A stretch of DNA of 64,000 nt from an uncultured Gemmatimonadaceae bacterium (GTDB lineage Bacteria; Gemmatimonadota; Gemmatimonadetes; Gemmatimonadales; Gemmatimonadaceae), in NCBI GenBank assembly GCA_963781585.1, contig CAWAGQ010000006.1:64001-128000 (forward strand), in the 5' to 3' direction. The first letter of the stretch is position 1. Each line of letters starts with the position of its first letter. Below are positions 1-64,000 of the stretch, piece by piece. The notes under the pieces are model-generated. The model saw only the letters and a program-made list of their open reading frames with translations. It made no database searches and was not told the DNA's origin. Made by a program: the position numbers and the translations under genes.

Positions 1-253
1 CCTGGAAGGTCGCCCTGTCCACGTAGTCGCGGATCACCGGATCATTCAGGTCCTGGTGCCAGTCGACCTTCTGGGCGTTGGGGATATGTCCCATGTCGTA
101 GAGCAGCACATCCTCGTCGCTCTCGATCACGCGCAGGTTGGGGTCATTCAGATGCGTTGCCAGCCAGTCGGTGGTAACGAGGTATTCAGGGTGGACGTAG
201 CCCTTGTCAACGACGGCGGCAGTGGTCGTTGGGGTCGTGGGTGTGACAGTCAT
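1..253 (-). CDS. Thiosulfate/3-mercaptopyruvate sulfurtransferase (rhodanese, SseA/CysA-like), N-terminal part; runs off the window start
   Basis: Manual translation: [79 protein letters not shown]. The LVTTDWL...YDxGHIP motifs are typical of the family. AAGGAGG RBS upstream. Not in the ORF track. Confidence 0.9.
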
Positions 254-583
254 CTGGCCTCCTTAAGCGTCCGAATATCCGATAACATTAATCGGGAATT
301 GCCGGCCTTGGGAGAGAAGAGCAAACGGGACCGTGGTGCCGACGCGGAGTGGTGGTGCCGGCGGCACTGGTGATGGCGGCGAGGCGACGGCCGTCCTCCC
401 GTTGTCCTGCTCAAAGGCGCGAGCGCGGGCGCTGCGCGCCGGGTAACTGGACCTGGCGGTCTGGTCCTGATCGCACTGGAAATCGTGCTGGCGATCGTGC
501 GATGATGCGATGATATGGCCGGTGGTCGAAACGCCAGGCGCGAGCCGACCTCCAGCCCGTCAGTCCCAGCTTCGGTCTGATCC

Positions 584-604
584 CCTCTGACCTCCGACCT
601 CTGC
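584..604 (+). repeat. Heptamer tandem array (CCTCTGA CCTCCGA CCTCTGC)
   Basis: Three 7-nt units read directly, upstream of the ferredoxin gene. Confidence 0.6.
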
Positions 605-639
605 CACTCGATCCCGCGCCGAACGACCCGCGTCCCTTC

Positions 640-990
640 ATGGAGCCCTACGCGCACCACGTGCTGGTGTGCACGGGGCAATTCTGCTCGCCCAACCGGG
701 AGGGGCGCGCCCTGTATGCGCACCTCGCGGCGCTGCTCGAGCGCGAAGATCTCCTCTTCGGCCCCCGTCGGGTCAAACGCGGCGAGACCCCGTGTCTTGG
801 CGTCTGCGCCGGAGGCCCGATCGTGGTCGTCTACCCCGAAGGCGTCTGGTACGCCGCCGTCACGCCGTCGCTGCTGGAGCGGATCGTGATAGAGCATCTG
901 AAGGGTGGGCGGGTGGTCGAAGACGCCGTGTTCCATCGACTTCACCAGCGCCCGTCGTCACATCCTCCACCGTCAGGCCGCTCGCGATAG
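640..990 (+). CDS. Thioredoxin-like [2Fe-2S] ferredoxin
   Basis: [10 protein letters not shown]...[20 protein letters not shown]...IVIEHLKGG is the TRX-like Fd signature. Confidence 0.9.
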
Positions 991-1010
991 CTGTTAAGTT
1001 TGGGGCGGCC

Positions 1011-1733
1011 ATGCAACTCACGCTGCGCGAGGCGGCAAAATACCTGGACGTGAGCGAGAACTCGCTCCGCCGCTGGATCACGGAACGGGATCTTCCCGTT
1101 CACACGATGAATGAGCGGCTGTACCTGAATGCGGTGGAGCTGTGGGAATGGGCTGTGGAGCACGGCGTCCACGTGTCTCGCCGCCTCATGGAGCATGCAC
1201 GGCGCGCTCCCGATCCGGTGCCCCCCATCTCGGAATTGCTGCGGGCGGGTGGCGTGTTTCACGACGTGGAGGCCGCTGACAAGCCGGCGCTCCTCCGGGA
1301 GATCGTCGCCCGTCTGGCCCTTCCCCCGGAGCAGAACCGCGACGCCCTGCTGAGTGTCCTCGAAGCACGCGAAGCGATGGGTTCCACCGGCATCGGCGAC
1401 GGGATCGCGATTCCGCACGTGCGGAATCCGATCGTTCTTCACGTAGAGCGGCCGTTCGTCGCGCTTTGTCTGCTGCGTCACGCGGTGGAGTTCGACGCGA
1501 TCGACGGCAAGCCGGTACACGCGCTCTTCATCGTGGTCAGTCCCACCGTTCCCATGCACTTGCGCATCCTTGGTCAGCTCGGCTTCCTGCTGCGCGACCA
1601 GATACTGCGGCGCATGCTCCGCGATCGCATGACGGCGGACGATATACTCGGCCGCATCGAGATGCTCGAGTCCACGCACACCACGGGGTCATTCTCGCTG
1701 GGTGCGTCCCCCGCCGATCGGACCGGCGGGTAG
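1011..1733 (+). CDS. Excisionase-like HTH plus PTS IIA (PtsN/fructose-type) domain protein
   Basis: N-terminal LTLREAAKYLDVSENSLRRW HTH; C-terminal REAMGSTGIGDGIAIPH phospho-His motif and FDAIDGKPV; ATG at 1011. Confidence 0.88.
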   Translation: MQLTLREAAKYLDVSENSLRRWITERDLPVHTMNERLYLNAVELWEWAVEHGVHVSRRLMEHARRAPDPVPPISELLRAGGVFHDVEAADKPALLREIVARLALPPEQNRDALLSVLEAREAMGSTGIGDGIAIPHVRNPIVLHVERPFVALCLLRHAVEFDAIDGKPVHALFIVVSPTVPMHLRILGQLGFLLRDQILRRMLRDRMTADDILGRIEMLESTHTTGSFSLGASPADRTGG

Positions 1734-3703
1734 TGGCGCTGTTCTTCGCTGGGCTCGGCCTGATCATCGCCGGCGCCATCGTCGCGACAATCCTCCGTGA
1801 ATGGGATGGAGCAGACACGCTCCTACAGGTCCTGGTCGTCACCGGGTGCGTTCTGTCGGGCGTCACAGCCGTGTCGGTGCTGGTGCAGGGCACACATCCC
1901 CAGTACGTGCTGCAGGCGTCGGTGCCCGGCGGTGACTGGGTGTTCGGCATCGATGCGCTTTCGGCGGTGTTCCTCCTGGTCATCCTGGGCGTAGGCGCAA
2001 CCACGCTGCGTTTCGGCGTCGTGTATCTCGCGGCGTACCGCGGGCGGCGGCCGATCTGGTTCTCGCACGCCGCGTACGCCGTTCTCCTTGTCGCTCTCGC
2101 TCTGGTCGTGGTCGCGCGCTCGGTGGTGCCGTTCCTGTCGGCCTGGGAGATCATGGCGGTCGGTTCCTACTTCCTCATCGTCTTCGAGGATGACAAAGCC
2201 GAAGTGCGGCGTGCGGGTCTGGTGTACCTCGTCGCCACGCATTTCGGGACGCTGGCGCTCTTCGCCATGTTCGCGACCTGGGCGTTGGGAGCGCACGCCG
2301 CGGACTGGTCGTTCGCGTCGCTCGCTGTGGTGGCGCCTCGGCTGGCGGGCGGCGGTTTCGTGCTCACGCTGGCCGTGATCGGGTTCGGCGTGAAGGCTGG
2401 ACTCGTCCCGCTGCACTTCTGGCTGCCCCCGGCCCATGCCGCCTCGCCCACGCATGTGTCGGCGATTCTCTCCGGCGTTGTGATCAAGGCCGGCATCTAT
2501 GGTCTGCTGCGGGTGCTCACGATGCTTGGCGGCGGTCCCGCCTGGTGGGGATGGGGATTGCTGCTGGTGGGTGCGGCATCAGGCGTGCTGGGGGTCCTGT
2601 GGGCCCTGGCGCAGCACGACCTCAAACGCCTGCTCGCGTATCACAGCGTCGAGAACATCGGCATCATTCTGATGGGAACGGCGGTCGGTGCGTTAGGCAC
2701 GCACTACGGGCATCCGGTCGTGGCGACCATCGGCTACGCCGGCGCCGTGCTGCACACCATCAACCATGCGCTCTTCAAGAGCGTCCTCTTCCTGGCAGGG
2801 GGCTCGGTGTATCGGGCGACCGAGACCAGGGAACTGGAGCAGCTCGGCGGGCTCGCGCGGGCGCTGCCGTACACTACGGTCGCCTTTGTCATCGGCGCCG
2901 TGGCCATCATCGGATTGCCGCCCCTCAACGGTTTCGTGAGCGAATGGCTCGTGTACCAGGCCTTGTTGCGCGCGTCCCAGTCGGCCGACGTGCTTCGTCT
3001 CGCCGTCCTCGGCGTGCCCGCCCTGGCGTTGATCGGCGCGCTGGCCCTCGCGTGCTTCGCCAAGGTCATCGGGGTGGTCTTCCTGGGGAGACCGCGAAGC
3101 GCACGCGCGCGAGGCGTGACCGAGATGCCGCTCCGCCCGCTCCTGGCGCCCATGTACGTTCTTGCCGGCCTCTGCGTTCTGCTGGGTGTCGCGGTGCCTC
3201 TGGGGGTGGCCCCTTCCCTGCGCGCGGGAGCGATCGCGGCGCACGCGACAGCGGCCCATCTGGGTGACGCGCGGGCGCTGCTCGTGGACGCGCGCGTGAT
3301 CGGCACGCTGGCTGCCGCCATGCTCGCACTCATTCTAGTGGTCTGGGTCGGCCGTTGGCTGCTGCAGGCGCGCGCGCCCCGGAGGACCGGCGCGACGTGG
3401 AGCTGCGGATATACCGGAGTCACCTCGCGCATGCAGTACACCGCGTCGTCGTTCGCGGCGCCGCTTCTCACCGCCTTCGGACGCCTGAGCGGAGTACAGA
3501 CCCGGCGATCGCCAACCTCGTTCGCGACGCATCCGTACGATCTCGTGCTCGATCGCCTGGCCGCGCCGGTCTGGGCACGCGTCCGTCGAGCCGCCCTGCG
3601 CCTGCGCCCTCTGCAGCAGGGCCGGCTCTACGCGTACCTCATCTACGTCATGGCGGCTCTGCTCACGCTCCTCGGTTACCTCGCCCTCGCATCGCGCCCA
3701 TGA
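1733..3703 (+). CDS. hyfB: HyfB-like (NuoL/MrpA family) antiporter-type membrane subunit of an Ehr/hydrogenase-4-like complex
   Basis: Very hydrophobic; KAGLVPLHFWLPPAH, LKRLLAYHSVENIG, NHALFKS, WSCGY...MQYTASSF. The GTG start overlaps the upstream stop. Confidence 0.88.
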   Translation: MALFFAGLGLIIAGAIVATILREWDGADTLLQVLVVTGCVLSGVTAVSVLVQGTHPQYVLQASVPGGDWVFGIDALSAVFLLVILGVGATTLRFGVVYLAAYRGRRPIWFSHAAYAVLLVALALVVVARSVVPFLSAWEIMAVGSYFLIVFEDDKAEVRRAGLVYLVATHFGTLALFAMFATWALGAHAADWSFASLAVVAPRLAGGGFVLTLAVIGFGVKAGLVPLHFWLPPAHAASPTHVSAILSGVVIKAGIYGLLRVLTMLGGGPAWWGWGLLLVGAASGVLGVLWALAQHDLKRLLAYHSVENIGIILMGTAVGALGTHYGHPVVATIGYAGAVLHTINHALFKSVLFLAGGSVYRATETRELEQLGGLARALPYTTVAFVIGAVAIIGLPPLNGFVSEWLVYQALLRASQSADVLRLAVLGVPALALIGALALACFAKVIGVVFLGRPRSARARGVTEMPLRPLLAPMYVLAGLCVLLGVAVPLGVAPSLRAGAIAAHATAAHLGDARALLVDARVIGTLAAAMLALILVVWVGRWLLQARAPRRTGATWSCGYTGVTSRMQYTASSFAAPLLTAFGRLSGVQTRRSPTSFATHPYDLVLDRLAAPVWARVRRAALRLRPLQQGRLYAYLIYVMAALLTLLGYLALASRP

Positions 3704-4638
3704 CGGCGGACCTGGCAACGCGACCGGCGTTCCTGTCGGCGCTCGTGGCATGGGTCCTCCTGCTGCTGGCGGCTCCGCTCATTCCGGGAGTGGCGACCAG
3801 GACAAAGGCTCTGCTCACCGGCCGACGTGGCGCTCCCGTGTGGCAGCTCTACGCGGATCTGTGGAAGCTCCTGCGGCGCGGCACGGTCTACAGCGTCACG
3901 ACCACAGCGATCTTCCGACTCGTTCCGGTAGTGCTCCTGGTGACCACGACACTCGCCGCCGCGCTCGTGCCGCTCGATGGCCGGCGGTCGCTCATCGGTT
4001 TCTCGGGAGACGCGGTCGCCTTTGTGTACCTGCTGGCCCTGGGGCGCCTGCTCCTGGTGCTGGGGGCGTTCGACACGGGCTCGAGCTTCGCGGGCATGGG
4101 TGCCAGTCGGGAAGTGACGCTGGCGAGTCTGGTCGAGCCGGGACTCTTCATTTCGCTGGCGACCCTGGTCGTGGCGACGCATCGCCTGACGTTGACCGGG
4201 ATGCTCGGCGCTGAGCTCTGGAGCCAACCCCGGCTCGTTGCGCCAACCGTCCTGCTGCTCGCCGGCAGCATCTTCGTGCTGATGCTCGCGGAATGCGCTC
4301 GCGTGCCCGTGGACGACCCCGCGACCCACCTCGAGCTGACGATGATCCATGAAGTCATGGTGCTCGATCACAGCGGCCCCGATCTGGCGCTGATTCTGTA
4401 CTCCGGCGCGCTCAAGCTCGGCCTGTTCGCTGCGTTGCTGGTGGGCCTCGTCCTGCGGAGGACGACCGTCCCGGCGTGGCTCGCATCGCTCGAACTTCTG
4501 CTCGGACTTCTGGTGGCCGGTACCGCTATTGGCGTCGTGGAAGGATCCACGGCGCGTCTCCGCCTGCCGAAGGTCCCCTTGTACATCGCCGGAGGCGCGG
4601 CACTGGCGTGTTTCGGACTGATTCTGGTGCTCCAGTAG
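3700..4638 (+). CDS. hyfC: HyfC/HycD-like (NuoH family) membrane subunit
   Basis: GRRGAPVWQLYADLWKLLR, DTGSSFAGMGASRE, RVPVDDPATHLELTMIHE; ATGA overlap with hyfB. Confidence 0.88.
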   Translation: MTADLATRPAFLSALVAWVLLLLAAPLIPGVATRTKALLTGRRGAPVWQLYADLWKLLRRGTVYSVTTTAIFRLVPVVLLVTTTLAAALVPLDGRRSLIGFSGDAVAFVYLLALGRLLLVLGAFDTGSSFAGMGASREVTLASLVEPGLFISLATLVVATHRLTLTGMLGAELWSQPRLVAPTVLLLAGSIFVLMLAECARVPVDDPATHLELTMIHEVMVLDHSGPDLALILYSGALKLGLFAALLVGLVLRRTTVPAWLASLELLLGLLVAGTAIGVVEGSTARLRLPKVPLYIAGGAALACFGLILVLQ

Positions 4639-4654
4639 CCATCGCGACACTCGT

Positions 4655-5293
4655 ATGGAATCGTTCACCCAACTGATTCTCTTCCTGCTGGTGCTTGCGG
4701 ACTTTGCGGCGCTTGGCATGTCGCGGCTCACCGCCTGCATCCGCGCGGTCGCGTTCCAGGGTCTGTTGCTGGGCGTGTTACCACTCGTGCTGCACACGTC
4801 GTATTCGCTGCACACCATCGCGCTCGGCGCCGGTACGGTGCTCATCAAGGCGGTCGTGCTGCCGGCCTCCCTGCGGTACGCCATCCGCGAGGCGGCCGTG
4901 CGCCGTGAGGTCGAACCGCTGATCGGCTACTCGGGTTCGGTGCTGCTCGGACTCGGCGCCCTCGCCGTGGCCTTCGTCGTCTCGGGGATGCTCCCGGTGC
5001 GCGTTGCGGAATCGCCGCTGCTCATTCCGGTCGCGCTGTTCACGCTGATGACGGGCCTGGTGATTCTCATTACCCGCATCAAGGCGCTGATGCAGGTCGT
5101 CGGCTACCTGATGCTGGAGAACGGCATCTACCTGTTCGGCCTCACGCAGGCGCAGCGCGTCCCGTTCCTGGTCGAGATCGGCGTTCTGCTCGACGTCTTC
5201 GTGGCCGTGTTCATCATGGGGATTGTGGTCTTTCACATCAACCGCGAGTTCGATTCCATCTCGGCGGCGCGGTTGACGGATCTTCGCGAGTGA
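4655..5293 (+). CDS. hyfE: HyfE-like membrane subunit
   Basis: Hydrophobic; QVVGYLMLENGI, VEIGVLLDVFV; operon position. Confidence 0.85.
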   Translation: MESFTQLILFLLVLADFAALGMSRLTACIRAVAFQGLLLGVLPLVLHTSYSLHTIALGAGTVLIKAVVLPASLRYAIREAAVRREVEPLIGYSGSVLLGLGALAVAFVVSGMLPVRVAESPLLIPVALFTLMTGLVILITRIKALMQVVGYLMLENGIYLFGLTQAQRVPFLVEIGVLLDVFVAVFIMGIVVFHINREFDSISAARLTDLRE

Positions 5294-6724
5294 TCCTCAT
5301 CCTTCTCATTCTGCTGCCGGCCGCGGCGGCGGTCGCCGCGTACCGGATTCGCAGCCTCGCGCGCAGCGCGATCCTGTTGTTCAGCGTCTGCGGCCTCCAC
5401 GCGCTCCTCGTCGTGGCCCTCTGGCTGCGTCCCGATGACAGCGCGCTGAACAGTTGGCTCGCCGCCGATCCCCTGGGGCGGATCGTGATTTCCGTGGTGA
5501 GCCTGCTCTTCCTGGCCGTCGCGCACTACTCGATCGGGTTCCTGCGCCGCGCCGTCGCCCCGGGCGGGCGCGCGTTCGCGAGCTGCATGCTCAGCTTCCT
5601 GGCAGCGTGCTCACTTGTCGCGCTGAGCCATCACCTGGCTCTTCTCTGGATCGGACTCGAGGCGACGACGCTGGCGGTCGCGCCGCTGATCTTCGACCGT
5701 CACGACCGCCGCTCGCTGGAGGCGGTGTGGAAGTACCTCGTGCTCTCCTCAGTGGGCATCGCGTTTGCCCTCCTCGGTGTGTTTCTGCTGGCCACTGCGC
5801 AGCCGTCGGGCGCGGCCGCCGGCCGCCCACTGATTCTCGATGACATGATTGCCCATGCCGGCCTGCTCGACGCCGCGTGGTTGCGGATGGCCTTCGTCTT
5901 CATCGCGATCGGTTTCGGGACCAAGATGGGTCTTGCCCCCATGCACTCGTGGAAGCCCGACACGTACGGCGAGGCGCCGAGCCTGGTGGGCGGCCTGATG
6001 GCCGGCGCGCTCACGACGTGCGCGTTCCTCGGCCTCGCCCGGGTGTGCGCCATCTGCTTCGCCGCCGGGCTCGGCCCGTTCGTACGCCCGGTGCTGATCG
6101 TGTTCGGGCTGGTCTCGCTGCTCATCGCCGCGGCGTTCATTATCGGACAGGGTGATGCCAAGCGCCTGCTCGCCTATTCAAGCGTGGAGCACATGGGACT
6201 CCTCGTGCTCGGGCTCGGACTGGGCGGCGTGGGCACCTATGGCGCATTGCTTCATTCAGTCAACAATGGCCTCGTGAAGGGTCTGGCCTTTCTGGCGGTC
6301 GGCAACGTGGTGCTCGTGACCGGCACGTCCACCGCGAGTGACGTTCGCGGACTCGTGCGAACCTTCCCCGCCACCGGCGCCCTGCTCGTCGTGGCGCTGT
6401 TCGCGCTCACCGGGTCGCCTCCGTTCGGTCTGTTCCTGAGCGAGTTCGCGATTCTCGGTGCCGCGTTCGGCGGTCCGCATCCCTGGATCGGCACGGTGAC
6501 GATCGCGCTTCTGGCCATCAGCTTCGTCGGAATCGCGGGGATGATCCTCGGGATGGTCCTTGGGCAGCCCGATGCCGCGACGCGCCGCGCCGATAACCGG
6601 GGACTGACGCCTCGCGCCCCTCGTGCTCGGGTGTCTGGTGCTCATGCTCGGGGTGTACGTTCCGCCGCCGTTGGCGCACGCCCTTTCACGGGCCGCTACC
6701 GCGTTAGGCGGCCTGGCGCCATGA
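5290..6724 (+). CDS. hyfF: HyfF-like (NuoM/N family) membrane subunit with an apparent +1 frameshift near 6610
   Basis: EAVWKY, GFGTKMGLAPMHSWKPD, KRLLAYSSVEHMG. The natural TM C-terminus (LAPLVLGCLVLMLGVYVPPPLAHALSRAATALGGLAP*) lies in the +1 frame from 6611 and ends at TGA 6722-6724, overlapping the next ATG. Confidence 0.8.
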
Positions 6725-8232
6725 GCGACGCAGAGCTTCACCCGATCGGCAACCGGCGCACTGCACGCCTGAGTGACGTCCCAGCGCCGCCCGTGGAGCG
6801 CTTCCGCACAATCGTCGGCGATGCGGTGGCCGACGGCGCACGCATCGTCGCCCTGTTCGGTCTGCCGGAAGATCCGGCACGGCTGCGACTCATCGCCGTG
6901 CTGGCCGACGACGAGCGCAATCAGCTCGGCGCGCTCAGCACGGTGGTCGGCGATCGATACCCCGCGCTCACGCCCGACTGTCCACAGGCGTCGCTCTTCG
7001 AGCGGGAGCTCGCCGAGCAGTGTGGTGTCACGCCCGGCGGACATCCCGCCCTGAAGCCGGTGCGACGACATCCGGCAGACCACGCTCCAGAGTCATGGCC
7101 GGTCGGCGCACACTCTCGTGACGACTACCCTTTCTTCAAGCTGACCGGCGAAGAGGTGCATGAAGTGGCCGTGGGACCGGTACACGCCGGCGTCATCGAG
7201 CCGGGCCACTTCCGCTTCCAGGCGCACGGCGAGCAGGTACTGCACCTGGAGATCGTCCTCGGGTACCAGCACCGTGGAGTGGAGCGGCTCCTCGAGCGGC
7301 TCCCGCGTGAGAAGGCCATCCTGGTGGCCGAGTCGATCGCCGGAGACATGGTCGTCGCACACTCCAGTGCGTGCTGTGGTGCGCTGGAAGCGTTGGCCCG
7401 GAGTCACAAGAGCCCTCGCGCGCAGAGCATCCGGGGCGTCGCGCTGGAACTCGAACGCGTTGCCAATCACCTCGGTGACCTTGGCGCCCTCGCTGGCGAC
7501 GTGGCGTACCAGCCCGCGGCGGCGTATTTCGGGCGTCTCCGCGGCGATTGCCTGAATCTCCTCCTGACCATGTCGGGCAGTCGCTACGGTCGCGGACTCG
7601 TCAGGCCGGGTGGGGCGGCCTTCGATCTGAGCGACGAGCTGGCCGACGAAATCGAAGGACGGGTGCGCCGACTGGAAGCCGAAGTCGAGCCCGTGGCCGA
7701 GCTGTTCTTCAATGCGTCATCGGTGCAGTCGCGTCTGGAAGGAGTCGGCGTAGTGACACCGGACCTCTGCCGCCGGCTGGGCTTCGTGGGTCCGGTGGCG
7801 CGTGCCTGCGACGTACCGCGTGATGCCCGGCACGATCACCCCTATGGAGTCTTTCGGTTCGCGCAGATTCCCGTCGCCGGCGCCTGGGGTGGCGACGTCC
7901 TGTCTCGCGCTCTGGTACGGCGGCTCGAGATTCAGCGGTCGCTCGAATTCGTCCGAGAGCAGGTGGCATCGCTACCACGCGGCGACGTCCGCGTGCCGTG
8001 CGGCCCCCTCCGTCCGGACGAGTTGGCGGTGGCCCTGGAGGAAAGCTGGCGGGGCGAGGTGGTCCACGTCGTGCTCACCGATTCCCACGGTCGCGTGCGG
8101 AGGCACAAGGTGATCGACCCTTCGTTCCACAACTGGAGCGCGCTCGCCCTGGCCATGCCGGGAAACGAAATCTCGGATTTTCCCCTCTGTAACAAGAGCT
8201 TCAACCTCTCGTATGCCGGACACGATCTGTGA
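6721..8232 (+). CDS. Ehr large subunit (NuoC+NuoD / HycE-like) lacking NiFe-binding CxxC motifs
   Basis: ASLFERELAEQ, VAVGPVHAGVIEPGHFRF, LGYQHRGVE, ELERVANHLGD, ESWRGE, DFPLCNKSFNLSYAGHDL. Confidence 0.85.
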   Translation: MSDAELHPIGNRRTARLSDVPAPPVERFRTIVGDAVADGARIVALFGLPEDPARLRLIAVLADDERNQLGALSTVVGDRYPALTPDCPQASLFERELAEQCGVTPGGHPALKPVRRHPADHAPESWPVGAHSRDDYPFFKLTGEEVHEVAVGPVHAGVIEPGHFRFQAHGEQVLHLEIVLGYQHRGVERLLERLPREKAILVAESIAGDMVVAHSSACCGALEALARSHKSPRAQSIRGVALELERVANHLGDLGALAGDVAYQPAAAYFGRLRGDCLNLLLTMSGSRYGRGLVRPGGAAFDLSDELADEIEGRVRRLEAEVEPVAELFFNASSVQSRLEGVGVVTPDLCRRLGFVGPVARACDVPRDARHDHPYGVFRFAQIPVAGAWGGDVLSRALVRRLEIQRSLEFVREQVASLPRGDVRVPCGPLRPDELAVALEESWRGEVVHVVLTDSHGRVRRHKVIDPSFHNWSALALAMPGNEISDFPLCNKSFNLSYAGHDL

Positions 8233-8243
8233 GCGAACGCTGA

Positions 8244-9011
8244 ATGCTTGACGCGCTGCGCCTGCGGTTGGCCCTTGGGAAGCGCACCATCGCGTTTCCG
8301 GATGGCACGCCATCGCTTCCCGCGCGCTACCGGGGTCGTCCCGTGCTCGACTGCAAGGGCTGTGGCGGTCCACCCTGTCCCGCGGGCGGCGACGTCGTCC
8401 CGTCGGAGCTAGTTCGAGATGACGGCAGCGGACGCGCGATGCTCGACCTCGGGGCTTGCCTCTTCTCGCCCGAGGAGGCCATCGGAACCGAAACATGCGG
8501 AATCCGGTTCACAGGCGACTATCGCATGGCCACGCGCACCCGCGATGGCCTCGTCACACCCGATGGCGAAGTGGCGCTGGCGTCATCTCTCGGTTGGCGA
8601 ATGAAGTCGCTGCTCGGCCGATCGCTCCGTCTGCGCTCCGTCGTGGCGGGAAGCTGCAACGGGTGCGAGGGAGAACTGACGGCGCTCGGGAACGCGGTGT
8701 TCGACATGGCGCGTTTCGGCGTGCAATTCGTGGCCTCGCCCCGCCACGCCGACGGTATCGTGATTACCGGAGCCGTGAACATCAATATGCGTGAAGCGCT
8801 GGAGCGAACCTACGAGGCAGTGCCGGATCCGCGCCTGGTCATCGCCGTCGGCGCCTGCGCGGCTAGCGGAGGCCCATTCCGGGAGAGTCCGGAGGTGGCG
8901 GGCGGCGTTCCGGAGACCATCCCGGTCGACCTGTGGATACCGGGGTGCCCACCCCATCCGCTCACCATTCTGGATGGACTGCTGCGCCTCCTCGGGCGGA
9001 TGGGGTCGTGA
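8244..9011 (+). CDS. Ehr small subunit (NuoB/HycG-like) with a degenerate N-terminal ferredoxin-like segment
   Basis: AGSCNGCE, FVASPRHADG, AVGACA, IPGCPP. Confidence 0.88.
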   Translation: MLDALRLRLALGKRTIAFPDGTPSLPARYRGRPVLDCKGCGGPPCPAGGDVVPSELVRDDGSGRAMLDLGACLFSPEEAIGTETCGIRFTGDYRMATRTRDGLVTPDGEVALASSLGWRMKSLLGRSLRLRSVVAGSCNGCEGELTALGNAVFDMARFGVQFVASPRHADGIVITGAVNINMREALERTYEAVPDPRLVIAVGACAASGGPFRESPEVAGGVPETIPVDLWIPGCPPHPLTILDGLLRLLGRMGS

Positions 9012-9100
9012 GCGGGCGGCGGCTGTCGGCAGGCGCGGCCGTTGGCATGAATAGGCGATACGTTGATGGCTCATAGCTGCGAGGCTGATACCTGACCGCT

Positions 9101-9394
9101 TCAGCATTTCCCGACCTCGTCCATCAAGGCCCGGAGATGCCGCTTCCAGACGTGGATGGCAAAGCGCCGGAAATTGGCCAGGCTCGCCGGCTCGTCCGCC
9201 AGGAAACGCGCCACGCGCCTCCGCCCCTTCCTTAGATTGCAGGCTCTACAGGCCGTCACTAAGTTGCCACCCGATCGGTCGCCACCGCGGGAGCGCGGCT
9301 GAACATGGTCAACCGACAGCTCCTCGGGCGGCAGGACCCGGCCACAATACACGCACCGGTATTCGTCGCGCGCGAAGATCTCGTCTCGTGTCAT
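9101..9394 (-). CDS. HNH endonuclease (McrA-like)
   Basis: IFARDEYRCVYCG...DHVQPRSRGG...NLVTACRACNLRKG; start could extend to 9439. Confidence 0.85.
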   Translation of the reverse strand: MTRDEIFARDEYRCVYCGRVLPPEELSVDHVQPRSRGGDRSGGNLVTACRACNLRKGRRRVARFLADEPASLANFRRFAIHVWKRHLRALMDEVGKC

Positions 9395-9530
9395 GGAGAA
9401 TCCGTTGAGTTCGCGCCGTCTGATGATGGGGGCCGCCAAGCGCTACCTTCTCGATGCCCTCGACAAGGATCGCCGCGCGGCCGACGACGAACCGCCCCGC
9501 CTCACCGCTCGCGCCATAGAGAGAACTCGC

Positions 9531-9713
9531 ATGCCACGGACACGGGAAAAGATTCTCGGTAATCTGGATGAGATGTATCGCGAAGCCTTCGAGCGCGCCA
9601 AGACGTCGGGCGACGACTCCCAGATGGCCAGCCTCGATTTCGCCTATCGGCGCGAGCAGCTGTATTTCGAGATTCTGCTCGACATTCGCGACGCGATGGA
9701 GCGGCGCTCGTAG
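9531..9713 (+). CDS. Small helical hypothetical protein
   Basis: MPRTREKILGNLDEMYREAF...EILLDIRD with gene-like codon usage; start uncertain, since the frame is open from 9393. Confidence 0.6.
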   Translation: MPRTREKILGNLDEMYREAFERAKTSGDDSQMASLDFAYRREQLYFEILLDIRDAMERRS

Positions 9714-9803
9714 CGGTCCGCACGTACCGCGCGCCCGCGGCCGGGTGGAATTGAGCCGCGGGTCCTCCATCGTCAGGCGCGTTCCGCCTCCTTCCCCCCG
9801 CAC

Positions 9804-11483
9804 ATGCGCTGCCGCGCGGCCTTCGCCGCTCTCGCCCTCAGTGCCTGGAACCCCGCCGTGAGTGCGGCCCAATCTCCCCACATCACCCTGGCCGTGGTGA
9901 ACGCCCGGGTCTGGACCGGCGATGCGCGCCGGCCGTGGGCCGACGCCGTCGCCATCGCCGGTGACCGGATCGCCGCCGTGGGCTCCTCGGCCGAGATCCG
10001 GAAGCTCGCCGGTGAGGCGCGAACGATCGATGCCGGCGGGCAGTTCGTGGTACCGGGGTTCATCGATTCTCACGTGCACTTCCTCGAGGGCGGATTCCGG
10101 CTCTCGTCGGTACAGCTGCGTGACGCCGGTACGCCCGCGGAGTTCGTTCAACGCATCCGGGAATTCGCTGCCACGGTTCCGAAGGGCGCGTGGATCACCG
10201 GCGGCGACTGGGATCATCAGCGTTGGGGCGGGGAGCTTCCCGAGCGCTCGTGGATCGACTCGGTGACCCCCGACAATCCGGTCTGGGTGAATCGTCTCGA
10301 TGGCCACATGGCGCTGGCCAATTCGGCTGCGCTGCGCGCCGCCGCGGTCACGCGCGCCACCGCCGACATCGCGGGGGGCACGATTGTGCGCGATGCGACC
10401 GGCGAGCCCACCGGCATTCTCAAGGACAACGCGCAGAACCTGGTTGAGCGCGTCGTGCCCGCGCCTCCCGCGTTACTCGAGGATCGCGCCCTCGATGCGG
10501 CGATGGCCTACGTGGCGGCGCAGGGGGTGACCTCGGTGCACCACATGGGCACCTGGCATGACCTGGCGGTGTTCGAGCGGGCGCATGCGGCCGGCCGGTT
10601 GCGCACGCGGATCTACGCGGCGGTGCCGCTCGCGACCTGGGCGCGCCTGCGCGACACGGTCGCCGCCCGCGGCCGCGGCGATGAGTGGCTGCGGATCGGC
10701 GCGCTGAAAGGCTTCGTCGATGGGTCGTTAGGCTCGCACACCGCGGCCATGTTCGACCCGTTCACCGATGCGCCCACCGATCGCGGACTGTTCGTGAATA
10801 CGCCCGACGACCTCTATCGGTGGACATCCGGCGCCGACAAGGCCGGGCTCCACGTCATCGTCCACGCCATCGGGGACCGCGCCATCGCCACCCAGCTCGA
10901 CATCTACCAGCGGGTCGAGCAGGAAGACGGTCCGCGCGACCGGCGCTTCCGTATCGAGCACGCGCAGCACATCGCCCCAAGAGATTTTCCGCGCTTCGCG
11001 GCGCTGGGCGTGGTGGCGAGCATGCAACCCTACCACGCCATCGACGACGGACGCTGGGCCGAAAAGGTGATCGGTCCCGAGCGGGCGAAGGGGACATACG
11101 CGTTTCGCACCCTGCTCGATCGCGGCGCCACACTTGCGTTCGGCAGCGACTGGTTCGTGGCGCCGCCAACCCCGCTGGACGGCATCTACGCTGCCGTCAC
11201 CCGCCGCACCCTCGACGACGCGCACCCCGATGGTTGGATTCCCGAACAGAAGATCACGGTCGAGGAGGCGCTCCGCGCGTACACGGCTGGAGGTGCCTTC
11301 GCGTCCTTCGAGGAAGCCGAGAAGGGAGTCCTGGCGCCCGGCAAGCTCGCCGATCTGGTGATGATCGACCACGACCTCACGCGCATTCCAGCGGTGGAGA
11401 TTCGAAGCGCGCATGTGGTCATGACGGTGGTGGGCGGCAGGATTGTCTACCAGCGGCCGAAGGAGTCTCGCGAGTCGAATTGA
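9804..11483 (+). CDS. Exported metal-dependent amidohydrolase (Amidohydro_3 / YtcJ-like)
   Basis: Signal peptide; PGFIDSHVH, KGFVDGSLGSHTA, HAIGDRA, RIEHAQ, FGSDW, GKLADLV. Confidence 0.9.
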   Translation: MRCRAAFAALALSAWNPAVSAAQSPHITLAVVNARVWTGDARRPWADAVAIAGDRIAAVGSSAEIRKLAGEARTIDAGGQFVVPGFIDSHVHFLEGGFRLSSVQLRDAGTPAEFVQRIREFAATVPKGAWITGGDWDHQRWGGELPERSWIDSVTPDNPVWVNRLDGHMALANSAALRAAAVTRATADIAGGTIVRDATGEPTGILKDNAQNLVERVVPAPPALLEDRALDAAMAYVAAQGVTSVHHMGTWHDLAVFERAHAAGRLRTRIYAAVPLATWARLRDTVAARGRGDEWLRIGALKGFVDGSLGSHTAAMFDPFTDAPTDRGLFVNTPDDLYRWTSGADKAGLHVIVHAIGDRAIATQLDIYQRVEQEDGPRDRRFRIEHAQHIAPRDFPRFAALGVVASMQPYHAIDDGRWAEKVIGPERAKGTYAFRTLLDRGATLAFGSDWFVAPPTPLDGIYAAVTRRTLDDAHPDGWIPEQKITVEEALRAYTAGGAFASFEEAEKGVLAPGKLADLVMIDHDLTRIPAVEIRSAHVVMTVVGGRIVYQRPKESRESN

Positions 11484-11530
11484 CACGACGCGCACCTGGC
11501 CGTTGAATACGCGGGCGGAGACCGTCCCGA

Positions 11531-11554
11531 CCTCCGACCTCCGACCTCTGGCCT
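11531..11554 (+). repeat. Heptamer tandem array (CCTCCGA x2, CCTCTGG)
   Basis: Read directly; abuts the ATG at 11556. Confidence 0.6.
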
Positions 11555-11555
11555 G

Positions 11556-12362
11556 ATGTCCTCACGATCTCTTCCCGTACTCGAGCGCCGCGGCTATGGC
11601 GAGACTCTCCGCCGAGACGCCTGGTGGGTCCCGAATATCCCGCCCCAGATCATCCTCACCGCGTTCCTCATCTACGCCACCTGGGCTGCGTTCCAGAACG
11701 CGGACTACACCTTCGGACCTTACCTCTCCCCCTTTTATTCGCCCGAGCTGTTCGGGAGCTCTCCGCATGCGTGGTTCGGGCCCCGACCGGACGGTTGGCC
11801 CGTGTGGCTCCCGTTTTCTCCGGCGCTGATCATCCTTCCCGTTCCTGCCCTCTTCCGCTTCAGCTGCTACTACTACCGCGGCAGCTACTACAAGGCGTTC
11901 TGGCAGGATCCACCCGCGTGCGCCGTGGGCGAGCCACGCAAACACTACCGCGGTGAGCGGACCTTCCCCCTCGTGCTGCAGAATTTCCATCGATACGGCC
12001 TGCTCCTCTCCGCGATCTTCCTCGTCATCCTGACCTTCGACGCGGCCCACGCTTTCTGGTTCACCGACCCGGTTACCGGTGCCGCGCACTTCGGTATCGG
12101 ACTCGGCTCCATCATCATGGCGGTGAACGTCATCCTGCTTGCCGGATACACGTTCGGCTGCCACGCCACGCGCCACATCGTCGGTGGCATTGTCGATGAG
12201 GTCTCGCTGTCGCGGCCGCGGTGGCTGCTCTACGCCATCTCCAGCGTGTTCAATCGTGCGCACATGAAGTGGGCCTGGGTGAGCTTGTTCTCGGTGGCGC
12301 TGACCGATCTTTACATCCGTCTCTGCGCCATGGGCGTCCTGAGCGACTTGAGACTGCTCTGA
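11556..12362 (+). CDS. Succinate dehydrogenase membrane anchor, mycobacterial Sdh1 (Rv0249c-like) type
   Basis: YLSPFYSP, FRFSCYYYRGSYY, QNFHRY, FGCHATRH, NRAHMKWAW; multi-TM; directly upstream of sdhA. Confidence 0.82.
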   Translation: MSSRSLPVLERRGYGETLRRDAWWVPNIPPQIILTAFLIYATWAAFQNADYTFGPYLSPFYSPELFGSSPHAWFGPRPDGWPVWLPFSPALIILPVPALFRFSCYYYRGSYYKAFWQDPPACAVGEPRKHYRGERTFPLVLQNFHRYGLLLSAIFLVILTFDAAHAFWFTDPVTGAAHFGIGLGSIIMAVNVILLAGYTFGCHATRHIVGGIVDEVSLSRPRWLLYAISSVFNRAHMKWAWVSLFSVALTDLYIRLCAMGVLSDLRLL

Positions 12363-14173
12363 TGCCCGATTTCGAGTCGGTCGAACACGATGTGCTGGTG
12401 ATCGGCGCCGGGGGAGCGGGATTGCGCGCCGCCATCGCCGCGGCCTCGCACGGTGCGCGGGTCGGGCTGGTGTCGAAATCCCTGCTGGGCAAGGCCCACA
12501 CGGTCATGGCCGAGGGCGGAGCGGCGGCCGCGCTCGCCAACGTCGACGATCGCGACAGCTGGCGCGTGCACTTCGCCGACACCATGCGCGGCGGGCAGTA
12601 CGTCAACAACTGGCGCATGGCCGAGCTCCACGCCAGGGAAGCACCCGACCGCGTGCGCGAGCTCGAGGCGTGGGGTGCCCTGTTCGATCGCACCCCCGAC
12701 GGCCGCATTCTCCAGCGGAACTTCGGCGGCCACAAGTATCCGCGGCTGGCGCACGTCGGTGACCGGACAGGTCTGGAGATGATCCGCACGCTGCAGGATC
12801 ACGGCATCCATCAGGGCATCGACGTGCACATGGAGTGCACCATCGTGTCGCTCCTGAAGGACGGCGATCGGGTGGCCGGCGCGTTCGGGTATGAGCGCGA
12901 GCGCGGCCGGTTTCGCCTTTTTCGTGCGGCCGCTGTGGTGCTCGCTACCGGCGGCATCGGCCGGGCGTACCGGATCACCAGCAACAGCTGGGAGTACACC
13001 GGTGACGGTCACGCCCTCGCCTATCACGCCGGCGCCGACCTGAAGGACATGGAATTCGTGCAGTTCCATCCCACCGGGATGATCTGGCCGCCGAGCGTGC
13101 GCGGCATCCTCGTGACCGAGGCGGTGCGCGGCGAGGGCGGCGTGCTGCGCAACAGCCAGGGCCGGCGATTCATGTTCGACGACGTGCCCGAACTGTATCG
13201 CGCGCAGACCGCCGACAACGAAGAGGAGGGGTGGCGCTACACGCAGGGCGATCGCGCCGCCCGCCGTCCGCCGGAGCTGCTCACGCGCGACCACGTGGCC
13301 CGGTGCATCCTGCGCGAGGTCCGGGAAGGGCGGGGGAGTCCGCACGGCGGTGTGTTTCTCGATATCGCCTGGATCCGGAACAGGCTGCCTAACGCCGCCG
13401 AGCACATCCGGAAGAAGCTGCCCAGCATGTACCACCAGTTCAAGCAGCTGGCCGACATCGACATCACCACCACGCCGATGGAGATCGGACCCACCACGCA
13501 CTACGTGATGGGCGGCGTGAGCGTCGACGGCGATACCCAGATGTCCACCGTGCCGGGCCTGTTCGCCTGCGGCGAATGCGCCGCCGGCCTCCACGGCGCC
13601 AACCGACTGGGCGGCAACTCGCTCTCCGATCTCCTGGTCTTCGGCAAGCGCGCCGGCGACCACGCAGCGGAATTCGCGAGTGAGCACGGAACCACCAGGG
13701 TCGACCCGCGAGTGGCGGAACAGGTCGCCACGGCATCCCTCGCTCCGTTCGAGCGCACCGGCGGCGAATCGCCATTCGCCATCCAGCACGATCTGCAGGG
13801 CATGATGCAGGACCTGGTCGGCATCGTTCGGCGCGAGGAGGAAATGCGCCGCGCCCTCGACGGCATCGCGGAACTGCAGCGCCGAGCCGAGGCCGCCGGC
13901 GTGCCGGGCAACCGGGAGTACAACCCCGGGTGGCACACCGCGCTCGACCTCGCCAACCTGTTCACGGTCTCCGAGGCAATTACCCGCTCCGCCCTGGCGA
14001 GAAAGGAGAGCCGCGGCGGACACTTCCGCGAAGACCACCCCGCGAAGGACCCAAGCTACGCGGTGTTCAATATCATCGTCCGACGGACGCCCGGCGGCGC
14101 CATGGAGCTCGAGCGCGTGCCCATTCCCGCCATGCCTGACGAGTTGAAGAAAGTGATCGACGAGGAGAAGTGA
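12362..14173 (+). CDS. sdhA: Succinate dehydrogenase/fumarate reductase flavoprotein subunit
   Basis: VIGAGGAGLRAA FAD fold, KAHTVMAEGG covalent-FAD His, QFHPTG, HGANRLGGNSL, ESRGGH. Confidence 0.93.
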   Translation: MPDFESVEHDVLVIGAGGAGLRAAIAAASHGARVGLVSKSLLGKAHTVMAEGGAAAALANVDDRDSWRVHFADTMRGGQYVNNWRMAELHAREAPDRVRELEAWGALFDRTPDGRILQRNFGGHKYPRLAHVGDRTGLEMIRTLQDHGIHQGIDVHMECTIVSLLKDGDRVAGAFGYERERGRFRLFRAAAVVLATGGIGRAYRITSNSWEYTGDGHALAYHAGADLKDMEFVQFHPTGMIWPPSVRGILVTEAVRGEGGVLRNSQGRRFMFDDVPELYRAQTADNEEEGWRYTQGDRAARRPPELLTRDHVARCILREVREGRGSPHGGVFLDIAWIRNRLPNAAEHIRKKLPSMYHQFKQLADIDITTTPMEIGPTTHYVMGGVSVDGDTQMSTVPGLFACGECAAGLHGANRLGGNSLSDLLVFGKRAGDHAAEFASEHGTTRVDPRVAEQVATASLAPFERTGGESPFAIQHDLQGMMQDLVGIVRREEEMRRALDGIAELQRRAEAAGVPGNREYNPGWHTALDLANLFTVSEAITRSALARKESRGGHFREDHPAKDPSYAVFNIIVRRTPGGAMELERVPIPAMPDELKKVIDEEK

Positions 14174-14943
14174 TGTCCACGACCACGTTTCGTATCTGGC
14201 GCGGCACCGACGGGGAAGGCGCCTTCGCGGACTACCCCACCGAAATCACCGAGGGGATGGTCGTGCTCGATGCCGTGCATCAGATCCAGGCTGAACAGGC
14301 GAACGACCTCGCGGTGCGGTGGAATTGCAAGGCCGGGAAGTGCGGCTCGTGCTCCGCCGAGATCAACGGCATGCCGAAACTGATGTGCATGACGCGGATG
14401 AGCGGACTTCCCGCCGACGAGCCCGTCACCATCGAGCCGATGCGCGCCTTTCCGCACGTCAAGGATCTGGTGACCGACGTGTCGTGGAACTACAAGGTGA
14501 AGAAACGCATCCGCAAGTTCGCCCCCAGGCCCCCCGACGCTCCCGACGGTACCTGGCGGATGTTCCAGAAGGACGTCGATCGGGTGCAGGAATTCCGCAA
14601 GTGCATCGAATGCTTCCTCTGCCAGGACGTCTGCCACGTCCTCCGCGATCACCACCAGCACGACGACTTCATCGGACCGCGACACTTTGTCTACTCGGCG
14701 GCCCTCGAGATGCACCCGCTGGATACGGAGGACCGCATCGGCGACCTCAAAGGCGAACAGGCCATCGGCTACTGCAACATCACGAAGTGCTGTACGCGAG
14801 TGTGTCCCGAGAACATTACTATCACCGACAACGCGATCATTCCGCTGAAGGAGCGTGTGGTTGACGAGTTCTATGATCCGGTGGTGAAACTGGTGCGGCT
14901 GATGCGCGGCAAAGGGAGACGCTCAACGGGACCGGGCGGGTGA
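14173..14943 (+). CDS. sdhB: Succinate dehydrogenase/fumarate reductase iron-sulfur subunit
   Basis: CKAGKCGSC, CIECFLCQDVC, CNITKCCTRVCP. Confidence 0.93.
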   Translation: MSTTTFRIWRGTDGEGAFADYPTEITEGMVVLDAVHQIQAEQANDLAVRWNCKAGKCGSCSAEINGMPKLMCMTRMSGLPADEPVTIEPMRAFPHVKDLVTDVSWNYKVKKRIRKFAPRPPDAPDGTWRMFQKDVDRVQEFRKCIECFLCQDVCHVLRDHHQHDDFIGPRHFVYSAALEMHPLDTEDRIGDLKGEQAIGYCNITKCCTRVCPENITITDNAIIPLKERVVDEFYDPVVKLVRLMRGKGRRSTGPGG

Positions 14944-14991
14944 AGAATGCAGGAAAAGACTTATCGCCGGAGCCCGGACCTGCGACTCTCA

Positions 14992-15019
14992 CCTCTGACC
15001 TCTGACCTCTGACCTCTGG
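14992..15019 (+). repeat. Heptamer tandem array (CCTCTGA x3, CCTCTGG)
   Basis: Read directly. Confidence 0.8.
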
Positions 15020-15053
15020 CTGTATTGTCTGACCTTCGGCCTATGATCAGCCT

Positions 15054-15554
15054 ATGAGCTATCTCAAACCCATCACCCTCGCCGGCGTCCCTGCCGCGCT
15101 GCAGAAGGCCAACCGCTACCGTCTGCTGAACGACTCCTCAGCCGCGGAGAGCATCTGCCTCGACATCCTCGGGGTGGATCCGAAGAACACCGAGGCACTG
15201 GTGACCCTCATACTCGCCATTACCGATCAGTTCGATCACGGGCACGCAGACCAGCAACGCCGCGCGCGCGACACCGCCGAGCAATTGAGCGATCCGTACG
15301 CCAAGGCGTACTACAGCGGGCTCGTCTGCGAACGGTGGGCGAAGGCTGTTCTTCGGCGCGCCGTCCCGGGCGCCGGCGAACTGGCATACGGGTGGATCGA
15401 GAAAGCCATGGCGCTGTACGCAGAAGCGGAGAAGATCCGGCCCGTTGGCGACGACGACGCCATTCTTCGCTGGAACAGCTGCGTGCGCCTCATCCAGTCG
15501 GACGCGCGGTTGCAGCCGCACGAGGCGCAATCATACGAGCCGAGTTTCGAATAG
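15054..15554 (+). CDS. Hypothetical helical (TPR-like) protein downstream of sdh
   Basis: Gene-like composition; KANRYRLLND..AESICLDIL, DDAILRWNSC; followed by a terminator. Confidence 0.75.
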   Translation: MSYLKPITLAGVPAALQKANRYRLLNDSSAAESICLDILGVDPKNTEALVTLILAITDQFDHGHADQQRRARDTAEQLSDPYAKAYYSGLVCERWAKAVLRRAVPGAGELAYGWIEKAMALYAEAEKIRPVGDDDAILRWNSCVRLIQSDARLQPHEAQSYEPSFE

Positions 15555-15573
15555 CGTCAGCGCGGGAAGCGAA

Positions 15574-15612
15574 AATGAAGACGCCGGCGTCCACCACGCC
15601 GGCGTCTTCATT
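15574..15612. terminator. Bidirectional intrinsic terminator
   Basis: 17-bp perfect inverted repeat AATGAAGACGCCGGCGT/ACGCCGGCGTCTTCATT with a 5-nt loop, between convergent genes. Confidence 0.8.
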
Positions 15613-15632
15613 CTTCCGGTGCTGACGAATCG

Positions 15633-15812
15633 TCAGAGCGCCGGGCGCACGGATATCAAAAGGAAGAGCGCCGCGGCCACGACCGCCGTCCCGAGCAGGA
15701 GCAGAACCAGTCTCAACCGGCCTGAGCCGGTTGCCTTCGGCACCTGCGTCTCGGCGGCAAACTCCTTCTGCCAGAGTGGGTGCCGGTGTACTTCGAGGTG
15801 ACTGATCGTCAT
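15633..15812 (-). CDS. Small (59 aa) single-TM membrane protein
   Basis: MTISHLEVHRHPLWQKEFAAETQVPKATGSGRLRLVLLLLGTAVVAAALFLLISVRPAL*; GGAAGGG RBS-like sequence; ends at the terminator; below the ORF track cutoff. Confidence 0.55.
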   Translation of the reverse strand: MTISHLEVHRHPLWQKEFAAETQVPKATGSGRLRLVLLLLGTAVVAAALFLLISVRPAL

Positions 15813-16111
15813 GTGCCCTTCCGCCGTCAGGGTGCATGCAGGGCGGGTGACAATCGCCCGCGCCTGTCGTGAAGCAAGCCCCGGACCGTGACGGTTTCCG
15901 GCTCTGCCCGGTCACGGAATGGCACTCCGACCAGCAGGATCGTGGCTGAGGCGACACAGTTGTGGCGGAGGTGGGACAACACGACGGTGAGCCTGACCAA
16001 TGCGAGGCGGCGACTCCGCTCTGGCGCGAGTGTCGGCGCGGACGATGTCGCCGGTGTCAGAGCCAACGTCGATTGGGTCGCCAGTCCAACGCCGCCCTGC
16101 CTGACGCGGTG

Positions 16112-18220
16112 CTAGAAGCGAACGATTTCCTGATACGCCGCCACAAAGTCGTCGACCTGCGGCAGAATCGCGTCTTCAAGCCTGGGCGCGTAGCCGACGA
16201 ATGTGTCCGACGACCCGATCCGCCGCACCGGGGCGTCGAGCCAGGCGAAGCACTCATTCGCGATCCGGCTCGCGATCTCCGAGCCGTACCCCCACGACAG
16301 CGCGTCTTCGTATGCCACGATCACCCGGTTCGTTTTCTTCACGGAAGCGAACACCGTCTCGCGGTCCCACGGCGAGAGCGACCGCAGATCGATCACCTCC
16401 ACCGAAATGCCCTCGTCAGCCACCTTGTTCGCGGCCGTGAATGCGCGGTGCACAGTGGCCCCGTACGTCACCAGCGTCACATCCGTCCCCTCCCGCACCA
16501 CCTTCGCCTTTCCGAACGGGATCATGAAGTTCGGTCCGGGATACGCCGCCTTGTTGTACGTCTGCCGGTACAGATGCTTGTGCTCGAGAAACATCACCGG
16601 ATCGTCGCACCGGATGGCCGTTCGCAGGAGCCCGTTCGCGTCGAGCGCCGTGGCCGGGCAGATCACGCGCAGGCCAGGGCACTGGGTGAACAACGAGGCG
16701 CCGGTCTGTGAATGATAGATGGCGCCCCGGATGTAACCGCCGTAGGTCGTCCGCACGACCACCGGCGCGCTGAACGCGTTGTTGGACCGCCAGCGCATCG
16801 TCGCCAGCTCGTTGCGGAGCTGCATGTACGCCGGCCAGATATAGTCGAAGAACTGAATCTCGACCACCGGCTTGAACCCGCGCAGCGCGAGGCCGACCGC
16901 GCGCCCGATGATGTTCGCCTCGGCCAGCGGCGAGTTGTACACGCGATCGGCGCCGAATTCCTTCTGCAGCCCCCACGTCACCTTGAACACCCCGCCTTTC
17001 CCCTTCACCTTGCCGAGGTACTGGTCGCGCGACACGTCGGCCACATCCTGCCCGAAGACGATGATCTTCCCGTCCCGCCGCATCTCGTCGCGCATGCAGG
17101 AATTCAGCAGGTCCACCATCGTGGTCTCGTTCCCGGAGAACTGGGGATCGTCCTCGGTATCGAACTGTTCGCTGGTGGGATCGACATCCGGGGAATAGAC
17201 CCCGACGTACACCGACGCCGGCTCCGGCTGTTCCCTGCCTAACGCATCGTCGGTGGCGGCCTGCACCACGCTCTCCACGTCGCCGCGAATGCGCTCGAGA
17301 TCGGCCTCGGATGCGTGCCCCTCTTTCACCAGCCACGCCGGGTACGTCGTCACCGGATCGCGCGCCGCATCTGCACTCCGCTCCTCCGGCGGCCGATAGA
17401 GCACCTCGTCGTCCGACAGTGAATGCGAATAGGGACGGATCACGTGCGCGTGCACCAGCGCCGGACCCTGTCCGCTCCGCACGTATTGCACCGCGTTCGC
17501 CATCACCGCATGACTGGCGGGGAAGTCGCAGCCGTCGACTTCCTGAATGAACAAGCCCGGGAAGCCTGTCACCAGCTTCGAGATCGAGCCCCCCGCGGTC
17601 TGCACCTCGACCGGGACCGAGATCGCGTACCCGTTGTCCTCGACGAGATACAGCACCGGGAGCTTGAGATTGCACGCGCTGTTGAGCGATTCCCAGAACT
17701 CGCCTTCGCTCGTGGTCCCATCTCCAGCCGACACGAAGACGATCTCGTCCTCGTGCAACCCCACATCGAGTCCGAGTCGCCGGGCGCGCATGATTCCTTC
17801 GGCGCACCCCACCGCGGGCAGGAACTGCGTGCCGGTCGGTGACGACGACGACACGATGTTCAGCGCCTTGTGCCCCCAGTGGCTCGGCATCTGCCGTCCG
17901 CCGGAATTCGGGTCAATGGCGGCACCCACCGCGGAATACAACATCTCTTCCGGCGTCATCCCCAGCGACAGGCAGAGCGCGCGATCCCGGTAGTACGGGA
18001 AGAACCAGTCGTACGATGGTCGGAGGAGCATCCCGGCCGCCGCCAGCACCGCCTCGTGACCCGCGCCGGAAATCTGAAACCAGATCCGGTTCTGACGCTT
18101 GAGCTGGATCTCCTTGTCGTCCAGCCGCCGGGACAGGAGAATCGTGCGGTACGCCGACAACAACTGGTCGCGGCTCAGGTCGGTAACAGTTGGCCGCTGG
18201 GCTCTGAGTCTTGTGGGCAT
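16112..18220 (-). CDS. 2-oxoacid dehydrogenase E1, fused alpha/beta subunits (branched-chain type)
   Basis: [10 protein letters not shown]...VEDNGYAIS ThDP motif, [33 protein letters not shown]. Confidence 0.92.
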
Positions 18221-18558
18221 GCGTGTCGATGCGTGGGTGATGCGCACACAGCTTGGATGAAAATAGTGTGGGCGCGACCGCCTGACATCCGGGATTCCAC
18301 CGCTCCCCGGACCGACCGACCGCCCGCACCGGCAGGGCCCTCCTAACAACCCGCACGGCATAGTGTTGCGTCGCCACCGGGCCTGCGGCGTTGCGGCCGC
18401 GCGCGCTGAGGATCGTGACGTCGGAGCCGCCTGGCATCCGGGAGAATCCGCCGGTCACCCGCGTCCTTCTCTCGAATCGCGTGCCGCGCTCCTCTGCCGA
18501 CGGATCCCATGGCATCCGACATGCGCTATACTGAGACGAATTCGCACTGGGGAGCGAC

Positions 18559-19050
18559 ATGTCGGATTTCGTGGCGCACTGCATCTTCTGCGAGATCATC
18601 CGTGGGGGCGGCGAAGTCTCCATCTGCTACGAGGATTCCGACGCTATCGCCTTCATGGACATCCAACCGGTGAACGCAGGTCACGTCCTGGTCGTCCCGC
18701 GCGAGCACTACGAGTCACTGAATGACGTGCCGCCGGCCCTGGCGATGCATCTGTTCGAAGTCGCCCTGAAGCTCGGCCCCATCATTCGCCGGGTCGGGAA
18801 CTCCGACGACCTCAACGTGGTGGTGAGCAGTGGCGAGGCGGCGGGCCAGAACGTCTTCCACTACCACGTGCACGTGATCCCGCGGAAGGCAAACGACGGG
18901 TTCGATATCCCCCTGCCGTTCGACGGTTCGAGAATGCCCGACCGGACCTTGCTCGACGCCACCGCCGCGCGGATCATCACCGCGCTCCGGGATCCCGCCC
19001 GCCGCACCAGTCGCAAGACGCCGGTCACCCCGCCGCGCGCGGTCGTCTGA
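18559..19050 (+). CDS. HIT family nucleotide hydrolase
   Basis: CIFC, GHVLVVPREH, HYHVHVIPR. Confidence 0.92.
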   Translation: MSDFVAHCIFCEIIRGGGEVSICYEDSDAIAFMDIQPVNAGHVLVVPREHYESLNDVPPALAMHLFEVALKLGPIIRRVGNSDDLNVVVSSGEAAGQNVFHYHVHVIPRKANDGFDIPLPFDGSRMPDRTLLDATAARIITALRDPARRTSRKTPVTPPRAVV

Positions 19051-19053
19051 GCA

Positions 19054-19968
19054 TCAGCCCGCGAGCACCGGCTGAGCGCCCGGTCTTCCGCCTGCATGTG
19101 CCGTGAACAGGCGCGGGCGCTGCGCCCCCTCCCACGCCAGCATCGCGCGCTTCCGCTCAAGGCCCCAACGATAGCCGCCTAACGCACCGGTGTTCCGGAG
19201 TACGCGGTGGCAGGGGATCACGAATGCCACCGGATTCCGCCCCACCGCCGTCCCCACGGCGCGCACCGACTGCGGCGCCCCGATCGCCGCCGCCACGTCC
19301 CCGTACGTCGTCACCGTGCCGGCCGGGACGCGCAGCAAGGCCTCCCACACCTTCACCTGGAAATTCGTCCCGCGCACCAGGAGCGCGAGTGGCACCAGCC
19401 CCGCCCGATCACGGATCTCCAGTGGCGTGAAGATCCGCCGTGCCACGGACGCCGTCGCCCGCGGTCTCTGCTCAATGGTCGCATTGGGCCAGCGTTCAGC
19501 CAGGTCGCCGATGGCGGCCGTCCTGGTGCCCTCGAAGAACGACAGCCCGCAGATGCCGCGGTCGGTGATGGCTAGGAGACACTCACCGAACGGGGTGTCG
19601 TGGAACCCCGCACTGATGCGCAACCCGCTGCCGCTGGTGCGATACTCTCCCGGCGTCACCGCCTCGAGCGTCACGAACAGATCGTGAAGCCGGCCGCCAC
19701 TCGACAGTCCCGCGTCGTACGTGGCGTCCAGAAGATTGCGCGACCGTCGCAACAGATCCTTGGCGTAGCCGAGCGCGAGCATCTGCGAGAACCGCTTGGG
19801 GCTGATGCCCGCCCAGCGCGTGAACAGCCGCTGGAAATGGAATGGGCTCAGGCCGACATGTCGGGCGACCTCATCGAGACTTGGCTGCGCCGGGGAACGC
19901 GCGTCGAGATACCGGATTGCGCGCTCGATGCGATGGTAATCGGTGGTGTTGGATGCGGAGATGGTCAT
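19054..19968 (-). CDS. AraC-HTH plus methylated-DNA-protein-cysteine methyltransferase (Ada-like, lacking the N-terminal Zn domain)
   Basis: LSPFHFQRLFTRWAGISPK HTH; GTNFQVKVW; IPCHRV active site; GGYRWG. Confidence 0.9.
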   Translation of the reverse strand: MTISASNTTDYHRIERAIRYLDARSPAQPSLDEVARHVGLSPFHFQRLFTRWAGISPKRFSQMLALGYAKDLLRRSRNLLDATYDAGLSSGGRLHDLFVTLEAVTPGEYRTSGSGLRISAGFHDTPFGECLLAITDRGICGLSFFEGTRTAAIGDLAERWPNATIEQRPRATASVARRIFTPLEIRDRAGLVPLALLVRGTNFQVKVWEALLRVPAGTVTTYGDVAAAIGAPQSVRAVGTAVGRNPVAFVIPCHRVLRNTGALGGYRWGLERKRAMLAWEGAQRPRLFTAHAGGRPGAQPVLAG

Positions 19969-20080
19969 GGTTCACTCACTGTGTGCAGCGAGATCTAGCA
20001 GCACGCGGCGGCAGGGCCAACCCGGATCTTGCGACGTCGACACGCCGGCGGACGCGGGCTCGCAAAAAGCGTCGGTGGAA

Positions 20081-20143
20081 TCAACTAATGCTCTAGTTGA
20101 CAAGTCAAAAGGCGTCCTGTAGGTTCTACTAAACTGCTAGTAG
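20081..20143 (+). promoter_or_regulatory. Sigma70 promoter of blaI with two palindromic ACTA-N6-TAGT operators
   Basis: TTGACA 20097-20102, 17-nt spacer, TAGGTT 20120-20125. Palindromes TCAACTA-N6-TAGTTGA (20081-20100) and CTACTA-N6-TAGTAG (20126-20143). Confidence 0.75.
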
Positions 20144-20183
20144 CAAGGGTTACTATCCGCCGGTCGCGGTCTCAGTTTGACCG

Positions 20184-20225
20184 ACTTTGGCCTTTGGCCT
20201 TTGGCCTTTGGCCTTTGGCCTTTGG
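20184..20225 (+). repeat. Heptamer tandem array (ACTTTGG plus CCTTTGG x5)
   Basis: Read directly; lies between the promoter and the blaI start. Confidence 0.9.
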
Positions 20226-20250
20226 CCCTCGGCCTCCGCTCTCCCACTCC

Positions 20251-20634
20251 ATGCCTGACATCTCTTTCACCGATCGCGAGCTGGACGTGATGGCCGTGCT
20301 GTGGCAGCGCGGTCCCTCCACTGTGGCCGAAGTGCGTGAGCTGCTCGCCGATCCGCTGGCCTACACGACCGTGCTGACCGTGCTGCGCACGCTCGAGGCC
20401 AAGGGCTATGTCGCGCATGAGCACGAGGGCAAGGCGCATCGCTACCGCCCTTTGGTGGCCCGGGAGGCCGCGGGCACGAGTGCGCTCGGTCAGGTGCTCG
20501 ACAAGATCTTCGACGGCTCTCGCGAGATGTTGCTCGCGAACCTCGTGCGCGAACGCGGCATCGATGACGTGGAGCTCCGGCGTCTTCGTCGAGTGCTCGA
20601 CGAACGAGCGACGAGACAGAGGGAAAGAAAATGA
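20251..20634 (+). CDS. blaI: BlaI/MecI/CopY family transcriptional repressor
   Basis: FTDRELDVMAVLW, LAYTTVLTVLRTLEAKGYV, FDGSREMLL. Confidence 0.92.
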   Translation: MPDISFTDRELDVMAVLWQRGPSTVAEVRELLADPLAYTTVLTVLRTLEAKGYVAHEHEGKAHRYRPLVAREAAGTSALGQVLDKIFDGSREMLLANLVRERGIDDVELRRLRRVLDERATRQRERK

Positions 20635-22076
20635 TCGCCCTCATGGCATACGGCACGCTGGTCGCTCTTTGCGCCGCCGTCTCGGCTCTCGCGCTGGAGC
20701 CGTTGGTGCGTGCCCGCGGATCGGGAACGCGCTGGATCTGGTGTGCTGCACTGGGTGTGAGCGTGCTCGGATGCGCGGCGGCGATGTTCGTGCCGCGCGA
20801 CGTCGCGAGTGACCACGCGCTTCTCCCTGCGCCGCAAGCGAGGCCTGTCCTCGCAATGCCGCCGGAAGTGTCGAGCCCCAGGTTTTCTGGCTGGGGACGA
20901 CGCTTCGACGACGGTCTCGCGGTCGCCTGGGCGGCGGTGAGCGTCGTGTTGCTCGGTGTCCTGCTCGCCGGGATGCGTCGCATCGATCGGGAACGTCGAC
21001 ACGCGCGGCCGCTCATCGGCAGCGGTGCGACGGTGCTGGTGACCGAACATCTCGGACCCGCGGTCGCTGGGTTCGTGCGGCCTGCGATTCTCGTTCCCCG
21101 CTGGGTGCTTGCGCTGGATGCCGTTCCGCGTCGGCTCCTGCTGACGCATGAGATCGAGCACCTGCGGGCCGGTGATGGGCGGTTGCTCTGGCTGAGCGCG
21201 GTCGTCGCCGCGCTCCTGCCATGGAATCCCGCCGTCTGGCTCATCGCACGGCGTCTCCGCCTGGCGGTGGAGGTTGACTGCGATGTACGCGTGCTGGCCC
21301 GGATCCCCGACGTGCGGGCCTACGGGGATCTCCTCCTCCTGACCGCCGCTCGGCGCGCGCCGGACCGCACGGTCGTGCTGGCCACCGTGCCCGGCGCTTC
21401 CACTGAACTTTCCCGGAGGATTCACGCGATGATCGATCGTCGTCCGCTCTCGAAACGATGGCCCATCGTGCGCATTGCCGTGGCGTTAGGTGCTGTGGTG
21501 GTGGCATGCGAGTCGCCCAGGCCGGAGCCGGTGGCGCCAGTGGACTTCGCCCGTACGCTGACCGGGTCCGCGAACAGCGAGAACCTGCCGAAGGGCTATC
21601 GTGAGATACCCGTCCTCAAGGCGTCCGACTCGGCGTTCGTGGACTATCTCCGGCGGTTTCACCCGGAACTCCTCTCCACGACCTCATCCAGTCCCGTGGT
21701 CCGCGTCTTCACCTATGCGGGTCAATTGGTCCAGGTCGGGCGCCCCGGTCTGTCAGGGCACATGTACGACGGGAGCGGACGGCTGCTGGCGAAGGCCGGC
21801 CTCGACAACATCGACCCGAACGACATCGGGAGCATCGAGGTGGTCAAAGGCCGCAAGCTCCCGGCCCCGCTGAGCGGCGGCTTGATCACCATCTTACTCA
21901 AGGAGCCCGCGGGAGCCTTGCCCGCCAAGCCAACGGCGGAAGGCGTGTGTCAGAACGGCTTCCGGCGTCGCGTCGGCTATGTGCCGGAACGGTGCGGTTC
22001 CCCCACAGTCGTGCTTCGTGAGACAGGCAAGGTCCCCAAGGTACTGCAGAAGGGAGACACCAGCCTCCCTCGGTGA
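20631..22076 (+). CDS. BlaR1-type M56 membrane metallopeptidase sensor
   Basis: GPAVAGFVRPAILVP, HEIEH Zn motif, WNPAVW, EVDCD; ATGA overlap with blaI. Confidence 0.88.
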   Translation: MIALMAYGTLVALCAAVSALALEPLVRARGSGTRWIWCAALGVSVLGCAAAMFVPRDVASDHALLPAPQARPVLAMPPEVSSPRFSGWGRRFDDGLAVAWAAVSVVLLGVLLAGMRRIDRERRHARPLIGSGATVLVTEHLGPAVAGFVRPAILVPRWVLALDAVPRRLLLTHEIEHLRAGDGRLLWLSAVVAALLPWNPAVWLIARRLRLAVEVDCDVRVLARIPDVRAYGDLLLLTAARRAPDRTVVLATVPGASTELSRRIHAMIDRRPLSKRWPIVRIAVALGAVVVACESPRPEPVAPVDFARTLTGSANSENLPKGYREIPVLKASDSAFVDYLRRFHPELLSTTSSSPVVRVFTYAGQLVQVGRPGLSGHMYDGSGRLLAKAGLDNIDPNDIGSIEVVKGRKLPAPLSGGLITILLKEPAGALPAKPTAEGVCQNGFRRRVGYVPERCGSPTVVLRETGKVPKVLQKGDTSLPR

Positions 22077-22081
22077 CCGCG

Positions 22082-22390
22082 CTACTGCCTCGACCAGAAC
22101 TCCGCATCATCGACGCGGGCACGCAGGGTGAGCGCGTCTCCGTCTGCCGCGATCTCCACATCCGCTGCGCGGAGCGGCGGGCCGCCGTCGTCCGCCAACT
22201 CGAACGCCAGGGTGTCGCGCGCCCTCACATAGCGCTCCGGATTCGTGACTCGCAGCGTGAAAATCGGCTCGATCAGCGCGTATCCGGTTCCGGGGTGAAA
22301 CACGCCTCCCACGAACCGTGTCGACGGGTCACGGTCTTCGAGCTCCGACCTGCCGAGCACGATGCCGTGGAGTTTCAGGGCGTACGTCAT
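22082..22390 (-). CDS. Hypothetical protein
   Basis: MTYALKLHGIVLGRSELE...; directly downstream of nadE on the same strand. Confidence 0.6.
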   Translation of the reverse strand: MTYALKLHGIVLGRSELEDRDPSTRFVGGVFHPGTGYALIEPIFTLRVTNPERYVRARDTLAFELADDGGPPLRAADVEIAADGDALTLRARVDDAEFWSRQ

Positions 22391-22406
22391 CGGCGACCGC
22401 GTCGCG

Positions 22407-24296
22407 TCAGTAGTCCACCGGCCGCAAATAGGACTCGCCGATCGCCGTGTGACTGAGGAGCGCGACCGTGGGCAGCTTGCGCTTCCAATGCGTTCCCTCG
22501 AGCCGATTGCGGACCAGCTCCACCTCGAACTGGTCGAACCCGCGCGAGCCGAGATCGGCGACTGAATATCCCCACAGCAACCAGTTGAGAATCGTGTCAG
22601 CTTTCGCGTAGCTGATGCCGAGGTCCGTCTCGTCGGTCTGTCCATCGACCAGATCGGCGGTCGCCGGCTTGGTGATGATCTCCTCCGGCACGCCCAGGTG
22701 ACGCGCCAGGGCCCACACCTGCGTTTTGAAGAGATCTCCCAGCGGGTTGATGGGTGGCGAATCGTCGGCGTGCCAGGTGAAGTACCCGAACAGGCGCTCG
22801 GTCTTGTTCCCGGTGCCTAACGGGACGCCCCGTTCGGCCGCCGACAGATCGAACAGGGCGATCATCCGCATCCGGGAGATCACGTTCCCTCGCCGGGTGC
22901 CGTCGGCCGTCGGCTCCTGCGCGAGGTAGCCGTCCACGGCCGCCGTCAGGTCAATGGTGCGGGTTCGGATCCCGAGCGCGTCGATCACCATCTGCGCATG
23001 TGCGAGGCTGTCGGGGCGCGATGTGCGGTAGGGAAGGCGAACCCCGAGCACGTTTTCGGCCCCGATCGCGCGCGCGGCCAGAAACGTCGTCACTGCCGAG
23101 TCCACGCCTCCCGACAAGCCGACTACGGCGCGCTCGAAACCTCGTCGCTGCATCTCGTCGCGAATGAACCGGACGAGCCACTCTTCGACCATGGGTGCGT
23201 CGATGTCGAGCGATGGCGGCTGGCCATGGGCGACACAGGGCACGTGCAGCGCGGGAATGATCCGGGTGGCGTTCGATTGGTGGGAGTCGAAGTCCGTCGG
23301 CGCGCCAGATTCTGTATTGGGGGGGGCCCCCCAGGCTCCTGTTCCTCGCGACGGCCGCTCCTCCGGTGGATCGAACGCCGCCATCCCCCCCTCCCCCCGT
23401 TCCACCGCCTCCATTGCCCGATGCAGGTGCGGCAGCGCCGTGCGCAGATCCGACAGCAGGGGCATATCCGCTCGCGCCCGGGCGATGTCGCCCAGGTCGA
23501 TGGCGAGCGTCACGATTGCCTCGTCAAATGCCGGCGCCCGCACCCGGAGATCGCCACGGGGACCGGCCACGCATGATCCGCCGGCAAAGACCTTCCCGCC
23601 TTCGCTTCCCGCCAGGTTGGCCAGCGACACAAAGACCCCGTGTTCATCGGCCATGTCCCGCACCAGACGCTCCCAACGCGCCACGCTCCCCGGGCCCGGC
23701 ACGCCGTCCAGCGACTGTAGCCCGCGTGCCGGCGCGGCTGAAGCAAGAAAGATGATCTGCGCGTCATCCAGCGCAGCGATCGCGCTCGAGAGGCTGTGCC
23801 AGGCGTCCTCGCAGATCAGCATCGCCGCACGTCCCCACGGCGTGTCGAACGCACGAATGTCGTGCCCCCGCTCGACAAACCGTTCCTCGTCGAACAGGCC
23901 GTACGTCGGGAGGAAGTTCTTGCGATGCACGTGGAGTACCCGAGGCGCCCCCTCGCCAAGCCGGATGTACGCCGAGCTGTTGTACAGCGTGTCGCGCCAC
24001 CGCTCGTAAAAGCCTACCACCACGTCGAGAGGGCGCCTGGCCCGCTCATCGCCGATGCTCTCCGCGTAGGCCGCATCCAGGTCGCGGGCCACCGTCCCCG
24101 CCGTCACCGCCACATCGCGCACTCCCCCTTCGACGAAGTAGCCGCTCAGCACGGTCTCCGGGAAATGCACTACATGCGGATGCGGCGACAGCATGCGCAG
24201 TTGCGCAAATACGTCGCTCAGGCGCGCGAGATTCGCCTCGTAGTCGCCTTTGAACGGGTGCAGCTGTGCTATGGCCAGGGTGAGCAGCCGGGACAT
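22407..24296 (-). CDS. nadE: Glutamine-dependent NAD+ synthetase (CN-hydrolase plus NAD synthase)
   Basis: Nitrilase triad motifs FPE, HRK, ICED; LSGGVDSA, GTGNKTE, GDLFKTQV, QTDE. Confidence 0.92.
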   Translation of the reverse strand: MSRLLTLAIAQLHPFKGDYEANLARLSDVFAQLRMLSPHPHVVHFPETVLSGYFVEGGVRDVAVTAGTVARDLDAAYAESIGDERARRPLDVVVGFYERWRDTLYNSSAYIRLGEGAPRVLHVHRKNFLPTYGLFDEERFVERGHDIRAFDTPWGRAAMLICEDAWHSLSSAIAALDDAQIIFLASAAPARGLQSLDGVPGPGSVARWERLVRDMADEHGVFVSLANLAGSEGGKVFAGGSCVAGPRGDLRVRAPAFDEAIVTLAIDLGDIARARADMPLLSDLRTALPHLHRAMEAVERGEGGMAAFDPPEERPSRGTGAWGAPPNTESGAPTDFDSHQSNATRIIPALHVPCVAHGQPPSLDIDAPMVEEWLVRFIRDEMQRRGFERAVVGLSGGVDSAVTTFLAARAIGAENVLGVRLPYRTSRPDSLAHAQMVIDALGIRTRTIDLTAAVDGYLAQEPTADGTRRGNVISRMRMIALFDLSAAERGVPLGTGNKTERLFGYFTWHADDSPPINPLGDLFKTQVWALARHLGVPEEIITKPATADLVDGQTDETDLGISYAKADTILNWLLWGYSVADLGSRGFDQFEVELVRNRLEGTHWKRKLPTVALLSHTAIGESYLRPVDY

Positions 24297-24515
24297 GGCA
24301 GAGAAGTTGGGGGCTGGTGAAATCGCGAGCAACAGCGACCTTTCGCTTCTCGTCGCGACGTACGGCGACGCGGCTGGCCAGGCCGCACGTTTTTGTGTCG
24401 CAGGTCACCCCGCCAGCCGGTGGAACGCCACACATCAGCCGGGTACGTACTGAGCGCGTTGTCCCGCTGGGCCGCGCTGTCTCAACCACATTCCGTCCCC
24501 ACCGCACGAGCGGCT

Positions 24516-24569
24516 CGTGGCCCGTGGCGTATGGTCTCCGGTTTTGACCTGTGGCCTATGGCCCTGGCC
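24516..24569 (+). repeat. Degenerate heptamer array (units such as CCTGTGG, CCTATGG)
   Basis: 7-nt periodic TGG/CC pattern upstream of the PBP1A gene. Confidence 0.4.
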
Positions 24570-24582
24570 CCATATTTGTCTC

Positions 24583-26634
24583 GTGTCACTCCCTCGAATT
24601 CTGCCCGCGGCACTCAGGCGGCCGGCCCGCGCTATCCGCCCGGCGCTGTTCCTCGTCACCGCGCTGTCGTCGGCAACCGCGCAGCAATCTCGACCCTCCT
24701 CAGGAGAGCCGTGGCAGATCATCCAACCGCTCCAGTCCACCTTCGTCTTCGCGCGTGACGGCTCGCTCATCGGCGAGATCGGTCGTGAATGGCGGTCGAG
24801 CATCTCCATCCGCACCCTGCCGAAATACGTCCCCGAGGCGTTCATAGCGGTCGAGGATCAGCGGTTCTATCAGCACGACGGCGTCGACATCGTAGGACTC
24901 GCGGGTGCCATCAAGGACGCCGTGCGCGGGAGTCCGCGCGGCGCCAGTACCATCACGCAGCAGCTGGTGGGCAACATGCACCCCGACATCATCGATCGCC
25001 GCGACATCAGCCTCGGGCGCAAGCTCCGCGAGCAGGCCGCTGCGAGAGAGATGGAGAAGCACTACACGAAGGAGCAGATCCTCGAGGCGTATCTCAACCA
25101 GCTCGACTTCGGCCACCGCTGGTTCGGTATCGAAACCGCCGCTCGCCACTATTTCGGCAAGGGCGCGGCGCAGCTGTCGGTTGCGGAGGCGGCGACGCTG
25201 GCCGCCATCATCAATGGTCCCAGCTACTACGATCCGGTCACGCACCCCGATCGCGCCCGCGGCCGGCGCAATCTCGTCCTGTCGCTCATGGCTGACCAGA
25301 AGTACCTGACCTCCGAACAAGCGGCCGCCGCGCGCCGCGATCCGCTCGAGATCGCGAAGGACGGAGGCTACGCCGCTCCCGCTCCGTACTTCGTGGACGT
25401 GGTGCGCGTTCAGGCCGAGCGCGCCGGCGTGCCGGTTACCGCCGGCGGCTATCGCGTCTACACGACGCTCGATCCCTCGGTGCAGCGTGCCGCCGTCACC
25501 GCCCTGGTCGACGGAACGCTCGAGATCGAGCGTCAGCCAGGCTATCGGCATCCCACGTTTCAGCACCGCACACCCGGGAGGAGCGACTATTTGCAGGGCG
25601 CGGTAGTCGCCCTCGATCCGTTCACCGGTGACGTGCGGGCGCTGGTCGGCGGTCGCGACTACGCGGCCTCGCCATTCGACCGGGCCGTTGATGCGATGCG
25701 CCAGCCCGGTTCGGCGTTCAAGCCGATCGTCTATGCGACCGCCATCGCCGACAGCCTCCCTCCGAATCTCGTCGTGTCAGACACCGCCATCGCCATCCCA
25801 TTGCCGAACCACACGGTCTACAAGCCGGAAAACTCGGACGGCGCGTACCTCGGCAACCTGACAATGCGCGAAGCCCTCGCGCGCTCGCGCAACGTCGTCG
25901 CCGTGCAGATCGGCCAGCGGGTTGGTATGGAATCGGTGATCGCGACGGCGAGAAGCATGGGAATCACGGCGCCCATCGAGCCCTATCCCTCCAGTGCGAT
26001 CGGCGCCGCGGCGGTGCAGCCGCTCGATCTCGTGGCTGCCTACGCGACGATCGCGAACCTCGGCGCGCGCGTCGAGGCACGGTTCATCACGTATATCGAG
26101 GACGCCGGGGGACACACCGTCTGGCAGAACCCCATTGTCCAGCCGCAGGAGGTGCTCGACCCACAGGTCGCCTTCATTGTCCGTGACATGATGCGGGACG
26201 TGGTGGAGCGCGGCACCGCCACCGCGGTCCGGCGCTTCCTTCCGGAGTCGGTGCCGGTGGCCGGCAAGACCGGCACGACCAACGACAACGCCGACGTCTG
26301 GTTCGTGGGCATGACGCCCGATCTCGTGGCCGGCGTGTGGCTCGGCTTCGATCGACCCGCTCCCATTGCACCCGGTGCCGCGGGCGGCACGCTGGCCGCC
26401 CCGATCTGGGGCAGGATGCTGGCCCTCGCCGGCGAGACCGGCGCCGGGGCGCCGTGGTCGCCGCCGGTGCAGCTGGTGACCGCCGAACTCGATCGCGACA
26501 CTGGCCAGCCCGTGACCGTCCTTACTCCGCCAGACCGCCGCTACACGGAGTACTTCCTCCCCGGAACCGAGCCGCTCTTCCTGCACCTCGACTCCTGGTC
26601 GCTCTTTCGTGGTCGTGCGCTCCAGCCTCGTTAG
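24583..26634 (+). CDS. Class A penicillin-binding protein (PBP1A family)
   Basis: EDQRFYQHDGVD, GASTITQQL, RKLRE, SAFK, SRN, KTG motifs; start uncertain (24517 or 24583). Confidence 0.92.
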   Translation: MSLPRILPAALRRPARAIRPALFLVTALSSATAQQSRPSSGEPWQIIQPLQSTFVFARDGSLIGEIGREWRSSISIRTLPKYVPEAFIAVEDQRFYQHDGVDIVGLAGAIKDAVRGSPRGASTITQQLVGNMHPDIIDRRDISLGRKLREQAAAREMEKHYTKEQILEAYLNQLDFGHRWFGIETAARHYFGKGAAQLSVAEAATLAAIINGPSYYDPVTHPDRARGRRNLVLSLMADQKYLTSEQAAAARRDPLEIAKDGGYAAPAPYFVDVVRVQAERAGVPVTAGGYRVYTTLDPSVQRAAVTALVDGTLEIERQPGYRHPTFQHRTPGRSDYLQGAVVALDPFTGDVRALVGGRDYAASPFDRAVDAMRQPGSAFKPIVYATAIADSLPPNLVVSDTAIAIPLPNHTVYKPENSDGAYLGNLTMREALARSRNVVAVQIGQRVGMESVIATARSMGITAPIEPYPSSAIGAAAVQPLDLVAAYATIANLGARVEARFITYIEDAGGHTVWQNPIVQPQEVLDPQVAFIVRDMMRDVVERGTATAVRRFLPESVPVAGKTGTTNDNADVWFVGMTPDLVAGVWLGFDRPAPIAPGAAGGTLAAPIWGRMLALAGETGAGAPWSPPVQLVTAELDRDTGQPVTVLTPPDRRYTEYFLPGTEPLFLHLDSWSLFRGRALQPR

Positions 26635-28132
26635 GCTCGGAACTCCACTCTGCTGGTTCCTGCTGGCAGGGCTCACGGGGGCCTGCCGGGACAATCCCGC
26701 CGGCCCCCCGCCTGACGCCACACTTACCCTCGCCACGTCCGGCAATCCCGGTGTGGTTCGAACGGCGGTCGCGCCGGTTCCGACGTTTGTCCTCCGAGAT
26801 GCCGCGGGCCGGGTGCTGGCCGGATTCCCCGTCTCGATTGCCGTGGCTGCGGGCGGCGGCACCCTTCGCGATGCTCCGCGCAATACCGCCGCCGGTCCGA
26901 CTCCGGTGGGCGAGTGGATCCTCGGCGCGAGCGCCGGGCACAATGCGCTCGTCGTCAGGATCGGCGCCCTCCCCCCTCTCCGCATCGAAGTCACCGCCTT
27001 GCCCGATCTGCCGGCGGACATGACGCCGGAATTCGGAGCGGATCAGACAGGCTTCGCGGGCGACAACCTCCCGCAGTCCCTCGCCGCAAAGGTCTTCGAC
27101 CGCTTCGGCAACGGCGTGCCCGGCGTCGTCGTCACGTTTGCAGCGGAGTCCGGAGGGGGTAGCATCTCGGAATCCACCGTGACGACGGATGGAAATGGCA
27201 TCGCGGGAGGTCCGACCTGGCACCTGGGACGCAACGGCGGAGACCAGGTCGTGATCGCCACCGCCGGCGCGTTGACGACGACCTTCACCGCCACCATTCG
27301 ATCCAGCTTCGATCCGGTCGTTCGCTTCATTGGATCCGCACCGTCGCCAACCATCGCCGCGGCGTTCGACTACGCGGTTCAGCGTGTGCATGCGGCGGTC
27401 ACCAGCGACATCCCCGATGTCGCCCTCCAGGGCTTCGATCTCGCACGCTGCGGGATCTCGGCTCCATCGATCACCGAGGTCGTGGACGACATGGTCATCT
27501 ATGCCGTGGTAGCTCCGATCGATGGCATCGGGGGGATCGTGGGCTCCGCCGGCCCGTGCCTGCAGCGCACGCTGTCGGGCTACACCGTCATCGGTGTCAT
27601 GCGATTCGACGAGGCCGACCTTGACGCGCTCGCGCTGACCCAGCGACTCAACGCCGTCGTCCTCCACGAGATGCTGCATCTGGTCGGCGTTGGCATCCTC
27701 TGGAATACCGTTGGGCTCCTCGCCGGAAGCGGGACCGGCGATCCGCGATTCCTCGGCAACCTGGCTGCAGAGCGCTGCGTCCTGCTCGGCGGAGCTGAAC
27801 CGTGCGGCGTCGGGAGCGTTCCGGTCGAGAACATCGGCGGCCCCGGAACCGTGGATCTCCACTGGCGAGAGTCGGTCTTCCACTCCGAACTGATGACGAG
27901 CTTTCTCGAGCCGACGCCCAACATGCCCCTGTCGGAGATGACCCTCGCGTCGCTGGCCGATATTGGCCTCACTCCCAATTACCACGCGGCAGACCCTTAC
28001 ATGGTCCCCGCTTCGTCTCCGGGCATCGCGCCACGGCTGTCCGGCGTTCCGGGCGCTCCCTGGGAGACGATCCAACCGCCGCGTTTCGAGATCACTCCGG
28101 AAGGCTGGGTCCGTCCGATCCGTTCGAGATGA
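26609..28132 (+). CDS. Lipoprotein with Ig-like domains and a leishmanolysin-like (M8) zinc metalloprotease domain
   Basis: Lipobox-like LTGAC; DGIGGIVGSAGP, LHEMLHLVG, HWRESVFHSELMT. Confidence 0.78.
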   Translation: MVVRSSLVRLGTPLCWFLLAGLTGACRDNPAGPPPDATLTLATSGNPGVVRTAVAPVPTFVLRDAAGRVLAGFPVSIAVAAGGGTLRDAPRNTAAGPTPVGEWILGASAGHNALVVRIGALPPLRIEVTALPDLPADMTPEFGADQTGFAGDNLPQSLAAKVFDRFGNGVPGVVVTFAAESGGGSISESTVTTDGNGIAGGPTWHLGRNGGDQVVIATAGALTTTFTATIRSSFDPVVRFIGSAPSPTIAAAFDYAVQRVHAAVTSDIPDVALQGFDLARCGISAPSITEVVDDMVIYAVVAPIDGIGGIVGSAGPCLQRTLSGYTVIGVMRFDEADLDALALTQRLNAVVLHEMLHLVGVGILWNTVGLLAGSGTGDPRFLGNLAAERCVLLGGAEPCGVGSVPVENIGGPGTVDLHWRESVFHSELMTSFLEPTPNMPLSEMTLASLADIGLTPNYHAADPYMVPASSPGIAPRLSGVPGAPWETIQPPRFEITPEGWVRPIRSR

Positions 28133-28135
28133 CTC

Positions 28136-29386
28136 CTACTCGTGTCGGATCGCGTCGATCGGACTGAGTCGCGCGGCGCGCCGGGCCGGATAGGTACCGA
28201 ACACGAGCCCGATGGTGATGGCGGAGACCGCGGCCACCAGCGCGGTGTTGGGAGACAGCGTCACCGCAAGTCCTTCGGGCGCGGAGAGACTCTTGATGAT
28301 CAGAATGGTGATCTCGGACAGCGCGACACCGAGCAGCACACCGGTCGCGCTGCCAATGCCCGAGACGACGACCGTTTCCGTGAGAAATTGCAGGTGGATA
28401 TCGCTTGCACGCGCGCCGACGGCCTTTCGCACGCCGATCTCCCGGGTCCGTTCGGTGACTGACGCCAGCATGATGTTCATGATCCCGATACCGCCCACCA
28501 GCAGCGAGATGCCGGCGAGCGCACCCAGGAAGAGCTTGAAGACGAGGATGCCCTTCGCCACTTCTTCCAGCCGGGATTCCTGAGCGAGGACATCGACCCG
28601 ATGCTCCCACCGGCCATATCGCCGGCCGAGCCAGTCCTCGATGCCGTCGCGCATCGGTCCTACCGCTTCCACGCTGCGTGCCCGCAACAGGATGTTGGGT
28701 GTGGAGCGGGTGACATCGCTCCCGAACACATACGCGGCGGCTTCGTACGGGACGTGTGCCTCGTACGTGCGTTCTCCCTTGTACGACGCCAGCACGCCGA
28801 TCACTTCTCGCGGTGTGCCATGCACCCGCACGAAGTCTCCGATCAGGTCTACCGGGCGACGCGCGCCGGCGATCTCGCTGGCCAGCTTGTAGGACAGCAC
28901 GATGACGGGTGCGTTGCGCGCCGCTTCGGCCGCCGTAAAAAAGCGGCCGTCGGCGAACTCGAGGTGGAGAAAACGGTCACTTCCGGGAGTCGACGCCGTG
29001 ACCGTCGCGCGGCGCTCGAGACCCGATCGCCCCCACATCACGTCACTCTGGCCCTGGAGCGTCATCGAAACCGCACCGACCGCGGGAATCTCGTCGGCCA
29101 ACGCGCGCGCGTCGCGCGGCGTGAAGATCGGGTAGTTGCGCACCGGAGTGAACTGGCCGTTCACGTATTCGTAGGTACGTGCCCGCACGATCACCGTCTG
29201 GACGTCGGTCGTGCGCTCCAGTTCGTTGCGGGCGAACTTCTCCATGGCGTCGCCGAGCGAGAGCACGGCCACCAGTGCGCCCACGCCGATGATGACCCCC
29301 AGGGTGGAGAGCACCGTCCGCAAAGGATTTACCCGGAGGGTGTCGAATCCGACGGCAAAGGCGGTCGCGATGGGAGCGATGCGCAC
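28136..29386 (-). CDS. MacB/FtsX-family ABC transporter permease
   Basis: LRTVLSTLGVIIGV, GGIGIMNIMLASVTERTREIGVRKAVGA, YPARRAARLSPIDAIRHE. Confidence 0.92.
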   Translation of the reverse strand: MRIAPIATAFAVGFDTLRVNPLRTVLSTLGVIIGVGALVAVLSLGDAMEKFARNELERTTDVQTVIVRARTYEYVNGQFTPVRNYPIFTPRDARALADEIPAVGAVSMTLQGQSDVMWGRSGLERRATVTASTPGSDRFLHLEFADGRFFTAAEAARNAPVIVLSYKLASEIAGARRPVDLIGDFVRVHGTPREVIGVLASYKGERTYEAHVPYEAAAYVFGSDVTRSTPNILLRARSVEAVGPMRDGIEDWLGRRYGRWEHRVDVLAQESRLEEVAKGILVFKLFLGALAGISLLVGGIGIMNIMLASVTERTREIGVRKAVGARASDIHLQFLTETVVVSGIGSATGVLLGVALSEITILIIKSLSAPEGLAVTLSPNTALVAAVSAITIGLVFGTYPARRAARLSPIDAIRHE

Positions 29387-29425
29387 GGAGCGGGAGTTTT
29401 TGAGTGTGCTAGGAGTACCCTCGGG

Positions 29426-29452
29426 TACGATGCGCCGTGAAGCGACGTTTCA
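29426..29452 (-). promoter_or_regulatory. Putative ECF sigma (SigW-like) promoter TGAAAC-N17-CGTA for the permease
   Basis: Minus strand reads TGAAAC GTCGCTTCACGGCGCAT CGTA, about 40 nt upstream of the start. Confidence 0.45.
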
Positions 29453-29484
29453 CGAGGGTGCGGAGGCGATTGGGCCTCAAGGCA

Positions 29485-29516
29485 CAAGCGACCCGGGAAT
29501 CCTCCCGGGTCGCTTG
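29485..29516 (-). terminator. Hairpin terminator downstream of lon
   Basis: 14-bp perfect inverted repeat CAAGCGACCCGGGA/TCCCGGGTCGCTTG. Confidence 0.65.
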
Positions 29517-29541
29517 GTTCGGCTGCGCGGCGGGTGCGGGT

Positions 29542-32118
29542 TCAGGCCACGCCGGCCTCCACCTCCTCTGCTTCCACGCGGGCGTCGGCCCCGGTCTCGT
29601 GTTCCGGCACGAGCGCAATGCGCAGCACGTCCGAGAGGGTTTCGACCGGATGGAAGGTGAGCTGCTGTCGCACCTCCTCGGGCACGTCCTCGAGGTCGCC
29701 CTCGTTGTCCTTGGGCAGAATGATGTGCATGATGCCGGCGCGATGCGCGCCCAGCACCTTCTCCTTCAGTCCTCCGATCGGCAGTACCCGCCCGCGCAGC
29801 GTGATCTCCCCGGTCATTGCCACATCGCGCCGGACCGGACGGCCCGACATCTCGGAGACGAGGGCGGTTGCGATGGCGATACCGGCTGACGGGCCATCCT
29901 TGGGGATGGCGCCGGCGGGTACGTGAATGTGGGCCTCCATCGCTCCTTCCAGCCGCTGGGCCGGGATACCTAACGACGACGCATTGTTGGTGGCATAAGT
30001 CAGCGCCGCGCGGGCGCTTTCCTTCATGACGTCGCCGAGCTGCCCGGTCAGAATCAGCGTCATCGGTCCCGACTGGGGCGCAGAATCGCCGTTGTCGGAC
30101 GACGGCGGGCGCTGGCGGCGGCGAATGGACGCCTCGACGAACATGATGTCGCCCCCCATCGGCGTGTAGTACATGCCGGTGGCGATGCCGACCTCGTTCT
30201 TCTCGTTGGCCCGCTCCGGATGGACCTTGGGCCGCCCGAGGAGCTGTCGCACCTCGTCCGCGTCCACCTGATTGTCGGCGATAATGCCGCCGTCACCGGC
30301 GGCTACCCGGCGCGCCAGTTTCCTGCACACCGCGCCGATCTGCCGCTCGAGCTGACGAACGCCGCTCTCGCGCGTGTAGTTCGTCACGACCGACATCACC
30401 GCGTCGTCGGCGAACCCCACGCCCTTGTCGCCCAGGCCGTTTTCCTCGAGCTGGCGCGGGATCAGGTACTTCTTCGCGATCTCCGCCTTCTCCCGCTCGG
30501 TGTAGCCGGAGAACTCCACCATCTCCATCCGGTCGAACAACGGCCCGGGGATGTTCTGCATGAAATTCGCGGTGGCGACGAACAGCACCTCGCTGAGGTC
30601 GAACGGCACGCCCAGATAGTGATCGGTGAAGCTGTCGTTCTGCGCCGGGTCGAGCACCTCGAGCAGGGCCGCCGAGGGGTCGCCCTGGAACGACACGCCG
30701 AGCTTGTCGACTTCGTCGAGGAGGAAGACCGGATTCTTCGTCCCGGCCTGCTTCATACCCTGGATGATGCGTCCCGGCATGGCCCCGACGTACGTCCGGC
30801 GGTGTCCGCGGATGTCGGCTTCGTCGCGCGCGCCACCTAACGATACTCGGACGTACTGGCGGCCGAGTGACCGCGCGATCGACTTTGCGATCGAGGTCTT
30901 GCCCACACCGGGAGGACCGACAAACAGCAGGATGGGTCCCTTGGCCATTGCCCGTGCCTTGGCCTCACGCGCGTCGGTGATCGTCCGGTCTTCACCGTTT
31001 CCGCCCACCGGCGATGCCGTCGGCTCGTCGCCGCCCTTTGCTCGACCCGCTGCCGGGAATTCTCCCGTCCGGATGACCTCCTCCGCCTGCTGGCGGGCGC
31101 GGAGCTGGCGCACCGCCAGAAACTCCAGGACGCGGTCCTTCACGTCCTGCAGCCCGTAGTGGTCCTCGTCCAGAATCGTGGCGGCGTGCGTCAGATCGAG
31201 CTGATCGTCCGACCGCTTGCTCCAGGGCAACTCGGCGATCCACTCGAGGTAGGTGCGGATGACTTGTGCTTCCATCGACTCGCGCCCGGTACGCTCCAGG
31301 CGACCAAGCTCGCGTTCCACTTCGGCCCGCGCCTCTTTGGGAAGGTCGAGCGCCCGCAGCTTCTCGCGCAGCTCCTCAACCTCCTTTGCCTGATCGTCGT
31401 CACCCAGCTCCTTCTGGATCGCCTTCATCTGCTCGCGCAGGAACATCTCGCGCTGGCGTTCCCCCAGTTCCTCCTGCACCTGCGACTTGATCTCCTCCTG
31501 CGCCTCGAGCATCCCGATCTGCCTCTGGACGTGAACCAGAACTCGGCGAAGCCGCTCCTCCACGCTCAGCGTCTCCAGGAGCCCCTGCTTCTCCGGAACC
31601 GGGAGCTCGATGTACCCCGCAACCAGATCGGCGAATCGGCCCGGGTCCTCCACGGAGTCGAGCACCTGGTGCACGACCTCCTCGGGAAGACCGCGCTTCT
31701 CACCGAGTTCCGCAGCCCGCTCGCGCGTTTCCTTGTGAAGCGCCTCGAACGCGGAATCGGCCTCGTTCAGCGGAGTCATCTCTTCGGTCGGCATGACCAC
31801 CGCGTTGAGGTATCCTTCGTTCATCGTGTATTGCAGGGAGGTGGCGCGTTGCTCGCCTTGCAGAAGAAGCTGCACGCCTCCCAGCCCGCGCTGGATCTGG
31901 CCGATGCGTGCGATCACACCCATCGAGTAGAGAATTTCCGGGGCGGGCTCGTCGGTATTGTCGCGCTGCGCCACGGCGAAGACGAGCCGATCCCCCTTGA
32001 GGGCCGCCTCGATCGCTCGGAGCGTCCCGGGCCGGCCGGCGGCGATCGGCGCGGTCAGTCCCGGGAAGATCACCGTTCCACGCAGCGGAAGAACGGGAAG
32101 CGTCTGACGTTGAGCCAT
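29542..32118 (-). CDS. lon: ATP-dependent Lon protease (endopeptidase La)
   Basis: LPVLPLR N-domain, GPPGVGKTS, LLDEVDK, PKDGPSAG catalytic Ser, IGGLKEK. Confidence 0.96.
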   Translation of the reverse strand: MAQRQTLPVLPLRGTVIFPGLTAPIAAGRPGTLRAIEAALKGDRLVFAVAQRDNTDEPAPEILYSMGVIARIGQIQRGLGGVQLLLQGEQRATSLQYTMNEGYLNAVVMPTEEMTPLNEADSAFEALHKETRERAAELGEKRGLPEEVVHQVLDSVEDPGRFADLVAGYIELPVPEKQGLLETLSVEERLRRVLVHVQRQIGMLEAQEEIKSQVQEELGERQREMFLREQMKAIQKELGDDDQAKEVEELREKLRALDLPKEARAEVERELGRLERTGRESMEAQVIRTYLEWIAELPWSKRSDDQLDLTHAATILDEDHYGLQDVKDRVLEFLAVRQLRARQQAEEVIRTGEFPAAGRAKGGDEPTASPVGGNGEDRTITDAREAKARAMAKGPILLFVGPPGVGKTSIAKSIARSLGRQYVRVSLGGARDEADIRGHRRTYVGAMPGRIIQGMKQAGTKNPVFLLDEVDKLGVSFQGDPSAALLEVLDPAQNDSFTDHYLGVPFDLSEVLFVATANFMQNIPGPLFDRMEMVEFSGYTEREKAEIAKKYLIPRQLEENGLGDKGVGFADDAVMSVVTNYTRESGVRQLERQIGAVCRKLARRVAAGDGGIIADNQVDADEVRQLLGRPKVHPERANEKNEVGIATGMYYTPMGGDIMFVEASIRRRQRPPSSDNGDSAPQSGPMTLILTGQLGDVMKESARAALTYATNNASSLGIPAQRLEGAMEAHIHVPAGAIPKDGPSAGIAIATALVSEMSGRPVRRDVAMTGEITLRGRVLPIGGLKEKVLGAHRAGIMHIILPKDNEGDLEDVPEEVRQQLTFHPVETLSDVLRIALVPEHETGADARVEAEEVEAGVA

Positions 32119-32560
32119 GCTGTCGTGTCCTCGAGATTCGTGCCCCTGGGTCGTATGCTTCGACAGATCCCGATCACCTTCCACGCATGTGCCACCAGCG
32201 CGTCACGCGCGAGACGGCGCGGAGTCCGGGCAGCTGGCACCTGATGCAGGTATCGCGCTGCTGAATTACGCCACAGTGGCGGTAATTGCAACTTTCGCGG
32301 GCCAATGTGACGTAGGGCCTGTGACAGCCGAAGCGGCGACGAATGTGGCCTCCGGGCTGATGGCCGGCGGCTGACGACTCCATCCTGAACCTGCGGGTTT
32401 CGAGTCGCCAGCCGTCAGTCGCGGGACCTCCGAAAGTCGGGCTCGTGGCGCGCGGGTTCGGCGCTCGACATAAGCGCCCGGCTCGTTTCGCTTTACCCTG
32501 CAGCAGATGAGTGCTACACTAATCGACCGCCGGCTTGTCGTACCCACGAATACCAAACGC

Positions 32561-34510
32561 GTGCCCGATCCCGTCGTCTCGTCGTCCGACCCAGAGCTGC
32601 GCGCGCACGTTGAGCGCGTCCTGAGCAACAACTACGAGCTCGACCAAGAGATTGGGCGCGGTGGTATGGGCATTGTCTACAAGGCCCGGGACCGCCGCCT
32701 GAAACGCGCCGTCGCCATCAAGGTGCTCCCGCCGGAGCTCGCCTTTCGCTCGGAGATCCGGACCCGCTTTCTGCGCGAGGCCGAAACGGCGGCGCAGCTG
32801 AGTCACCCGAATATCGTCCCGATCTACAGCGTGGACGAGCACGACGGAATCGTCTACTTCGTGATGGCCTTCGTGGACGGCGAGAACGTCGCGATGCGGC
32901 TCAACCGGGAGGGGGCGCTGCCGCCCGACGAGGTGCGCCGGATCATGCTCGAGGTGGGACGCGCGCTCGCCTACGCCCACGAGCGCCACGTGGTTCACCG
33001 CGACATCAAGCCCGACAACATCCTGATCGAACGCGGCGCAGGCCGGGTCATGGTTACGGATTTCGGGATCGCCCGGGCGATCACCGATGGCGCGGACGCG
33101 CGTCTCACCGCCACCGGGATGGCGATCGGCACTCCCGCGTACATGTCCCCCGAGCAGTCGATGGGGGACCGGGAGATCGACGGTCGTAGCGACCTTTATT
33201 CGTTAGGCGTGGTGGGCTATCAGATGCTCACCGGCGATCTGCCGTTCGAGGCGCAGAGTACGCCCGCCCTGCTGGTGATGCACCTTTCGGAACGTCCGGA
33301 GCCGGTAGGAGAACGATGCCCGGACGCTCCCCCCGACCTCGACCGGGCGGTCATGCTCCTGCTCGAGAAGGAACCGGCCAACCGGTTCCCGAACGCCGGT
33401 GCCCTGGTGACCGCGCTGGAGACCGGCGAGGTGCCCGCGCTCCCGGAGGCGACGTCGCTGCCGGTCGCGACGCCGGCACGCCGGCACGAGCCGTATCAAC
33501 CCGCACCGCTCACGACGGGCGGTTATCAGCCCACAGCTGAGGAGCTGGCACGCTGGAACGCCCCTCCGGTCGTGGCGTTCCGGCGAAAGCTGGCGCCGTT
33601 CTTCGCGTTCAGTGTCGTCTCCATCATTCTGTCCATCTTCAACGTGATGGACGCGCTGGTGAGCATCGCCGGCATCTGGAGCATCTTCATCGCGTTCAAG
33701 TACGCTCGCCTCTGGACCGATAACTACGACTGGCGCGACGTCTTCAAGCAGCCGCGTGACCGGATGTTCTTCGACGTGGTCGCCGAGTGGGTGGACAACG
33801 TACGCGCCCTCTGGGACCGGAAAAAGCGCTCCGAGGTCCGCGAGCGTTCGCGATTGCGTGGCCGGAGCAATGTGGGCCTTTTCGCCCCCGATGACCGGAG
33901 AGGCGCGCTGCCGCCCGGCGGCACGATCCCCACGCATGAGCTGACGGCGCTTGCCGGCTCGCACGCCGCATCGGTGCGCCAGGCGGCGCGCTTGCGCGAT
34001 GACATCCAGCGCCAGTTGGGGACCCTCTCGAAGCGCGATCGCGAAGTCATCCATGACGTACCGGCCACCGCCGAGGCGCTCTATCGCCGCGTGGAAGCGC
34101 TCTCGGTGAATCTCGCCGACCTCGAACGCACCGTATCCCCCAACGCCGCCGAGTCCGTGGAGGTCGAGATTTCCGCGCTGGAGGCGCAGGCAAATCCGCT
34201 CGACCTGCGGGCCAGTGAACAGCGCGTGCGGCGCCTTGCCTATCTCAAGCGACAGCGCCGCGCCATCGTCGACCTGGGCACCAAGCGCGATCAGGCGCGC
34301 GACAAGCTGGACAGCTGTCTCCTGGCGCTCCGCAACATCCAGCTCGATATCGTCCGGCTGAAGGCCGGCGGACAGTCGCTGCAGCAGATCACCCAGGTGG
34401 CCGAGCAGGCGATGGCCCTCGCCCGCGACGTGGACAACGCTGTCTACGTCGCCAACGAGATGGGGAAGTTGAAGTCAGGGTCCCGGGGCTCGCGGCCCGG
34501 GGCTCGCTAG
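32561..34510 (+). CDS. Hanks-type Ser/Thr protein kinase with 2 TM helices and a C-terminal coiled-coil domain
   Basis: IGRGGMG, AIK, HRDIKPDN, DFG, GTPAYMSPE; start uncertain (32507 or 32561). Confidence 0.92.
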   Translation: MPDPVVSSSDPELRAHVERVLSNNYELDQEIGRGGMGIVYKARDRRLKRAVAIKVLPPELAFRSEIRTRFLREAETAAQLSHPNIVPIYSVDEHDGIVYFVMAFVDGENVAMRLNREGALPPDEVRRIMLEVGRALAYAHERHVVHRDIKPDNILIERGAGRVMVTDFGIARAITDGADARLTATGMAIGTPAYMSPEQSMGDREIDGRSDLYSLGVVGYQMLTGDLPFEAQSTPALLVMHLSERPEPVGERCPDAPPDLDRAVMLLLEKEPANRFPNAGALVTALETGEVPALPEATSLPVATPARRHEPYQPAPLTTGGYQPTAEELARWNAPPVVAFRRKLAPFFAFSVVSIILSIFNVMDALVSIAGIWSIFIAFKYARLWTDNYDWRDVFKQPRDRMFFDVVAEWVDNVRALWDRKKRSEVRERSRLRGRSNVGLFAPDDRRGALPPGGTIPTHELTALAGSHAASVRQAARLRDDIQRQLGTLSKRDREVIHDVPATAEALYRRVEALSVNLADLERTVSPNAAESVEVEISALEAQANPLDLRASEQRVRRLAYLKRQRRAIVDLGTKRDQARDKLDSCLLALRNIQLDIVRLKAGGQSLQQITQVAEQAMALARDVDNAVYVANEMGKLKSGSRGSRPGAR

Positions 34511-34525
34511 GATTCGAGGCGCCAG

Positions 34526-36604
34526 GTGTCTCCCGGTCCCGTCTCGATGTCCGATCCGCTTCGCGACCGCGTCACGGTCGCGCTCGGTGACAACTACGCG
34601 CTCGAATCGGAAATTGGACGAGGGGGCATGGGAGTCGTCTACCGATGCCGTGACGTCAAGCTGAGGCGGCACGTGGCCGTCAAGGTCCTGCCGCCCGAGC
34701 TGGCGTTTCGCGAGGAGGTGCGCACCCGGTTCCTCCGGGAAGCGGAGACCGCTGCCCAACTGAACCATCCCAACATCGTCCCCATCTATTCGGTCGACGA
34801 GCGCGAAGGTCTCGTCTGGTTCGTCATGGCGCTGGTGGACGGAGAAAGCCTGGCGGCGAGGCTCGTCCGCGAACCGCGGCCGCCCCTTGACGACGTGTGC
34901 CGCATCCTCCGCGACGTCGCCGATGCGCTCGCCTATGCCCACGCGCACGGCATCGTGCACCGTGACATCAAGCCGGACAACATCCTCATCGATCGCGTGA
35001 CCGGACGGCCAATGGTGACGGATTTCGGGATCGCCCGCGCGATGGAAGGCGATTCGCGACTCACCATTACGGGAAGCACCGTCGGCACGCCGGCGTACAT
35101 GTCACCCGAACAGGCCACCGGAGAACGCGATGTCGACGGTCGCAGCGATCTGTATTCGCTCGCGGTCGTAGGATATCAGATGCTCTCGGGCGGCCTGCCG
35201 TTCAAGGCGACCAACACGCCGGCAATGCTGATGAAGCACATCAGCGAACCCGTGCCGCCGCTGCGCGTTCTTCATCGCGACGTCCCGGAATCGCTCGCGA
35301 CCGCAATCGAGCGGGCGCTGGCGAAAAAACCATCCGATCGTTGGCCTGGCGCCGCGGAATTCCGTGACGCGGTGGCCGCGACCCCGATGCACCACTCGCC
35401 TTCGCCACACGCGGCGCGGTCGCCCGTGGCCCCCGTTTCGATGCCGCGGCCAGCCGACAGAGCGTCCGCAGCATGGAAGCGCCCGGCGCAGCATCCCGTC
35501 GAGCCGGGATCTGGCGTCCGCGACGAGCACCACGAATCCGCCGGGAGCCGTCCGCATGGGTCGTCGCGCGACGCCGTCGAGGCCTCGAACATCGGATGGG
35601 AGCATCGAACGCCGTCGTTCGGCGTGCGTGACGTCGCCACGCCGCTACCTCCGGTTCCACCATGGATGCCCGCTTCCTGGCGCGACGCCCGCCGTCAATG
35701 GCGTGAGCAGAGTCGTGCGAGTCGCAGCGAACGTCGGCGCCAGCGCGGTCGCGACGACTCCCTGGCCCAGTTCGGTGAAATGCCTCGCGAACAGCGGATC
35801 CGCCGTTTCCGCGGCCGCGCAGCGAGCACCCTTCTTACCGTGGGGATGCTGGCCGGCATCAACCTGATGTTTTCGCCCGGATTCCCCTGGTTTCTCTTCC
35901 CGGCTGCCTTCATGTCACTCGGGCTGCTGCGCCGCGGCGCGTCGCTGTGGGCCGATGGGATTCGCGTGCGTGACGTGTTCGGCAGAGAGGCGCGTGATCA
36001 GCTGCGGCGAGAGGCCCACGGCGCGCGCGACGCGCGGCACGCTCTGAACGCGTCTCCTCCCGAGGCGGAGGCAGAAAACCTCGCGCCCCGCGACGTGCTG
36101 GCCGGGCCGTACGGCGAGATCGTTCGGCGCGCCGCCGCCGACCAGGCCGCGGCGAGCGCGGCTTTGGCGAAGCTCGCACCCGCAGACCGCGCCCTCATTC
36201 CGGACGTTGCGCCCACAGTGAAGGCCCTCGCCGAGCGGGTTGGCGGGATCGCCGGCACGCTCCACCGCATGCACGAGGACGTCACGCCCGATGCACTCTC
36301 GTCCATCGAGCGCCGCATCGCAGAGGCCAAGGCACAACCAGAGTCTTCGGAGCGGGAGAAGAAACTGACTTTGCTGGAGCGCCAGCGGGCAACGGTGTCC
36401 GATCTCCTGTCGCGCCGCGACGCGTTGAAGACGCAGCTCGACAGCGCATCGCTGATGCTCGAGAACATGCGACTCGATCTGCTCGCCCTGGGGTCGGCGG
36501 GCGTGCAGTCCGCGATCAACGACGTGTCGAGCGCTACCCAGGAAGCCCGGGCGCTCTCGCGAGACATTCAGATCGCGCTGGAAGCAGCCAAAGAGGTCCG
36601 CTAG
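34526..36604 (+). CDS. Hanks-type Ser/Thr protein kinase paralogue with 2 TM helices and a C-terminal coiled-coil domain
   Basis: Same kinase motifs; INLMFSPGFPWFLFP 2TM hairpin. Confidence 0.92.
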   Translation: MSPGPVSMSDPLRDRVTVALGDNYALESEIGRGGMGVVYRCRDVKLRRHVAVKVLPPELAFREEVRTRFLREAETAAQLNHPNIVPIYSVDEREGLVWFVMALVDGESLAARLVREPRPPLDDVCRILRDVADALAYAHAHGIVHRDIKPDNILIDRVTGRPMVTDFGIARAMEGDSRLTITGSTVGTPAYMSPEQATGERDVDGRSDLYSLAVVGYQMLSGGLPFKATNTPAMLMKHISEPVPPLRVLHRDVPESLATAIERALAKKPSDRWPGAAEFRDAVAATPMHHSPSPHAARSPVAPVSMPRPADRASAAWKRPAQHPVEPGSGVRDEHHESAGSRPHGSSRDAVEASNIGWEHRTPSFGVRDVATPLPPVPPWMPASWRDARRQWREQSRASRSERRRQRGRDDSLAQFGEMPREQRIRRFRGRAASTLLTVGMLAGINLMFSPGFPWFLFPAAFMSLGLLRRGASLWADGIRVRDVFGREARDQLRREAHGARDARHALNASPPEAEAENLAPRDVLAGPYGEIVRRAAADQAAASAALAKLAPADRALIPDVAPTVKALAERVGGIAGTLHRMHEDVTPDALSSIERRIAEAKAQPESSEREKKLTLLERQRATVSDLLSRRDALKTQLDSASLMLENMRLDLLALGSAGVQSAINDVSSATQEARALSRDIQIALEAAKEVR

Positions 36605-36608
36605 TTCC

Positions 36609-37139
36609 CTAACGCGGCACCAGCGCTGGCAGCCACTTCTCCCCGCCGAGCGCGAATCCCACCAGTCCGCCGACAACGGCGCCAATGGCGGCACCGGCCG
36701 GAAAGGCGCTGGCAATGTCGCCAAAATCCGGATTGCGTTGTGGAAGATTCCCGAGCCCCCACAACAGCCCGCCGATCAACGACCCGAAGAGCACGCCCCG
36801 AACCGTAGACCGCTGCGCTGAGCGTCCACCGCTCACCTCGATCTCGCGAATTGCGGAGAGGCGAATGCTGACGTGACGATACTGGTCAACGAGCACCGGC
36901 CCCATGTCGAGGCCGAGGCGGGTTCGCTGGCCTGCGGTGTCGAGCACCATTTCCGTCGCGTCGAGCGAATCGACGAGTCCCACGTACCGATCGTCCCGGA
37001 GGTCCGGCGCGAAGACGCGGACGCGCGATCCGACAAACACATCGTGCGGGGCCGATTGCTGCGCCCCGGCGACCACGACCGTGGCCCCCGATCCCAATAC
37101 GGCGATGGCAACCCTCAGAAATCGCCGGACCGTCTTCAA
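36609..37139 (-). CDS. Exported hypothetical protein with a C-terminal Gly-rich hydrophobic (glycine-zipper-like) segment
   Basis: TTG start with GGAGG RBS; signal peptide; GSRVRV..., GAAIGAVVGGLVG. Confidence 0.65.
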   Translation of the reverse strand: MKTVRRFLRVAIAVLGSGATVVVAGAQQSAPHDVFVGSRVRVFAPDLRDDRYVGLVDSLDATEMVLDTAGQRTRLGLDMGPVLVDQYRHVSIRLSAIREIEVSGGRSAQRSTVRGVLFGSLIGGLLWGLGNLPQRNPDFGDIASAFPAGAAIGAVVGGLVGFALGGEKWLPALVPR

Positions 37140-37224
37140 TGCGGCCTCCCGTCGGTCGGATCGTTGACGCACGTCCTCGCCTTCATCCGCGTGCGCGCGC
37201 TGCAGGTGCGTGGGCCCCATTTCC

Positions 37225-38046
37225 TCAACGCTCCATAAGGTCGTTCACCACGCTCGCCACACGCTCGGGCGCCTCCTCCGGCGAAAAGTGTCGAACGTTT
37301 TCCACGATGTCGAGCGTGGCATGCGGCATTGCCGCGAGGAGCCGCCGCGCGACGGACGGCGGGCAGAACTTGTCGTCTGATCCCCAGATAATCGAGACCG
37401 GACGCGTGATACGATCGAGATCGGCCGCAATGCCCGTCATCTCGTCCTCGCTGAAGGCCATCAGATGGCGGAGAAAGCACCGCCTCCCCTGGGATGTCGA
37501 GAACGGCCGGAGGAACTGGTCGAGAGAGCGCCGGCCTCGCTCCGCGTCACAGTAGCGGTGGAGCATGTCTGCCTGCACTGCGCGGAGCAGAGCGCGCGTT
37601 GGCATCAGGCGTGTGAACGGGAGGAATGCGCGCATCAGCGCGAGCGTGCCCGTGACGGTCAGGTCGAATCCAATGGAATCTATCAGGCAGAGCCGTGTCA
37701 CCCTTTGGGGCCACCCAAGCGCCATTGCCTGCGCAATGCCGCCACCCATGTGATGGCCCACCAAAGTCGCCGCCTGAATGCCGAGGACATCCATGAAGGC
37801 GACAAGGCGCCGGGAATGGGCGGCAAGCGATAGGGCGGCAGTGCCGGGGAGGTCGCTTCTGCCGAACCCGAGGAGATCGACCACCACTACGCGATGCCCG
37901 GGCGGCATGAGCGGAACGAGCTCACCCCAGAGGTGGCCGGACGTTGGAAAGCCGTGAAGGAGAATCACCGGCTCGCCTGCGCCCCTCGTACCAGACGCGT
38001 AGTAGTAGAGGCGCAGCCCGCCGACATCTATGAACTCGCCACGCAT
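37225..38046 (-). CDS. Alpha/beta hydrolase fold protein
   Basis: LLHGFPT, DLLGFGRSD, GHHMGG, IIWGSDD, RHFSPEE. Confidence 0.88.
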   Translation of the reverse strand: MRGEFIDVGGLRLYYYASGTRGAGEPVILLHGFPTSGHLWGELVPLMPPGHRVVVVDLLGFGRSDLPGTAALSLAAHSRRLVAFMDVLGIQAATLVGHHMGGGIAQAMALGWPQRVTRLCLIDSIGFDLTVTGTLALMRAFLPFTRLMPTRALLRAVQADMLHRYCDAERGRRSLDQFLRPFSTSQGRRCFLRHLMAFSEDEMTGIAADLDRITRPVSIIWGSDDKFCPPSVARRLLAAMPHATLDIVENVRHFSPEEAPERVASVVNDLMER

Positions 38047-38277
38047 GACACGGAGGAATCGGCGCGGGCAGCGCGTCAGAATGCAGCAAAGCCGGTCTCC
38101 GCGACCGTGCGGTTCCGGCAGAGCCAAGATGCGCGCAGTTCGTTGTAGCAACAAGACTTGCGTCTCTGCCACTGGCGCTTTGATTGAAACGTGCTATCCT
38201 TACGCGCCCTTCATTCAGGCGACCCCGGCAGGGTGCATATAGCGTTGTCAAATAACGGCTTATACGCTCCAAGCCCC

Positions 38278-39414
38278 GTGACCATTCCCACCGCGCCGGA
38301 ATCCCCCGCGCTTCAGCCGACTTCACCCCCCCCTCCCGAAGCAGTCCAGTTTCCACTCAGCTGGATGCTGCAGCACGGGTCGGGGTCGCTACAGTTCCGT
38401 ACGCTGCAGGACGTCGCCCGGTTCGAAAACGCACGGGATCGGTTCTTCACGATGGCATTGTCGTTTCCGCCGGCGCTCATGCTCGCCATTGAGCAGGGGC
38501 CTGATGGAGTGTGGAACGACGCGATGCTTGCCGTACCCTCAACCAGAGCCGTGGCTTTCGAGGGTGTGGGGACGATCCCGGCGTACCGCCGTCTCCTCGA
38601 GTACGGCTGGGATCGTGAGGCTCCGCCGCTGTTGCATGCGCGTCGCGTACTCTTTCGCCTCCTGGCCGAAGACAACGATCCGGCGTTCCTGTTCGAGTTG
38701 GGCGGGAAGGGGAAGATGGACGCCGACCTGATCCATCGGGGCAGAGTGATGCTGCGCGAAGCGGCAGCCGCAGCGCTGGCGCACGCGGGCTACGAAGGAG
38801 ATCCGCGACTTCGCGGAGCCGCCCGCCGAATGCTCAATCGTTCGGACGAGTACCTGCGGTCGCCACTCGCCCAGAAGCCGTGGGTGCGTGTGGGCAACAA
38901 GCAGGTGCTGTCCCCCGAGGCGGCGCCGCCGTCGATCTATCTCCTCTCGATGATCGCCTACATGCCGCTGTTTCGCAGCGAAAACCACTCGACCATCGAG
39001 CACCTTTACGCACATCTGTCTCAGCCCCTCCCCAGACAGGAGTCGCAGCAACTTGTCGGGAAGCACATCGTGGCACAGCCACATCTGGTACTGGGCGACC
39101 TGCTGCCGAATCGGAACGCGGCGGACGCCGACGTTCCGTTTGCCCTCACGTGGTTGGAACTGATGGCGCGGCTCCAATATCTGCGCCGCAACCTGGGATG
39201 GTTGAGCTTGTATGAGCGATTCCTCGATGATCGCGACCGGGATTTCGTCTGGCATCCGCACCGCGGCATGGCGATGCCACGGAGTTTCAATCCGGCGGTG
39301 TGGCCGTACTTCCCGCTGGAGCCTCAGGCCAGCGGTGACGATCGGTGGACCGACGTGACCTTTCGACTCGGCCTGATTGCGCGCATGCTGGGCCGACCGA
39401 TCGAGCTCGTCTGA
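38278..39414 (+). CDS. Hypothetical protein, possibly a prenyltransferase/squalene-cyclase-like alpha-helical barrel
   Basis: Long gene-like ORF; QGPDGVW resembles a QW-type repeat; fold call is weak. Confidence 0.6.
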   Translation: MTIPTAPESPALQPTSPPPPEAVQFPLSWMLQHGSGSLQFRTLQDVARFENARDRFFTMALSFPPALMLAIEQGPDGVWNDAMLAVPSTRAVAFEGVGTIPAYRRLLEYGWDREAPPLLHARRVLFRLLAEDNDPAFLFELGGKGKMDADLIHRGRVMLREAAAAALAHAGYEGDPRLRGAARRMLNRSDEYLRSPLAQKPWVRVGNKQVLSPEAAPPSIYLLSMIAYMPLFRSENHSTIEHLYAHLSQPLPRQESQQLVGKHIVAQPHLVLGDLLPNRNAADADVPFALTWLELMARLQYLRRNLGWLSLYERFLDDRDRDFVWHPHRGMAMPRSFNPAVWPYFPLEPQASGDDRWTDVTFRLGLIARMLGRPIELV

Positions 39415-39680
39415 GCAGCGCCAGCCGCAATCGTCCACGACCATGACGCAGCGGCCTGATTCGCCTGCCGATCGATGCGTGGTCCGCTTGTAGCGCCTGA
39501 CCCATCGCTCCGAGAATTCCCGACAAACCCACCCGCGCCGGCTGATGGCAGTCGCGGCGAGCGGGGTGTAAGAATGAACGAGGAGGAGACTGCGGGATCA
39601 TGCTCGCCCGCAACTTGCTGACCTGCGACTCGAGGCGAGTCGTGATGCGGCCATCGAAAGGCGGTCGGGAGGTCGAGACG

Positions 39681-40820
39681 ATGATGACGTACGAGGAACT
39701 CGTTCAGCTTCGGCGGCGCACCGATGGAAGGCGCGTGCTGAGTGTCTACCTTCCGGGCCCGGCACATGACCCCGCCCAGCGCGACGAGGCCATGACGCTG
39801 CTGGGAGGTGGGGTGTCGCGCATCAGACAGGCGTTGTCCGACGCACCGCACAACGAACGGGAAGCGTTTCTGGCAGCGACCGAGCACGCGGTCCGCGCTT
39901 TGCAATCGGAAACGCGTCCCAGCGGCCGCGAAGGCATCGTGATCTTCTCCCAGGCCGACGGATTGCGGCACGTCGGGTGGTTGTTCGCGACCGCGCCCGC
40001 GGTTGTGGAGTGGCGTGATGGCATTGTCGTCGCGCCGTATCTTCGTTCTCTGGCGGAAACACGGCCGTCGATCGTTGTCGTCGTGGATTCACGCGCCGCG
40101 CGCGTACTCCGTTTCGAGCAAGGTGCACTGGCGCCGCTCGACACCTTCGCGGTGGAGGTGCGCAGTGCGGAGCCGATGCACATGGGAGAAGCGCCTCGGC
40201 CGGGGTTTCATCACGGTGTGCACGGAGCAACGGGCACTGACGAGGCCATGCGTCGAGAAGCGGCGGCATTCGACCGCATGCTCTCTGAGCTGGCCCATCG
40301 CGTCACGAATCTGACGAGCCAGGACGTTTGGCTGGTGGTGGGCGGCATGCCAGAGAGCGTGCAGCACCTGGTGGCCGCGATGCCCAGGGGGATGAACAGC
40401 AGGTTACAGGTGGTGGGTGGTCTGACGACCACATCCAGTGATGCCGGCATTGCCCGCGCAGCGGCTGGCGCGATCGAGGAACTCGCGCGGCGCCGGGACG
40501 GCGTGCTGGTTGAGCTCGTTCTCGATCGGGCGAGGGCCGGTGGACGTTCGGCCAGCGGATGGCGTGAGACCCGAATTGCCCTCGAGGAACGGGCGGCGAG
40601 CGAGGTCCTGCTCTCGCGACGGCTGCTGGAGCGCTCGCTGGACCGGGCCGAGACCCTGGCGCGGAGAGCCATGGATGGGGGTGCGCGCGTTGACATCGTC
40701 TCCGGCGAGGGTGCGCTGCGCCTCGAGCGCGAGTCCGGCGGCGTCGCTGCCGAGTTGCGCTTTCCGGTGCCGTTCGATGTCCTGGTCACTCGATCGGTGA
40801 GCGCTGTGGTGGAAGGCTGA
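39681..40820 (+). CDS. Bacterial archaeo-eukaryotic release factor family (baeRF/eRF1-like) protein
   Basis: VLSVYL N-terminus, VVVVDSRAARV, LVVGG, C-terminal L7Ae-like GARVDIV...GGVAAELRF; GGGAGG RBS. Confidence 0.78.
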   Translation: MMTYEELVQLRRRTDGRRVLSVYLPGPAHDPAQRDEAMTLLGGGVSRIRQALSDAPHNEREAFLAATEHAVRALQSETRPSGREGIVIFSQADGLRHVGWLFATAPAVVEWRDGIVVAPYLRSLAETRPSIVVVVDSRAARVLRFEQGALAPLDTFAVEVRSAEPMHMGEAPRPGFHHGVHGATGTDEAMRREAAAFDRMLSELAHRVTNLTSQDVWLVVGGMPESVQHLVAAMPRGMNSRLQVVGGLTTTSSDAGIARAAAGAIEELARRRDGVLVELVLDRARAGGRSASGWRETRIALEERAASEVLLSRRLLERSLDRAETLARRAMDGGARVDIVSGEGALRLERESGGVAAELRFPVPFDVLVTRSVSAVVEG

Positions 40821-40951
40821 ACGCGCGTAGGTCTTTCCCGTTCGCCGAATCCGCAATCGCACGGACAGCGCAGTCGGACGAATCGATGCACAATGAGCGA
40901 GCATGGGAGAAGGCATTCGACACAATGCAGGGAAACAGCAGGGAGGGACAC

Positions 40952-41431
40952 ATGGCAAGGCTGACGTTGACGCGGCCGACGCCGCTCTTCCCGAGCGTCG
41001 CTCGCGAAATGGATGAGATGCAGAATCGGCTCCGCAGGTTCTTCGGCGACACCTTTCCGACCGAGAACCTGGGCTCCGCCGAGCCCCTGGTGTGGCTGCC
41101 GGTCGTCGAGATCGCCGAGCTGGACAACGAGCTCGTTCTGACGGCCGAGCTGCCGGGCATGACGAAGGAGAACGTGGATGTCACGTTCGAGGACGATGTG
41201 CTGACGATTCGCGGAGAGAAGAAGGAGGAGCAGGAGGAGAAGAACGGCGAGAAGCGGTATCATCTGTTCGAGCGCACCTACGGGGCGTTCCAGCGCTCGT
41301 TCACCCTCCCCCGGACGATCGACTCCACCAAGATCGCTGCGGCGTTCAAGGACGGCGTGCTGACCGTGCGCATGCCCAAGACGGAACAGGCCAAGATCAA
41401 GGGACGGAAGATCGACATCCTCGCGAAGTAG
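40952..41431 (+). CDS. Hsp20/alpha-crystallin small heat shock protein
   Basis: AELPGM, LTIRGEKK, ERTYGAFQRSFTLP, AAFKDGVLTVRMPK. Confidence 0.95.
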   Translation: MARLTLTRPTPLFPSVAREMDEMQNRLRRFFGDTFPTENLGSAEPLVWLPVVEIAELDNELVLTAELPGMTKENVDVTFEDDVLTIRGEKKEEQEEKNGEKRYHLFERTYGAFQRSFTLPRTIDSTKIAAAFKDGVLTVRMPKTEQAKIKGRKIDILAK

Positions 41432-41490
41432 GTGCGCACCTCTCCGAGGAGAGACGGATGAGGGTCTGAGATCCGCATCCATGCGCACGC

Positions 41491-41529
41491 AGCGGCGGGC
41501 TCGTCCAACGATGCCCGCCGCTTAGTTTC
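41491..41529 (+). terminator. Intrinsic terminator after hsp20
   Basis: AGCGGCGGGC...GCCCGCCGCT stem followed by TAGTTT. Confidence 0.55.
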
Positions 41530-41535
41530 TGCCGG

Positions 41536-42432
41536 ATGCGGATTCGCCACGAGGCCCCGACGACCCCTCTCCTGCCTGACGAGTGGTATCCGGCGGGAAT
41601 CCAGGGAGTGACGGCGCGGATGGTGGAGATGCCTGGCCACGAGCGCGTGCGGCTGGTGGAAGCGGGGCCGCGCACGGGACGGGGAATCCTGCTGCTCCAC
41701 GGGTGGGGGGCGTCCGCCTACAATTTCCGGCACGTGCTTCCCCTGCTGGCTGCGGCGCAGCTGCGAGGAATTGCCCCCGACCTTCGCGGGCATGGGCTCA
41801 CCGACAAGCCGACCCAACCAGCGCTGTACTCGTCCGCGGAAATGGTCCGGTTCGTCCTCGATGTGATGGACGTGCTGGAACTCGGCACGGTGGTGGTCGT
41901 GGGTCAGTCGATGGCCGGAGCGCTGGCGCTCGACGCCATGCTGGCGGCCCGGAGCCGGTTCGCCGGCGCGGTCCTGCTTGCGCCGATCGGACTCACCAGC
42001 ATCCGTCGGGTTTCCGTCGCGCGTCTCCTTCGCGCCGACCGCTGGCTTCGTGGGCCGGTGTCGCGGATGGCCATCGAACTGCTTCTGCGTCGTGTCTATG
42101 GCACGCTTCGCCCTTTCACCGAGCGGGACGTTGACGAGTATTGGGCGCCATCGCAGCAGCCTGGTTACCTGGCCGCGCTGATGGCCCTGGTGACGCGCTT
42201 CGACTGGTCGCCGCGCGTCCCTGAACCGCTCCATTCGATCGGGGCGAGAGTGCAGATCCTGCTTGGCCAGCGCGACAAGCTGATCCCCGCGCTTCGCGCG
42301 TCCGAAGTTGCACGAAGCGCCGAGGTTGCGTCGGTCGAGATCGTCCCCGGCGCCGGGCACCTCCTCGCCGAGGAGGCGCCGGAATGGGTCGTGCAGGCTG
42401 TTGGCAGAGCGCCGCGCCGAGAGACGGCCTAG
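41536..42432 (+). CDS. Alpha/beta hydrolase (Ser nucleophile)
   Basis: LLHGWG, DLRGHGLTD, GQSMAG, GAGHL. Confidence 0.88.
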   Translation: MRIRHEAPTTPLLPDEWYPAGIQGVTARMVEMPGHERVRLVEAGPRTGRGILLLHGWGASAYNFRHVLPLLAAAQLRGIAPDLRGHGLTDKPTQPALYSSAEMVRFVLDVMDVLELGTVVVVGQSMAGALALDAMLAARSRFAGAVLLAPIGLTSIRRVSVARLLRADRWLRGPVSRMAIELLLRRVYGTLRPFTERDVDEYWAPSQQPGYLAALMALVTRFDWSPRVPEPLHSIGARVQILLGQRDKLIPALRASEVARSAEVASVEIVPGAGHLLAEEAPEWVVQAVGRAPRRETA

Positions 42433-43868
42433 CGCGCCACCGTTGTCGCGTTCAATACCGTGACAGGTCCGAGATGCAGGGCTTCGATGTCGCTCCGCAC
42501 TCTGGACAAGTCGCCCACGACGACAACCGTCGCCGCATCCGGCCTCAGATACTCCCGTGCGACACGCTGGACGTCGGCCGCGGTCACCTCGCGCACGCCG
42601 GCCGCGAATCGCGGGATTTCGTCGAGTGTGAGTCCGAAGTCGCCCAACGATGCGATCTGCGAGGCAACTTGCGAGGTGGACTCGAGTCCCGTCGGCAGGC
42701 GAAGCTGGACATAAGCTTTGGCGCGGGCCAGCTCGTCCTCGGGCACCGGCACATCGCGAACCGCCCGGAGCTCCTTGAAGAACTCCACCAGGGAACTGTC
42801 GGTAACATTCGTCCGTACCGATGCCGACGCGGTGAAGGGACCGGGCACCACCCGGTATGCAAATCGCGAATTGGCGCCGTAGGTGAAACCCCTCTTCTCG
42901 CGCAGGTTCATGTTCAGGCGCGACGTGAACGCGCCCCCGAGCAGCGAGTTCATCACCGTGAGGGCTGCGTAATCGGGGGAACGGCGATCCGCACCGGTCC
43001 ATCCGATGATGATCACGCTCTGAGCGGCGTCGGGCTTGTCAACCAGAAGGACGTGCGTCGACGAACCGGGCGGGACGGCTGGCACTGGCGCCGGTGGCGC
43101 GGCCGCACCACGGGCGCGCCAGTCCGCGAAACGCGCCTCGATTAGGGACCGTGCCTTCGCCTCCGTGATATCGCCCACGACGATCATCCGTGCGTGATCC
43201 GGGCGCATGACGCGGGCATAGAACTGCTCGACGCGCGCTGAATCGAACGAAGCCACGGAGGCGCTGTCGCCCTGCGTACTCTGGTGATACGGATGGTCCG
43301 CGGGATAGAGCGTCTGGTTGAACGCGAGATCGGCCAGCGCATTCGGCGAGTCGCGTTGCTGAAGCAGGCCCGTCAGGCGCAGGGCGCGCTGTCGTTCCAC
43401 TTCGGCAGCCTGGAAGGTGGGTCGCAGGACCACATCCCCCATGAGATCCAGCGCGGCTTCCAGCGAGCGCGCCGGCACCTTGAGGCTGATGGTGAAATCG
43501 TCCCAGTCCGCTCCCGTAAAGAAGCTGGCGCCCAGGAAGGCGAATTCGCTCTGCAGGGTCGCTGCATCTCGCGTCCCCGCTCCCTGCCGCATCATGTTGG
43601 CGGTGAATGAGGCGAGGCCTGGGGCATCGCCATCGAGTCGTGATCCCCCCTGCACGACGAGGAGAACCTGTACCAGCGGCAGTTCGTGTTGTTCTACGAC
43701 TTCGAGCTGCAGTCCGCTCGGCATGGTCCGGGTTCGCACCGTCGGCACGGCGAGCCGCGGAGGTGGTGGCAGGACCGGTGGAGTCGGATGCGCGGAAGCC
43801 TGGGCGCGCAGGAGGGTGGGCGCGAGCACGACTGCGGTGACGAGTTGCGGGCGGAATCGCATGGTCAC
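42429..43868 (-). CDS. M16 (insulinase/pitrilysin) family protein, inactive partner subunit
   Basis: HELPLV, PGLASFTANMM (no HxxEH), LGGAFTSRLNMNLREKRGFTYG; GTGA overlap with the upstream M16 gene. Confidence 0.88.
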   Translation of the reverse strand: MTMRFRPQLVTAVVLAPTLLRAQASAHPTPPVLPPPPRLAVPTVRTRTMPSGLQLEVVEQHELPLVQVLLVVQGGSRLDGDAPGLASFTANMMRQGAGTRDAATLQSEFAFLGASFFTGADWDDFTISLKVPARSLEAALDLMGDVVLRPTFQAAEVERQRALRLTGLLQQRDSPNALADLAFNQTLYPADHPYHQSTQGDSASVASFDSARVEQFYARVMRPDHARMIVVGDITEAKARSLIEARFADWRARGAAAPPAPVPAVPPGSSTHVLLVDKPDAAQSVIIIGWTGADRRSPDYAALTVMNSLLGGAFTSRLNMNLREKRGFTYGANSRFAYRVVPGPFTASASVRTNVTDSSLVEFFKELRAVRDVPVPEDELARAKAYVQLRLPTGLESTSQVASQIASLGDFGLTLDEIPRFAAGVREVTAADVQRVAREYLRPDAATVVVVGDLSRVRSDIEALHLGPVTVLNATTVAR

Positions 43869-45229
43869 TGGATGGTCCCCCGGGTTGCCGCCAGGTCCCG
43901 CTTTCCAAGCGGCACAATGCTGAGCGTGACTCGCGGTTTGAGCAGGTAGGTCTGCACGACGCGCTTCACGTCGGCGGCGGAAACGGCCCGCAGCCGGTCG
44001 AGCTCCGCCTGAAATCCGTCGGGCTTGCCGGTGAAGTAGTAATAGGCGTTGAGCTGCTCCGCCTTTCCGTTCACCGACTCCAGGCGATTGAGAAACGATG
44101 CTTCCCTCGAGTTCTTCGCCTGCTCGAGTTCGCGCGAGGTTGGTCCGTCGTCGGCGAGTCTGCGAAGCTCGCGATCGATCGCAGTGCGGAGGGAATCGAG
44201 CACCTGACCAGGGCGCGCTGTGGCGATGACATAGAAGTCGCCGTCGAGCCGTTTGGAGTCGTTCCCGGCAACAACGTCGCGCGCGATTTCCCGCTGATAG
44301 ACGAGGCTGTTCGTGAGGCGCGAATTCCGGGCTCCGGTGAGAAGATACTCCACGATGTCGAGCGCGGGGTCGTCCTCGCTGTATGCCCTGATGGTGTGCC
44401 ACGCCAAATAGATGCGCGGAAGCTGCACGCGGTCCTCGGCCACGATGTTCGTGTCGCGCAGGGCGAACGGAGCGGGAGCGGGGCGCGTGATTGCCGGGCC
44501 TCGCGGGATACCGGAGAAGTACGCCGTCACCAGACGTCGCACCGAATCGGCCCTGACGTCGCCCGAGACAACGATGGACGCGTCGTTCGGCGCATAGTAC
44601 CGGCGGAAGAACGCCTTCACGTCGTCCAACGATGCCGCGGAAAGATCGGTCATCGAGCCGATCGCCGGCCACGAGTACGGATGGTCCTTCGGGTAGATGG
44701 CTCCGGGGAGTATGTCCGTGTCAACTCCATACGGGGCGTTGTCCACACGTTGCCGTCGCTCGTTCTTCACCACGTCGCGCTGGAGGTCGACCTTCGGTGC
44801 GTCCATCGTCGAGAGCAGCCAGCCCATCCGGTCAGCTTCGAGCCAGAGCATCATCGCCAGCGCGCTCGACGGCCCCCATTCGTAGTACGAGGTCCGATCC
44901 TCACTTGTGGTGCCGTTGTTGCTCGCGCCCGCCGCCTCCAGCAACCGATCGAACTGGGGATATGGCGCGTGCTCGGAACCCATGAACATGAGGTGTTCGA
45001 ACAAGTGCGCGAACCCGGTGCGCCCCGGTTTCTCATCACCCGATCCCACGTGGAACCACACGTTCGTCGCCACCATCGGGACCGAGTGGTCCTCGTTCAC
45101 GATCAACGTGAGTCCGTTGGGAAGCGTGTCGACGGTCACCGGCACGCGAATGCGGGTTCCCTGCGCCCCGGCGAGCGATGCAACGAGAGCGAGCAGCATC
45201 CCGCTTGAGACTGTCGTGCGAACGTTCAT
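43865..45229 (-). CDS. M16 (insulinase/pitrilysin) family zinc peptidase, active subunit
   Basis: Signal peptide; GFAHLFEHLMF (HxxEH), VVKNERR, YYAPNDA. Confidence 0.92.
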   Translation of the reverse strand: MNVRTTVSSGMLLALVASLAGAQGTRIRVPVTVDTLPNGLTLIVNEDHSVPMVATNVWFHVGSGDEKPGRTGFAHLFEHLMFMGSEHAPYPQFDRLLEAAGASNNGTTSEDRTSYYEWGPSSALAMMLWLEADRMGWLLSTMDAPKVDLQRDVVKNERRQRVDNAPYGVDTDILPGAIYPKDHPYSWPAIGSMTDLSAASLDDVKAFFRRYYAPNDASIVVSGDVRADSVRRLVTAYFSGIPRGPAITRPAPAPFALRDTNIVAEDRVQLPRIYLAWHTIRAYSEDDPALDIVEYLLTGARNSRLTNSLVYQREIARDVVAGNDSKRLDGDFYVIATARPGQVLDSLRTAIDRELRRLADDGPTSRELEQAKNSREASFLNRLESVNGKAEQLNAYYYFTGKPDGFQAELDRLRAVSAADVKRVVQTYLLKPRVTLSIVPLGKRDLAATRGTIQ

Positions 45230-45407
45230 CGCGTTTCCTCACATGGACGGTCGGGTACCTGTGTCAGGCGCTCCCGGAAAATGGTACGTCGGGCCGGGAA
45301 GTGCCGGAACCCGCGCCCGCCGCCCAAGGGACGAACCCATTACGTTTCGTCAATGTATTCGTGCGTGACGTCATCACGCCGGAAGTCGTGACGCTTTCCC
45401 GAACCGC

Positions 45408-46616
45408 ATGAACGTACTCGAAACGCCTACATCTGGTTTCCTTTCTACCGCCGTCGATGAGGCTGGTACCGAAGCGCCGTCCTTTTCGTTCGATGACCTC
45501 GGCTTGGGCCCGGAGCTGTTGCGGGCCGTGCGTGATGCCGGCTACACGGAGCCGACCCCGATCCAGCGCGACGCCATCCCGCTCGTGATGGCCGGACGGG
45601 ACGTCATTGGCCTGGCACAAACGGGTACTGGAAAGACCGCGGCCTTCACGCTCCCGATAGCCCAACGCCTTTCGCGTGGACCGAGCCGCATACGGACGCT
45701 GGTTCTCACGCCGACGCGGGAACTTTGTCAACAAGTGGAGCGGAGCTTCAAGGCCTACGCCAGCCATACCAATCTGCGCATCTCTTCCATATATGGCGGG
45801 GTTCCCATGGGTCCGCAGGAACGCGCCCTGCAGGCGGGTCTGGATGTGGTCGTTGCCACGCCGGGACGCCTGATCGACCATATCGAGCGACGCAACGTGT
45901 CACTGGAGTACCTCGAGATCCTGGTGCTGGACGAAGCCGATCGGATGCTCGACATGGGCTTTGCTCCGCAGATCAACCGGATTGTGGCGGCCATTCCTCC
46001 GTATCGTCAAACCCTGCTGTTCAGTGCGACCATGCCTCCCGAAGTGGAGGTGCTCGCCAGAAAGTACATGCGTCGGCCGGTTGTGGTGCAGGTAGGACGC
46101 CGATCCATGGCGGCCACCACCGTGAGCCATGCGGTGTACCCCGTGCGGCGTGACCGGAAGAGCGACCTCCTTGTCGAATTGCTCAACAAGCCGGAGATGG
46201 ACGCCGTCCTGGTATTCACGCGAACGAAGATCGGCGCCGACCGGGTAGTCAGACACCTTCACCGCGCCGGGGTCGAGGCGACCGCGTTGCATGCAGACAA
46301 GCGGCAGGCGGAACGCGACCGGGCGCTTGACGATTTCAAGCAGGGTCGGATCCGTGTTCTGGTGGCGACCGACATCGCGCAGCGCGGCCTGGATATCAGC
46401 GGCATCTCGCACGTGATCAACTACGACGTGCCACAGCAGGTCGAAGACTACGTACATCGGATTGGCCGCACCGGGCGAGCTGCCCAGACCGGTGATGCCT
46501 ATACCTTCATGGCACCGGACGAGATCGCCATGGTACGACTGATCGAGCGGGTGATCGGCCAGGAGATCGAGCGCGTTTCGGTTCCGGGGTTCGATTTCGG
46601 GACCATCGCCGAATAG
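45408..46616 (+). CDS. DEAD-box RNA helicase (RhlE-like)
   Basis: Q motif PTPIQ, AQTGTGKT, PTREL, DEAD, SAT, HRIGRTGR. Confidence 0.95.
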   Translation: MNVLETPTSGFLSTAVDEAGTEAPSFSFDDLGLGPELLRAVRDAGYTEPTPIQRDAIPLVMAGRDVIGLAQTGTGKTAAFTLPIAQRLSRGPSRIRTLVLTPTRELCQQVERSFKAYASHTNLRISSIYGGVPMGPQERALQAGLDVVVATPGRLIDHIERRNVSLEYLEILVLDEADRMLDMGFAPQINRIVAAIPPYRQTLLFSATMPPEVEVLARKYMRRPVVVQVGRRSMAATTVSHAVYPVRRDRKSDLLVELLNKPEMDAVLVFTRTKIGADRVVRHLHRAGVEATALHADKRQAERDRALDDFKQGRIRVLVATDIAQRGLDISGISHVINYDVPQQVEDYVHRIGRTGRAAQTGDAYTFMAPDEIAMVRLIERVIGQEIERVSVPGFDFGTIAE

Positions 46617-46704
46617 TCGAACCCGGGTCGCTCGCGGTCGGACTGTCGTGGCGCGGTTGTCTGGTTGGTCTGTCGCGCCGCCGTCATTGCCTGACGGCAC
46701 GATG

Positions 46705-47124
46705 CTATCGACGGACGCGCCCCAGTCTGGACACCGTGATGGTGTCGGCGGCTCCTCCCTTTGACACGATCAGTCGAGTGTTGGCCGCTCCAAATCCCAT
46801 GCCATTGGGAGCGTACGCGATGGAGTCGCGCGTTGCGGCGAGGCGCACGCCATGCACGACACCCAGCGGCCGGCGCGCTATGGTGTCCGGCCCCGCGAAC
46901 ACCGTGAGGGTGGCGGTGGTCGAGTCGGCGGTGACGGCGGTAGTGAGTCCGCGACGGATGGCGGCATGCCGCGCGGTCGAGAGCAACGCCACGACCGATG
47001 CCGCGGCCGCGTCAGTGGCAACGCGGTCGCGGAGGGCGGCGAACCGCGGCACAGCGATGACGGTCATGAGGCCGATCACCGAGAGTGCCACTCCAAGCTC
47101 TAGCAATGTTGTACCGCGTCGCAT
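46705..47124 (-). CDS. GspH/FimT family pseudopilin
   Basis: MRRG|TTLLELGVALSVIGLMTVIAVP prepilin cleavage motif; ARHAAI; ITVSRLGRVR. Confidence 0.82.
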   Translation of the reverse strand: MRRGTTLLELGVALSVIGLMTVIAVPRFAALRDRVATDAAAASVVALLSTARHAAIRRGLTTAVTADSTTATLTVFAGPDTIARRPLGVVHGVRLAATRDSIAYAPNGMGFGAANTRLIVSKGGAADTITVSRLGRVRR

Positions 47125-47322
47125 GATGTCGCTCCGAGGGGGGCGGCCAAGATGCCACGGCTGGCCGCCGCGAGCGACATCATCAAAGCGCACGCGGTAC
47201 CTTGAGCACGCAAGGCTGACGCCCTCCCGTAGGGCGGGCTCCCGCCGGGCACGCCTGGCGGGTATCCTCTGAAGGGGCCGAAGGCGAAAGGCCCTGGTTC
47301 GACGTCGCCAACACACCCCATC

Positions 47323-47559
47323 ATGCGCATACGTCCGGCAGTTCCGCTCCTCGTACTCGTGGCGTGGTCGTGCCTGCCCTCGAAACAGGACGTGGACTCG
47401 GCGCAGGCGATCATCGAAATCGGTGACGCACTGAACGACATACGGCAGACTCAGTCAGACCTCCAGGAGCAGATCGACTCGCTGCGTGTCGAGGTCGCAA
47501 AGCGCGATTCTGTTGTCCGGCAGTTGGCGAACCTGGCGGGTGTGGTAATACCACCCTGA
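47323..47559 (+). CDS. Small coiled-coil lipoprotein-like protein
   Basis: Signal peptide with AWSC; LQEQIDSLRVEVAKRDS coiled coil. Confidence 0.65.
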   Translation: MRIRPAVPLLVLVAWSCLPSKQDVDSAQAIIEIGDALNDIRQTQSDLQEQIDSLRVEVAKRDSVVRQLANLAGVVIPP

Positions 47560-47606
47560 GAAATAGGTTTCTCTCGACAGGTGTTCACCTTCGTCAACGC
47601 GTGGCC

Positions 47607-47843
47607 ATGCACATAACCATCCGCTATTGCGTCGTCTGACACTACGAACCACGGGCCACCAGTTTGGCGGCCGAGATTCGCGAACGGTATCCCGACGCCA
47701 GGGTCGATCTGTTCGAAGGAAGTGGCGGTGTCTTCGAGGTGACCCGCGACGGCGTGCTGATCTTCTCGAAACGGGAACTGCGTCGTCACGCGGTCCCCGG
47801 CGAGGTGATGGCGCTCCTGGCTTCGGGCGGCTCGGCGAATTGA
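47607..47843 (+). CDS. SelT/SelW/SelH (Rdx) family selenoprotein, CxxU, with UGA at 47637-47639 read as Sec
   Basis: MHITIRYCVV(U)HYEPRATSLAAEIRERYPDARVDLFEGSGGVFEVTRDGVLIFSKRELRRHAVPGEVMALL...; the IxYCxxU and GGxFEV...IFSK Rdx motifs flank the in-frame TGA. Confidence 0.9.
47654..47672 (+). promoter_or_regulatory. Bacterial SECIS-like hairpin
   Basis: GGCC-A-CCA[GTT]TGG-C-GGCC begins 14 nt after the UGA, with G in the apical loop. Confidence 0.6.
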
Positions 47844-47922
47844 CGCGACGCGGCGCCGGGTTCAGAGCGGATCTGCCTCGCGCGGGGCGCCCGCCGCACA
47901 TGGTCCGAAGGATCTGAGTCCG

Positions 47923-49002
47923 ATGCGTATCGCGATCTCGACCGGCGGCGGCGACGCGCCCGGACTCAACGCGGTGATTCGCGCGGCCGCCCTCTCTGCC
48001 ATCAGCCGCGGCTGGGAGGTCCTCGGGATCTGTCGCGGATACTACGGCCTCCTGGGCGAGGACGAGATCATACCGCTGACGCGCGAACGGGTGCGTGGCA
48101 TCGCGCATCTCGGCGGTACCATCCTCCGAACGACCAATCGTGGCAACCCGTTCCTCTTTCCCGTCCGACAGGCCGATGGCACGCATCGATCGGTCGACCG
48201 CTCGGACGACATCCTCAGCAACGCACGCGGGCTCGGTATCGAGGCGCTGATCTCCATTGGTGGGGATGGATCGTTGGCGATTGCGCAGCGGCTTTTCGAA
48301 AAGGGGATGCACGTGGTTGGCGTGCCCAAGACGATCGATAACGACGTGAGCGGTACGATCACGACTTTCGGATTCGACACCGCGGTCAACACCGCGATCG
48401 AAGCGATCGACAAGCTTCACACCACCGCCGAGAGTCACGACCGCGTGATCGTGATGGAGGTCATGGGTCGGAATGCGGGATTCATCGCGTTGCACGCGGG
48501 TGTGGCGGGAACGGCGGACGTCATCCTCATTCCCGAGATCCCCTATCAGATAGAGAGTGTCTGCGACAAGATCTGGTCCCGGGATCGCAGTGGACGGCAC
48601 TTTTCGATCGTGGTTGTAGCAGAGGGAGCCTTCCCGGTGGGCGGGCAGGCGGCCCTTGTGGGAGACGAGGTGCCCGGAGAGGAGCGCCGCGTGGGAGGTA
48701 TCGCGGGCCGCATTGCGTGGGAGATTCAGGAACGAACCGGGAAGGAGGCGCGTTCGCTGGTCCTGGGCCACCTGCAGCGCGGTGGACCGCCCACGGGTTA
48801 CGATCGGTTGCTGGCCACCCGCTTCGGTGGTGCGGCGGTGGAGGCGGTCGAACTGGAGCAGTGGGGGTTCATGGTGGCACTGCAGTCGCCACATATCGTC
48901 GCCATTCCCATCGCGGAGGCGATTCGCGAGCCGAAACGCGTGGATCCGCAGCACGATGTGGTGCGCACCGCTCGGGCGACGGGGATCTCGTTTGGCGACT
49001 GA
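47923..49002 (+). CDS. pfkA: 6-phosphofructokinase (ATP-type GGDG motif)
   Basis: TGGGDAPGLN, GGTIL, IGGDGS, PKTIDND, EVMGR, LGHLQRGG. Confidence 0.93.
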   Translation: MRIAISTGGGDAPGLNAVIRAAALSAISRGWEVLGICRGYYGLLGEDEIIPLTRERVRGIAHLGGTILRTTNRGNPFLFPVRQADGTHRSVDRSDDILSNARGLGIEALISIGGDGSLAIAQRLFEKGMHVVGVPKTIDNDVSGTITTFGFDTAVNTAIEAIDKLHTTAESHDRVIVMEVMGRNAGFIALHAGVAGTADVILIPEIPYQIESVCDKIWSRDRSGRHFSIVVVAEGAFPVGGQAALVGDEVPGEERRVGGIAGRIAWEIQERTGKEARSLVLGHLQRGGPPTGYDRLLATRFGGAAVEAVELEQWGFMVALQSPHIVAIPIAEAIREPKRVDPQHDVVRTARATGISFGD

Positions 49003-49079
49003 GGACCCTCGTCGCGGCTGTGTCGGGTTCCCGGGACGCGGAGCGAGGACCCCAGCCCGAGAGCCGGTGTACAGCCGAA

Positions 49080-49155
49080 CGAGCCCGAGGACGGGTGTCC
49101 TGCTTGACCGATCGCACTGTCCCCCGGTGCGGACGTCCTCGGGCTCGACCTTTTT
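49080..49155 (+). terminator. Long-stem hairpin with U-tract (terminator or small structured RNA)
   Basis: 14-bp perfect inverted repeat CGAGCCCGAGGACG/CGTCCTCGGGCTCG enclosing 40 nt, followed by CCTTTTT. Confidence 0.5.
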
Positions 49156-49284
49156 CCCCGCCTGTCTGGAAGTAACTGCCGCCACTATGTTTGCAGCGCG
49201 ACGGCCGGGGATCAGGGATCGGCACCGATCGTGCGGAACCAGAAGCGCCGGTATTCTCAGTCGATGGGTCGCTGGAGCAAGCCG

Positions 49285-49668
49285 ATGCCGCACCGAATAC
49301 TGAAGATCGCGAGCAGCGCCGGAGTTTTCTGGTTGGCGGTCCCCGCCGCGGTCGCGCAGAAACCTGTGCCCAAGCCGCTCGTGCCGACGCCACCGCCGTC
49401 AAAGGTGGAGATTCCCCGCGACTTCCGGCCGCCTCAGGGCATGTGCCGGGTCTGGATCGACAAGGTGCCGGCCGGTCAGCAGCCCGCGCCCACGGACTGC
49501 GCCAGCGCGATTCGCAACCGGCCGCCTAACGCGCGGGTGATATTCAGCGAGGATTCGCTGCGGCGTGTCAGGTCGAGGGGGCGGGATAGCGTGCAGGACG
49601 GCAAGGCAGCCGCGCGCAAGCCCGACCGCAAACCGGTGAAGAAGCCTCCCGAGCCGCCGGGATCCTGA
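49285..49668 (+). CDS. Exported Pro-rich hypothetical protein
   Basis: Signal-like N-terminus; IPRDFRPPQGMCRVWID...QPAPTDC motif; start uncertain (49231-49285). Confidence 0.65.
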   Translation: MPHRILKIASSAGVFWLAVPAAVAQKPVPKPLVPTPPPSKVEIPRDFRPPQGMCRVWIDKVPAGQQPAPTDCASAIRNRPPNARVIFSEDSLRRVRSRGRDSVQDGKAAARKPDRKPVKKPPEPPGS

Positions 49669-49757
49669 AAGGCGGCGCCCCATTTCCGGACTCCCAGGAC
49701 GCGCCGGCGCGAGCATCGAGACTCGCGCCGGCGGGTTCGTCTGCGCACCTTGGGATC

Positions 49758-52448
49758 GTGCTGCGCGACGTCCACGACCACGCTCTTCCGTCCGATCACG
49801 GAGCCTTCGTCGCCGGCGGGCCGCCCGGCGGTCGGATCATCGTCATCGCGCCCACGCGCGCGGCCTGCGAGACGATCGAGCTCGCGCTGGCCCTGCGTCT
49901 CGACACGGTCCTGGAGCGGGAGCACGGTGCCGAAATCCGCGCCCTGGCACGGGACCGCCGCGCCTTCGGCATCGTCGCTGGCACGGGGACGGGCAAGACG
50001 CTCGCCATCCGGCCCATCGCCGAAGAGCTCCTGGGGACCACCGGGCTGCGAGTGGGGGTGGTGAATCGCGAGCGGGAGGCGACACCCGAGACGCCGACCT
50101 GGAACGTCATCATCGTGACCACCGGCATCGCGAGGCGCTGGTTCGAGGATGGAGACATCCTCCCCGCCGACACGCTGGTGGTCGACGAGATCCACCAGAC
50201 GTCCGCCGAGCTCGAACTGTGCCTCGCCCTCGGCCGGCGCGTGGGATGTCGCTTCATCTGGCTCTCGGCCACCGTCGACCCGCGGTTCTACGCGCGATAC
50301 CTGAATTCGGCGGCGGTGATCGACAGTCGCGCGTTCGATGCCGCAAGAGCCGCCACCGTAAGAGTTGTGCGAGACGACGTCGCCGCGTTCTTGAGTGATC
50401 GCTTTCTGCAACACGTCGTGCGGCGCCGTCGCGGCGTTGGCGTGTTCCTTCCAACCCGAGCCGCGGTGGAGAGCGTCGCGGCCGACGTTGCGGCGCGCTT
50501 TCCACGCATCACCGCCGCGTTCTACCACGGCGGCGAGCCGATTCGCGTCATCCGTCCTTTTCTCGAGGACGGGGTGGCGAAACCCTACCTGCTCGCAATG
50601 ACCGCGGCGGGGCAGAGTTCCATCAACGTGAAGGGGCTGGATACCGTCGTCATAGACGATTCGCGCTTTGCCAACGTAGTCGAGAAGGGGCGCAACGTGC
50701 TCACGCGCCTGCATCTGGGCGCCAACGAAATCCTGCAGATGGCCGGGCGCGTTCATGGGCGGGTCGAGAACGGGGAAGTCTTCATCCTCAGCGATCGCGA
50801 CCTTCATTTCGACGCGCTGCAACCGACCGAGCCGGAGTTTCAGCTGGCTGGCGACTCGGAGCGCGTGGCGATCACCTGCGCGGCACTCGGCGTGCGAGCC
50901 GATGCGCTCGAGTTGCCGGTCCCCCTCGATCGCCGCGCCTACCGGAGTGCGCTGGCGTTGCTCGAGGAGCGCGGCATCGTGTCGGAAGGACGGCTCACGC
51001 GCTACGGCCGGCTGGTCGAAGCAACGCCGGTGGAGCGACCATGGGCGGAGCTGCTCGTCCATGCCGACGACGGTCTGCTGCCGTATGTCGCCGTCATGGC
51101 GTCGACCGAGTCACTTCACCGCATGACTCGTGAAGACCGGGACCTGAGCGGCCTGGTTGTCCCGGGGAGCGATCACCTCACGGCGTACAACGTATACGCA
51201 GACGCGTACACCCGGTCCGGATACGTCGGTCAGGTTTATGGCCTCGCGCGACATCTCTTCGACGAAGGGACGATCGCACAGTGGGCAGAGCGCCGCGGGG
51301 TGCTGGTTCGCGCGATCGAGGACTCGGCGCTCGCCGTGGCCAGTGTATGTCGCGCGCTGGAGGTGGAGCTCCCGCGCACGCTGCCGCGGGCGACCGATGA
51401 GGTGCGCCGCGGCTTCTGCGAGCTGGTGGCGCGGGTCATGCCGTTCGCGCTGGTGATCGACGAGGAAACGGTCGACGGCCAGGAGGCACGCGTCTCGAGG
51501 AGCAGCGTCTGTGGCTCGTGGGGAGCGATTGCGGGCGATCTGCGCTACTTCGCCGACCGTTTCGGCATCCCTCGCGCGAGCATCGAAGGCACGCAGCTTC
51601 CAATGTCCCTGGTACGGAAACACGCAGTTCGGGAGTCCGCCGAGTTGGCGTTCGACCCGACCGGAAAGAGGGACAGGCTCGTGCTGCGGAGCCGAGTGAG
51701 CTATTTCGGTTTCGAGCTCGAGCGGGCGGAGCAGCCGGTGGGGACATTCCCGGTCGACCAGGGGGCCCGGGCCCGCCGCCTTCTGGCTGAGGCGCTGGCC
51801 AGTGGAGAAGCGCGACACCCAGCCGTGCGGAGATACCGTCAGGTGATCGAGGAGACGCGTGAGCTGTTCCGCCGTTCTGGCGGGACCACGCCGCGGCTGG
51901 GCATCGCCGAGCTCGCGGCGATGTACGAGACGGCGCTGTCGGGCGTGATGTCGATGGAGGAATACCGTGCGGCGCCGCTGCGTCTTCGCCTGGACGAGCT
52001 GGTGCCCGAGGCAGAGCGCGAGCGGTTGCGTGATCTTCCGGACGCGGTCGAGCTGCGCGGCAAGTGGATCGGCATCGAATACGATCTCGAGGAGTCCGGT
52101 GCGGCGGAACAGGCGGACGCGAGTGAGTCGGGGCGCGGTGGTGCCGGAGATGCCGGCGGCAGCGGAGTGACGGCCGTCGCGCGGTTGCGGCTGCCGGAGA
52201 AGCTTGCTCGCGTGCTGACGGCCGACGAGCTGCCGGCGCTGGACCGGCCGCTGCGCTTCGTCGTGACGCGCGGGGCGCGGGGCGCGGTGCGCGCACCGAC
52301 GCTGGAGGCGATTCGTCGGGCGCTCGACGAGCCATCTTCGACGGAACGACCCGCTGTCGCCGGTCCTGTGGCGCGTCCCACCCACCCTCGGCGTCAGCGG
52401 CCGGAGGAGCGACGTCTGCCGCGCGGCCGCGGGCGCCGTCGTCGTTAG
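49758..52448 (+). CDS. DEAH/HrpB-like SF2 helicase
   Basis: AGTGTGKT, VVDEIH, SAT, VFLPTR, QMAGRVHGR, GRLTRYGR. Confidence 0.82.
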   Translation: MLRDVHDHALPSDHGAFVAGGPPGGRIIVIAPTRAACETIELALALRLDTVLEREHGAEIRALARDRRAFGIVAGTGTGKTLAIRPIAEELLGTTGLRVGVVNREREATPETPTWNVIIVTTGIARRWFEDGDILPADTLVVDEIHQTSAELELCLALGRRVGCRFIWLSATVDPRFYARYLNSAAVIDSRAFDAARAATVRVVRDDVAAFLSDRFLQHVVRRRRGVGVFLPTRAAVESVAADVAARFPRITAAFYHGGEPIRVIRPFLEDGVAKPYLLAMTAAGQSSINVKGLDTVVIDDSRFANVVEKGRNVLTRLHLGANEILQMAGRVHGRVENGEVFILSDRDLHFDALQPTEPEFQLAGDSERVAITCAALGVRADALELPVPLDRRAYRSALALLEERGIVSEGRLTRYGRLVEATPVERPWAELLVHADDGLLPYVAVMASTESLHRMTREDRDLSGLVVPGSDHLTAYNVYADAYTRSGYVGQVYGLARHLFDEGTIAQWAERRGVLVRAIEDSALAVASVCRALEVELPRTLPRATDEVRRGFCELVARVMPFALVIDEETVDGQEARVSRSSVCGSWGAIAGDLRYFADRFGIPRASIEGTQLPMSLVRKHAVRESAELAFDPTGKRDRLVLRSRVSYFGFELERAEQPVGTFPVDQGARARRLLAEALASGEARHPAVRRYRQVIEETRELFRRSGGTTPRLGIAELAAMYETALSGVMSMEEYRAAPLRLRLDELVPEAERERLRDLPDAVELRGKWIGIEYDLEESGAAEQADASESGRGGAGDAGGSGVTAVARLRLPEKLARVLTADELPALDRPLRFVVTRGARGAVRAPTLEAIRRALDEPSSTERPAVAGPVARPTHPRRQRPEERRLPRGRGRRRR

Positions 52449-52960
52449 GCGTCGGGTACGTCGGCGGCGTAGGTTTCGGAGCGCCAGGGCCGGAATCCGC
52501 GGGCGAGGTAGTTCGGAAGGGCGGCCGGGTGGTCGAGGGTACAGGTGTGGAGCCAGACGCGTCGCGCGCCGAGTGCCCAGGCTTCGTCGGCTGCCCGGGA
52601 GAGGAGGAACCTGCCCAATCCGCGGCCGATGTAGGGTTGCGCGAGGCCGAAGTAGGCGATTTCCACCGAACCGTCCTGGTGTCGCACGAGCTCGAAATAG
52701 CCGGCGGGATCGTTCGCTACGCGAAGGATCCAGATGGCCACGTCGGGACGCGCCAGGTAGGCCGCCAACTGTCGGTGCGACCAGTGGTCCCGGTCGTGCC
52801 AGTGAAACGCGCGCCCCACCGACGCGTACAGGGCGCGGTAGAGGGCGACATCACAACGCACGTGATCCAGCGCCGCGGAAGGCTCGGGGGACGGGGCCCG
52901 GCGCAGCTGCTCGGGACTGTGCATCTCGAGCCAGGTACGGATCACGGTCACCGCGGGCAT
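52445..52960 (-). CDS. GNAT family N-acetyltransferase
   Basis: AGYFEL, EIAYFGL, GRGLGRFLL, WLHTCTLDHPAALPNYLARGF. Confidence 0.9.
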   Translation of the reverse strand: MPAVTVIRTWLEMHSPEQLRRAPSPEPSAALDHVRCDVALYRALYASVGRAFHWHDRDHWSHRQLAAYLARPDVAIWILRVANDPAGYFELVRHQDGSVEIAYFGLAQPYIGRGLGRFLLSRAADEAWALGARRVWLHTCTLDHPAALPNYLARGFRPWRSETYAADVPDA

Positions 52961-53056
52961 GCGACCGGAGCGCCGATCGATTCCTGGTGCGAGCCGTGTA
53001 TCGGCGGGCGGAGCGTGGTTCGCAACGGACCGGCGCCCGCGCCAGGCGCCATCTCG

Positions 53057-53773
53057 TTAGGCGCTGACTTCTTCGCCCGGTAGCACCGGCGGGACATTCG
53101 TGGGGTGGCGGTCGTCGGCGCGTCCACGGGCGCGGAACCGCGCGGCCTTGGCGCGGTTCCCGCAGGTCGCCATGTCGCACCATCGCCGCCGTCCGTTCCG
53201 GGTGGAGTCGTAGAAGACCCGCGGACACCGCGGGTCGGCGCACTGTCGCACACGCACCAGCTCATTGTGGACCAGCGCCTCGGCGGCCGACTCGACCACC
53301 GGAATCATCAGCCCGGCGAAGGCGTCGCCGACGGGAACGAAGCTCTGCCGAAACGAACCGTCCGACCGCCACTCCACCCGGCGGGTGCCGGCGCTTCTGC
53401 CCAGGACCCGATTGATCTCCAGCAGCGCGTCGGCGCGGGTGCGCTCCGAGGTGGCGCCACGCTCCGCCAACGTGCGGAGGGCGGCCCGTACCCGGCGCGC
53501 ATCGACGAGGGCGGCGGCGGCGCCAGCGGGCTGCTGGACGGCGCGCCGAGCGATGCCGACGGCGCGCTCCGCATCCAGAACGCGCGTCGTCTCGAGCCAT
53601 CGCACGAGCGTGTCAAAATCGCGAAGCACGTCGACTCGCACGCCTCGGCGCGCGTCGTCGGTGTTCACGAAGTCGAGCCAGAGGCGCTCGCCGACGAAGA
53701 CGAACGGTACCTCCGACGAGTCGACGGACAACAGGGCGTGGCTCACAGGATCGTGGCGCAGGAGGAGCGACAT
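53057..53773 (-). CDS. ABATE/CGNR zinc finger domain protein
   Basis: LWLDFVNT; CADPRC..FYDSTRNGRRRWCDMATCGNRAK. Confidence 0.9.
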   Translation of the reverse strand: MSLLLRHDPVSHALLSVDSSEVPFVFVGERLWLDFVNTDDARRGVRVDVLRDFDTLVRWLETTRVLDAERAVGIARRAVQQPAGAAAALVDARRVRAALRTLAERGATSERTRADALLEINRVLGRSAGTRRVEWRSDGSFRQSFVPVGDAFAGLMIPVVESAAEALVHNELVRVRQCADPRCPRVFYDSTRNGRRRWCDMATCGNRAKAARFRARGRADDRHPTNVPPVLPGEEVSA

Positions 53774-53977
53774 TCCGGCCAAGCTTACGTGTCGATCCAA
53801 CGGCGTGCAAGCGAAGTCTCCCCCATTCCCGCCCGGCGCTAGATTTCCTCGCCGGCACCGCTCCGGTTCCCCTTGCCTCGAGCTGCGCACGCCTGATTCC
53901 CCACATCGATTCGTGACGGCTGAGAACGCGATTGTCGGTTCGGCGCACGCGATTCGGGCCGATGGCCGGAGAACCGC

Positions 53978-54451
53978 GTGAATCCCCCGCGCCCCTTCGT
54001 GGTGCACGAGTATGTGCGGTGGAGCGACGTCGATCCGATGGGCATTATCCGATACGACGCCTACACGCGCTTCTTCGAGCTCGCCGAGTCCGAACTGTTC
54101 CGTGCCGTGGGCGTGCCGCTCAGCGCGCTCCATGAGCGTTTCCGCATATCGATTCCGCGACGGGTGATGCACATGGAGTTCGTGTCGCCGCCGGTGCTCG
54201 ACGAGCGACTCGAGGTCCGCGCGTACGTGAGCAAAGTCGGAACCACGTCGCTGACTCTCAGCTTCGACATCCACGGCAGTGGCGGCCAGTTGCGATGTAC
54301 CGGCTATCTGGTGCTGGTGTGCGCGCAATCAAGTGGAGCGCGGATCACCAGGCGGGCATGGCCGCCGGAGCTTCTGACGCTGCTGGCCCCGTTCCGGCTT
54401 GCCACCGAGCAGGCTCGTGCCAGCGCCGTCTCATCACCGGGAGCGTCCTGA
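53978..54451 (+). CDS. Acyl-CoA thioesterase (4HBT/YbgC hotdog family)
   Basis: VRWSDVDPMGIIRYDAYTRFFE, VSKVGTTSL. Confidence 0.85.
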   Translation: MNPPRPFVVHEYVRWSDVDPMGIIRYDAYTRFFELAESELFRAVGVPLSALHERFRISIPRRVMHMEFVSPPVLDERLEVRAYVSKVGTTSLTLSFDIHGSGGQLRCTGYLVLVCAQSSGARITRRAWPPELLTLLAPFRLATEQARASAVSSPGAS

Positions 54452-54524
54452 GTGTGGCAGGCGCCGTCTCGGGTCAGCCAACTGTTTCTCGGCCCGGGCG
54501 ACCTGCGTCTATATTCCACACGCG

Positions 54525-55790
54525 ATGGTGTCCCCTCTTCCCGACACGTACTACCGCAAGGGCCTAGGCCTCAAGGCCGAGGTGCAGGGCGACCTGTCTG
54601 CGGATTATGCGGGCTGGATCGTCGATGTTCTCCGGGAACGCGAGGGGGTGCTCACGGTAGGCGAGGTGACGGTGCAGTTGGCGCGCGAGTTCGGCTTCTG
54701 CTATGGCGTGGAGCGGGCAGTGGAATACGCGTACCAGGCGCGCCGCAAGTTTCCCGACCGTCGCATTTTCCTGGCCGGCGAGATCATCCACAATCCGCAC
54801 GTGAACGAGAAGCTGCGGCGCATGGGGATCGTGATTCTGGGCCCGCACGACCAGCGAGAGGACGAGCCGCGGTTCGACTACGCGGAGGTCGGGACCGATG
54901 ACGTGGTGGTGCTGCCGGCGTTTGGCGTTACCATCCGCGACTTCGAGGCACTGCGTGCACGCGGCTGCATCGTGGTCGACACGACGTGCGGGTCGGTGCT
55001 GAACGTCTGGAAGCGGGTCGAGAGTTATGCCCGCGACGGCTTCACCGCGCTGATCCACGGGAAGTGGTACCACGAGGAGACGCGGGCGACGGCATCGCAG
55101 GTGCGGCGTTTTGCCGACGGACACTACGTCATCGTGCGCGACATGAGTGAGACGCGGCTGGTCTGCGAGTTCATTGAAGCGCTGGGTGGCGGTGAACCGG
55201 ATGCGTCGCGGGTGGCCGCGTTTCGCGCGCGATTTGCCCACGCGGTGTCGCCGGGATTCGAGCCGGTGCAGCATCTGCGGCAAATCGGTGTGGCCAACCA
55301 GACCACCATGCTGGCGCGCGAATCGCTCGCGATCGGCGAGGAGGTGGGCCGAGCGGTGGAACGCGCCTTTGGCGCCCCCTACCGGGAGCGGCACTTCCGC
55401 ACCTTCGACACCATCTGCTCGGCGACGCAGGATCGCCAGGACGCCGTGTTGGCGCTCTTGAACGAGCCGCTGCACGCGATGGTGGTGGTGGGCGGGTTCA
55501 ATTCGAGCAATACGCTGTCGTTGGCCGCGTTGTGCGCCGAGAAGGTGACCACCTATCATGTCGAGGACGCCGCGAACATCGATCCGGCCGCGAACGAGAT
55601 CCGATATCGACCCACCGGCCGCCACGACGACGAGGCGGTGGCGCGGGACTGGATGCCGCGCACCGGGCCGGTGCGGGTGGGAATCACGGCCGGTGCGAGC
55701 ACCCCGAACAATCGCATCGGCGAGGCGGTGGCGAACATATTTGGTACCCGCGGGATCGCGCTCGACCGGCGAGCGCTGGATCCGGAGTAG
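54525..55790 (+). CDS. ispH: 4-hydroxy-3-methylbut-2-enyl diphosphate reductase
   Basis: GFCYGVERA, IIHNPHV, DTTC, NQTT, DTICSATQDRQ, SSNT, TAGASTP. Confidence 0.95.
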   Translation: MVSPLPDTYYRKGLGLKAEVQGDLSADYAGWIVDVLREREGVLTVGEVTVQLAREFGFCYGVERAVEYAYQARRKFPDRRIFLAGEIIHNPHVNEKLRRMGIVILGPHDQREDEPRFDYAEVGTDDVVVLPAFGVTIRDFEALRARGCIVVDTTCGSVLNVWKRVESYARDGFTALIHGKWYHEETRATASQVRRFADGHYVIVRDMSETRLVCEFIEALGGGEPDASRVAAFRARFAHAVSPGFEPVQHLRQIGVANQTTMLARESLAIGEEVGRAVERAFGAPYRERHFRTFDTICSATQDRQDAVLALLNEPLHAMVVVGGFNSSNTLSLAALCAEKVTTYHVEDAANIDPAANEIRYRPTGRHDDEAVARDWMPRTGPVRVGITAGASTPNNRIGEAVANIFGTRGIALDRRALDPE

Positions 55791-55809
55791 CCCGACGCCC
55801 ACGCTTCCC

Positions 55810-56853
55810 GTGCGGTTTCCATTTCGTGCCAGACCGGAGAGGCACTTTCCGGCGCCTTCGGACTTCGGGTACGTGGAAGTGCGCGGCGGCGACAGCCGGG
55901 TGGTCTGTATCCCGTCGCTGGCCGGGAAGATCGTGGAACTCGAGCTCGCCGGCCGGCAATGGCTCTGGCACAGCGACAGCATTCCGTTCGCGCCGCCCAA
56001 GGAGGGCGCGAGTTACGCGGAGACAGCGGACAGCGGCGGAATGGACGAGTGTTTCCCGACGGTCAGCGCCTGCCGGATCCCAGGCTGGGTGCGCGCCTGG
56101 GGCGGGGTGGAGCTTCCCGACCATGGCGAGCTGTGGTCGCAGGTCCCGGAGCTCGAAATCGAGACCGGCCCCGAGGGTCAGGCGATCGTGACCACCTGGG
56201 AAGGGCGGCGGATGCCGTACCGCCTAACGCGAGTGGCGCGGGTGGCGCCGGACGGTGCGGTAGTGATGACCTACCATGCGGTCAACGACGCCACCGATCG
56301 CGTGCCCTTCATCTGGGCGGGGCATCCGCTCATTCCGCTCACGCCGCAGACCCAGCTGTTGCTGCCCGAGGGCGCCCCGATGCGCGTCTACGCCGCGCAT
56401 CGGGTGGTGATGGGAGACGCGCGTTCGCTCCACCACTGGCCGTTCGTGCGCGCGGCGGGACGGGTGCTCGACTTCCTCACCCCCTACAACGTGGCGAAGG
56501 AGTACGCCTGCAAGCTGTTCGTCGACATGCCGGCGGGGCGGGGGTACGCGCGGTTGCGAGAGGGCAGCGTGGAGCTCGAAGTGGCGTTCGATACGAAAGA
56601 GGTCGGTCAGTTCGGTCTCTGGATCAACCGGGGGGGCTGGAGTCCGAACAAGCGGCAGCGTCCGAACACCAACCTGGCGTTTCAGCCGTGCCTCGGCGCC
56701 CCCGACTCGCTGACCGACGCGCTGGGGGACTGGAAGCGTGCCCAGTGGCTCGATCCCGGACAGGTGCGTACGTGGTCGGTGACCTGGCGGGGTCGCGTGG
56801 TGCCGCCCGAGCCCGACGGCGACGGGATCGGCCCGTCGACGACCACCGAGTAA
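55810..56853 (+). CDS. Galactose mutarotase/aldose-1-epimerase-like protein
   Basis: GGMDECFPTV, PDHGELW, FIWAGHP, GLWIN; GTG start inferred. Confidence 0.72.
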   Translation: MRFPFRARPERHFPAPSDFGYVEVRGGDSRVVCIPSLAGKIVELELAGRQWLWHSDSIPFAPPKEGASYAETADSGGMDECFPTVSACRIPGWVRAWGGVELPDHGELWSQVPELEIETGPEGQAIVTTWEGRRMPYRLTRVARVAPDGAVVMTYHAVNDATDRVPFIWAGHPLIPLTPQTQLLLPEGAPMRVYAAHRVVMGDARSLHHWPFVRAAGRVLDFLTPYNVAKEYACKLFVDMPAGRGYARLREGSVELEVAFDTKEVGQFGLWINRGGWSPNKRQRPNTNLAFQPCLGAPDSLTDALGDWKRAQWLDPGQVRTWSVTWRGRVVPPEPDGDGIGPSTTTE

Positions 56854-56903
56854 TCCCCGGGGCCGACCTAGAAAACGGCGTCCGCGGCGTCGATCTTACA
56901 GTC

Positions 56904-57983
56904 ATGTCGTCGCAGGAGCTGCCGCGATCGCGCGCCGCCGTGGCCACGCTCATCGGGACCGAGGGGAGCTCGCCCAAACGCCCGGGGGCCAAGATGTGGG
57001 TGGACGCCGACGGACGGATCCTCGGTTCAGTGACCATCGGCGGCTGCGTCGACGCGCGGGTGATCGAGGAATCGGCCCGCGTGCTCGCGGCGCGCGTGCC
57101 CTCGCTCGTTTCCATGTCGTTAGGCGACGAGGACGCGTGGGCGCTCGGAATGACGTGCGGCGGCACCGTGGAGGTGCTGGTGGAGCCGGTGGACCCGACC
57201 GATCCCGCCGACCCGGTGGCGCGCGCGCTCGATGAAGCAGGCCGGGAGGCCGACGCCGGTCGCCGCACGGTGGTGGTCGCCCCGCTCGATGGCGCCGTCA
57301 CGCGCCTGGTGATCCGCGAACACGAGCCACGAACCGGCACGCTGGGATCGTCGGCGCTGGACGACGCGGCCGAGGCCGCGGCGCGCGAGCTGCTGGCGGG
57401 CGGCGTGCCGGTGGTGCGCAGCGTCAGCGCCGAAGGGCAGGCGCATCGGCTGTATTTCGAGCCCCACGCGCCGCCGATCACGCTGATCGTGTTCGGCGCG
57501 ACCCATGTGGCGATGCCCCTGGTGGCGATGGCCAGGGTGCTGGGCCTCCGCACAGTGGTGGTGGATGGGCGCGAACGGTTCGCGACCCGCGAACGCTTCC
57601 CCGATGCCGACGAGATCATCGTCGGCATGCCGTCCGAGATCGCAGGCCGATTGCCGTTAGGCAGCGGGTCGCTGGTGGTGCTGCTGTCGCACGACTACAA
57701 GTACGACCTGCCGGTGTTGCGAGCCGTGCTGGCGAGCGACGCGGCCTACGTCGGGCTGCTGGGCAGCCGCCGACGTGGTGGTGCGCTGCTCGACTTCCTC
57801 GCCGACGACGGGGTACCCCCCGACCAACTGGCGCGCGTCCGGGTTCCGGTCGGGCTCGACATCGGCGCCGCCACGGCCGAGGAAATCGCGCTCAGCGTGC
57901 TGGCCGAAGCCTACGCCGTACACCGGCGGCGCCCGGGTGGTGCGATGCGCGATCGCGATCGGGGACGCGCGTCGACCGCGTGA
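56904..57983 (+). CDS. xdhC: XdhC/CoxI family molybdenum cofactor chaperone
   Basis: GSSPKRPGAKM, IGGCV, GMTCGG, YVGLLGSRRR, PVGLDIGAATAEEIALS. Confidence 0.92.
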   Translation: MSSQELPRSRAAVATLIGTEGSSPKRPGAKMWVDADGRILGSVTIGGCVDARVIEESARVLAARVPSLVSMSLGDEDAWALGMTCGGTVEVLVEPVDPTDPADPVARALDEAGREADAGRRTVVVAPLDGAVTRLVIREHEPRTGTLGSSALDDAAEAAARELLAGGVPVVRSVSAEGQAHRLYFEPHAPPITLIVFGATHVAMPLVAMARVLGLRTVVVDGRERFATRERFPDADEIIVGMPSEIAGRLPLGSGSLVVLLSHDYKYDLPVLRAVLASDAAYVGLLGSRRRGGALLDFLADDGVPPDQLARVRVPVGLDIGAATAEEIALSVLAEAYAVHRRRPGGAMRDRDRGRASTA

Positions 57984-59020
57984 AGACCGTCCGCGTCAGG
58001 CGCGCCGCGTTCGATGACGCCGCGATGGAAGGGTGGGTCCTGGCGCGCGACGTCGCCGACGCCTCCGGCCGCGTCGCTCTGTCCAAGGGCCGCATCCTCG
58101 CCCCGGACGACAACGCCCGACTTCGCGAACTGCCGTGGGACGAACTGCACCTGCTCGCGCCAGAGCCCGACGACCTGCACGAGAGCGACGCCGGATCGCG
58201 ACTGGCGCGCGCCGCCGCAGGCCCCGGTGTCGCACCGGGCCAGCTGAGCGCCGGACACTGGCCGCTCGTGGCGCAGCACCGGGGCATCCTCCAGGTGAAC
58301 GTGGCGGGGCTGATGGACGTGAACCGGCTCTGCGGCCTCGGCCTGTACACATTGTTCGACGGTCAGGTGGTGGATTCCGGTGAACACGTGGGACGTGCCA
58401 AGATCGTTCCGTTCCTGATTGCGGAGGAAATAGTTGTGCAGGCCGAGTCGCTGGCCTCGAGCGCCAATGGGCTGGTTGCGGTCAGGCCGTTCGGCCCTGT
58501 CACGGTGGGAGCCGTCGTCCAGGAGTCGCTGGGGGAGCGCGCATCGGCCCGGTTTCGCGACGCGTTGGCCGAAAAGGTCGAGTGGTTCGGGGCGCGACTC
58601 CTCGAGCCGCGGTTCGTCGCCCCAGAGGCGGACGCGGTTGCATCGGCGATCCGCGACATCGTGGCCGCCGGTGCCTCGGTGGTTACCGTGGCCGGTTCTC
58701 GTCCGATGGATCCGCTCGACCCGGCGTTCGAGGCACTCGACCGCGTTGGCGCGCGGGTGGAACGACACGGCGTGCCCGCGCATCCGGGCAGCCTGCTGTG
58801 GATGGCACGGCTGGGCGACATTCCGGTGATTGGCGTGCCGTCGTGTGGCCTGTTCTCGCGCGCCACCGTCGTGGATCTGGTGCTGCCGCGTCTGCTGGCT
58901 GGATTGCCGGTTGACGCGGCCTGGATGGCCGGACTCGGTCACGGCGGGTTTCTCACGCGCGACATGGCGTTCCGGTTCCCGCCGTACCGCCCGGCGCGCG
59001 ATCGGGGAGCGGTCACCTAG
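57980..59020 (+). CDS. Molybdopterin-binding (MoCF_biosynth/MoeA-like) protein
   Basis: LHESDAG, MDPLD, GVPAHPGSLLW, VIGVPSCG, DLVLPRLLAG, LGHGG; GTGA overlap with xdhC. Confidence 0.8.
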   Translation: MKTVRVRRAAFDDAAMEGWVLARDVADASGRVALSKGRILAPDDNARLRELPWDELHLLAPEPDDLHESDAGSRLARAAAGPGVAPGQLSAGHWPLVAQHRGILQVNVAGLMDVNRLCGLGLYTLFDGQVVDSGEHVGRAKIVPFLIAEEIVVQAESLASSANGLVAVRPFGPVTVGAVVQESLGERASARFRDALAEKVEWFGARLLEPRFVAPEADAVASAIRDIVAAGASVVTVAGSRPMDPLDPAFEALDRVGARVERHGVPAHPGSLLWMARLGDIPVIGVPSCGLFSRATVVDLVLPRLLAGLPVDAAWMAGLGHGGFLTRDMAFRFPPYRPARDRGAVT

Positions 59021-59023
59021 CAG

Positions 59024-60025
59024 ATGACGAATCCCTACAGTCCGACCCTCATCGCCCACTTCCGCAAGCCGCGGAATCGTGGATCCCTGGTCGCGCCAAC
59101 GATTGCGGAGGAAGGGACCAACCCACTGTGCGGCGATCGCGTGCGCATCGAACTGCTGGTGGAGGGTGGGATGGTGCGCGACGCCCGGTTCACGGCGAAT
59201 GCGTGCGCGATCTGCGTCGCGTCGGCATCGGTCCTGACCGATCTGGTCCGGAATGCGCCGCTCGATGAGGTCGAGACGCTCACCGTGGACGACCTGCTCA
59301 AGACGCTCAAGGCGACCGTACCATCGGCACGCATGAACTGCGTTCGGCTGCCGCTCACAGTGCTTCACGCGGGGGTCCGCCTCCATCGCCAGCGGCCCAG
59401 CGAGGGCGGGGCGGCGCCGGGTCGCCGGAGCAGCGCGGCCGGGATCGTCCTGGCGGCGGGGCTGGCGCGCCGCTTCGGCGCCCAGAAACTCGTTGCTCCG
59501 TTCGCCGGATCGACCGTGATCCGTACCACGGTGGATCGCTTGCGGGCGGCGCAGATCGACCCGGTGGTGGTGGTCGTGGGCCCCGACGGAGGCGCGATTC
59601 GGTCCGCGCTCAGCGGGATCGAGGTGTTGTGGGCGGTGAATCCGGAGCCGGCCCGCGGCATGTCGTCGTCGCTGGGTGCGGGGGTGGCCGCGCTGCCCCC
59701 GCATGTGGCGGCCGCGTTCGTCGCACTCGGCGATCAGCCGATGGTTGATGGGCTGGTGCTGGACCAGTTGATGGAGGCGTGGTGGCGCGGGGAGCGTCCG
59801 ATCGTGGCGCCGCGCTATCGGGGGCGGCGCGGCAACCCGGTGTTGTTCGATCGTTCGCTGTTCGCCGATCTGCAGGCGCTCGAGGGGGACCGCGGTGCAC
59901 GCGACTACATCGACGCGAACCGGGAACGGTTACAGGTCGTGGATGTGGATGACGCGATGCCGCTCGACGTGGATACGCCGGCCGACTACGATACGCTGCT
60001 GCGCGAGCAGCGCCCACCGCGTTAG
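59024..60025 (+). CDS. Fusion of an IscU/SufU-like domain and a MocA/MobA-like nucleotidyltransferase
   Basis: N-terminal HFRKPRNRG, NPLCGD, ACAICVAS, RMNC; C-terminal VLAAGLARRFG..KL, GMSSSL, LGDQP, GNPVLF, GDRGAR, DVDTPADY. Confidence 0.88.
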   Translation: MTNPYSPTLIAHFRKPRNRGSLVAPTIAEEGTNPLCGDRVRIELLVEGGMVRDARFTANACAICVASASVLTDLVRNAPLDEVETLTVDDLLKTLKATVPSARMNCVRLPLTVLHAGVRLHRQRPSEGGAAPGRRSSAAGIVLAAGLARRFGAQKLVAPFAGSTVIRTTVDRLRAAQIDPVVVVVGPDGGAIRSALSGIEVLWAVNPEPARGMSSSLGAGVAALPPHVAAAFVALGDQPMVDGLVLDQLMEAWWRGERPIVAPRYRGRRGNPVLFDRSLFADLQALEGDRGARDYIDANRERLQVVDVDDAMPLDVDTPADYDTLLREQRPPR

Positions 60026-60062
60026 GCAGGACCGGGCCGCAGGCCCGGCCCTGGCTGACGCG

Positions 60063-62900
60063 TCAGTTGGCGGGGATCACCATGCTGGTGATCTTGCCGA
60101 TTCCGCATCCGGAGGGATTCTGGTCCGCGAACGGGCCGAACGTCCCTCCGGAGTTGATGAAGAACGACGGGCCGTGGATGTGGTCGCTGTCGCAATTTGG
60201 GAGATGGGGGTGCGCGATCGTGACGCCGGAGAACGCCGACAGCGGGATTTGCGTTCCGGCCGGGAAAGGACCGTAGGCATTGCCCAGGGTCACGACCTTG
60301 ACGCTCACCGTGCCGTGCACATCGACCGTGAGGTCGACGCTTTCCGACCCCTGGGTGGCAGTGACCTTGACCTGACCGGTGAACGACTTGGCCTGTGAAC
60401 AGTTGAACTTCACCGTGACCGTGCGACTCTCCCCCGGAGGAATGGTGACCGTTCCTCCCACGATGTCGATGACCGTCGAGCCGACCACGACGCTGCTGAT
60501 GTCCATGGGAGTGGTGCCGTTGTTGGTGACGGTGAACGTGCCGAGGGTTTGCGGGCACGCCGTGTCGCCGACGACGTGAACTGCATCGATGGTCTGGGTG
60601 CTGAGTTGCGCGCAGTCCTTGCCGTCCACGCCGTCATTGAAGCTGCTGGTGACGGTACCTGCGCCATGGAGAGTGGTCGACTGCGCCCCTTTTGTTCCTT
60701 TGACGCCGTGAGTCTGTCCGTCGCGTCCGTTCCCGCCATTGGCGGTGGTGATGATCGTGTAGCCTCCGTCGGCAGCCTTGCCTCCCAGTCCCATGCCTCC
60801 CAGGCCGTCCTCTCCGCTGGCCGGCCCACCGTTGCCGCCGCGCCCCCCGTGTTGCAGGTCGGGGCATTCCTTCCATCCCAGGCCGCCGTTCCCATTGGAC
60901 CACGCGCCGAATCCTCCCGCACCCCCCGGGGCGATCAGCGGAGCGCCGGTTCCCAGTCCCTTGGCCAGCGCGTCACCGCCCATGCCGCCGAAGGTCTTGA
61001 TCGCACCACCGTAGCCCGCGTCCTTGAGGGCGTCGGTGCCGTCGCCTCCATTGCCGCCGGCGGAGGTGGCTGCTCCGCCCATCCCTCCGACGCCGCCGGT
61101 GACGGTTGCATTGCCGGCACCGATCACGTTGCCAAACGCGGTGAGCGACACGGCCGGCACGCTTCCGCCCTTGCCACCGTGCGACTCGGCATCACCACCG
61201 TCCTGCGTGCGCGCGGTCCCGACGCCCGGCGTGCCGTTCGCGCCCGTCGCGGTCGCCACGCCGCCCTGGCCGCCACTCCCGAGTTCGATCGTGAACGGGT
61301 CCGTGACCTGAATTCCGCCGCTGCCCGAGATCTGGACCAGGCCCGGGGACGCGCCGTCGCCACCTACCGCTTTCCCGTTCGCAGCCTTGGCCGGATTCAC
61401 GGTGCCCGGCACGCCGGTCGCAATGGCCGACCCCCCGATGCCCCCGTTACCCGACTTGATCCGGTTGCCGCTTCCCACGAACACCAGCTTTCCGGTCGAC
61501 CGCACGCGGATCAAACCGCCCTTGCCTCCGTTCCCGCCTGACGCATCGGCGGATGTCTGGCTGTTGTGCGTGCCCGGGCCACCGTTGCCACCGTTCTGCC
61601 CTTCGACATCGGCGCCTCCTGCCAGTGCGAGATCGGCGCCGCGGCACTGCAGGGTGAACGTCGCGCCATCGCTCCCGTTACCACCATGTTGCCCCGCCGA
61701 GCCGCTCGGAGCGTCAGGCGGCGCCGGGAAATTCGAGTGACCCACGCTGCCGCAGACCAGTGGCGTGCCCGCCGCACCGGTGTTTTGCGAGTGGGCCTCC
61801 AAGCCGACGCTCGAGCCCGCGATGAAGAAGTCGTTGTCGGTGAGCGAGGAGTCGTTCTCGATCTCGAGCGCACCAGCCCGTCGGATCGTAGCCCCCTCGA
61901 TGGTGAAACCACCGCCCGCGTAGATCTTGAGGCGGGGAGGATTCTCAGGCTGCACGGCGCAGCTGTTGTCCAGCGTACCGGTCACGCTGACGGCCTGCTC
62001 ACTGTTGATCGCGATCGCAACGCAGTTCCCCTGCATCGTCCCGGAGACGTCGACCGCTTCGTCCGCATCGATTGTCACGTCGCCGGAAACGGTGACCGTG
62101 CGCCCCGCAGCGATCGTCATGCTGGTCACCTGCACCGTCCCAGTTGTGAACGTCGTATCCTTGGACGGATTCAGAACCACCACCTGCCCCTGGGCCGAAA
62201 AGGTCGCGGGATTCCCGGTGATACCGGAGCCCGTCACGCTGGCGGTCATTGTGTTCGCTCCCTGCGCAGGACCGAGCGTCCACGAATCGAGAGTCGCAAC
62301 GCCATCCGCCGCCGTCTGAGCGCTCCCGGGAGTGACGCTCCCGCCGCCGGCCGTGACGGCAAACGTCACCGTCGCGCCCGCGATCGGATTGTCGAACTGG
62401 TCGGTGACCCGAACGGCTGGCCGCACGGTCACCGCATGGTGCGCAACCGCGGTCTGATTGTCGCCGGCAGTCTTTTCCAGCTTGGCCGGCGGTCCGGCAG
62501 CCGCCGTCGCCGTGAACGTGATCGGGCTTCCGGAGGCGCCGGAAACCGTCGCGGAAAGTGTGTTCGCGCCGGTGGTGTGCCCCAGGACCCACGAGCCGAC
62601 GGCCGCAACGCCGCTCGCGTTTGTCGTCGAGGTCGCGCCGGTAACTGTCCCACCGCCGGACGCGACGGCGAACGTGACGGCAACGCCGGAAACGGGCTGA
62701 GACGATCGGGTGACCTTCACGGAGGGCGCGGTGCCTACCGCCTGCCCCACCGTTCCGTTCTGGCCGTCTCCCGACGCCAGTGCGACGGCCAGGGGACCGG
62801 ACGGTCCGGTCGATTTGTCTCCACCGCCACCGCATCCGGACGATAGCAGAAGGCAGGCAATGCCAAGCGCGCCAAGCGGCGCGAACGTGACTCGTCGCAT
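60063..62900 (-). CDS. Large Gly-rich surface lipoprotein with Ig-like domains (PGRS-like Gly repeats)
   Basis: Lipobox LSSGC; repeated GDxQ...VTFAV..GGG.V Ig modules; many GGxGGxGG tracts; C-terminal beta-sandwich. Confidence 0.82.
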   Translation of the reverse strand: MRRVTFAPLGALGIACLLLSSGCGGGGDKSTGPSGPLAVALASGDGQNGTVGQAVGTAPSVKVTRSSQPVSGVAVTFAVASGGGTVTGATSTTNASGVAAVGSWVLGHTTGANTLSATVSGASGSPITFTATAAAGPPAKLEKTAGDNQTAVAHHAVTVRPAVRVTDQFDNPIAGATVTFAVTAGGGSVTPGSAQTAADGVATLDSWTLGPAQGANTMTASVTGSGITGNPATFSAQGQVVVLNPSKDTTFTTGTVQVTSMTIAAGRTVTVSGDVTIDADEAVDVSGTMQGNCVAIAINSEQAVSVTGTLDNSCAVQPENPPRLKIYAGGGFTIEGATIRRAGALEIENDSSLTDNDFFIAGSSVGLEAHSQNTGAAGTPLVCGSVGHSNFPAPPDAPSGSAGQHGGNGSDGATFTLQCRGADLALAGGADVEGQNGGNGGPGTHNSQTSADASGGNGGKGGLIRVRSTGKLVFVGSGNRIKSGNGGIGGSAIATGVPGTVNPAKAANGKAVGGDGASPGLVQISGSGGIQVTDPFTIELGSGGQGGVATATGANGTPGVGTARTQDGGDAESHGGKGGSVPAVSLTAFGNVIGAGNATVTGGVGGMGGAATSAGGNGGDGTDALKDAGYGGAIKTFGGMGGDALAKGLGTGAPLIAPGGAGGFGAWSNGNGGLGWKECPDLQHGGRGGNGGPASGEDGLGGMGLGGKAADGGYTIITTANGGNGRDGQTHGVKGTKGAQSTTLHGAGTVTSSFNDGVDGKDCAQLSTQTIDAVHVVGDTACPQTLGTFTVTNNGTTPMDISSVVVGSTVIDIVGGTVTIPPGESRTVTVKFNCSQAKSFTGQVKVTATQGSESVDLTVDVHGTVSVKVVTLGNAYGPFPAGTQIPLSAFSGVTIAHPHLPNCDSDHIHGPSFFINSGGTFGPFADQNPSGCGIGKITSMVIPAN

Positions 62901-63078
62901 GGGAACCCCTGGAGGAGAGTCTGGCCACATTAGCCCGCTTTAACGCTCGGTGCAAGAAGTGCACGAGGTCGGTTTGGTATCGACAATCGCGTCCTCGACG
63001 GAGCAGGGGCGGCGCGCCGTGCGGGCGACTTTCAAGTCATTGTCAGCAATCCGGATCCAGGGTGTGGACTGGTGCAGG

Positions 63079-64000
63079 TCAGTGGAAGTCGTGACCCTTG
63101 GCCCAGCCCTCGCCGGCGTCCGCGCGTAATGCCCGGAACTGTTCGCCGCGGAGATTCACCACGCGGCTTTCCACCTGCAGCGTGCCGCGCACCAGCAGGA
63201 GCGGCGACGTCGAGATGAGCAGCGCCTGCCGCTCGAAGCGTTTGGGTGTGACGACGACATTGAGGATTCCGGTCTCGTCCTCGAGCGAGAGGAATACGAA
63301 TCCCTTGGCGGTTCCCGGTCGCTGCCGGCAGATGACGAGCCCGGCGTGCGCGACGCGTTCGCCGTTCTTTCCGCGCCGCAGGAGGTCGGCTGCCGACCGA
63401 ATCCCGTTAGGCGCGAGATGCGGCCGCAGGTGGCGCAGCGGATGGCCGTTGAGGGAGAGGCCGGTCATGCGGTAGTCGGCGTCGGTGAGCTCGATCCGGG
63501 AGAGGGGAGGGAGGGCGGGGCCGGGTGCCTGACGGGACGAGGTACCGGGTGGGCGCGAGTGGGTTGTCGTACGCACGGCGCGCGGCAGCAGCGGATCGGT
63601 GTGGGGCCGCTCTCCGACATCCGTGTTTCGCTGCGGCGCCAGCGGCCCCGCGTCTCCGCGCATCGCATCCAGCACACGCCAGAGCGCCACCCGCCGCCGC
63701 TGCGCGGGCGGCACGTCGGCCACCATCGTATCGAACGCCCCGGCCTCGCACAGCGCGCGCAACGCGCCCTGGTCGAGGGCCGCGCGTCGAACGACATCCG
63801 GAATGTCCGCGAACGATCCGTCGCGCAGCGCGCGCTCCAGTTTCTCGCGCGCTGCCGCGCCCAGGCCGCGGACCAGGCGGAGGCCGAGGCGGACCACAGG
63901 AGCCGCAGTGCCGGGTGCGGAACGCGTGGTGCGCGGAGGACTTCCCGTCGGCGTCGGTCGGGCCTGTGGCCTGTGGCCTGTGGCCTGTGGCCTCTGGACT
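63079..64000 (-). CDS. dnaE2: Error-prone DNA polymerase DnaE2/ImuC, C-terminal part; runs off the window end
   Basis: VRLGLRLVRGL, DYRMTGLSLNGHP, AGLVICRQRPGTAKG, LEDETG, C-terminal HDFH (RDFH-type); frame open to 64000. Confidence 0.92.
   Translation of the reverse strand, partial: VQRPQATGHRPQARPTPTGSPPRTTRSAPGTAAPVVRLGLRLVRGLGAAAREKLERALRDGSFADIPDVVRRAALDQGALRALCEAGAFDTMVADVPPAQRRRVALWRVLDAMRGDAGPLAPQRNTDVGERPHTDPLLPRAVRTTTHSRPPGTSSRQAPGPALPPLSRIELTDADYRMTGLSLNGHPLRHLRPHLAPNGIRSAADLLRRGKNGERVAHAGLVICRQRPGTAKGFVFLSLEDETGILNVVVTPKRFERQALLISTSPLLLVRGTLQVESRVVNLRGEQFRALRADAGEGWAKGHDFH
63963..63997 (+). repeat. Heptamer tandem array (CCTGTGG x4, CCTCTGG) inside the dnaE2 frame
   Basis: Read directly. 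Confidence 0.85.

Follow-up and report, generated by a model that had tools for sequence, protein, structure and literature searches.

Introduction

The SELENOW-like proteins with a CxxU motif (PF10262) form a prokaryotic selenoprotein family that PMC13188914 describes as 'predicted with high confidence'. The family is also listed in PMC9312934, as one of the most abundant in marine metagenomes, and it has been catalogued among the bacterial families since at least 2006 (PMC1794560), in a survey that ascribes to SelW-like proteins few Cys forms in Sec-using organisms. In Campylobacter jejuni, the small selW ORF (80 aa) was missed by annotation owing to its UGA, and the read-through of this codon is backed by Ribo-seq and MS (bioRxiv 10.1101/2022.11.09.515450). 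According to PMC10650576, the exact functions of the Rdx family remain unknown.

Here, we describe a gene of this kind in a 64,000-nucleotide stretch of DNA from an uncultured Gemmatimonadaceae bacterium (contig CAWAGQ010000006.1 of assembly GCA_963781585.1; this whole stretch is hereafter the window). The initial annotation of the window had proposed an Rdx/SelW-family gene with a UGA recoded as selenocysteine (Sec), a SECIS-like hairpin behind it and a possible redox link to glycolysis, and had named as checks a search for the Sec genes, the bSECIS criteria, an alignment with Cys-containing homologues and the synteny with the phosphofructokinase gene (pfk). The recoding proposal is strongly supported by family models, a conserved TGA, Sec genes and the hairpin. 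Taking all the evidence together, our reading, held with confidence, is that this conserved-UGA CxxU gene likely yields a 78-residue SelW/Rdx selenoprotein and that its adjacency to pfk likely reflects an inherited gene order.

The gene is a fresh member of a known selenoprotein family, real but ordinary. It resembles the prokaryotic SELENOW-like family in its size, its CxxU close to the N-terminus, its GxFEV motif, its UGA with a downstream hairpin and its co-occurrence with selABCD; it differs in its lineage, the Gemmatimonadales, and in its recurring place in front of pfk. Like C. jejuni SelW, it is a small ORF that annotation misses owing to the UGA and it passes the Campylobacter-named model NF041051, but read-through is supported there by Ribo-seq and MS whereas here it is deduced by comparing sequences. 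At the level of listings, literature searches (Gemmatimonad* with selenoprotein or selenocysteine; selenoprotein with phosphofructokinase) returned no paper on the SelW of this lineage or on its pfk neighbour. The main texts of PMC13188914, PMC13326102 and PMC9312934 do not mention Gemmatimonad, nor does that of PMC13188914 mention phosphofructokinase; the survey supplements or BSepDB may list these genes.

Reading frame, family and predicted fold

The features of the gene are the following:

47607..47843, + strand: probable Rdx/SelW-like selenoprotein gene, 78 codons plus a TGA stop (profile models, alignments, AlphaFold model)
47628..47639, + strand: CxxU redox motif, Cys8-Val-Val-Sec11 as predicted, with the TGA at 47637-47639 in frame
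47727..47741, + strand: GxFEV motif typical of Rdx, residues 41-45 (G41, F43 and E44 do not vary among the 48 sequences aligned)

The frame opens with ATG at 47607, carries TGC (Cys8) at 47628 and TGA as codon 11, and then runs through 67 open codons to a second TGA, its stop, at 47841-47843. The UGA takes the slot of the second cysteine of CxxC, giving C-V-V-U. The frame read by the initial annotation, with the UGA at the second position of the redox motif and 67 codons beyond it, is thereby borne out, as is its view that only shadow ORFs are found here: none of the three overlapping ORFs in other frames (47627-47917, +; 47451-47789, -; 47455-49293, -) has a Pfam match. A consensus scan of 47100-49300 for promoters and terminators found no site of either kind, about 0.2 and 0.8 being expected by chance.

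Family membership was scored on the 78-residue product, read through the UGA with U given as C. This product reaches 61.5 bits against PF10262 Rdx (cut-off 22.6), 55.3 against TIGR02174 CXXU_selWTH (cut-off 34.2) and 89.9 against NF041051 SelTWH_Campy (cut-off 88), and the 67 post-UGA residues match PF10262 by themselves (40.3 bits vs 22.6). The tGxFEI(V) motif, as defined in PMC10650576, is found in the C-terminal half as G41-V-F43-E44-V45. Five solved Rdx-family sequences match the protein, and the alignments with 2LJK, 2FA8 and 2OKA all place a Cys opposite the UGA; these three are CxxC proteins of 104-117 residues, in contrast to the 78-aa CxxU protein described here, with which they share 24-32% identity. 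At the sequence level, 47607-47843 is confirmed to encode a member of the Rdx/SelW-SelT-SelH family, exceeding all three profile cut-offs and with its CxxU after the predicted first strand.

Structure prediction is consistent with this assignment. AlphaFold gave a poor model from the single sequence (pLDDT 51.3) and we used instead a model based on an alignment of 48 sequences, namely the query and 47 of the 93 available loci, which reached a pLDDT of 85.4 and predicts a thioredoxin-like fold, in which strand 2-8 and helix 14-27 are followed by three strands and a closing helix. Foldseek searches with this model put SelW-related proteins on top, thioredoxins following with weaker matches. The predicted fold is the same as that of bacterial Rdx proteins of the Cys type, 2FA8 from Agrobacterium and 2OBK and 2OKA from Pseudomonas (TM 0.83-0.86 for these three), together with 3DEX and 2P0G (TM 0.83-0.87 over all five), with lower scores against human MIEN1 (2LJK, TM 0.72) and mouse SelW (2NPB, TM 0.65).

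Conservation of the in-frame UGA

The TGA is a constant feature of the gene. The family sample contains the gene in 54 of 81 genomes, with one TGA in 55 of the 56 matches; the sole exception is a TGC paralogue, and its genome also has a TGA copy. The phylum sample contains it in 95 of 151 Gemmatimonadota genomes, with one TGA in each of the 96 matches. The codon lies in the CxxU slot at all 55 family TGA loci, and also at the 29 best-scoring new phylum loci, which were checked; at the same 55 family loci the frame stays open for 59-73 codons past the UGA. A start codon stands exactly 10 codons 5' of the UGA at 91 of 95 loci (79 ATG, 12 GTG). The distribution of the gene also follows that of the Sec machinery: Rdx is found in 52 of the 61 genomes with selA or selC against 2 of the 20 with neither. 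Both exceptions are incomplete genomes (72% and 86%); selB scores above cut-off in G040, and G034 shows a partial selB match at a contig edge. Fisher's test for the co-occurrence gives p 1.5e-9 but, related genomes being non-independent, we do not rely on it. The unpublished genomes G007 and G034 each account for one row of the family counts and one of alignment A1; no conclusion rests on either.

Two other readings of this codon have to be weighed. The TGA might be a nonsense mutation or a read error, making the locus a pseudogene or a Cys-type Rdx, a reading favoured to some extent by the fact that the hairpin is unexceptional on its own. However, the same TGA recurs in the 55 of 56 and 96 of 96 matches across many genera and in a second, 90%-identical copy on contig C2 of the assembly, the frame downstream is conserved and open, and the gene tracks the Sec machinery; we therefore give this explanation almost no weight. 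Alternatively, the UGA might be read as Trp or another standard residue under an alternative code, or the protein might start past it. Eight database homologues that were retrieved look this way at first sight, since six start downstream of the UGA and two carry W there. Against this, (i), TGA also stops the Rdx gene itself at 47841-47843, (ii), a tRNA-Sec with a TCA anticodon is present, (iii), the N-terminal strand and Cys8 are conserved, as is the start 10 codons before the UGA and, (iv), a post-UGA fragment would be devoid of the redox motif. This second reading is in our view scarcely credible, and the W-bearing or late-starting database forms are best explained as errors of gene callers. 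The two Trp forms are P0007 and P0009, in which TGA was probably translated as W, and some database versions of the gene are already named selT/selW/selH-like.

Codon 11 is thus very likely read as selenocysteine, as judged from these sequence comparisons. The lineage keeps Rdx almost only as the Sec form, and appears to lose it when the Sec genes are absent.

Selenocysteine machinery in a mixed assembly

The search of the assembly (G000) for the Sec genes found all four. The selA, selB and selD matches score 564, 301 and 364 bits, all above cut-off, as does the tRNA-Sec gene selC (68.7 bits, TCA anticodon), and the four genes are all on contig C4. The selD gene (G000:C4:506107-507217, +) has an in-frame TGA of its own (UxxK), and the tRNA-Sec gene lies about 100 nt downstream of it.

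The assembly is a mixed bin, with 7.19% contamination. The contig pairs C2/C6, C5/C8 and C11/C17 are long duplicates at 88-91% identity (88-90% for the first two pairs), pointing to a mixture of two related populations. Between C2 and C6 the duplication extends for about 180 kb, with 90% identity, and C2 is the contig with the second Rdx copy, which has the same TGA. Because the bin is mixed, the C4 sel genes may have come from the sister population rather than from the cell to which C6 belongs. Genome G070, of the same genus, also holds selA, selB and selC.

The genome likely encodes further selenoproteins. Two AhpC/TSA peroxiredoxin-family genes (G000:C12:5416-5802, -, and G000:C14:83877-84266, -) each contain a single in-frame TGA, which forms part of a TxxU motif. 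A codon-bias scan pointed to both, and a family search, in which 2 of 7 AhpC/TSA matches of the genome carry one TGA, confirmed them; the scan did not place the Rdx and SelD genes among its best 140 of 598 candidates and is no census of selenoproteins. In a genome-wide motif-plus-SECIS scan, 1960 of 7790 motif candidates passed, chance matches swamping the signal. In the molybdopterin and CMD families (three matches each), the aligned regions contain no internal TGA. ARAGORN also reported a 'tRNA-Stop', resembling a tRNA and with TTA as anticodon, at G000:C14:156433-156507 (-), which may be a false call.

The hairpin downstream of the UGA

The initial annotation had noted a SECIS-like hairpin 14 nt past the UGA, and it is indeed present:

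47654..47672, + strand: candidate SECIS-type hairpin of the bacterial kind, stem of 7 pairs interrupted by one mismatch, loop GUU (47662-47664)

The bSECIS consensus of PMC13188914 allows a loop of 3-9 nt that starts with G followed by G or U, a stem of 4-16 bp, a distance of 16-37 nt from the UGA and an MFE of at most -7.5. With its 3-nt GUU loop 22 nt past the UGA, its 7 pairs and its folding energy of about -11.5 kcal/mol, the hairpin lies within all these limits. Taken alone, it is weak: its single-sequence stability is modest, with z -2.27 in a 27-nt window, and longer windows do not exceed shuffled sequences in stability (z between -0.4 and -0.95 at 51-84 nt, +0.91 at 134 nt), and our own loose version of the bSECIS definition passes 77 of 400 random TGA triplets of the genome and is imprecise, since it missed the genome's selD.

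Comparison between genomes is more telling. Over 54 aligned sequences, 99.5% of the hairpin cells are paired, against only 17-51% in slid-structure controls. Fifteen cells are changed on both sides of a hairpin pair, a figure that none of 500 shuffles equals, and three pairs show a double change, a count that 42 of 500 shuffles reach. The pairs +15:+33 and +18:+30, both of which join third codon positions, rank 1 and 3 of 1485 such column pairs in mutual information; their double changes are Watson-Crick in 7/7 and 5/6 cases. On a pfk tree of 49 leaves, from which the 6 of 55 loci without a full pfk were left out, 7 changes of the first pair and 8 of the second are dispersed over the branches. 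The hairpin codons show a synonymous divergence of 0.30, as compared with 0.53 downstream. The structure extends to 28 loci outside the family, where the inner five pairs are present in 28/28 and the outer two in 25/28 and 23/28 (the outermost being the 23), the loop always beginning with G followed by U or G. Because these compensatory changes fall at synonymous sites, the hairpin at 47654-47672 is very likely a SECIS.

Gene order around pfk

Two further genes of the window define the neighbourhood:

47923..49002, + strand: 6-phosphofructokinase (PF00365), mixed-substrate/group III-like, with the motifs GGDG and PKTIDND; usually the next gene downstream
47323..47559, + strand: 78-aa upstream ORF of no known family (no Pfam or NCBIfam match), part of the conserved neighbourhood

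In the initial annotation, the Rdx gene stood 79 nt upstream of pfkA. The distance and strand hold, the two genes being separated by 79 nt without overlap, but the label 'pfkA' is loose: the phosphofructokinase scores 293.1 against TIGR02482 PFKA_ATP, below the equivalog cut-off of 371.35. Its best model is TIGR02483 PFK_mixed (426.1, just under the cut-off of 430.55), and it passes NF002872 (377.2 vs 253).

Synteny with pfk proved to be conserved across the order. Within the family, pfk comes right after rdx (at most 300 nt) in 50 of 55 loci, with a median gap of 31 nt. The same arrangement is seen at 22 of the 24 loci from two further families of the order (21/23 and 1/1), as against 0 of 4 loci in other orders. 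The 23 adjacent loci of the phylum sample have a median gap of 1 nt, 22 being within 30 nt and 8 overlapping, and because of this tight spacing rdx is probably co-transcribed with pfk. For the 78-aa upstream ORF, tblastn finds a match no further than about 1.5 kb upstream at 25 of the 55 family loci.

What this adjacency means is less straightforward. The initial annotation had suggested a redox link to glycolysis, and the rdx-pfk pair of the Gemmatimonadales could in principle act as a selenium-sensitive control of glycolysis: either Rdx would control PFK by redox chemistry, as a dedicated regulator, or ribosomes terminating at the rdx UGA under selenium scarcity would cut the coupled translation of pfk and so, through translational coupling or polarity, make pfk expression selenium-dependent. 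The frequency of the adjacency and the spacing just described speak for such a link, all the more as the adjacency is kept in two other families whose PFKs are only about 60% identical to that of the window; PFK also has one conserved Cys, C214. However, each gene persists without the other. Of the 27 family genomes that lack rdx, 21 keep the pfk orthologue, 19 of these with other genes of the neighbourhood, and an HMM of the Rdx loci detected no intact rdx at these 21 pfk loci, the best fragment, upstream of pfk in G005, scoring 3.3 bits (E 0.23). Conversely, in 4 of the 55 family loci rdx is directly followed by the gene that normally comes after pfk. When the genomes of these four loci and one genome from another family, all without an adjacent pfk, were searched, two of the five had no PFK-family match (G048, 96% complete, and G041, 89%), the other three having a lower-scoring PFK elsewhere. 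The cysteines of PFK likewise do not follow rdx: the mean number per protein is 2.59 with rdx (n=79, a few possibly counted in both samples) and 2.52 without (n=21), and C214 is kept in 74/79 and 19/21, respectively. Finally, the adjacency is lacking at all four loci of other orders, and in the window itself the 79-nt gap leaves no overlap. We thus consider a dedicated selenium-sensitive control of glycolysis improbable, and the redox link of the initial annotation is not upheld.

The independent loss of rdx and pfk from one conserved neighbourhood favours inheritance: the simplest reading, and a likely one, is that the pfk adjacency is an old gene order of this bacterial order from which either gene can drop out. 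As a counterpoint, the spacing to pfk in the related families is tighter than a chance gene order requires. At the G005 locus (L083, G005:C88), a weak likeness to the Rdx C-terminus about 100-200 nt upstream of pfk is possibly a decayed remnant; this genome is 98% complete, and selA, selB and selC were not found in it.

Possible mechanism and significance

A working scheme may be suggested for the Rdx protein. Following the bacterial pathway described in PMC1794560, a complex of SelB, GTP and Sec-tRNA would bind the GUU-capped hairpin 22 nt downstream and deliver Sec at codon 11; when selenium is absent, the product would end at residue 10. In the predicted fold, Cys8 and Sec11 lie where strand 1 gives way to helix 1, and the pair, by analogy with the family, would alternate between selenenylsulfide and selenol/thiol forms. 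It may thereby reduce disulfides or otherwise oxidised cysteines of putative partner proteins, as part of general redox upkeep, PFK probably not being a dedicated substrate.

The importance of the locus lies mainly in annotation. Gene callers cut the gene at the UGA or read it as Trp, as they did in 8/8 database homologues, and because of this a selenoprotein of about two thirds of the sampled Gemmatimonadota (95/151) is under-recorded. The set of loci also illustrates cleanly, from nature, how compensatory synonymous changes maintain a bacterial SECIS. Were the link to pfk functional, it would offer a testable first substrate, or first physiological role, for a bacterial SelW, but the evidence leans against it.

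Several variant loci and neighbouring genes are worth recording. L011 (G020:C37:106607-106822, -) is a longer Cys-type (CxxC, TGC) Rdx paralogue with no pfk neighbour, the Sec form being in the same genome. At L126 (G151:C9), Rdx has a Cys-rich C-terminal extension and runs 119 codons past the UGA. The Rdx frame of L063 (G029:C3) diverges after about 50 residues (the HMM covers 1-51), which suggests a frameshift or an assembly error near the C-terminus. In the window, pfk is followed by a 145-aa ORF (49231-49668, +) that has no Pfam match and a conserved two-Cys core, GMCR...PTDC, and that comes directly after rdx where pfk is missing. Next to it, 49758-52448 (+) encodes an 896-aa helicase-like protein with a weak DEAD match, conserved downstream of pfk in many relatives. 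Upstream, a GspH-like pseudopilin gene (46705-47124, -) and a DEAD-box helicase gene (45408-46616, +) also recur in relatives.
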